NCBI GenBank assembly: GCA_033442325.1 | Contig: JAWQFM010000018.1 | Location: forward strand, 698,617-762,616 | Source: Salpingoeca rosetta | Taxonomy: Eukaryota; Protista; Choanoflagellata | DNA: 64,000 nt | Direction of reading: 5' to 3' | Shown: positions 1 through 64,000 of the stretch, one piece after another | Position numbering within the stretch: position 1 is the stretch's first letter | How the letters are laid out: every line of letters starts with the position of its first letter | The notes under the pieces: model-generated | Told to the model about the DNA's origin: nothing | The model's input: the letters and a program-made list of their open reading frames with translations, nothing else | The model's database searches: none | Program-made: the position numbers and the translations under genes

Positions 1-74
1 TCTTGAGGAGCGCGATGGCCGCTGCCTTTGTTTCGGCCGCCGTGTTTGCACTCACTGGCTTCCCATTTCCGCCT

Positions 75-110
<36 letters not shown>

Positions 111-452
111 GGCTGTTGATGCTGCTGTGGCTGCCGGTGGTGCTGGACAATGCCATCCCCATCATCGTCGTCGTCCTCCACCACCACAACACCATTGCGA
201 TCTCTGCCGGCCATGTCGATTGTTATGCAAAATCATTCACAACATTTCTGACGGTTCGGAAGCACATGGGTGTGCTGCCTCCTCCTCCTCTCCCCCCCCC
301 CCTCTCTCCCCCTCTCTATCTCTCTCCCCCTCTCTCTCCTTGTGTCTGCATCATGGCGCTAGGTGTGATGCACACGGCTCAGGGCCAAAGCATGGCTGCA
401 TTGACTGTGAACCGGTGCGACAAGAGACATGTGCGCGACGCGTGGTGGTCGC

Positions 453-1213
453 ATGGTGTGGGTGCTTGTGGTGGTGGCGACGCTGACGCCGCCGCTGCTG
501 CTGTTGTCCATGCTGCCGTTCCCGCCGGCGTGTGCCGAGCTACCACCGCTGGAAGAGGAGCCGGAGATGCCCGACTTCAACCTCGGCGACTTTGACACAA
601 GGGTGCGCCTCCCCATCCCGCAGTTTATCAAGGACGAGCTTCCACAAGACCTGCTGGACAAGCTCACAGACGAAGACATCCTCGCCATTTCATCGCGGCA
701 ACTGTGCGTGTCTGTGAATGTATGTATGTGTATGTGTGTGTGCGTCGGTGCGTGCGTGTATGTATCTGTGTGTATTTGTTTGCGTGTGTGTGTGTGTGTG
801 TTTACATCTTTGCTCACCCACGCACACCTCACGCTCACGTCAATGCACGCACACGCACACTTCCTCGCCCAGGGCGCGGACAAGTGGTATGGAAATGGTG
901 CCACGCGACGGAAGACAGGTGTGCATGCATGTGCGTTGGTGTGTGTGTGTGTGTGTGTGTAAATGTAGTGTACAGGTTGTTGCGTTGCTTTGGCTTTTCC
1001 AACTTCCTTGCAGACATGCACCCAAGCTCACGGAAGCCATTTCCACGCTGCGTGAACATGAACAAACCAACAGCGTCGGGAGTACAAGTTTGGCGAGTGC
1101 GAGACCATGGACATGAACAACGTGGACGACTGCGCCCAAGTCTGCATGCAGAGGGGCTACACCAGCGCAGCCTTTTACACCGCGTGCGTTTCTGTGTGTG
1201 TGTGCGTGCGTGC

Positions 1214-1302
<89 letters not shown>

Positions 1303-2010
1303 CGTTGGTGTGTGTTTGTGTGTGTGTGTGTGTGTGCTGTATTTTACTGTGCCTCACATGCAGTGCCCGGTTCGCTGTTTGCGTGTTTCCGCCAATGCAG
1401 GTCGCCGTTCAATGTGTGCACGTGTAGCGTGAGTCCTTCTGGGTATTCCACGCACTACTGCGGCCCACAGCTCATGGCGCTGTTCCGGCCAAAGGGGTTC
1501 CCCCGCAGCTTCTACGGCCGATACATCAGGTGGGCGGAGGCAGCATGGTGGTTTGTATTTTGGGAAAGGGGGCGTGGTGTGGGGGTTTGATGCGTCATGG
1601 CTGTGTGCCGTCTGTCAGTATGGAGTGTGCCGCATCAGCAAAACTGTGATACACTCACTCACTCACTCTCACTCACTCACTCTTTCAGGACGAATGACGG
1701 GGCGCGGATTGCGGCGTCCGACATTCCCATGAGCGGGAGCGACTACAACGTGATGGACTTTGGCGCAGAGTGGCCCGCCAACATCTCGCTGGGAGACCAC
1801 GGCTACCCCGTGTGGCCGAGCGAGGAAGAGCGCCTGGCGTTTATGGACGGCCTCAAGAACGGCAGCCCAGACGTCGTCGAGACCCCACCGCCACAAGCAG
1901 ATGACGACGCTGCTGCTGGCGATGGTGGTGGTGGCGATGGTGGTGGTGGAGATGACGATGCTGTTACTGCTGCGGGAGATGACGATGCCAGTGCGACAGA
2001 CGGAGGTTGA
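453..2010 (+). CDS. Multi-exon hypothetical secreted protein
   Basis: Signal-peptide-like start MVWVLVVVATLTPPLLLLSMLPFPPACA. Coding-like segments (LPPLEEEPEMPDFNLGDF.., MDMNNVDDCAQVCMQRGYTSAAFY, YSTHYCGPQLMALFRP, TNDGARIAASDIP..DGG*) are separated by GT/CA-repeat introns. Confidence 0.6.
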
Positions 2011-2034
2011 CCAGTGCGCTTCTGTGTGTGCGTG

Positions 2035-2072
<38 letters not shown>

Positions 2073-2554
2073 GTTGTGTGTGTGTGTGGTGTGTGTGTTG
2101 TGTGTTGTGTGTGGTGTGTGTGTGTGTTGTGTTTTGGTGTGTTCAAACTTTTTGCGGCAGACATTAAACACGAGTTTTTCCGAGAAGGGTTTAAAAAGGC
2201 AAAATCCAGCACTCAAGGCAGCGATCCGTGGCTCAAGGGTTATCGCAAGCTTCTGCAATCGAAAAGTGGATTCCCATCTTCTTTCCGCCCTCCCTTGAGC
2301 GATATTCGATCGCCCTTTTTTTTTTTTTTTTTTCTTCTTGCCTCACACGGCTGCATCATCCACCCACGCGCCACTCATTTGACACGCATCACACAAGCCA
2401 CACGAGGAGTATGACTCTGCGACTGGGGTGGGGTTCGTTTACTTCTTCAATACGGCAGTCGTTTTGTTTGTTTCACTTGCATGTTACAACTGCAGCATAA
2501 ACACAACGCAGACACGTACACACGCACACACAGACACAGACACACACACGCATA

Positions 2555-3103
2555 TCATGTGTGAAAGTGAGTGAGCGAGGTGCGGCGGCTGCGGCGGGAG
2601 TGAGAGGATGGCGGGGCGGAGTCAACGCTGGCCTCGGGAAAAATGACGCGGTAGTTGAGCTTGGATCGCGTGCTTGCAGGCACACGCTGCAGCACAAGCC
2701 GGATGACGGGTTCCCGCTCCGTCTCCTCTCGCAACCGCGCCAACGCCTGCTCCCGCGACAGCCCACACAGGCTCTCCTCGTTTGCCTAACCAGGCATGGT
2801 GTGCAACAAAGGGGGAGCAACATGTGAGGAGAGTCATGGAGAAGCTGTGGGCAGTATACTATGGACAGCACAACGGCGTTCATTGAACTTGACAATTCGA
2901 ACATCAAGAGTTGTTCTTCGAGTCTCACACATGTTTCTGTATGCACATGAACACACACACATGAACACACACATGAACACACACACACAGACACATGAAC
3001 ACACAGACACGTGAACACACATGAACACACACATGAACACACACATGAACACACACACGCATGAACACTCACACATGAACACACACACATGAACACACAC
3101 ATG

Positions 3104-3136
<33 letters not shown>

Positions 3137-3313
3137 TCAAGATGATGTCGCCTGGTTGAAGGATGGCGTGCTCGTCACTGGTGGTGGACGCACCCTGCCG
3201 TTGCCGCGCCACAATGCACGCCACCCACGCCGGTGATCCAGGCAACACCTCCCTGCACAGCAGTCGAAGCACAGCAGGGTCAGAAAGAGCGTGCACACAG
3301 GTGCAAAACGGGA

Positions 3314-3359
<46 letters not shown>

Positions 3360-4184
3360 ATCATGGTTGTCGTTGTCTAACACCCAAACGCATGCCCACA
3401 TGCACGCAACGCCAAACGTACCGCACAACCACAGCGACTTTGGATGAATACGCCGACATGTTTGGTCGCTCCGCAGTGAGGATACCAAGTCGACCTGTGC
3501 AGAGGGCATCGAGGCCAAGAGAAGTGAGCATACAAACAAGTACAACGCTCACAGCACGAATGCACATGCAGACACACACAGACACACACACACGCACACA
3601 TGCACAAAAGTGCACAACACAACTCACCACACACTAACACACACAACACAACTCAACACAACTCACCACACCACAACACACACCACATCACACAAACACA
3701 CACATGCATGCAGAATCTCACCGCATGGCCCAAGCTCGAGTGTGACGGTGTAGGTGGAGGAGCCACGCTCGTGCACACTGCCTTGGTGGCTGAACTTCTT
3801 GGGTGACCGCCCGAGCGGCAGCAGCCGACTGTACCCTTTCATCATGGGCGCTGTTGTCAGAGGGGGGACGGCAGAAAATGAGAACAGCGTCACATAACGA
3901 ACGTGGGGGGGGGGTTGAGATCATGCACACAAACCGACAGAGCAACCAAGCAAGCAAGTAAGCATCGATCTGTTTTTCTCGCACACAAACGCACACGCAC
4001 ACACACGCACACACACACACACACACACTCTCTCTCTCTCTGTTTTGGCGGGAAAGCACGAAAGAACAAAAGGTGCGTGTTCGTGTCACCGTGTGGCGCT
4101 TGTTCGTGCCACCATCCACATAATGTAACATCACGCCACACGCCAAACACACACAGCACACACACACAGCACACACACACACAC

Positions 4185-4230
<46 letters not shown>

Positions 4231-4300
4231 CCTGCTCACCTGGCTTGTCAGCTGCCGCGGATGGCGGCGATGGCGCCCCTTTGAACCCGACCTTGAACAT
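2555..4300 (-). CDS. Multi-exon PDZ-domain-like protein
   Basis: Exons read EVLPGSPAWVA..LQPGDIILK, then ANEESLCGLSREQALARLRE..VIRLVLQR. This matches the PDZ consensus (GSPA..GD.IL.V..SL.G.S.E.A...L). The start at MFKVGFKG (4300) is tentative. Confidence 0.65.
2945..3132. repeat. Intronic minisatellite (ATGAACACACAC)n grading into (CA)n
   Basis: Directly visible tandem 12-14 bp units. Confidence 0.85.
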
Positions 4301-4484
4301 GTTCTTGCCTCCTTTTGCTCAAAAATAGATAGCCACCGCTCTGCTCCGCTCGAAAACCGTCACAGCTCACCGCCTTCACACAGATGGCACGGCGCTTTGC
4401 TGAAAAGAAGAGCACGAACAGAACGCACGCTCCAACGAAACAATGGAACAATGAAACTGTGTCTGATTGATGATCCCGCTTCCA

Positions 4485-4538
4485 GCTTGCAGGCTTGCTT
4501 GCAGGCTTGCTTGCAGGCTTGCTTGCAGGCTTGCTTGC
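4485..4538. repeat. 12-bp tandem repeat (GCAGGCTTGCTT)x4
   Basis: Directly visible upstream of the PDZ gene. Confidence 0.85.
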
Positions 4539-5041
4539 ACGCTTGTTGTTGTTGTTCGTTCCAAACCCGTGTTTGGAAACGGTAACCCGTAGAACCGTGG
4601 TGTGTTGAGCTGACTGGCTGGTGGTGCGGTGTGCTATGGTGTGAACTGTTGTTTGTGCGTGTGTGTGTGTGTGTTTGTGTGTGGCAAGATATGGCGCACA
4701 CACACCACGCACCACCATCACAACCTCACACACACGAACCAACCAATTCGGCAAGCAACCCGCGACGCGCTTGAAATCGCACGCATTCCAAAAACGGCAA
4801 GAGCCGAAAATTTATGTAAGATTTAGGACAACTATGCACATCGAATGGTGGCGAAGAGGAGCACGCGACACACCGAGTGACGCCATTCTAATCGAGGCGA
4901 GGGGAGGAGACAAGTGAAGAAGAGAGAAAAAGTGCAACACACCAGACCACCACTTGTTGTGAATGGCACCTGAACTTCTTGTCTGCCTGTTGCTTGTAAC
5001 TCCACACCCTTCACACACCTTTACACACTCTCTCCGAGCTC

Positions 5042-16435
<11,394 letters not shown>

Positions 16436-16750
16436 CAAACCGGAGTTGTTGCTTCTGCTCCTGTTCCCGCTCCTGCTCCTGCTTCTGCTTTTGCTCCTTG
16501 GTTGAGTTCCTGTTCCTTGGTTGATCCTTGCTGCGACGACGACACCTCCTTCCCTCACCTGTGAATGACTCTCCTCTCGCCTCACTTTGCTTGCCTGCTC
16601 CCCTTCGCTCTCGCTCCCTTGCTTGCTTGTCTCGCCCTCCTCACCCATGCGTGTGTGTGTTTTGGCGATACGCCACTGCCATCGCCACTTTTTCGATGCA
16701 TGCAAGCAACCTGCGGCCTTGATCCTGTTGCTGGTGCGACGCGCATTTTG

Positions 16751-17011
16751 CTACGCAAACGTCGCGCGAGGCGCACAGTGGCTGTGGGCAACAGCACCAC
16801 CCACGCCAAAGAACGAAAAACGCCCAGAAATCGCATTTACGACACCATAAACAGGAGTGAGACCAGCCATGGGAAGCGGCGACCCTACTAGGTGAGGATC
16901 GCTCGTGTTGATGTGAAACGCGCCCGCGCCGTCCTCCTCCAGCACCACGGTCCCTGGGCACACGCGACACAGCGCTCCCACCACAAAGATCGCCAGCAGA
17001 CCTCGTATCAT
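16751..17011 (-). other. Short signal-peptide ORF, possible gene fragment or pseudogene
   Basis: MIRGLLAIFVVGALCRVCPGTVVLEEDGAGAFHINTSDP.. has a hydrophobic leader followed by a short mature part. No downstream exons identified. Confidence 0.25.
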
Positions 17012-17939
17012 GACTGATGGTGGGAGAGTGGGTGGGTGGTGTTTTGGTGAAAACGGACGATTGGCGATGTGCTCAGTGGGGCTTCTTGGATCTTGACTCT
17101 GTTCTTCTGTTGAAGCGTTCAGAGAGGGTTGTCCAGAAGTCCGGATGTTGTGGGTGCTCCACACAAGAGCACGCAGAGCACGCAGACGTTCCATGACATA
17201 GAGCTGAGAGAGTTGGGACAGCTCGCTCCTCGTGCCACTTCCAATCCTCACAACTGGCATCCGGACCAAGTTTGCCGTCAAATCGAAGCACGGAGATGTG
17301 TTGTGAGAGCACGATGTCCTCCGCGCACAAAACAAGCGTCAATTCGTTCATCGCAAAAGATGGCGTCAGTGAAGTTGGCTAGTTGGAGGAGAGGCGTCCG
17401 CGATGGTCCACGGAGATCCACAACACCCGAAACACGGTCTGGTCAGCGTTCCAACATCAACGCTGCAGCGTAGATAGCCACTAATGGACGGCAGGGGCGT
17501 GAGGTTGGTGGTGGTTGCTGAGATTGGCAGCTTGCTTGCAGCTGCGCAGGTTCGGAACCTCTCCTTGTACTGCGACACGATGCTGGTCATGCTCGTCAAA
17601 GAAGCTGTGACGCACACGCCGTCAGCACTCAGCCACAAACGCGTGGATATGACGGGTGACAGACATGCTCATCCCACAGCAGACCAAGATCTTGTGCACC
17701 CTTCTTCATCTGTTGTGGATGTGACAATAGACAATGATGGAATGATGCGACGGTGAGGGGAAGGGATGCACAGTGGCGCGAGATGGACAACGACGCGGTC
17801 GCTAGCGAAGACACTTGCGTGAGCCATCACACACACACGCAACACACACACACACACACATACATGGAAGCATACAGTGCGTACCTGAACAAGGTCTGGT
17901 GCTGCGTTCATCGCATGCCACGCCAACAGAATCCTGCTC

Positions 17940-19191
17940 CTAGCAGTCCTGTGGCCTTGCCGAGTGTCGTAAAGGATCTGTACACGAAATGTAGCTAATG
18001 GAGCAACAGCCATCAATGTCCACAACTACAAGTTCCACATCCTCATGACCCCTGAACCTGTGCGTGAGAACACAAGTGACTGTACATGTAAGGATGTGCT
18101 GCGTCCGCTCACATTATGAATAGGGTCAAAGGGCTAAAGGGTTATCCAGTCACACACACGCGCGCACGCACACACACACACACACAACCACACACAAACA
18201 CGCACACACACACACACACAACACACCAACACACGCGCACGCACACGCACACGCACACAAAACGCACGCACACGCATACAACACGCACGCACACGCATAC
18301 AACACGCACGCACACGCACACGCACGCGCACACACACAAACGCGCGCACACACACACGCACACACATTCGCAAGCACACAAAAACATTGCCTCACCGAGC
18401 AAGGACGAAGTCTGCTTGTGGGAGACACTCGATGTCTACCACACCATCGTGATGCGCAAGTATGGTGCACAGCTCGTGCAGACCCATGGGATACGCGACA
18501 ATGCGCACGTCAAGTCCCTGCTGTCGGAGTTGTGCCCACCACGTCAGCGCTGCTGTCCTTGGGTCTGCTCGTGGGATTGTTGCTGCTCACACCGCCGAGA
18601 GGCATCTGCTGCCGTGCTTGCTGTAGGCACCTCAACCCCCTTGCCTTGCAACCAACCGTGTTGATCCGTGTGTGGATGTAGTGTGTATGTGGATGTATGT
18701 GGGTGCACGAAAATGCGTGATAGACAGAGAGACAGGGGGAGTGTGTGTGTACGAGAGTGTGTGGAGTGTGTGTGTATGAGTGTATGTGTTTGTGAGTGCG
18801 AGTGATAGAGAGTGTGTGAGACAGGCAGACAGAGCGAGAGAGTATGTGTTTGTGAGTGAGTGGACGGCGCGTGCTTCCTTGCTCGCATGCAAGCACGTAC
18901 AAACACAGGACGTGGGCGCATACGCATACACCGAGGTAAGGCACTCACATAGTGGTTGCATCCATGGAACACAGCGACGGCTGTGAAAGCACGTAACACA
19001 CCATCCTTGCTCTTGAACATGGTTCCCGGTTTCAAGTCCGCATATGCCTGCTGGAGCATCTGCGAGATGCGCCGCTGGGTTGCTTGGTGTGCCGCCTCTG
19101 CAGTTCGCTGCATCGTCATGAGAACAAAGATCACTGCCCTGCAGAAGAGAGCATGCAAACGCACGCAGTTAGTATGGGCAGAGATTCCCAT
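17940..19191 (-). CDS. Multi-exon hypothetical protein
   Basis: Coding-like exons MQRTAEAAHQATQRRISQMLQQAYADLKPGTMFKSKDG.., DVRIVAYPMGLHELCTILAHHDG.., and FRGHEDVELVVVDIDGCCSISYISC..* are separated by repeat-rich introns. Start is uncertain. Confidence 0.45.
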
Positions 19192-19746
19192 GTTGACAGT
19201 GTGGAGGAGGTGAGGCACGAGGAACGTGGCAGAGACAGGTGTGTGTGTGCACAGGGGCAGAGAGAGAGAGAGTGTGTGTGTGTGTGTGACAGAGAGTGAG
19301 TGTGTGTGTGAGAGTGAGAGACAGAGAGTGAGTGAGAGAGCGAGTGAGAGTGAGTGAGAGTGAGTGTGAGAGAGTGAAGGTGAGTGAGAGAGTGAGCGAG
19401 AGAGTGAGTGACACACACACACACACACACACGCACAGACACACACACTCACTCACACACCAACAGCACTGACCTGCTGGCTCAACTCAAAAGTGTGCAG
19501 TTTGATGATGTTCAAAGTGGGTGTGGGGGTCAAGGGGATGAGCTCGAATGTGAGTGCGTTTAGCCAAACGGTGGTGGGCGGGAACCTTTTTCAACTGGTC
19601 CACACAAAAACCATTTCATTGTTGACGAAAGCCAGAGGCGAAAGAAGTGTTTCCGTTTTGTGGGTGTGTTTTTTTTTTTTGGGTGTTTGTGGGTTTATTG
19701 GGGAAAACTCGCTGAAATCTTACACTGCTCCCAGCGCTCAAAGATG

Positions 19747-19776
19747 CTGGGGGGCGACACTGACCCGCGAATTTTT
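19747..19776 (+). repeat. Left terminal inverted repeat (30 bp)
   Basis: Exact reverse complement of 29937-29966. Confidence 0.95.
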
Positions 19777-20002
19777 CAAATGACCCGACCGCGGGCCCTC
19801 AAATTGGTCGCGGTCACAGATCGTTCATAAAAGTCTGCATTCACCTTGTGCTGTCGGTAGCTTCGTCGGCTCTTGCGTGCACGACAACAACCGCAACCAC
19901 TTTCGACCACACACACGAGCACGAACCCAAACCAACAAGCGCGTCGTTTGGTGACGAACCAGCACTTTGACCCGTAACACCACAGCAACTTGACACGACA
20001 AC

Positions 20003-20806
20003 ATGGACCCTGTGATGCTTCGCAGCCGTAGTGCCGGACACAGTGCGCAGCAGTTGCTACCATTGTGCGACCAATTCGACGAGTTCATGACTCACGTCCA
20101 CCGCACACTCGGTGGTGCGTGTTCCAATATGACATTCACATTCTATGGACAGGCAACCAAGCTCGACCGATACTCATACGCATACCTGAAGCGGGTTCGT
20201 GCAGAAGCCCGTGTCGTCGAGTACGACGCACGACCTGACATCGTCATGACAGCAATTTCTCAGACCACGCCTGCAACAGCACCAGCCACCCTTCAGATTG
20301 ACCTGTCCGATGACGAAGACGAGTCCCACGAAGGCGAAGCGGCAAGCACAGACAGCACCTGTGCAGCACAGCCGATCTCGCGCTTGGATCAGCAACAGCC
20401 ATCAATCACCCAGTCGGAGTTGTTGTCGTCATTGGCGCCGTTTGTTCTCAAACGCGTTCGCTATGCGACAACTCTGCACGCGCCCAGACAGTCGACACCT
20501 CTTACAATCATGTCCCTCACCTCCAATCGGCTTCCCTCCGTGTGTCGGCTTGTGTTGTGCCAGCTACCATTGACTCGCACTTTGCAGCGCATTCAAACAG
20601 ACGTGAGGGCTGTTTTCATGGAAGACAGCGAGGTCCCTGCTGTAGCTGCCATGCCACTCAGGTATTTTGTTGTGAGTTGGAGGGTGGGACAGTCGATTGA
20701 TATTCTTTCGTGCGTGAGGGGACGCTGCGCCGTATGCGAGCTCGAGGGTGAGGTTCGGCTTCCCTATCATTGTGCGTGTTGCAAATCGAAGTTTGCTCAT
20801 TCTTAA
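20003..20806 (+). CDS. Transposon ORF1: 267-aa accessory protein with C-terminal Cys/His cluster
   Basis: Intronless ORF inside the TIRs ending CAVC..YHCACCKSKF. The stop lies 18 bp before the transposase ATG. Confidence 0.65.
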   Translation: MDPVMLRSRSAGHSAQQLLPLCDQFDEFMTHVHRTLGGACSNMTFTFYGQATKLDRYSYAYLKRVRAEARVVEYDARPDIVMTAISQTTPATAPATLQIDLSDDEDESHEGEAASTDSTCAAQPISRLDQQQPSITQSELLSSLAPFVLKRVRYATTLHAPRQSTPLTIMSLTSNRLPSVCRLVLCQLPLTRTLQRIQTDVRAVFMEDSEVPAVAAMPLRYFVVSWRVGQSIDILSCVRGRCAVCELEGEVRLPYHCACCKSKFAHS

Positions 20807-20824
20807 GCACTCACATCGTGAACA

Positions 20825-23235
20825 ATGTCGCTTGATATGGTTAGGTACTCCAGGAATCAGATTGATTGGCAGACAACCTTACAGCACCAACCGGCACAGG
20901 AAGACTTCCCCATGGACAGCGTCCGTATATCCATGGCTATGCGGGCATCCTTGGCGGCCGCTCTCGGTGCATGTGGTACAATTTTTTTCACGATGGCCGG
21001 ACCAGACACGGATGCGAACGTGGTTTCATTGGCTACCCTCGATACCGCAAGGGTGCGCGTGCACGATTCATTGCACCAGCATGCCATCTTTGTGTCGCAT
21101 GAGTCGTTTTTGGGCTTGTTTCGGCTTGCTCAGAAAGATCGCTACATGACATGCAAGGTGACCGTGTCAGACCAGCTTGTGCAGGGAGAGGGCTTTGGCC
21201 AGAGCCTGAGTGACGATGGTCGCATGGACTGTGATGACGACGATGATGCTGGATGCGACAGCGATGAAGACAGCACGGCACACATCGGTGCCATCTCTGC
21301 TGCCACCACGACGCCATCAACAACGACAACACCACCCGTGTGCCAGGACGCACCCGCCACCGCTGCCACCACTGCTGTCACCACGACGCCATCAATAACG
21401 ACAACACCACCCGTGTGCCAGGTCGCACCCGCCACTGCTGCCACCACTGCTGTCACCACGACGCCATCAATAACGACAACACCACCCGTGTGCCAGGTCG
21501 CACCCGCCACTGCTGCCACCACTGCTGTCACCACGACGCCATCAACAACGACAACATCATCACCAGCGCAGTCGGGCAGACGACTAACCGAGGCAGAGAT
21601 ACGTCACCGTCTCAACATTCACGGGCTGATCCTCAAGCGCACACGGTTGCACAAAGGCTACCCAGTCTACACGTGTGTTTGCAAAAAGTGCGGCGAGCTG
21701 CAGCAGCTCCATTCTGTTGCCCCGACAAAGCTTGGGCGGCATAGATCTCGTTGTCACAAGCGGACTGGAGGAATGCGGCAGCTAAACATATTCCAAGTGG
21801 CAAGGGCTGCAGAGACAGCTGTTCGCACCAAGCGCATCGCCCCGTCCCTGCATGTGCTGCGTCGATTTCTGCATGCTGAACTTGATTGTCTGCAAGTGAT
21901 CAACGAAGTAAACGAAGACAGCTCGTATATGCCAAGTCACCTTGCCATCCTGTATTCTACAATGGAAGATGGGATGCCCTCGGTTATGAGAGAATGGTTG
22001 TCTCTGGCTCTACATCGACATTTCGGGGCAACTCTGCCAACAGCCAGGGTTCCGCAAACGCCCGCACTGAACATGCTAGCAGCAAGTGTGTATGCAGGGA
22101 TCAAGCCTTACACAGCAATGCGCAATGCAGGCATTCCGCTGCCGTCCGAGCGAACGATGCAGAGGAATGCGCCCCTGCCTCGGTTTCAATCGGCCGTCGA
22201 TGATGAAGCTATTGCTAACGCATTGAGACTCCTCAGTATGGACGGCGCCACTGCGATTGACGGGTGCCTTTCGGTTGACGGCATGGCGTTGAGTTCTTGC
22301 GTGGAGTTTGTTCCCAGTTATGGCCAAGTCACTGGACTGTCCGACACGACCTCGGCAGAAGAGCTACGTGCGGCTGTGGAAGGCCAAAGCCTTGTGCAGT
22401 GGGTGCGCAGCGCGAAGCTCATACAGACAGCACACATTGCAGTCGTGACCACCCTCGACAGCACATTCTGTCTTCCAGTTGCCATCACGTACTCTCACCA
22501 GATGTCGGCGTGGGGTGACTTTCACCGCATGATAAGCTCGTTCTTGGACGGCATACATCGCTGCCTTCGGTGCATCGACGCCAAGTTGGAATGCAAGCTT
22601 GATCCAGTGTCTGCCACTTGCACTGCATGTGACACAGCAGGAACCCGTTGCATTTTCTTCAACATCGTGGCAATCTCCACTGATTCAGAAGCAGGGCAGC
22701 GCCGAGCCCTTCAAGAGGGCTTTCCGGGCATCACAAGCCTACTCGACGTTGGCCATGCCATCAAGTGTCTCCGGAATGCACTCGTCAACGCCTTCATCCG
22801 CCTCAGAGGGTTTCCAGTGAGCACTCGTATGCTAATCGGGCTGCTTCCACTTTCGACAGTGGTTCCCGCAGACAGAATGGCACACCTGCATGTGCGGCGC
22901 TTGCTTGATGCTGCCGAAGACCTGCCCTCAGGAAGCACCGTCGTCACACTGCACCCTGATCCGTTGTTAAACCAGAGCTGGTCATGCGGCATCATTGTGG
23001 CTCTGTGCTCGTGGGTGGATGCAGACTTCTTTGTTGATGACAATGGCCAGTTCTTTCGTGCACGGCGCATCTCGCGGCAGCCAGAACTCCTCTTCAAGTT
23101 TCAGCCTGGCCAGACCACCATCTCCAGAGCTGCTACTTATATATTTGTCATCGTTGATGGGCGAATCCATACTTTCGATGCCCGCTCTTCACGCTTCGTG
23201 CAAGTACACCTACATGCAGAAGAGGCCGGAGTTGT
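20825..23235 (+). CDS. P-element-like DDE transposase, 5' part (interrupted by LTR)
   Basis: Motifs LPSERTMQR, GCLSVDGM (first D), VAISTDSE (second D) and LLDVGHAIKCLRN (DxxHxxKxxRN). BED-like CVCKKC..LGRHRSRC upstream. Confidence 0.85.
21306..21557 (+). repeat. 75-bp coding tandem repeat (~3.3 copies) in the transposase N-terminal linker
   Basis: Unit starts at 21306, 21381, 21456 and 21531 and encodes TTTPSITTTPPVCQVAPATAATTAV. Confidence 0.9.
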
Positions 23236-23692
23236 TGTTGCAAGTTCATGGTGGTGGTGCTGTTGTTGGAGACTTGTGTGTGTGTGTGTGTGTGTGTGCT
23301 GTGTGTGCTGTGTGTGCAGAGTGTGCTGTGTGTTGTGTGGGAGATTGTCTTGGCAAGAGAGAGTTGTGTGTGTTTACTTGAGTTGTGAAGCAAACAAGGA
23401 TGTAGGATGAATGAACACTCCAACAGAAAGAAACAGAGCAGAAGACAAGAATTGTCGACAACGCAAAGTGGTGACGTGGCAGTGTTTGTTGAGAGTTGTG
23501 TGGTTATGTGGTGTGTTATGCAAGAGCATGCAACATCGAGCAACCACAGCACAAGCTAAACACTGCACGTGCAACAGGTTGGAGGGAAATCACGTGAACA
23601 TTCCAGAACACAAGAGAGGTGAGTGCAAATTTGTGGTGTCGTGAAGAAGGGAGGTCAATGATGACTCAGCAGACAGGACTTGCCTGTCAACA
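23236..23692 (-). repeat. 3' LTR (457 bp)
   Basis: TG..CA ends. Preceded on the minus strand by PPT AATGCGGGGGAG (23693-23704). Near-identical to 27517-27973. Confidence 0.93.
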
Positions 23693-23914
23693 CTCCCCCG
23701 CATTGACCTACCTCTCTGCTGCGTTGATGTTCTGAAACGTGATGAGCATGTGGATGATGTCATGCATGTAGGAATGGCATGGGCAGATGTAGGTGAGATG
23801 TGAGTAAGGACGTGTGTTGTGGAACACGTTTAAGAAAATGGTTGGTGCCTGTGGTGCGCAGCCTGTTGTGGAAGGCTGGCCCGAGTGAAGGCGTGTCCTG
23901 TGGTGCGCGGCCGC

Positions 23915-26705
23915 TCAGAGGTCCTGACGCGGAGTCGAAGGACGTGGCGACCGGCCCGAATGAGGACGGGCCCGTGGCTGGTAGCCTGGCAGAGGACGCT
24001 GGTCGAACAGCATCGTGCAGAACTGAGCCGTCTTGGGCCGAGGGAGGATCTTCGTGAGGAGATCTGCGATCATGTGCTCCGTGGCGAGGTAGCTCAGCAC
24101 AATCCTCTTGGTGTCGACGCACTCGCGGATGTAGTGGTACTTGACGAGGATGTGCCGCATGCGCGAGGCGGCGTGTTCGGCAACGCGCTGCGCCGGCTGG
24201 TTGTCCGTGTGGATGAGCGTGGGCTCGCACAGGACAGCGCCGGTGAGCTCCTCCTGGAGTTGGCGAAGGAACATGAGTTCCTGTGCGGTGGCTGCGAGAG
24301 CCATGTACTCCGCGTCGGCGGAGGCTGTGGCCACGGTGGCCTGCAGCTTGGAGTTCCAGGACACGGGGCCCGTGGAACAGAAGACGACGAAGCCCGTGCG
24401 GGAACGTCGCGTGTCAACGTCGGAGGCGAACGACGCATCCGAGTACGCTGAGAGCACGCCGTCGGCAGTGCTGCCGTTGCTGGTGTCGCCAGTGGCGGCG
24501 TACTTGATGGTGTAGGACAAGGTGCCCTTGATGTAGCGAAGAAGGTGCTTGGCAGCCTTCCAATGGTCCATGCCGAAGTGCTGCATACGGCGAGATAGGA
24601 TGGAGACAGCCGCCGAGATGTCTGGGCGCGTCATCGTCGCAGCATAGAGGAGGGAGCCAAGCAGCTCGCGGAACGGCACGTCCGGGAGTGGCTCCTCCTT
24701 GTCGGCTGGCTTGTCGACGTAGCCAGTGCAGAGCGGCGTGCCGACCGGCTTGCAGTCAGCCATGCCGAAGGTCTCCAGCACGCTGCGCAGGTAGTGCTCC
24801 TGGCTCATGGTGACGGTCCTGGCCTTGCGGTCGTGCTGCACCTTGATGCCGAGACATATGTCTGGGCTGCCCAGGTCCTTCATCTTGAAGCGCTTGGAGA
24901 TGGCCTTCTTGAACGCGGCCATGTCGCTGTCGCTGTCGGCGAAGATGAGCAGGTCGTCCACGTAGACGGCAACCCACATCACTTTGCCACCATTGCAGGT
25001 GCGGCGGTAGATGCAGGCGTCCGTGGCTGTAGCGACGAAGTCCTGCTCGCGCATCCAGGCGTCCAGCGTGTGGTTCCACAGGCGCGGGCTCTGCTTCAGC
25101 CCATACAGCCCGCGCTTGAGGCGCAGGACTGTACTCGGGGAGAAGATCCCGTCGACGGCCGGTGGCTGGACGTAGATCTCGTGATCCACGGGCGCGTTGA
25201 GGAACGCCGTGTTGACGTCCATCTGCTGGATGTCCATGCCACGCGCGACGGCCATGGCGAGCATGGTGCGGATGGCTGCGATGGTAGCCGTCGGGGCAAA
25301 GGTGTCTGTGTAGTTGACACCGTGGACCTGGGAGTAGCCCTTGGCAACCCAGCGCGCCTTGTACTTGATCACCTTGCCCTGGTCATCGCGCTTCCTCCGA
25401 AAGATGACCATGCTGCGGAGAAGCTTGTGGCCCTTGGGAAGGTCAGCGCGAGGCACGACGTCGTAGACGTCATTGGCCTGCATTGCCGCAAACTCGTCCA
25501 GGATGGCTTGGCGCCACTCCTCAGAGTCTGGCGAGGCAAGCGCCTCCTTGACGGTGCCTGGCTCAGCTGACGTGGCAAAACTGCCAGCAGCGATGTCTGG
25601 TAGATGACCACCCACTGCTGATGTCTTCTCCCCCGTACCAGCAGCGCTGGTGGCAACGTGACACGTGGTGGTTGAGCCACCAGAGGTGTCGTTGTCGCTG
25701 AGGGTCTCAGACACCAGCAGCTGGTCCCAGACGGAGCCGCCAAGGGCGCGTGGCTGGAGCTGCAGCTCCCCCGCACGTGGTGCAGTGGGAGCGCCGGTGG
25801 CACTGTCCTCGGTCGAACGCTGAGCGGTATTGTTGGCATGCGAAGCAGAGGCACCGCTGTTCTGCTCTTGCTGCTGCTGAGAGGAGGCGGCGTGCTTGTT
25901 CTTGATGGCGCCGAAGCGAGCGTGGATGGTGTGGACAACGCGTCGCGTGTCCGGCATCCAGACGACGTGGGCCTGGTCCTCCTCGGCGAAGCCGACGTAG
26001 ACGCCAACGCGTGAGCGTGGGTCAAGCTTGTGCCGCGTGCTGCTCTTCTCCACATGCACGTAGGCCGGCGAGCCGAAGACGCGCAACAGGCTGACGTCGA
26101 AGGCGTGCCCAGTCAGGGCCTCGAACGGTGACTTGTCCTTGAGGCTCCTGCGCGGCGCGATGTTGTGCAGCAGCGTGGCGTGCTGCACGGCGAAGCCCCA
26201 GAACGGCTTGTCCAGGTCCGCAGCAAACAGCATCGTACGCGCCGTCTCAAAGAGGGTGCGGAAAGTGCGCTCTGCGGATCCGTTCTTGGCCTGCGAGTGC
26301 GGTGGCGAGAAGCGCTGCTTGATGTCGAAGGCCAGGCACAGGTCGGTGAAGTCCTGGCTCTTGAAGACGGCGTCGCTGTCCGTCTGTAGCGTGGCGCCTC
26401 GGAGCGCGTTGACGACGTGGCGGTCCTTGCGCAGTTGCTCCAGGGCCGCACCGACGTCGTTCTTGTGCCGGATGAGGAACGTCCAGGCGAAGCGCGTGCA
26501 GTCGTCGATGAAGGTCAGCGCGTAGCGTGCACCTCGCAGCGACGTCTCCTCCAGCGGACCGGCGATGTCGGCGTAGAGCAGCTGGCATGGCCCAGCGCTG
26601 CGTGGAGCAGACTGCTTCGGGATGGAGGCGCGCGTGCTCTTGCCAAGCGCACATGGCCCACACGTGACGATTTGCTTGGAAGAGGCCTGGGCGATCTGCT
26701 GCCGG
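23915..26705 (-). CDS. Copia pol: integrase - reverse transcriptase - RNase H, 5'-truncated
   Basis: IN: CGPC, YADIAGP, TFIDDCTRF, LQTDSD, NGSAER, KLDPRS. RT: KARWVAKGYSQ, QMDVNTAFLN, LYGLKQSPRLW, YVDDLLI. RNase H: YSDASFA, AEYMA, TDNQPA, ADLLTK. Confidence 0.95.
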
Positions 26706-27973
26706 AGACAGCACACATTGCAGTCGTGACCACCCTCGACAGCACATTCTGTCTTCCAGTTGCCATCACGTACTCTCACCAGATGTCGGCGTGGGGTGAC
26801 TTTCACCGCATGATAAGCTCGTTCTTGGACGGCATACATCGCTGCCTTCGGTGCATCGACGCCAAGTTGGAATGCAAGCTTGATCCAGTGTCTGCCACTT
26901 GCACTGCATGTGACACAGCAGGAACCCGTTGCATTTTCTTCAACATCGTGGCAATCTCCACTGATTCAGAAGCAGGGCAGCGCCGAGCCCTTCAAGAGGG
27001 CTTTCCGGGCATCGCAAGCCTACTCGACGTTGGCCATGCCATCAAGTGTCTCCGGAATGCACTCGTCAACGCCTTCATCCGCCTCAGAGGGTTTCCAGTG
27101 AGCACTCGTATGCTAATCGGGCTGCTTCCACTTTCGACAGTGGTTCCCGCAGACAGAATGGCACACCTGCATGTGCGGCGCTTGCTTGATGCTGCCGAAG
27201 ACCTGCCCTCAGGAAGCACCGTCGTCACACTGCACCCTGATCCGTTGTTAAACCAGAGCTGGTCATGCGGCATCATTGTGGCTCTGTGCTCGTGGGTGGA
27301 TGCAGACTTCTTTGTTGATGACAATGGCCAGTTCTTTCGTGCACGGCGCATCTCGCGGCAGCCAGAACTCCTCTTCAAGTTTCAGCCTGGCCAGACCACC
27401 ATCTCCAGAGCTGCTACTTATATATTTGTCATCGTTGATGGGCGAATCCATACTTTCGATGCCCGCTCTTCACGCTTCGTGCAAGTACACCTACATGCAG
27501 AAGAGGCCGGAGTTGTTGTTGCAAGTTCATGGTGGTGGTGCTGTTGTTGGAGACTTGTGTGTGTGTGTGTGTGTGTGTGCTGTGTGTGCTGTGTGTGCAG
27601 AGTGTGCTGTGTGTTGTGTGGGAGATTGTCTTGGCAAGAGAGAGTTGTGTGTGTTTACTTGAGTTGTGAAGCAAACAAGGATGTAGGATGAATGAACACT
27701 CCAACAGAAAGAAACAGAGCAGAAGACAAGAATTGTCGACAACGCAAAGTGGTGACGTGGCAGTGTTTGTTGAGAGTTGTGTGGTTATGTGGAGTGTTAT
27801 GCAAGAGCATGCAACATCGAGCAACCACAGCACAAGCTAAACACTGCACGTGCAACAGGTTGGAGGGAAATCACGTGAACATTCCAGAACACAAGAGAGG
27901 TGAGTGCAAATTTGTGGTGTCGTGAAGAAGGGAGATCAATGATGACTCAGCAGACAGGACTTGCCTGTCAACA
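26706..27973 (+). repeat. 1268-bp direct duplication of 22425-23692 (811 bp of transposase plus LTR)
   Basis: Constant offset of 4281 bp. Only three differences seen: 22733A/27014G, 23512T/27793A, 23654G/27935A. Confidence 0.93.
27517..27973 (-). repeat. Second LTR (457 bp), flanked by GTTGT on both sides like a solo LTR
   Basis: GTTGT at 27512-27516 and 27974-27978. No TGG-type PBS next to it. Confidence 0.92.
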
Positions 27974-27976
27974 GTT

Positions 27977-29644
27977 GTGCCCCATCGACTGGTGTTTTCA
28001 TCCGCAGATTTCCACGACTGCTGTCTTGTGTCACGATGTGGCGCTATACTGACGGGGTCATTCAAACCAGACAAGCGACAGCTCATGTTCAGAGCAAAGA
28101 TGAGGCTCGAGGGCATTGGCACGTGTCACGATGCTGCGATCATTGGTGGGCAACAGGTGGTGGCTGCCACTGCAACTGGCGTCTTCAAGTGCAATGGTAA
28201 CAATGCTCCAGTTGCTGTCAAAGGGCTGTCCGGAATCAAAGTACTTCGCGTTGTGACCAATGAGGCGGGACGGTTGGCGATCTGCACTGCGCGGCTCGTC
28301 CTGCTTGAGGACACAAGTGATGGCCATTCAATTTGGCAACCACAGGACCTTGAGACGGAGGACCATGTGACGGACATGGCCGCTGACGGCAATGCACTCA
28401 TATTTTCTCATGGTCGCAGGGTGTCGTTGGTCACACGTTTCGATCCCTTGAAGGAATACCTGGTGAAGATTCGCCGCGTGTTCGATGCCGGAGGCTATGG
28501 TGGCTACGTTGGTGATCTAGCTGATTTTCGAACCGCTTCCATGGAATTGAAGAGCTATCTCAATGAGATGCGACAGCAGCAAGTCAATGCCATTAGCTTC
28601 CTGCCCCCAGGGTCTCTCCACGGCCCGCAAGGATGCATTAGCGCAACGACCCTAAAAACAATTGCTATATTGTGCACCGGATTAGATCAATTGCATGACC
28701 GCGGCATCACCAGCACGGCACGTGCCCTTCAAGAGGATCCGTGTGAGAGTTTCTTCTCTCTGCTGGTATCCGGCACAACGACAGCACCCACACACAAGGA
28801 GCTTGCCTTCAGGTTCCCCGTTGTTGTCAAGAACGCACTCGTGCGAGCAGCACAAGGGTCTCCAGTGTTTGATTTTGACAAGACTCGGACAGAGAGATCC
28901 TACAGTGGCCTGGAGTTTGTTGGACGTGCCCAGCCAACCTTCAGGCCATTGTTTCAAACGCGGCACAATCGAGATCGTACCCATGTGGATGATTGCGATG
29001 ACCTGCGACAATTCATGTCATCGTTTCTCGCCAACCTGAGCTGTCGACGGTCATCGCGCGTGAGGGCAACTGGCAAAGCACTTCTTGGGCAGAAGCCGCG
29101 CATCGCGTTCCTGACACTGCGCCAAGATGAGCTGCCATCAGACCGACCACTTCAGCCGACGTGCAAGCGACCGAAGACGGGCAGTAAAGGACACACACAA
29201 AGGGTCGCTTCCATCACGTTCCCCAAAAACGCCTTTGTGGGTGTCCTCCGGCAAGCGTCGACTCAAGGAGGTGCACAAGAGCTGTGGATTGCGAAGATGG
29301 TAGAAGACGTGTACGGCGAGCCGAAGGATTGTGCAATTCAGTGGCTAGAACAGAGCAACGAGAAGAATGGTACACATACGCTGCAGAAGGAAGTGGTGCG
29401 ATGCCCTTTCGGCTCATGCATCGCAGACATCTCGCGATTCGTCGACGTCAAGCGACACGGGGTGATTAACATCGACGACACTGTTTATGCTGTGCTGAAG
29501 GAGGAAGTTGGGCAGTTGGAGCAAGAACGCGACAACGACAAGCTTGCCCGTGCCAGAGATGGTGACGACGACGATGACAATCCCTATGCAAAACCTTACT
29601 CAACAGGATCAGAGGAACGGCGTCGACGACATCGACGACGGTAA
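27977..29644 (+). CDS. P-element-like transposase, 3' part
   Basis: Joins in frame to the 5' part (..HAEEAGV|VPHRLVF..) when 23236-27978 is removed. Contains LQEDPCESFFSLL, resembling P-transposase xQDxLExFF (catalytic E). Confidence 0.85.
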   Translation: MPHRLVFSSADFHDCCLVSRCGAILTGSFKPDKRQLMFRAKMRLEGIGTCHDAAIIGGQQVVAATATGVFKCNGNNAPVAVKGLSGIKVLRVVTNEAGRLAICTARLVLLEDTSDGHSIWQPQDLETEDHVTDMAADGNALIFSHGRRVSLVTRFDPLKEYLVKIRRVFDAGGYGGYVGDLADFRTASMELKSYLNEMRQQQVNAISFLPPGSLHGPQGCISATTLKTIAILCTGLDQLHDRGITSTARALQEDPCESFFSLLVSGTTTAPTHKELAFRFPVVVKNALVRAAQGSPVFDFDKTRTERSYSGLEFVGRAQPTFRPLFQTRHNRDRTHVDDCDDLRQFMSSFLANLSCRRSSRVRATGKALLGQKPRIAFLTLRQDELPSDRPLQPTCKRPKTGSKGHTQRVASITFPKNAFVGVLRQASTQGGAQELWIAKMVEDVYGEPKDCAIQWLEQSNEKNGTHTLQKEVVRCPFGSCIADISRFVDVKRHGVINIDDTVYAVLKEEVGQLEQERDNDKLARARDGDDDDDNPYAKPYSTGSEERRRRHRRR

Positions 29645-29936
29645 CTTCATTCAAGCAAGGTATGGATTGTACTCTAGTACTCTGTTTAGTTAAGTGGTTA
29701 GTCGGTTCTTTCAATTCTGTGCTGAGTTGTAGCTGTTGGGCGAACGCATTCGTTGTTCTGCTACATGTGACTTGAGGACTTGGACTGGTTCTCTTCTGAG
29801 CGCGTGTTGGGACGTCTGTATTACACGGTGGAGTTACCGAAACCAAGGGAAACGACGCAAAGCACATCACAAACGCCAGCTCGCGGGCCCAGATGACCCG
29901 ACCCGCGAGGCCAAAATTGGTCATGGTCAAGGTGGA

Positions 29937-29966
29937 AAAAATTCGCGGGTCAGTGTCGCCCCCCAG
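29937..29966 (-). repeat. Right terminal inverted repeat (30 bp)
   Basis: AAAAATTCGCGGGTCAGTGTCGCCCCCCAG followed by TSD AAGATG. Confidence 0.95.
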
Positions 29967-30433
29967 AAGATGGGGTAGGCAATTGCAGCAAACAAAGTTT
30001 TTTTTTTGTGTTAGATGCTTATTTGGACGTGTGGGTGTGGCACTTTGTGGGCGACTTTCCAGTTGTGGCAACTGACACCCACGCCCCCGCAACTCACTCA
30101 GTAACTTAGCACTCACATCAACAGACCAACACACGCAAAGCACGACACACACACACACACACACACACTCACTTGTTCATTTTCCCATCGACGCGACAGG
30201 AGCTCAACAGAAGGAGAAGAGGGAGAAGGAGAAGAGGGAGGAGTAGGAGGTGCTTGTGTGCTTGTTGTCACAGGATCTCTCTCCTTCTCAAACTCACACT
30301 CAACTGTCCCCCCACCCCCTTGTCTTGGTCCCTTTCTCTCTTTTCTCTTGCAGGTCCAGCGATCATTCCTCCTTACATGTGCTCTAGTGCTCTTGTTTAC
30401 TGAGTTTCTAGTGTTTACTTGTCTGCTCTCTCT

Positions 30434-30471
<38 letters not shown>

Positions 30472-30957
30472 CGCCTTTGGTGGCAGTCTTGGCAGTCAGC
30501 CTCGTGGCAGTCAGCCCTCTGGGCATCTGCCTCGTCGGCGGTCTTGCTTTGCTGTCACCGACCCTCGTCAAAGCAGAGCAATCTCTTTGGCGGTGGTCAG
30601 CAGGGTTCCCGACGTGGTAGCCTCAGGGTTGCTGCAGACACCGCTTGTCCAGCACATCCATGCAGCGCGCGTAAGCACTTGTGGCCTTCCCCTCCGTTTC
30701 GAGGGTTTGACGGCCCAAGGCTGCGTGCTGAACAAGTGGGCCGGCGGTTGTGAGCACTTGTCTACTTGTGACACAGTGCAAGCACCGCTGCTGGGAACTT
30801 CTGTGGTGAGTCATGTCAACAATCGCAAATCATCGCTGCTGGCTTGCTGGCTTGCTTGCTTGCTGGCTTGCGTCCGCCGTTTTGCCACCGTGCCCACAAA
30901 ATTTCGTGCACTCACAGTTGTTGCTTGCGTTGCAAATTGCACGCCCACGCTGATCCC

Positions 30958-38780
<7,823 letters not shown>

Positions 38781-39235
38781 GTCCCCACGCATGTTGTTAT
38801 CTGTGGTGTGTTGCTCCTGGTGCTGTTGCTTGTGACAACGTATGATAAGGAGCACACACGTGCTTTCGTTCTGTTTGCACAGACTTGCTTTCCCACCACC
38901 ATCTAACGGAAGAAGAGACGAGAAGCGAAGCGGCGAGAAGTGAAGGCCTGAAGGCCAAAGAGTCCCCCGAATAGTAAACGTGAATGAACAGAGTTTCACC
39001 TTCTTCTTTGAGCCGAGGCGAGGGTGTTGCTTATGTGCCTGTAAGCGAGCGAGCATGACACGTGCGTGCTCCAGCAGCGAGCCAATTGACATGAAACACT
39101 CACAACCTCAGAGCAGTGAGAGCAGCCAGCTTCGTTGGCAAACAACAGGCAATGTGTGATTGTAGGACCGTCCGTCCGCCACATAATTTTTGAATTGCGC
39201 GCGGGCCAATCACGCGCACACAAACAGACACAGAT

Positions 39236-41130
<1,895 letters not shown>

Positions 41131-41607
41131 TCACACCACCATCACAATTCACACTCGCACCTCTTGACAAAACGCACGCTTCCAAGCTAGATCGTACAAT
41201 CACACACGCGCACGCGCGCGCGCTCTCTTTTCTCTCTCTCTCTCAAACACACACTGAGCCCTTGTAACCGAATGATGATAAATGCAATCGATATCGTTTA
41301 GTGTTATCTGATCCATTAAAGCACCTCACGCACACACACACCTGAGCACAGCCCGCACAGCGAAAGCAATCAGCACTGGCGTGCGTGGCACAAAACAACC
41401 ATAACCAAGGAGGCGGGTGTCAATTAAAAGCACAAGGGCGAGTCACCGTGAAGTGGTGAACACGGTGGGGGACAATAGTGGGCGTCGTGTGGGTAGAGTA
41501 TGCAACACGGCATGACAAAAAAGCGCGCAACAAGCGCACGGCTGGCGGTAACGGTCAAAGCGGACAGTGGTTTGGTGGACAATCCATATGGGTAGGGGGT
41601 AGGCGAG

Positions 41608-42589
41608 CTAGAAGAAGAACGATTCGCCGCAGCCACAGGTGCCTTTCGCTTGCGGGTTCTCAAACACAAATCCTTCGGCCTCATCGCCTTCGCTAAAGTC
41701 CATCGTCGAGTGCTGCAGGGCAGTTGAGTGAAAGGCAAAGAGATGAACGGATATAGGTGGATGTAGGTTGAATAAGTGAGTGCAGTCAGGGTGTCGTTGG
41801 TTGGAGGAAGGCGCAAAGGGTATGAGGAGCCACGTACACAGCAGCTGCAGTCGCGCGCACATGCACATGCACACACACGCACACGTACATGCGTGCTTAC
41901 CAAGACACGGAGGATGGCACCAGAGTCCACAATGACCTTGACACCGTGTTGCTCGATGACCTCGTCAAACTTCTTCGCGTCCTTGTCGTATGCGTAGTCC
42001 AGGTGGAATGAGTTGCCTGTGCATCCTCTGTCACGTACGCTCACACGAAGGCCGACCTAACAACAACACAACAAAGAACGCATTGAAGTAGGTGAGCCAA
42101 AGAAGGGCTGTGGGATGTCCACAGAAACTGGGTGCTCTCGCACACACACACAGACATACACAGGCAAGCACACATACACAGAGACAGAGACAGGCAAGCA
42201 CACATGCACAGAGACAGACAAGCACACATGCACAGACAGACAAGCACATGCACACACACACACGCATAGAAGCATACAAGCGCATGCCGCCTTACCGCAT
42301 CTGGTTTGTCTTTCAAGAGGGTCTTGATTCTGTCTGCAGCGGCCGGGGTCTTGTGGGTGTGGCAACAAGGCAGCGAGTGGAGAGAAACACGGATGAGAGA
42401 CGGGTGAGCGCAGGATATGAGAGCATGGACCCAAAAGAGCAGGCACATCCGCAAGTCACATGACACCACAATTGTTCACCCGCTCACCACTTGAAGCACG
42501 GCTTTTGGCGCGCGGGCCTTTGATGGCTTGGTGACGGCACGCAACGGGATGGCAGACATATGCCTCAATGCCCTGTACACCTGGGACAT
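41608..42589 (-). CDS. ISCA1: Mitochondrial A-type iron-sulfur cluster assembly protein (4 exons)
   Basis: Basic presequence MSQVYRALRHM, then TPAAADRIK, RGCTGNSFHLDY, GVKVIVDSGA, FVFENPQAKGTCGCGESF. Confidence 0.9.
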
Positions 42590-43755
42590 CTTGGCGCTGC
42601 GAGTGGCTCGAGGAAGCTCAAACGAAACAAGCACGAGGAACGGTGGTAGGCGGGCAACAGCCAGGGGTCGCAAAAACCAAACAGCAAGGAGTGCCTGCTA
42701 ATTGGGATGGGTCGGTGGTGGCAGTCGTCGTGAGAAGGTGCGGTGCAAGAGAGAACAAGCAAAACACGCACCGTCGCAGAGGGTGAAGAAGAGGAGGAAT
42801 AGTGGGAGGAATAGTGGGAGGAGGAGCTTGCCAACAAGGGAGACGTTGATGAGGGCGATAAGAGATGGGAAAGGATGTTGAGAGGAAAGAAGGAAAGGGG
42901 GTGTCGCACAGAATACTATGGCAACGACAACGGGAAAGAAGAAAGTGTCGTGCCGACTTTCGCCATGCGCACGAGGCGGCGACTCGAGTGGCCCCAAGCG
43001 AGTGCCCAGACAAAACGCCTGGGCGAGTGCAAGGCCGCCGCCGCCAAGTGTAAATATGCCACGATTGTAACACGCAGATAAAACGGGGTCAAAGAGAAAG
43101 CGAAGCACTCAAGAGAAGAGGAAGGAAGGAAGGCAACAAACAAACACCGCATGGCGGGTTGCTGTTGTCTTCCTGTTCCTCTCCGCTGTGTTGTGCTTCA
43201 TCTAGCTGCACTGACTAAACCGTGGGCTGACAACGAAAGGAGGAAACCAAGTGAAGAAAGCGAAACAACAAGAGAGAAGAGAGAGGGGGGAGCGACGAAT
43301 AGAGAGGGATGGAACTCAAGCCATGAGGAGAGAGAGGAACCAGCTGTAGCGCTGCACGCACGTTGCCGCTCACCTCTGGTTGTTGATGGACGGATGGTAT
43401 CTGAGGTTGGCGTGCAAGGATGGGGAAATGGCAAACGTTGTTGATTTTTTCGCTGCCACGCACGCAGGCGCACACTGTTGCTTCTTGCGTAGTTGCACGT
43501 TTGCATTCGTGTAGACGATGTTTTGCACACAACTTCCACGGAATTTCTCTCGCCAATTATTCGTGTTAGTCTTGTTTTCTGTGCTGAATTTACGCACACT
43601 TTGTGCTGTCGTGACCTGTGCATCGTCGCGGACGCTGCTCTCTGCAACTGCCCGGCCGTGCCGTGCTCTGTGCCCGACCTTCCTTGCACTCACTCGACTG
43701 CTGTTAGCAAGCCACATCCCTCCCACCCACACTCGACACAAAAACAACAACAATA

Positions 43756-49235
<5,480 letters not shown>

Positions 49236-50988
49236 ATTGATCTGATTTGCATCTGCTTTTTGCTTTTGTTTCCTTGCTCGGACATCATGTTTCCGCTTCT
49301 CTTCTGTGGCCCCTCTGGTATTCATTATCTCGACATCTCAAATACACAGCAAAGGCAATAGCCATCACACATCTTCCTCCTCCTTCTCCTCCATCACATC
49401 CCCGTCCCGCCTTGTGTACCCCGTGTCGTTGTGTGTGTTTATCATGTGTCTTTTTTGGTTGTGCACGGTGCCTGATGCAGCCAGAGAGTCTTTTTCAAGT
49501 CCTTCATAAATCCAAACCCACTTTGACTTCATTCTGCTGACGCTGTTTTCTGTTTCCCATTTTTGCGCTTGGCCCGCCAGCATTGCCACGGTTCCCACAT
49601 CCGCGTGATGTCGTATCATCGCTCATGGCGTAGCGCCTGGGTTCATGTCACACGTCACACGTCACAACGTCAGCACGTCATGAAATCATCGTCGTGCCTC
49701 GCTTTCAAAGTTCAGGGCAGCGGCGCACGAAAGCTTTCGCACCCTGGGTCGATTTTTTCCGCGCCAACCTAACAAAAATTTGCGGGTGCGTTGAATCAAT
49801 GCATGATATAGCCAATCGTCTTTGGGTTACAAAAATCTTCCACAATTTTCCTCCTCCCCTTTGTCTTTGATCTTGCTTCCCTCCTGCCTCTTGCCCACAC
49901 AACGAACACAAAAAGGCCACAAACCACAACCAACCACACAACACAACGAACGTCCTCGCAGCCCGCCTCCTGTCCATGCACATTCTCCGCGCTTTCTTGA
50001 TTTTGTGTGTGTGGACTGCTCTCTTGCTCTCTTGGTTGCTTTGCTCGACAGCGCACAAGCCCGCACACGAGCCCGCTCGTTGTGAACCTTGCTTTTTCGC
50101 TGCCTCGCCGTGTGAAACCTCGCTGTGGCCTGCTTGTTGCCTCACAGCAAGGCCAACAAAGCCCGCTCTTCTCCTTCTCACCGCGCTGGTCGACAGGCAA
50201 ACGGGCAAAGCGGCAAGCTCCTTTCTTCCCCACCGGAACCGCCTCAGCCCTCCTTGTGTAAGTCAATCGCGGACAGCGAGCGAGGGTGAGATGACGGCAG
50301 TTGACGAGTCGATGAGGATACACGCTTCCTTGTCTGTGTGTCTGTGTTTGCGTCCGTGCCTGCCTTTTGCTGAGCTGCTGGGTTGGCTTGAATCCTTGAA
50401 GCCGCAGCTCCCGCAGCCCCTGCTAGCTGCGCCCGTGTGATCATTCATTCTCCGCGACAGCATGGGGGCATCAGAGAGCACTTTGACTGTTTGTTTTCAA
50501 CTTCTTGTGTCGATGTGTTGACCCTACGTCAGCTCTCAATTCAGAGCTTGCGTGTTCCGCTGTCTCATCCTGATGCTAGTGATGCTCTCCGTGCGGTTCC
50601 ATCTCCCCACCAGCACCACCACCACGCACTCAAATTCGCACACGCATACACACACACACAAACTCGCACACGGCGACTTCATACATGAAGTACATGAAGC
50701 TGTCTTTCCAGCAGCACACAGCACATAGGACATGCCACACAGCGCACTGCACACTGCACACAACCTCCACCACCAAACGCAGCACAACTTCACACACACA
50801 CACACAGAGCACGTTCGCAGCCTATTCAATTCCATCCCCTCCCCTGGCTCGACAGTTTAATGAATTTATGCCTCTGTGTCAATGACTTGCAACTCACACA
50901 CAAACACACCACCTCCCTGCTGCCTTTTCCCTCCTCCTCCTTCCTCCTGTTCAACTCGTTCCATCCATCACCCGTTGTCTCCAGGTTC

Positions 50989-52089
50989 ATGACCATGACG
51001 CCCTCCGACAAAGCGGGGAAGAAGAAGACACAGCGCAAGTCGCTGCCCGAAGATGATGAAGGACGCGCTGGTTCTGAACGCCGAAGCAAGCAGCACAAGG
51101 ATTCCCCGCGGCAACCGCCCAGCACTTCTTCTGTGCCTGCAAGCGTACGAGGCCGCGCTTCCTCGGCGGAGTCAAGAATAATTCGGCCAACGCCCAGGTC
51201 ATGCGACACGAGCTCAACAGCAGCAGACGCGGCGTCGAAAAAGCAGGTGCACGAGGGCTCGCTCTTCTGCCTGTATCCGGAGCTCGGCGAGGAGACGTTG
51301 GCAAAGGCAGCTCAGAGCAATCAGGACTTGATGCATCTCTTGCGCCCCGTCGTGAACGGAGACCCGCTACCGAAGAAGACAACCAAAGGCAGGGCCAAAT
51401 CCACAGCAACGTCATCCTCCTCGGCCAGCACCAAAGCGGAACGGCAAGACGACGCCGGCGTCAGTAAAACGTCACAACCTGCACGTCACACGCGCCACAA
51501 CCCCGCAAGTTCCCGCCCACCATCCGCGAGAAGCCACCGTCGCCGAGGCAGCTCTGCCTCGAGCAGCTCTGACATTCGCGGCGTCCCAGCTCCTGCCATG
51601 GAGGTGAGGCGTGACAGTGCCATGGACACGGGCGTGGACACGGATGACGACGCGGACAGGCGCTCCTCGAGACGCCTACGCACGCAAGCTTCCGCCAAGG
51701 CCAAGCCGGAGCGAACTCGCGGCCCGAGCAAGCAGCAGCTAACGCAACAGCCATCTCCCCGGGAGCCGGACAGCACGCGGGTGCCGCAAGAAGACGTGGA
51801 ACAGACCAAGAAACCAGATGGTCTTCGACAGCAGCGAACACCGCACAGTGTAGTGTTGGACGTTACACCGCTCCGTGGTGGCGGCGGACGCACCACCGGG
51901 GGGAGTGACGTTGTCGGTGGCGACGATGGTGAACACGGCGGCGGCCCGTCGTCCCCCGTTTTGCACTCGCCAATGAGTGCCGGCACGATAGTGGGTAGCT
52001 CGAAGGGTGCAACAGCCTCCGCCGCAATGTCTGCCGCCGGCCGAGCTGCTGTGTCAACAAGCCGCGGCGCCTCTCAAAACCCATCACCC

Positions 52090-52126
<37 letters not shown>

Positions 52127-53904
52127 GCGCAACAAATACGCCAGCACATTTTGCATCCTCCTCACCTTCACGGCAGCCACCGCCGCCACCAGCAGCCCCT
52201 ACTACGTCTCGGCCAAATCCCACAGAATTGACGGAAGTATCAGCTGCCGAATCCAAGCAGGCTCCACACTCAACTGGCACCAAGAAGAGCGATGCCAAGC
52301 CGTCAACGTCAGTACCACCGACGTCGACATTGGCGTCAACCGACTCTGTTGACAAGCCAGCAAAGCCGCCCACCCCGGAGCCTCTGCCGCACGCGAGAGA
52401 CCTTGTGGGCCGCCTGCTGGTGGTGGACACGCTGGAGAAGGACATACTGCGAGCGGTTGTGCTCCGGGCCTTCGGTGCACGCAACGTCATTGTGCAATAT
52501 GAGGACACCGCAAAGGAGAAAATGAGCGTGGCAGAGGCGCTGGCCCTTCAAGCACCATCTGGCGAAACCGTCGCCAGCCCGACGGCTTGGATCAAGCAGG
52601 CGATACAGGAGTACAAGGATCGTCGCCAGCGGGAAGAGACGGAGCGCCGCGAGATTGGTCCAAGCAACATCGTTTCCGGAAGACGTGAGCGGGCCAAGCC
52701 AAAGCCTGACTCGGCCGAATCGACGGCCGACAAGTCCAGCGCTGCTGACAACAAGCGCCCAAAAGTGCGACGAGGCAACAAGAAGGAAAGAAGACAGTCT
52801 GGCAATTCCTCGGGGTAAGTACCTAGTCCGCCAAGACTCTTGTCTGCTTTTTGAGTGCCGGATGCTGCCACGCTATGCGTGTTTGTGTGAGTGTCTTCTC
52901 CACGCAGTACTCACCACCAGCTGCCTCTTTCACTATGCACGCGCGTGTGCGTGTGTGTGCGTGTGTGCGTGCACACCACATTATTGGTTTCCGTTCCTCT
53001 TATCCGTGTCTTTCTTTGAATTTTTCTTTGAAAGGGTGATATTGCGCCACGTCGACAGGGCCCGGATCAACGACGTGGACGTGTGCATTGGCTCATTCAT
53101 TGTTGTTGCCAGGGCGCGGGCGATGCGAATTCACGAGATATTGGGCATGTTTGACTACGCCAGCGTCATTGTGTTTGCACTCTCATCATATGTGCTGAAC
53201 CCACGCGATAAGCGCGTGAGTCTTGGCGGCAGCCATTCCAGTGCAGCATATGCACTCGATGTTGTGTTTCAATTTGCGTTAGATGTTGTCGTGCACGCTT
53301 TGGACATTTGCATGCGCTATGTGTGGGAAGCGGTGTTCAGTGTTCGTGGCATGGTTGCGAAACATATTTTCGTTTTTGTTTGTGTGTGTGTGTGTGGGGG
53401 GGGGGATGGGTGTGTCTTTGTGAATCTGTTTGTCTTTGTGCGCGTGTCTGTGTGTGTCTGCGTGTATGTAAATCTGTGTGTGTGTGTGTGTGTGTGTGCA
53501 ACTGTGTTGTGTCAATCTATGCGTGTATGTGCAACTGCGTTGTGTGCGTGCACGTGTGCGCTGTGATTTTTGTCAGCACAGTTTGTTGTATCCTCATTCA
53601 AGCTGTTGGTTGCTGTTGGCAGGAGCTGCTTCCAGTACCCAAAACCCTTGAGTTTCTGGCGCTGGACCCGCGTGATGTGGTCGGCCGGCTGGATGTTGTC
53701 TCGTTCTACGGGTATTGTGCGCAGTGGGCGAAGATCAAGGCGCAGCAAGAGCTGGGAAGACACGTTGACACCTCGTACATGGATCACGTCCGGTTCTTGC
53801 GAGTACCCAACGAGAATAAGTCCAATGCGGAATTCCTGGGGAAGTCGACGGACGACATTGCCAAGGCTTGCGCTAGGGCGTTTCGTCAGGCCGTGAGGGA
53901 CTGA
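50989..53904 (+). CDS. Low-complexity nuclear protein with Tudor-like segment and C-terminal BAH-like domain
   Basis: Long S/T/P/Q/R-rich exon with LVGRLLVV..RAVVLRAFGARNVIVQYED. Downstream exons INDVDVCIGSFIVV..IHEILGMF..|ELL..VVGRLDVVSF resemble the BAH consensus. An upstream exon is possible. Confidence 0.6.
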
Positions 53905-54679
53905 GACGCGCAGAGGCACGCGTTGCTACGACAACAAGTACTGAGCTCCGTTGGTTACGGCAACTCGACTCGATTCATGCATGAGCCTGGGCTGGTGTGC
54001 ACGCGCACACCTACCCATCCTAACTATTCTATAACAGGGTGTACACTGCGTGTGTGTGTTGGGGGGGGGGGGGGCGACTGGAAGTGGCCATGATGTGACT
54101 CCGCGTTGTTGTTGCCATGGTTTTTTTTTGTTTTTTTTTGTTGGAAGGTGTTTTTATTTGTGGTGGATTTGTCGATTGTTGTGTGTGAGCAGGTTGAGTG
54201 ATGAGTGATGTGTGTTTATGTGTGTGTGCGAATTATTTTGGCGACTCTAAACGACTTTGGATGGACGAAAACGCGAAGATGTGACAGAAACAGCAAAGGA
54301 ACAGCAGAAATGAACGTTTCAGTGTATTATAATATGTGATTTGGAGCGGGCCTGTCGAGGACGCTGAGTCACTTGAATACTCAGGAGCAAGATACGAAAC
54401 AACAGCGGAGGGACCCATCACAAGCAATGTTGTGAATGAACCATGTCGCAACTGTCATCCTCATCCTCATCAACGCCGAGAAGCCCAGAAGCAAGCACTC
54501 GTAAAGATCCAGGGCCAAAGATCCATCATCGGCTGTCTGAGACACCATAAGTTTTCCATTTTGGTGGGTCGTACCTGCTTGACACTCGCGCCTCGCCACA
54601 CTGACGCTTTTTTGGGCAGCAAACCAAACCCCGAAATTTTCGCTGATGTCAGCATTATTAATTCCCAGAGCAGACGACG

Positions 54680-57943
<3,264 letters not shown>

Positions 57944-58177
57944 TGTACTTGCCTGCGCGCACGTGTATGTATGTGTGTGCTGCATGCACATGCGTGCGGA
58001 TGGGTGGTGTAGTAGCTGAACCAGAGAGTGTTTTAAGTAAAGCAAAGCGATCCATGAACACGGAGGAGGAGGAAAGAACAAACGAGGAGGACAAGAAAGT
58101 GAGGAGGAGGAGAGCAAACAAACCCACGTGACAACAATTAATCAAGGGGGAACACGCTACCAAACACAATCAGCAAG

Positions 58178-58238
58178 ATGTTCTACCTCGTTGGACTTGG
58201 CCTTCAGAATGAGAAGGTGGGCTTGTGTGAGACGGCAG

Positions 58239-58296
<58 letters not shown>

Positions 58297-58342
58297 GGTG
58301 TGTGTGTGTGTGTGTGTCGGTGTGTGTGTCGGTGTGTGTGTC

Positions 58343-58384
<42 letters not shown>

Positions 58385-58847
58385 GGTGTGTGTGTCGGTG
58401 TGTGTGTCGGTGTGTGTCGGTGTGTGTGTGTGTGTGCTCACGTGATGTTTGTTCGCGCGCGGGCGTGTATGCAGGATATCACCGTGCGCGGCCTGGAGAT
58501 TGTGAAGAAGTGCACCCGGGTGTACTTGGAAGCATACACAGCCATCCTGATGGTGGACGCGCAGAAGCTGGTACACCTGATGTGTATGTGTGTGTTTGTT
58601 GTGTGCGTTGTGCGTTGGTTTGGTTGTGCGTTGAGCTTCCAGCTGCCATGTGTTCATCTCTAACAACGTGTGTTTGCCAACTTGCTGCGCATGTACTCAT
58701 GTTGCTGTCTCGTGTTTGATGCGCATGCACACCGATCAGGAGGCCTTCTATGAGCGCCCCGTCATTGTTGCGGATCGCGAGATGGTGGAGCAGCAGTGCG
58801 AGGACCTGTTCCTCACGCCCGCAAAGGTAAATCACTGTGTGTGTGTG

Positions 58848-58909
<62 letters not shown>

Positions 58910-58931
58910 GTGTGTGCGTGTGTGTGTGTGC

Positions 58932-58975
<44 letters not shown>

Positions 58976-59218
58976 TCCTCCTCCTCCTCCTCTCTCTGTC
59001 TCTGTCTCTGTCTCTCACTGCGTGCGTGTAAGTGCCTGTGCACCTATGTTTCATGTCAACGTTGTTGCTCATCTTGTGTGTTTCCCACAAACGCACGCGC
59101 GCACATCCTCCTCTCGGATGTCGTCACATACAGGAGGAGGACATTGCGCTGTTGGTGGTTGGCGATCCTTTCGCCGCCACAACGCACACAGATCTCGTCA
59201 CACGCTGCAAGCAGCTCG

Positions 59219-59281
<63 letters not shown>

Positions 59282-60594
59282 GTGGTGGTGGTGTGTGTCG
59301 ACGTCGTCGTCGTCGTTGTTGTCGTCGATGTTGTTGTTGAAGTCGTGGCGGTAGCAGCACGATTGATGCCTGTATCTCTGCACACGTCTGCAGGTCCCAT
59401 TTGGGGTTGTCCACAACGCCTCCATCATGAACGCGATTGGCTGCTGTGGTCTCCAGCTCTACAACTTTGGAAAGACGGTGCGTATTGTGGTGTGTGTGTA
59501 TGTGTGTATGTGTGTATGTGTGTGGAGTGTGTGTGTGTATGTGTGTATGTGTGTGAGTGTGTGTATGTGTGAGTGAGTGAGAGATTGTGTGAAGAGTCTT
59601 GTGCTTGAGCACCTCCGCTGCTCACATGCAATCACGCTGCCACGCGTGGTGCAGGTGAGCATTGTGTTCTTCACGGAGAACTGGCGGCCGGATTCCTTCT
59701 ACGACAAGATCAAGGCCAACAAGGACCTCGGCATGCACACCCTCTGCCTCCTCGGTGCGTTGTGCGTGGAAGCTGGTGTTGGTGTTGTGGCTGTTGTTGG
59801 TGATGTTGATGGCTGCTGCTGCGGCGGTGGTGGTGTTGGTGTTGTGGGCGTTTGCAGTCGACGTGCTGGTAGTCGTTGTAGTTGTCGTGTGTGTGTGTAT
59901 TGTACACGATGAAGGAGAGCCTGTTGCTTCCATGTGGTCACGCGACCAACCGCCGGCACACGCGTGCCATCACGCCCTCAGACATCAAGGTGAAGGAGCA
60001 GAGCATTGAGAACTTGATGAAGGGGCGCAAGGTGTATGAGCCTCCTCGCTACATGTCCGTCAACCAGGTGCGCACGGATATGCTCGCATGTATGTGTGTG
60101 TCTGTGTGTGTGTCTGTGTTTCTGCGTGCTGCTGTGTGTGTCTGTGTTTCTGCGTGCTGCTGTGTGTGTGTGTGTGTGTTTCTGTGTGTTTCTGCGTGCT
60201 GCTGTGTGTGTGTATGTGTGCGTGTGTTTTGTGTGTGTTTTGTGTGTGTATCTCTGTGTGCATATATTTGTTTGTGTTCATGTGCTTCTGTCGTTGTGTT
60301 TTCCTTGTTTTCGCTCCCTGTCTCTGTTTGCGTGAGTAGCTGCGCGCGCGCGTGCGCGCGCGTGTGTGTGTGTGCGTGACATGCACAGCGGCGAGAATGG
60401 CGTTGTCGAACGCCGGCAGCTGCCGCACAGTTGTCATCAAAGATACTGTTCGGCAACCCCTCACGTGTCTTTCTTCCACCAATGTGTACCCTGTGCAGTG
60501 CGCAGAGCAGCTGATGGAGGTCGAGGAGAAGCGCCAGCTCGGTGGGTAATGTAACTCGACACACACAACATGTTGTGCCACTCCCCCCCCCCAT

Positions 60595-60632
<38 letters not shown>

Positions 60633-60826
60633 TGCCATCTGACACAATATCATGTCACATGTGTGTGTGTGTGTGTGTGTGTGGTCTTGCACCCATGCTT
60701 TCGAACCACCCCTTGCTCACTTCCTTCCTTGCACCTGCAGGCGTGTGCGGGCCAGATGCGCTTGCTGTTGGCGTGGCGCGTGTTGGATGCGAGGACCAGG
60801 TCGTTGTCTGCGGCACTCTCGTGGAG
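58178..60826 (+). CDS. DPH5: Diphthine methyl ester synthase; 3' end lost in N gap (60841-61463)
   Basis: [89 protein letters not shown]. Confidence 0.95.
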
Positions 60827-61472
60827 GTGCGCGGGCGAGANNNNNNNNNNNNNNNNNNNNNNNNNNNNNNNNNNNNNNNNNNNNNNNNNNNNNNNNNNNN
60901 NNNNNNNNNNNNNNNNNNNNNNNNNNNNNNNNNNNNNNNNNNNNNNNNNNNNNNNNNNNNNNNNNNNNNNNNNNNNNNNNNNNNNNNNNNNNNNNNNNNN
61001 NNNNNNNNNNNNNNNNNNNNNNNNNNNNNNNNNNNNNNNNNNNNNNNNNNNNNNNNNNNNNNNNNNNNNNNNNNNNNNNNNNNNNNNNNNNNNNNNNNNN
61101 NNNNNNNNNNNNNNNNNNNNNNNNNNNNNNNNNNNNNNNNNNNNNNNNNNNNNNNNNNNNNNNNNNNNNNNNNNNNNNNNNNNNNNNNNNNNNNNNNNNN
61201 NNNNNNNNNNNNNNNNNNNNNNNNNNNNNNNNNNNNNNNNNNNNNNNNNNNNNNNNNNNNNNNNNNNNNNNNNNNNNNNNNNNNNNNNNNNNNNNNNNNN
61301 NNNNNNNNNNNNNNNNNNNNNNNNNNNNNNNNNNNNNNNNNNNNNNNNNNNNNNNNNNNNNNNNNNNNNNNNNNNNNNNNNNNNNNNNNNNNNNNNNNNN
61401 NNNNNNNNNNNNNNNNNNNNNNNNNNNNNNNNNNNNNNNNNNNNNNNNNNNNNNNNNNNNNNNGACGACGAC

Positions 61473-61558
<86 letters not shown>

Positions 61559-64000
61559 TCCGGACCTGCTCGTCAACCGTTCACAACATCACAAAACATA
61601 GCCACACAAAGTCATGTTGAGCGCGTTTGGTCGGTGCCAGCGGTTGCTTTGTGTGAAGTTTTACACAAATATTCCGTTTGCCCCATGCATGTCTAATTCG
61701 GTGCATCGTTTGGGTTCATTGTTGTTCGTTTTTCGTTCGTTTTTCGTTCGTTTTTCGTTCGTGTTTGCGTTCAGGGGTTGCCCCGTTGACCCCTTCGACG
61801 TAGTTGGACACCAGCCAGCCAGCCTACCGCGGTTTGACGTACCAAACCTTCGGATTGCTTCTGCTTGTCGTTCTGCTTTCCTTTGTTGCTTGCGCACAAC
61901 CATAATTTTCTCCCTTTGTTTTTTCTTGCTTGCGTTGCACTTCACCTGTCATTCGCCACCGGGTACGGTTGTTTTGTGCCCCGGTTTGTGACCACATGCG
62001 CGTGCATACGGTCCATGTTCAAAGCACCTTCGCCACCGCCGAAGGCACAACAGGGTCGAATGCTTGCGTGTACGTCGGTGGTAATTTCTCATGCGATCAG
62101 CCACCCCACAACTTCAAGCGTCAGTCACGCCGCAAGCAAGCAAGCAAGCAAAAGCAAGTTGTGTGATTTGAGAAAAGCAACACTTTGTTGTTGTGAGACC
62201 CAACCTCATACACACACATGCATGTGAGCTTTCATTTTTCTTGCTGATGCATTTATCTCATCCACCCATCCACACCACACAGGTGGGTCAGGGTTTGGGT
62301 GCTGTTTTGTTGCTCTCCTTTTCCTTTCCTTTCTGTTCTGCTCTTTCTTGCTTGCTTTCTTGCCGATGCTTGCTTGCTTGCTTGCTGATGGTGGGTTTTG
62401 TTGTGTGCCTGTCCTTCAGGTTTGTGTGTCACACACATCATCGCATGTCACAACAAGCCAATACAATAGCCAAGCCATCGTTCCAGCGGTGCGTTTTGTC
62501 GCACAAACACCTGCTCGCACCACTGCCCGCACCACTTGGTGAAAGCCAAACGAGTTCCATTTCACGCTTGCCAAGTCATGGTGCCGTTTTGTTTTCTGGT
62601 TTCTTTTGCCTCTTGACCCAAGCTCCTCTTGCTCACATCACCCCCATCATCCATCCCAGCGTCCATCCTCACACCCGATCCATTTCGTTTTCTTGATCCA
62701 GCCGATCCAGCTCCAAAACAGCAACCCAAGGACACCCGCCCATCCCCGACAGATCGCAGACACGCATACGTCGTTTCTTTCCCACCCACAACACGCAGGT
62801 GAGCGAGCCTTTGTTGGCTGTTTTCGTTTGTTAACGTTCGCTGTTTGTTTGTTTACCCCCCTTGTTCCTTCCCCCGTGCGTGCGTGCGTGCGTGCGTGCG
62901 TGTGCGTGCGTGCGTGCGTGTGTGCGTGTTTCGATACGTGGCGCGCATCGTGCATTGCTCCCGACCCAAGTGGCATCGGGGTCGCTCGCAATACCCTCCC
63001 CACTCTTCCTCTGTGTGTTTGTGTGCCTCCCCACCTTTCTCTCTCGCTCTCCCACACACACACACACAACCAAGACCACACCAGCACTTGCTTCTGCTGT
63101 TCTGTGCTTTTTCTGTGCTTCGGTACGTCCCTTGGTTGTGTGCTGTTGTGTGCTGTGGTGGGCATTGCTTCTGTCCACCTCTTCAGCACGATCCCTGCAC
63201 ACACACGTTCCTTTCTTGCTGTGACGCGGTTCCCACACGAGCACACCACAACCAACCGCCAGCCAGCATGTGTGTGTGTGTGTGTGCTTCACTTTCTGCG
63301 ACCCCTGATTCCAACCTCCCTTCCCAACCAGCCAACCAATCAACCCACTTCTGCTCTGCGCACTCCTTGCTGAGTTGCCGTGCAATCGGTTGTGCACTCC
63401 TCCTCCCATCCCAACCCACCCACCACCGCTTCCTTTCTTTGTCTTCTTCCTTCGCATGCACTTCTGTTTCGTGTGGTGAGAGTTTGCTTGGTGTGTGGCC
63501 TGTCCTGGCCTTGTGACTTGCGTTGGTCGCGCGCATTGGTTGCGGCCGCCCCTGTGCATGGCCTGCATGGCACACGCGCTTTTCATGTGACACACGCGCT
63601 TTTCATGTGACACACGCGCACGCACACACGCACAACTAGTTGTTGTTGTTGCACGCCACGCTTCTTGCCGCCACACACCACTTGTTTGTGTTGCTCGTGC
63701 CACACGTATCATCGGGCTGCATTCTGTTTTGTTCCCTTGTTTTCAAAACCATCGCATCCACGACGCAATTCGCTCTCACCACACCCATCCCGAGCAATCA
63801 TCTGCGCACCAACTCACCGACCCCCCCCCCTCCTCTCTCTCTCAAATACTCCTTTCCTCTCTCTCCTTTTCTCCCCGTGTCATCTTGGCTCATGCATGCA
63901 TGACGTTCGGCCGTCGTGTGTCACCGTTGCATTTTTTTCCCTTTTCGCCCTCCATCCAACCCCTCATCTGCAAGATAACTTGGCAGGCATCTGGCGACCC

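Follow-up and report, generated by a model that had tools for sequence, protein, structure and literature searches.

A probable P/THAP9-allied cut-and-paste transposon of Salpingoeca rosetta with a Ty1/copia element inside

Ends of the element and its insertion site

The window analysed here is a 64,000-nucleotide stretch of the Salpingoeca rosetta genome. It contains two inverted repeats that enclose a transposase gene, and the second exon of this gene is split by a retrotransposon. The ends of the element are made up of the following features:

19741–19746, no strand: left target-site duplication (TSD) AAGATG, 6 bp (single copy in the empty-site paralogues)
19747–19776, plus strand: left terminal inverted repeat (TIR), 30 bp, CTGGGGGGCGACACTGACCCGCGAATTTTT (genome-wide TIR comparison)
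19777–19816, plus strand: left subterminal motif block, TGACCCGACCGCGGG ... AAATTGGTCGCGGTCA (repeat family D15; MITE alignment)
29890–29929, plus strand: right subterminal motif block (repeat of the 19777–19816 block)
29937–29966, minus strand: right TIR, 30 bp (inverted match to the left TIR)
29967–29972, no strand: right TSD AAGATG, 6 bp (flank comparison and empty sites)

The two TIRs form a perfect inverted repeat, as the first-pass annotation had reported. The repeat opens with CTGGGGGG, and the element termini are 5'-CTGG...CCAG-3'. When the 55-Mb genome was searched with the TIR at up to three mismatches, only the two element ends and one MITE were recovered. The subterminal block occurs next to both TIRs and is kept in the MITE; these blocks are presumably transposase-binding sites. 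Removal of 23236–27978 in silico reproduced the annotated 5477-bp element with an open frame of 4077 nt (1358 aa). We consider it probable that the locus is a 5477-bp cut-and-paste DNA transposon allied to P/THAP9, which now measures 10,220 bp with a Ty1/copia element inside.

The left flank, one AAGATG and the right flank together gave a gapless alignment to at least seven paralogous repeat copies, each of which has a single (A/G)AGATG. The insertion target is thus an ordinary dispersed repeat with at least seven paralogous empty sites, and the same empty-site sequence appears at loose ends of contigs from four sequencing runs. Rfam identified no RNA genes at or around the insertion site. The sole other member of this family in the genome is the MITE (289 bp, C25:200493–200781), which is flanked by AAAATT. 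A second S. rosetta family, on another contig (C15:2865–8414), has a TIR beginning CTGGCCTCGG... and a TSD of AATGAC. A metagenomic relative of 5552 bp has G-run TIRs. Beyond this second family in S. rosetta, homologues of the lineage are present in metagenomes of marine and other origin.

All three independent insertions have a TSD of 6 bp, a count that covers S. rosetta, the contig flanks of the metagenomic relatives being chimeric. Integration produces a 6-bp duplication at CTGG..CCAG termini. The AAGATG duplication proposed from the sequence is borne out by the empty sites, the MITE and the second family, and the length was consistently 6 bp at other copies and empty sites. The proposal of a different end chemistry went further than the data, which show a different target stagger (6 bp). 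In the likely mechanism, the transposase would bind the TIRs and the subterminal motifs, excise the element and join its 3' ends to the target DNA 6 bp apart.

A spliced transposase gene

The coding part of the element is arranged as follows:

20003–20661, plus strand: exon 1 (ORF1 of the first-pass annotation), 219 codons plus 2 nt (transcript contig; homologue ORF alignment)
20662–20844, plus strand: intron, 183 nt, GT..AG (joint in run X17; sequence and frame checked)
20845–23235, plus strand: exon 2 before the copia insertion (motif and family alignment)
21289–21559, plus strand: 75-bp in-frame tandem repeats, approximately 3.6 copies (repeat family D6)
21674–21757, plus strand: putative zinc finger CVCKKC-x16-H-x4-H(C) (pattern only)
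27979–29644, plus strand: exon 2 after the copia insertion, to the stop (homologue and model comparison)

The element had been described as having two tandem intronless ORFs, the first an accessory gene. A transcript contig that begins at 19868 shows instead that ORF1 (from 20003) is spliced to ORF2 (from 20825), which shares its frame. The joint that removes the intron (20659/20843) was seen in this contig from run X17, which was taken as RNA from the tool's guess and the presence of the splice, and it was absent from the DNA runs X3, X5 and X7. The window copy is transcribed and spliced. The intron borders are CAG/GTATTT ... GGTTAG/GT, and the in-frame splice yields, without copia, a 4716-nt coding sequence for 1571 aa.

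A two-gene element, in which ORF1 would specify an accessory protein of its own and the transposase would come from ORF2 plus ORF3, is hardly credible. Two in-frame stops, TAA at 20804 and TGA at 20819, do lie between ORF1 and the ATG of ORF2, and metagenomic relatives also have an upstream ORF closely before the large one. However, both stops are within the intron and are removed in the transcript contig by a GT..AG splice that keeps the frame common to both ORFs, and the contiguous ORF of one homologous element aligns across the junction. On its own, ORF1 matched nothing in Pfam or elsewhere. The spliced contig and the homologous ORF identify ORF1 as the first exon of the transposase gene. 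P0002, a homologue that is 33% identical to the window protein, and other homologues are also uninterrupted across the copia insertion site. The gene model PTSG_06860, a transposon fragment running into the copia LTR, is corrected accordingly.

The first part of exon 2 encodes 25-aa Thr/Pro-rich repeats (the 75-bp units), a CCHH-type zinc finger and the motif LPSERT. These are followed by the first catalytic Asp (22277–22279), a Zn2Cys6-like cluster (22562–22651), the second catalytic Asp (22682–22684), the motif DVGHAIKCLRN (22745–22777) and the start of a β-rich insertion. The second part contains the rest of this insertion, a helical region with QEDPCESFF and the catalytic Glu (28745–28747), a small C-terminal β-barrel (approximately 29204–29476), a basic tail and the stop. 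The zinc finger at 21674–21757 is unmatched in Pfam and is distinct from a THAP domain. Neither exon 1 nor the N-terminus of ORF2 gave any Pfam hit, THAP included, even at E 10; only the CX2C-x16-H-x4-H pattern is present there.

The nested copia element and the state of the copy

The segment 23236–27978 consists of a Ty1/copia retrotransposon, nested and rearranged, together with one of the two copies of its 5-bp TSD:

23231–23235, no strand: left copia TSD GTTGT, 5 bp (flank comparison)
23236–23692, minus strand: copia LTR, 457 bp, TG..CA, the 3' LTR in copia orientation (LTR comparison)
23693–26705, minus strand: copia internal region with integrase, RT and RNase H, the gag/protease end missing (Pfam rve, SH3_retrovirus, RVT_2)
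26706–27516, plus strand: 811-bp duplicate of the host exon 22425–23235, in place of the copia gag end (self-comparison)
27517–27973, minus strand: second copia LTR (LTR comparison)
27974–27978, no strand: right copia TSD GTTGT, 5 bp (flank comparison)

The TG..CA LTRs, the 5-bp TSD and the minus-strand pol order IN-RT-RH (rve, then RVT_2) are those of Ty1/copia. The internal region has at least 58 genomic copies, mostly 96–99% identical, and the two LTRs show 2 differences over 457 positions. The duplicated exon piece differs from the host original at one position in 811, and the depth of the DNA runs over the duplicated contig was 1.3–1.55x. The nested copia belongs to a high-copy pseudovirus family. 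The S. rosetta survey gives a 445-bp LTR and 121 copies for the family Srospv3 (PMC6875170), with which the nested copia would agree; its identity as Srospv3 is putative.

The insertion stops the transposase frame at residue 1074, upstream of the catalytic Glu, and the current copy would be unable to move itself. It is very improbable that the copy is still functional with the copia spliced from the transcript as a long intron. The locus is transcribed, and the sequence permits an in-frame GT (23244) ... AG (27974) that would add only four residues, within the poorly conserved β-rich insertion. However, no read or contig has this joint (the comparison reached 25500, and the contigs break at the LTR), and the duplicated exon piece and internal LTR signals would compete with correct splicing. 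An intron of 4.7 kb would also be long for S. rosetta, and the genome has neither a second autonomous copy nor a recent insertion. We therefore treat the copy as broken. The frame that was called intact is open once copia is removed in silico, but it is interrupted in the actual copy. The suggestion of recent activity is overstated: the sole coding copy is broken by a copia whose LTRs already differ, and the MITE is the one other member. In this genome, the family has almost died out.

The catalytic domain and comparison with known superfamilies

Residues D485, D620, D641–H644 and E1060 of the 1358-aa frame sit in the motifs from which they had been proposed as catalytic, and we confirmed the motif positions. 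Family members conserve SVDGM, TDSEAG and QEDPCESFF, which the AF2 model of P0002 places on strand E107–120, just after strand E241–251 and on helix H678–687, respectively. The model thus predicts an RNase H-fold DDE domain with the first Asp in β-1, the second just after β-4 and the Glu in α-4. The DVGHAIKCLRN motif begins 21 aa past the second Asp, and D..H..K..R[N/V] is kept in six of six full-length members checked. It follows E270–273 of the model (β-5), and [C/D](2)H right after β-5 is a published P signature (PMC8230255). The distance between the two Asp residues is long (135–177 aa) because of the intervening Zn2Cys6-like cluster, CX2CX6CX8CX2CX6C. The insertion between D(2)H and the Glu measures 419 aa in the window protein and 407–523 aa in the family. 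Part of it is β-rich, and in one subfamily this part has NHL matches; it may be propeller-like.

The structure match was run on the P0002 model, which has a mean pLDDT of 57.8, with the β-rich insertion below 50. VIA-align placed this model closest to DmTNP (6p5a_A, Z 19.9; 6pe2_A, Z 19.6; over 336–378 residues). Other transposases, among them Transib, hAT, IS256 and RAG1, scored no more than 9.5 (Transib 9.5, Hermes 8.4, ISCth4 7.8, RAG1 7.2), in a ranking that spans solved structures and so does not place Kolobok, Dada or KDZ, which have none, against P. Judging by the number of residues aligned, the match to the model takes in part of the DmTNP insertion domain (339–528). Foldseek also matched the model to P transposase (E 4.6e-6, probability 1.0), in line with the first reading of the motifs. 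Structural neighbours in the ESM Atlas belong to THAP9/P clusters (TM by target 0.47–0.64), and the ESM feature neighbours carry PF21787.

At the sequence level, the window protein gave an E-value of 0.074 to PF21787, with 13.8 bits against a cut-off of 24.6 bits. This family was weak in 5 of 23 members, with a best E of 0.02, below the cut-off. PF21788, PF21789 and PF12017 did not match any of the 23 members, PF21788 not in the insertion either. A genome-wide HMM search for P families found nothing, and PDB sequences, searched both by profile and by single sequence, yielded no transposase. The proposed relation to P is therefore upheld by structure but not by sequence, where every Pfam P/THAP9 family stays below its cut-off. 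The modelled fold supports the catalytic RNase H domain as a very distant relative of the P element/THAP9 transposases.

Placement of the element in a different C/DxxH superfamily (Dada, Kolobok, KDZ, hAT or MuDR), with only a shared RNase H fold and insertion domain behind its resemblance to P, is unlikely. The sub-threshold sequence similarity to P and the lack of solved Dada, Kolobok and KDZ structures leave room for such a reading. Dada also has 6–7 bp TSDs, a D..D..DxxH..E core, transposases of more than 1000 aa with zinc-binding motifs and protist hosts. By description, however, it lacks TIRs, inserts in snRNA or tRNA genes and has approximately 176 aa from D2 to E (PMC3706591, which gives approximately 8 bp for P TSDs). 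The element has perfect TIRs and lies in an ordinary dispersed repeat. Kolobok and KDZ share the C/DxxH-type core and typically have additional cysteine clusters. Kolobok is described as having TTAA TSDs and 5'-RR..YY-3' termini (PMC9587614), in conflict with AAGATG, AAAATT and AATGAC and with CT..AG ends. KDZ (Kyakuja/Dileera/Zisupton) has a KDZ transposase domain and TSDs of 7–8 bp (PMC12730594): 8 bp in Zisupton and Dileera, and 7 bp with CA..TG termini and no TIRs in Kyakuja. At E up to 1, the 23 members gave no hit to a KDZ, hAT or MULE family of Pfam, and PF21787 alone recurs. For hAT, which is marked by a C-terminal dimerisation domain, a Hermes-like core and 8-bp TSDs, the Hermes score is well under that of P, and the TSD of the element is 6 bp. 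Alliance with P/THAP9 remains the preferred assignment.

The cited papers on Dada, Kolobok and KDZ describe no matching family (PMC3706591, PMC9587614, PMC12730594). The S. rosetta survey catalogues the DNA transposons SrosH, SrosHar, SrosM, SrosS, SrosTig1/2 and SrosTm (Southworth et al. 2019, PMC6875170); none of these seven families is P-like, and among the table rows compared none has a 30-bp inverted repeat with a 6-bp TSD. The lineage is apparently undescribed, and it brings two families to the S. rosetta catalogue, from which this kind is absent. With the families listed there, the element shares its host, a low copy number and a single transposase gene, which is often split by introns.

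Our tentative reading, about which we are evenly divided with some leaning to caution, is an undescribed, deep-branching P/THAP9-allied clade of subfamily to superfamily rank that occurs in choanoflagellates and in uncultured eukaryotes, most of them marine. It would be defined by the 6-bp TSD, CTGG or G-run termini, a Zn2Cys6-type binuclear-cluster motif within the RNase H domain, a propeller-like insertion module and possibly a chromatin-reader-like C-terminal barrel. Choanoflagellates are the sister group of animals, and P/THAP9 is known mainly from animals. If real, the clade could for this reason bear on the origin of the animal P/THAP9 genes, and also on the diversification of DDE transposase insertion domains. 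The P-type catalytic scaffold would be kept while the stagger, the DNA-binding domain and the insertion domain changed, which widens the structural range of the superfamily. This offers a natural comparison for studying how TSD length is determined and which role the insertion domain plays; in practical terms, the impact is modest.

P/THAP9 elements are defined by the THAP domain, a GTP-binding insertion domain and TSDs of 7–8 bp, 7 bp being the lower end of the P range, and P termini are CA..TG. The element resembles them in its TIRs of approximately 30 bp, cut-and-paste layout and single transposase gene. The order of catalytic residues is also alike, with D in β-1, D after β-4, D(2)H..K..RN after β-5 and E in α-4 after a large insertion. 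Five differences set it apart. The TSD is 6 bp, the termini are CTGG..CCAG and there is no N-terminal THAP domain; all three had been anticipated by the first-pass annotation and hold. The D1–D2 region, approximately 70 aa in P, is longer here and contains the Zn2Cys6-like cluster, and the D(2)H–E insertion, with its β-rich part, is twice as long as in P/THAP9, where it measures 192–199 aa (approximately 190–200 aa). The C-terminal β-barrel is also extra with respect to P.

Ends of the element, its insertion site and the nested copia

The window corresponds to C18:698617–762616 of the assembly. The DNA transposon at window positions 19741–29972, target-site duplications (TSDs) included, is interrupted by a second element. 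The following features were annotated:

19747–19776 and 29937–29966: 30-bp terminal inverted repeats (TIRs), perfect, starting CTGGGGGG, with AAGATG at each side
23236–27973, minus strand: Ty1/copia element with Pfam rve, SH3_retrovirus and RVT_2
23236–23692 and 27517–27973: copia LTRs, 457 bp each, TG..CA, with 2 differences between them
23231–23235 and 27974–27978: copia TSD, GTTGT, 5 bp
26706–27516: 811-bp copy, with 1 difference, of the host exon left of the insertion (22425–23235), standing where the gag/protease end of copia is missing

The perfect TIRs and the 6-bp AAGATG duplication reported by the first-pass annotation were confirmed by the sequence and by empty sites. The left flank, one AAGATG and the right flank align without gaps to at least seven other copies of a host repeat, in all of which (A/G)AGATG is present just once. 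Loose ends at 19746 in contigs of four sequencing runs continue into the same empty-site sequence. The paralogous empty sites and the loose contig ends agree, so that the 6-bp TSD and the limits of the element are demonstrated rather than merely inferred. Allowing up to 3 mismatches in the 55.4-Mb assembly, the TIR was found, apart from the element's own ends, only in one small element. The insertion target (19640–19746 and 29973–30000) is a short dispersed repeat with at least 40 genomic copies, and Rfam revealed no RNA gene at the insertion site. Elsewhere in the window, an AT-rich island lies at 60001–62000 (GC 0.36, against about 0.55 in the rest).

Removal of the copia and one copy of its TSD gave 5477 bp and a 1358-aa frame, exactly as claimed, and D485, D620, D641–H644 and E1060 were found in the expected motifs of that frame. 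Homologues are collinear across the junction. The copia family has at least 58 genomic pieces, mostly 96–99% identical. Together, LTR and host piece form a 1268-bp direct repeat (22425–23692 and 26706–27973). Depth in the DNA runs is 1.3–1.55x higher across the contig holding the duplicated part, which fits a genuine duplication. The layout would likely have arisen by tandem duplication followed by LTR–LTR recombination. A reading of the 1268-bp duplication as gap-repair filler DNA with a captured copia fragment was dropped, as comparison with other copia copies identified 23236–23692 and 27517–27973 as LTRs with a 5-bp TSD; an intron at 23244–27974 had been proposed alongside it, before that comparison. 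At the counterpart of position 22733, transcript contigs have a G, the variant of the second copy.

Structure and transcript of the transposase gene

ORF1 (20003–20806) and ORF2 (ATG at 20825) lie in the same frame, with a TAA and a TGA between them. They had been described as two intronless genes, the first of them accessory. A 1309-nt contig from run X17, taken to be RNA from a tool's guess and the splice itself, joins 19868–20659 to 20843–21358 and skips 183 nt with GT..AG ends. The sequence is unspliced in the other three runs examined (X3 and X5, typed as DNA, and X7, guessed to be RNA). The intron is annotated as:

20662–20844: intron, 183 nt, CAG/GTATTT ... GGTTAG/GT

Splicing takes out both stops without shifting the frame, and in the copia-free sequence the CDS is then 4716 nt long and encodes 1571 aa. 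Residues 214–269, which span the splice junction, align with an upstream ORF that runs uninterrupted in a metagenomic relative (E about 0.01). The spliced contig, the preserved frame and the uninterrupted ORF of the relative together indicate that the locus yields a spliced transcript and that the "accessory gene" is exon 1. Both the two-gene and the intronless reading are refuted. With the copia in place, the predicted product stops at residue 1074, ahead of the catalytic Glu.

The ORF at 20825–23410 is 100% identical to the NCBI hypothetical protein PTSG_06860 of Salpingoeca rosetta. This 881-aa model (window 20003–23473) is a transposon fragment whose 3′ end lies within the copia LTR; its predicted ORF1–ORF2 splicing uses a different frame and conflicts with the 183-nt intron of the transcript contig. 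The N-terminal part of the transposase contains a Thr/Pro-rich 25-aa repeat, encoded by about 3.6 in-frame tandem copies of 75 bp at 21289–21559 (93–95% identical). One relative has an unrelated Ser/Pro/Thr-rich repeat at a similar position. Bacterial promoter and terminator scans gave no result; such models are irrelevant for a eukaryote.

Relatives and conserved features of the protein

Two related elements were located on other contigs of the assembly:

C25:200493–200781 (L015 8494–8782, minus strand): MITE, 289 bp, TIRs and subterminal motifs in common with the window element, TSD AAAATT
C15:2865–8414 (L014 2865–8414): single-copy element of a second family in this lineage, 5550 bp long, with 19-bp TIRs and TSD AATGAC

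The TSD is 6 bp at both of these insertions too. The TIRs of the MITE have 2 and 4 mismatches to those of the window element, from which, judged by sequence, the MITE is derived. The C15 element has the TIRs CTGGCCTCGGACATCC(T/G)CT and the subterminal palindromes TGTCCGCT(C/G)(G/C)AGCGGACA. Its protein is 24–31% identical to the window protein by tblastn and 28–35% by genome search. Somewhere from about 5833 to 5964 its coding region shifts to another frame, probably because of an intron, and the element may be the sole intact member of the lineage in this S. rosetta genome. The window element had been proposed to be recently active. It is young, since 4716 nt are still open (copia removed) and its TIRs are identical. 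This supports the proposal in part, but the element is older than the copia insertion, and the LTRs of that copia already differ at 2 of 457 sites; apart from the broken coding copy itself, its family has just one member, the MITE.

Searched exhaustively with HMMER, 1.84 billion representatives yielded ten homologous proteins, all from metagenome or run assemblies. The closest, P0002, has 970 aa (33% identity, E 1e-53). Word-indexed searches returned nothing beyond the window protein itself or P0002. Pfam assigned no family above cut-off to the ten, bar an NHL repeat in one cluster. One metagenomic relative is a 5552-bp element with 19-bp TIRs beginning with a G-run; as in the window element, an upstream ORF precedes the large ORF. 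Flanks differ between contigs of one element in these metagenomic relatives (chimeric assemblies), so their TSDs are unreadable; TIRs were sought and not found on the contigs of the homologues P0003 and P0004. In a distant relative, the metagenome contig L029 (Ga0335398_10012341), a 296-aa upstream ORF with a zinc-finger-like motif and a 1083-aa transposase ORF share a frame with one TGA between them (5848–5853), which may be explained by a short intron or by read-through.

The family alignment shows conservation of LP(S)xRT, a first Asp within a hydrophobic strand and a second Asp (DSEA). D..H..K..RN follows 21–25 residues past the second Asp, and then come an insertion of 407–523 residues and QEDxxE(S)xFS. 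A basic tail and a C-terminal domain marked by WFAK...WLE are conserved as well. Four of six full-length members checked have the strict spacing CX2CX6CX8CX2CX6C, and the other two have longer cysteine-rich versions. This is the Zn2Cys6 spacing; the PUT3 match (E 8) and that with Pfam Zn_clus (E 0.37) are far from significant. The only candidate DNA-binding motif of the window protein is a CX2C-x16-H-x4-H finger.

NHL matches in 4 of 23 family members and weak ESM Atlas neighbours lend weak, indirect support to a propeller-like insertion, whose beta-rich part has pLDDT <50 in the P0002 model. When folded alone, the C-terminal domain of the window's own protein is modelled with pLDDT 66 as a small beta-barrel. 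It was compared as a possible BAH, PWWP or Tudor reader, and the top hits are PWWP, BAH, chromo-barrel, Tudor and MazF (also DIM2 and ZMET2) at Z 5.5 or less, in the noise range of the tool, and Foldseek gave no match for the isolated domain at E 0.001. In the whole-protein model of P0002, BAH matches reach Z 6–6.7.

Comparison with P/THAP9 and other superfamilies

By sequence, the evidence for the proposed relationship to P is only suggestive. PF21787 matches the window protein at E 0.074 and 5 of the 23 members at E 0.02 or weaker, and language-model neighbours are mostly PF21787 clusters (cosine 0.77–0.86). A Pfam HMM search of the whole genome with PF21787 and PF21789 gave no match, and phmmer and the family profile found no transposase among PDB sequences, the sole hint being the PUT3 alignment.

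Structure was compared using an AlphaFold2 model of the homologue P0002, not of the window protein, built from the 23-sequence alignment. Its mean pLDDT is 57.8, with about 72–91 in the RNase H region (70–340) and about 63–92 in most of the helical region 570–720. Foldseek ranked the Drosophila P transposase (DmTNP) first (E 4.6e-6 and 8.1e-6), ahead of ISCth4 (2.5e-3) and Hermes (3.6e-2). VIA-align to the DmTNP structures 6p5a and 6pe2 gave Z 19.9 (378 aligned) and 19.6 (336 aligned, rmsd 4.2 Å), followed by Transib (9.5), Hermes (8.4), integrases (about 8), ISCth4 (7.8) and RAG1 (7.2). An ESM Atlas shape search led to THAP9/P clusters (TM by target 0.47–0.64). The model places the catalytic D in beta-1, the next D past beta-4, D(2)H past beta-5 and E in alpha-4, and the published P signature puts the catalytic residues at these same positions (PMC8230255). 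As predicted for P0002, the relationship to P is clear by structure.

The S. rosetta TE survey (PMC6875170) describes Helitron, Harbinger, MULE, Sola1, two Tigger and one Tc1/mariner family, and none like the window element; a later chromatin study took over its annotation. Judged from the literature covered, the lineage is apparently undescribed. Dada shares the 6–7 bp TSD and DxxH with the window element, but is without TIRs and targets small RNA genes. Kolobok has TTAA TSDs and RR..YY ends, in contrast to the AAGATG found here. KDZ elements have 7–8 bp TSDs, compared with 6 bp, and the KDZ Pfam domain matched none of the 23 members. The element is real, and it is a highly divergent P/THAP9 relative with its own diagnostic features. 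Pfam detected no THAP domain in the window protein, and its catalytic spacings (first to second D, second D to D(2)H, D(2)H to E) are 135/21/419, strongly different from 73/36/192 in DmTNP and 70/40/199 in THAP9.

Follow-up and report, generated by a model that had tools for sequence, protein, structure and literature searches.

A stretch of 64,000 nucleotides from the choanoflagellate Salpingoeca rosetta (the window) contains a transposase frame in which the second catalytic aspartate (D2) and the catalytic glutamate (E) are separated by an unusually long, beta-rich segment. The original prediction was that a beta-propeller had been inserted into, or had replaced, the GTP-binding domain that lies at this position in the P element transposase of Drosophila. 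This raises the questions of what kind of element the frame belongs to, what fold occupies the interval and what it might do beside an active site. In our reading the locus is a transposon distantly related to the P element, in which a propeller is nested within the catalytic core and would serve as a platform at the active site, and of which the present copy is dead; taken whole, this account is moderately probable.

A DNA transposon interrupted by a Copia element

Positions 19747–29966 of the window are a cut-and-paste DNA transposon of S. rosetta. The left terminal inverted repeat (TIR; CTGGGGGGCGACACTGACCCGCGAATTTTT, 30 bp, forward strand, 19747–19776) is a perfect inverted match to the right TIR on the reverse strand (29937–29966), and both ends are flanked by an identical 6-bp target site duplication (TSD), AAGATG, at 19741–19746 and 29967–29972. 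The genome holds two exact copies of this TIR, both within the window, and a single orphan with two mismatches. The transposase frame lies on the forward strand in two halves, separated by a gap of 4.7 kb. Its upstream half (20825–23235) is an open frame of 804 codons, the last being split by the gap, and part of the NCBI gene model PTSG_06860 is a 100% match to it.

The intervening sequence (23236–27978) is not an intron; it comprises a Copia LTR retrotransposon followed by a single repeat of the 5-bp target duplication that it caused, GTTGT, which is found identically at 23231–23235 and 27974–27978. The retrotransposon is on the reverse strand, such that its 3' LTR is at 23236–23692 and its 5' LTR at 27517–27973; these are 457 bp long, begin and end with TG...CA (in full, TGTTG...AACA) and differ by two mismatches. 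At 99.6% identity between LTRs, the insertion is young. At least 45 copies of the LTR occur in the genome at 96–99% identity, several of them paired ~4.8–5.2 kb apart; homology to these other copies begins at 23236 and stops at 23692, and at the locus L010 it runs on into Copia internal sequence. For the second LTR, unique-sequence contigs from three sequencing runs began 24–28 bases inside the LTR end and continued into the downstream half of the transposase. The internal fragment (23693–26705, reverse strand) encodes integrase, reverse transcriptase and RNase H without gag or protease, and Pfam analysis of the ORF at 23915–26839 identified rve, SH3_retrovirus and RVT_2 (6e-61), in that order. 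The presence of rve and RVT_2, with integrase preceding reverse transcriptase, together with TG...CA termini and a 5-bp TSD, places the element in Ty1/Copia.

Besides being incomplete, the Copia internal region carries host sequence: 26706–27516 (forward strand) duplicates the transposase at 22425–23235 with a single mismatch in 811 bp. The junction at 26705/26706 was bridged by none among the read contigs listed for four runs, while contigs passed 22425 unbroken, and the duplicate is either real or an assembly error. When the Copia element is removed the two transposase halves join in frame, leaving a transposon of about 5.5 kb. The original prediction had left 23236–27978 unnamed; nevertheless, the join it proposed coincides with the empty site and keeps the frame. 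The Copia element landed within blade 3 of the propeller described below, and the window's copy of the transposon is dead.

A second S. rosetta element (contig C15, locus L007) has an uninterrupted ORF of 772 aa across the corresponding region, in which D68 and E507 lie 439 aa apart, and the window frame is therefore not a chance ORF. The ends of this paralogue have TIRs of 17–19 bp beginning CTGG, 21-nt subterminal inverted repeats and a 6-bp TSD, AATGAC. An exhaustive profile search gave a family of 41 proteins. Members occur in S. rosetta and in marine metagenomes. All 17 full-length relatives from elsewhere possess the D-D-E triad with a D2–E interval of 418–592 aa; in P0019, a 627-aa fragment, the interval aligns at 267 aa. 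Family transposons are compact, at ~5.5 kb, and their frames are mostly intron-free.

Catalytic core and probable affinity with P element transposases

The first catalytic aspartate (D1; SVDGMAL, 22277–22279) is kept in all family members covering the site and D2 (AISTDSE, 22682–22684) is invariant; in 6p5a, a structure of P transposase, their aligned counterparts are D230 and D303. Past D2, DVGHAIKCLRN (22745–22777) represents a family-conserved DxxHxxKxxRN signature that aligns with SDTPHLIKLVRNH of 6p5a. The E (QEDPCESFF, 28745–28747), with an aspartate three residues ahead, is likewise kept in all members covering the site and sits on a helix (residues 678–687), past the insertion, in the AlphaFold model of the relative P0005. 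Counting across the join 23235|27979 gave 440 codons from D2 to E (184 before the join and 256 after it), in agreement with the original estimate of about 440 aa.

Upstream of the core, a zinc finger of the form C-x2-C...H-x4-C was read from the sequence at 21674–21763; this is BED-like rather than THAP, is shared by the C15 paralogue and occurs upstream of P0005 also, while no Pfam match to a THAP domain was found in the window transposase. A further cysteine cluster resembling Zn2Cys6 (CX2CX6CX8CX2CX6C, 22562–22651) lies just ahead of the strand bearing D2. All six of its cysteines are at least 90% conserved across the family; it showed weak profile matches to the Gal4-type clusters of LEU3, PUT3 and Pho7, and one member matched Pfam Zn_clus (0.0039). 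Beyond the E, the C-terminal region (28748–29644) is an open frame that aligns with P0005 up to residue 961 and includes helices, a small beta-rich domain (strands at 832–913 in the P0005 model) and, ahead of the stop codon, a basic tail; it produced no family match.

Comparison with known transposases points to a distant relationship between this RNase H-type D-D-E core and those of the P element and THAP9, on sequence evidence that is weak but consistent. When the N-terminal family profile was compared with solved structures, 6p5a was the top match (E = 0.16), aligned at D1, D2 and the DxxH motif, while no hAT, RAG1 or Transib structure was matched. The C-terminal profile found no solved structure, and the region around the E did not align to 6p5a. 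PF21787 (TNP-like_RNaseH_N) was the only transposase family matched, in 5 of 43 members at E up to 0.1; the best score belonged to P0021 (22.2 bits, E = 1.9e-4) and the window scored 13.8 bits (E = 0.074), so that no member reached the gathering score of 24.6. The ten nearest named Atlas clusters were all THAP9/TNP-like.

The P transposase has its triad at D230, D303 and E531, and its GTP-binding domain, placed between beta5 and alpha4, is almost entirely alpha-helical (PMC7776569); the original prediction had correctly given D303, E531 and a helical GTP-binding domain between them. Like P and THAP9 (6p5a/6pe2), the S. rosetta protein has a D-D-E RNase H core with a large domain between beta5 and the E helix, a counterpart of the DxPHLxKxxRN signature and an aspartate three residues before the E (D528 in P); its transposon resembles theirs in having TIRs of ~30 bp and, in the paralogue, subterminal repeats. 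However, the D2–E interval is 440 aa rather than 228, and the insertion domain ~400 aa with a nested propeller, rather than ~190 aa, nearly all helical and GTP-binding. There is a C2HC finger instead of a THAP finger, and the Zn2Cys6-like cluster is additional. P and zebrafish THAP9 elements have a TSD of 8 bp (PMC7776569), but each of the two S. rosetta elements has one of 6 bp. The GTP-binding domain, PF21788, was detected in none of 43 members, nor in the helical segments searched on their own with E allowed up to 10, and PF21789 and PF12596 had no match in the family. Among the GTP-contacting residues K385, K400, V401, S409, F443, D444, N447 and D528, only the position of D528 could be mapped, and this aspartate is retained by the S. 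rosetta clade (QEDxxE) but has been lost from the distant clade.

A TSD of 6 bp and the lack of a THAP domain speak in favour of a lineage separate from P. The family might then be a superfamily of its own within the (C/D)xxH group (hAT, P, MuDR, Kolobok and Dada), its likeness to P reflecting an ancient core. The extra cysteine cluster within the core, the lack of the P-associated Pfam domains and the failure of every P-family match to reach curated cut-offs are all in keeping with this, yet we consider it somewhat unlikely, given that P transposase was the top structural match at both aspartates and DxxH, that hAT, RAG1 and Transib structures went unmatched and that five members matched PF21787 and no other transposase family. 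Within the same group, Dada elements are comparable in the length of their TSD (6–7 bp), their DDE core and their DxxH motif, but they lack TIRs, have a D2–E interval of 176 aa and CCCC and CCHC fingers, and insert into U6, U1 or tRNA genes (PMC3706591). Membership of Dada was rejected because the window element has 30-bp TIRs, an interval of 440 aa and flanks without small RNA genes (no tRNA and no credible Rfam match). A distant affinity with P/THAP9 is therefore the reading preferred here.

A predicted propeller within the insertion domain

The insertion domain is placed between strand beta5 and the helix bearing the E. As modelled in P0005, it spans ~400 aa and contains a complete six-bladed propeller of NHL type, ~240–260 aa in length, besides a helical part of ~150 aa. 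The model has 24 strands, with pLDDT mostly 75–97, in a closed propeller of four strands per blade, and lists of structural matches to it were filled entirely by propellers. In the window, blades 1 and 2 and the start of blade 3 are encoded at 22931–23235, which aligns with P0005 residues 337–424 and beyond, while the remainder of blade 3 and blades 4–6 are encoded at 27979–28438, where the sequence from QVVAATATG onward aligns with residues 486–577 (33% identity); both regions of P0005 are strands in the model. The upstream half as a whole is 32% identical to P0005 residues 35–424. The propeller attributed to the window is thus predicted through homology, at 32–33% identity, to a modelled relative. 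All of the peptides quoted in the original prediction are present and fall on strands of blades 1, 2, 4, 5 and 6 in that relative; the segment it described as beta-rich consists of short strands throughout, and the structure predicted for P0005 is neither helical nor disordered, nor does it resemble the normal GTP-binding domain of P.

The NHL repeat itself (PF01436) was recognised in P0022, a distant relative, with 38.5 bits against a gathering score of 20. When E up to 0.1 was allowed, 8 of the 43 members matched it; the window, the paralogue and P0005 did not reach the gathering score, and the window sequence alone gave no NHL match. The propeller is also the least conserved part of the protein, with 21% identity against 33–48% in its flanks. 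The low identity and the lack of an NHL match in the window would suit an artefact of modelling, in which a degenerate or different fold acquires its blades in AlphaFold from distant rows that bear NHL repeats, as would the input alignment for P0005, which had only 43 rows and was rough in its middle region. We regard this as very improbable. Besides the number of strands and their pLDDT, the window aligns with P0005 on the two sides at E = 4e-53 and 5e-70, extending into blades 1–2 and 4–6. The segment is of the right length for six blades in each case (~255 aa in the window, 240 in the paralogue and 241 in P0005), and even a single-sequence fold of the paralogue, with a pLDDT of 32, placed strands in this region. 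A genuine propeller is consequently the interpretation adopted.

The propeller appears to be nested in the insertion domain and not to substitute for it. Some 150 aa of helices are kept on its two sides (P0005 residues 300–330 and 579–675), the latter corresponding to 28439–28744 in the window, which gave no Pfam match to the GTP-binding domain. The D2–E interval approximates that of P plus one propeller, which favours the first of the two options originally offered, insertion into the domain, over replacement. The arrangement is a hallmark of the whole family in marine eukaryote sequence, where the D-D-E triad, the six-cysteine cluster and DxxHxxKxxRN are conserved, and not the oddity of one copy.

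Putative role of the propeller and comparison with known systems

In P, Hermes and RAG1, the domains inserted at the equivalent position lie over the junction between transposon end and target DNA, and in P transposase the bound GTP positions DNA (PMC7776569). Given these contacts, the propeller would most readily be explained as an accessory platform next to the active site, for DNA or for a partner; we hold this tentatively, with rather less than even confidence. It would be held beside the active site to position or clamp DNA, or a partner, while cleavage and joining take place, and so might do for this enzyme what RAG2 does for RAG1, or possibly the DNA-positioning job of GTP in P transposase. 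Against a DNA platform, the low conservation of the propeller and its net charge, which ranges from -11 to +11 across members, are unlike a conserved DNA-binding face.

Propellers, those of NHL type included, commonly act as platforms for binding proteins. The propeller could instead be a module for targeting or protein interaction. It would then bind a further transposase subunit or a host protein of chromatin or replication, and choose insertion sites or assemble the complex, making no contact with DNA at the active site. Its faster evolution relative to the remaining enzyme, and the lack of consistent positive charge, are more in keeping with a partner that changes than with an unchanging DNA contact. 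This seems the less likely explanation, because the propeller is nested at the one point of the RNase H fold at which insertion domains are known to touch the DNA junction (PMC7776569), and because the 6-bp targets of the two elements found, AAGATG and AATGAC, are unrelated. The platform at the active site is accordingly retained as the preferred, if provisional, role.

Searches of full-text literature turned up no account of an NHL-type propeller built into a P-like transposase core. The insertion domains of DDE transposases such as P, Hermes, RAG1 and Tn5 govern the holding, hairpinning or joining of DNA ends, and to our knowledge those of well-studied eukaryotic enzymes are all helical; a complete propeller at this position would be a new way of building a transposase. 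We know of no characterised DDE transposase with a D2–E interval as long as 418–592 aa. A P-like core without a recognisable GTP-binding domain also bears on why P transposase requires GTP. The 6-bp TSD, C2HC finger, Zn2Cys6-like cluster in the RNase H core and NHL propeller in the insertion domain could be the marks of an undescribed, superfamily-level lineage of cut-and-paste transposons, in which the built-in propeller performs the job of RAG2 in cis or replaces DNA positioning by GTP; this remains a speculative and rather doubtful proposal. Choanoflagellates are among the closest living relatives of animals, and the compact transposons and mostly intron-free frames leave the family open to biochemistry.

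Among known systems, Hermes (hAT) has a large domain at the equivalent site of the RNase H fold and a (C/D)xxH motif after D2 (PMC7776569), as here, but its insertion is all helical and its TSD is 8 bp, and the family profiles matched no hAT structure. The NHL propellers of TRIM-NHL proteins (TRIM71/Lin41, Brat and Mei-P26) and of the PknD sensor bind RNA or ligands and are placed C-terminally or outside the cell, whereas the present domain is nested in the catalytic domain of an enzyme and is 7–13% identical to them in sequence. The natural comparison is with the pairing of RAG1 and RAG2 (and Transib/ProtoRAG), where a D-D-E RNase H enzyme also works with a six-bladed propeller beside its catalytic domain. 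Neither RAG1 nor RAG2 showed any relationship to the family in sequence. RAG2 is a separate protein of Kelch type, bound non-covalently to RAG1, while the propeller described here is of NHL type and belongs to the same chain as the enzyme, within its insertion domain; if the proposed role is true, this would be an independent case of a DDE recombinase depending on a six-bladed propeller.

The interrupted element and its genomic copies

The window (C18:698617-762616 of the 55.4-Mb S. rosetta assembly) carried an element at 19747-29966 that was bounded at both ends by perfect 30-bp terminal inverted repeats (TIRs) and by a 6-bp target site duplication (TSD), AAGATG. The + strand encoded its transposase in two long frames (20825-23235 and 27979-29644) with 4.7 kb between them; the first was 100% identical to part of the NCBI model PTSG_06860. 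Across the genome, the only exact copies of the 30-bp TIR were the two belonging to this element. In addition, there was one orphan with two mismatches (G000:C25:200493-200522), for which no partner was found and which is possibly the remnant of another insertion. G-C content was 0.36 at 60001-62000, against 0.52-0.63 in the rest of the window.

The interval between the transposase halves is a young Copia LTR retrotransposon. A pair of 457-bp LTRs (23236-23692 and 27517-27973), beginning TG, ending CA and differing at two positions, was flanked on both sides by GTTGT as a target duplication. At least 45 copies of this LTR were present in the genome at 96–99% identity, several of them as pairs approximately 4.8–5.2 kb apart. 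Homology to other copies started exactly at 23236 and ended at 23692, and continued into matching internal sequence at another locus (L010). An internal ORF on the minus strand contained an integrase, an SH3-like domain and RVT_2 (Pfam, 6e-61). When Copia and one GTTGT were excised, 23235 was joined to 27979 in frame, with GTG as the split codon. The original prediction was therefore right to join the two halves, although the join represents an empty site rather than a splice. An intron at 23236-27978, using the donor of the NCBI model (23203|GT) and acceptors near 27974 or 28007, was also considered; its phases did not match, and it was dropped because the LTR boundaries and the GTTGT duplication account for the gap exactly and in frame.

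The Copia element was itself abnormal, being without gag and protease and having instead, at 26706-27516, an 811-bp duplicate of transposase positions 22425-23235. The junction at 26705/26706 was bridged by no contig among those listed from four sequencing runs, while read contigs passed 22425 unbroken and the junction of the LTR with downstream sequence near 27973 was seen in three of the four runs. Either a misassembly or a strain-specific rearrangement may account for this duplicate.

A second, distant member of the family was located on contig C15 (locus L007, 2865-8414), with TIRs CTGGCCTCGGACATCC and the 6-bp TSD AATGAC. These TIRs were 17–19 bp long and started with CTGG, and were accompanied by 21-nt subterminal inverted repeats and by subterminal repeats of the GTCCGCTC type. 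Amino acid identity between this paralogue and the window element was 28–35%; across the equivalent region the paralogue had a single uninterrupted ORF of 772 aa, with D68 and E507. Its frame had one shift near 5900-5940, between the parts bearing the first and second catalytic aspartates (D1 and D2). Searches of the whole S. rosetta genome with PF21787 and PF21789, which are P/THAP9-type Pfam families, gave no useful match.

Public gene models were unreliable for both elements: PTSG_06860 (20003-23450) ends within the Copia LTR, and PTSG_05793, at the paralogous locus, is a patchwork that bypasses the catalytic residues. NCBI models also splice an upstream ORF of approximately 270–320 aa onto the transposase frame. 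This ORF was found at 20003-20806 in the window, at 3357-4274 in L007 and at 461-1426 in a Tara Oceans contig (L016). The C15 and Tara Oceans versions resembled each other by eye, without a match to any family, and the window's version had at least an N-terminal motif in common with the paralogue's. The ORF may encode either a second protein of the element or an N-terminal domain.

Relatives and conserved residues

Pfam searches of the window ORFs were empty at E 0.01 and gave a single faint match, to PF21787, at E 10; single-sequence PDB searches with each half of the frame produced only noise. When the window ORF, the paralogue ORF and the 43-row family alignment (A4) served as queries in word-index protein searches, only truncated or chimeric S. 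rosetta models, the family member P0005 and one unrelated NHL protein were found. An exhaustive profile search was then made, with a profile (A3) built from the paralogue ORF and two separate, trimmed window fragments, each half being handled individually. It identified 41 proteins, of which 9 had E < 1e-30; their sources were two public runs and metagenome assemblies, including those of Tara Oceans. The closest was P0005, a 970-aa protein encoded by one ORF on a 3.6-kb contig, with 32% identity to the upstream half of the window frame (residues 35–424) and 33% to the downstream half (residues 486–961).

The catalytic triad was placed at 22277 (D1, SVDGMAL), 22682 (D2, AISTDSE) and 28745 (E, QEDPCESFF). 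These three residues, and a DxxHxxKxxRN motif following D2, were kept in all A4 members that covered the sites. The separation of D2 and E, put at about 440 aa in the original prediction, was counted as 440 codons, and the interval ranged from 418 to 592 aa across all full-length members. Just before D2, at 22562-22651, was a CX2CX6CX8CX2CX6C cluster that was conserved in nearly all family members; within the RNase H core it followed helix alpha1 and preceded the strand on which D2 lies. Its spacing is that of fungal Gal4-type Zn2Cys6 domains; profile matches to LEU3, PUT3 and Pho7 were weak, and one family member matched Pfam Zn_clus (0.0039).

Elsewhere in the protein, the N-terminal part of the frame contained three tandem 75-bp units (21289-21559), which encoded a repeat rich in threonine, proline and alanine (TTTPPVCQVAPATAATTAVTTTPSI). 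In the model, the C-terminal region (29180-29641; P0005 832–913) formed a small domain rich in beta strands, with a helix and then an arginine-rich tail after it; it had no match in Pfam, or in PDB when searched with a C-terminal profile.

A predicted propeller between D2 and E

A single-sequence model of the paralogue ORF reached a pLDDT of 32; P0005 modelled with A4 reached 79.7 (pTM 0.75). In the latter model, a long strand ended at D117, helix 195–209 preceded the cysteine cluster (213–240), and strand 241–251 ended at D252. A short strand (270–273) led into the DxxH helix (275–288), followed by a hairpin and helices (300–330). Residues 337–577 then formed 24 strands, arranged as six blades of four, after which came helices at 579–675 and a helix (678–687) bearing E681. 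The beta-propeller that had been proposed from the sequence was thus borne out by the model, and the peptides quoted in its favour corresponded to strands of blades 1, 2, 4, 5 and 6. The window's propeller was assigned through alignment to the P0005 model, with the two halves aligned individually, and this alignment would place the Copia insertion point in blade 3.

NHL domains ranked top in an all-against-all structural search of 48,161 PDB representatives, with TRIM71 (21.8, 2.6, 220), Lin41 (21.5, 2.7, 225), PknD (21.3, 2.7, 226) and Brat (21.0, 3.5, 236). The Atlas and viral fold libraries returned generic propellers only, and all 981 chains aligned in a further PDB structure search, aimed at the Drosophila P transposase structure (6p5a), were propellers. 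Independent support for the NHL fold came from sequence: Pfam NHL matched 8 of 43 members (best P0022, 9.6e-10, 38.5 bits), the repeat sat between D2 and E in the members checked (P0021, P0022 and P0029), and the best PDB matches of the A4 profile were NHLRC2 (0.004) and SOQ1 (0.018). An Atlas feature search with the paralogue's propeller region gave no usable match.

In Drosophila P transposase the catalytic residues are D230, D303 and E531, and the GTP-binding domain, between beta5 and alpha4, is almost entirely helical (PMC7776569), in agreement with the values on which the prediction had relied. It had been suggested that the propeller was inserted into, or replaced, this domain. The P0005 model favours insertion and not replacement: minus the propeller, its D2-E interval retained approximately 150 aa, predicted to be mostly helices, against approximately 180 aa from the DxxH motif to E531 in P, such that the interval has approximately the length of the P insertion domain with one propeller added. 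None of the members matched PF21788 (GTP-binding) or PF21789, even where the helical segments were scanned alone at E 10. Of the residues listed as contacting GTP in P transposase, only D528 could be placed, as the aspartate at position -3 relative to the catalytic E; the S. rosetta clade retained it (QEDxxE) and a distant clade had lost it (TTLxxEN).

The catalytic domain of RAG1 needs a six-bladed propeller next to it, which a separate protein, RAG2, supplies. A role for the propeller at the DNA junction can be argued from its position, since the insertion domains that P, Hermes and RAG1 have at this site touch both the transposon end and the target (PMC7776569). The propeller might, tentatively, act as an accessory next to the active site. 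The propeller was, however, the least conserved region, with 21% identity within the clade against 33–48% in the flanks, and its net charge ranged from -11 to +11 across members, which argues against a fixed DNA-binding face. That it is instead a targeting or partner-binding module, as the original prediction had suggested, is considered somewhat less likely than the accessory role.

Comparison with P elements and Dada

The top PDB match of an N-terminal family profile (A5) was 6p5a (E 0.16), and in the alignment D230 fell on D1 and D303 on D2, with SDTPHLIKLVRNH opposite the DxxH motif. PF21787 was the only transposase family matched, by five members (the best at 22.2 bits, where the cut-off is 24.6). 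All ten of the nearest named clusters in Atlas were THAP9/TNP-like (score 0.82), which is taken as a lead only. The evidence for kinship with P elements is statistically weak, with these signs all in one direction. Full-text literature on P elements in choanoflagellates, and on transposases whose insertion domain is an NHL domain or a propeller, yielded no description of such a protein; the nested propeller of this P-like DDE transposase is rated as unprecedented.

The 6-bp TSD prompted consideration of Dada, which has TSDs of 6–7 bp. Membership was rejected because Dada elements lack TIRs, have 176 aa between D2 and E and insert into small RNA genes (PMC3706591); no small RNA genes were found at the flanks of the element.

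There is a real chance that the family deserves superfamily rank. Several features speak against its being a full member of the P group. Neither a GTP-binding domain nor a P-type C-terminal domain was detected in it. Both S. rosetta elements had a TSD of 6 bp, compared with 8 bp in P, and the family had a C2HC finger in place of the THAP domain, together with an extra cysteine cluster weakly resembling the Gal4-type Zn2Cys6 domain.
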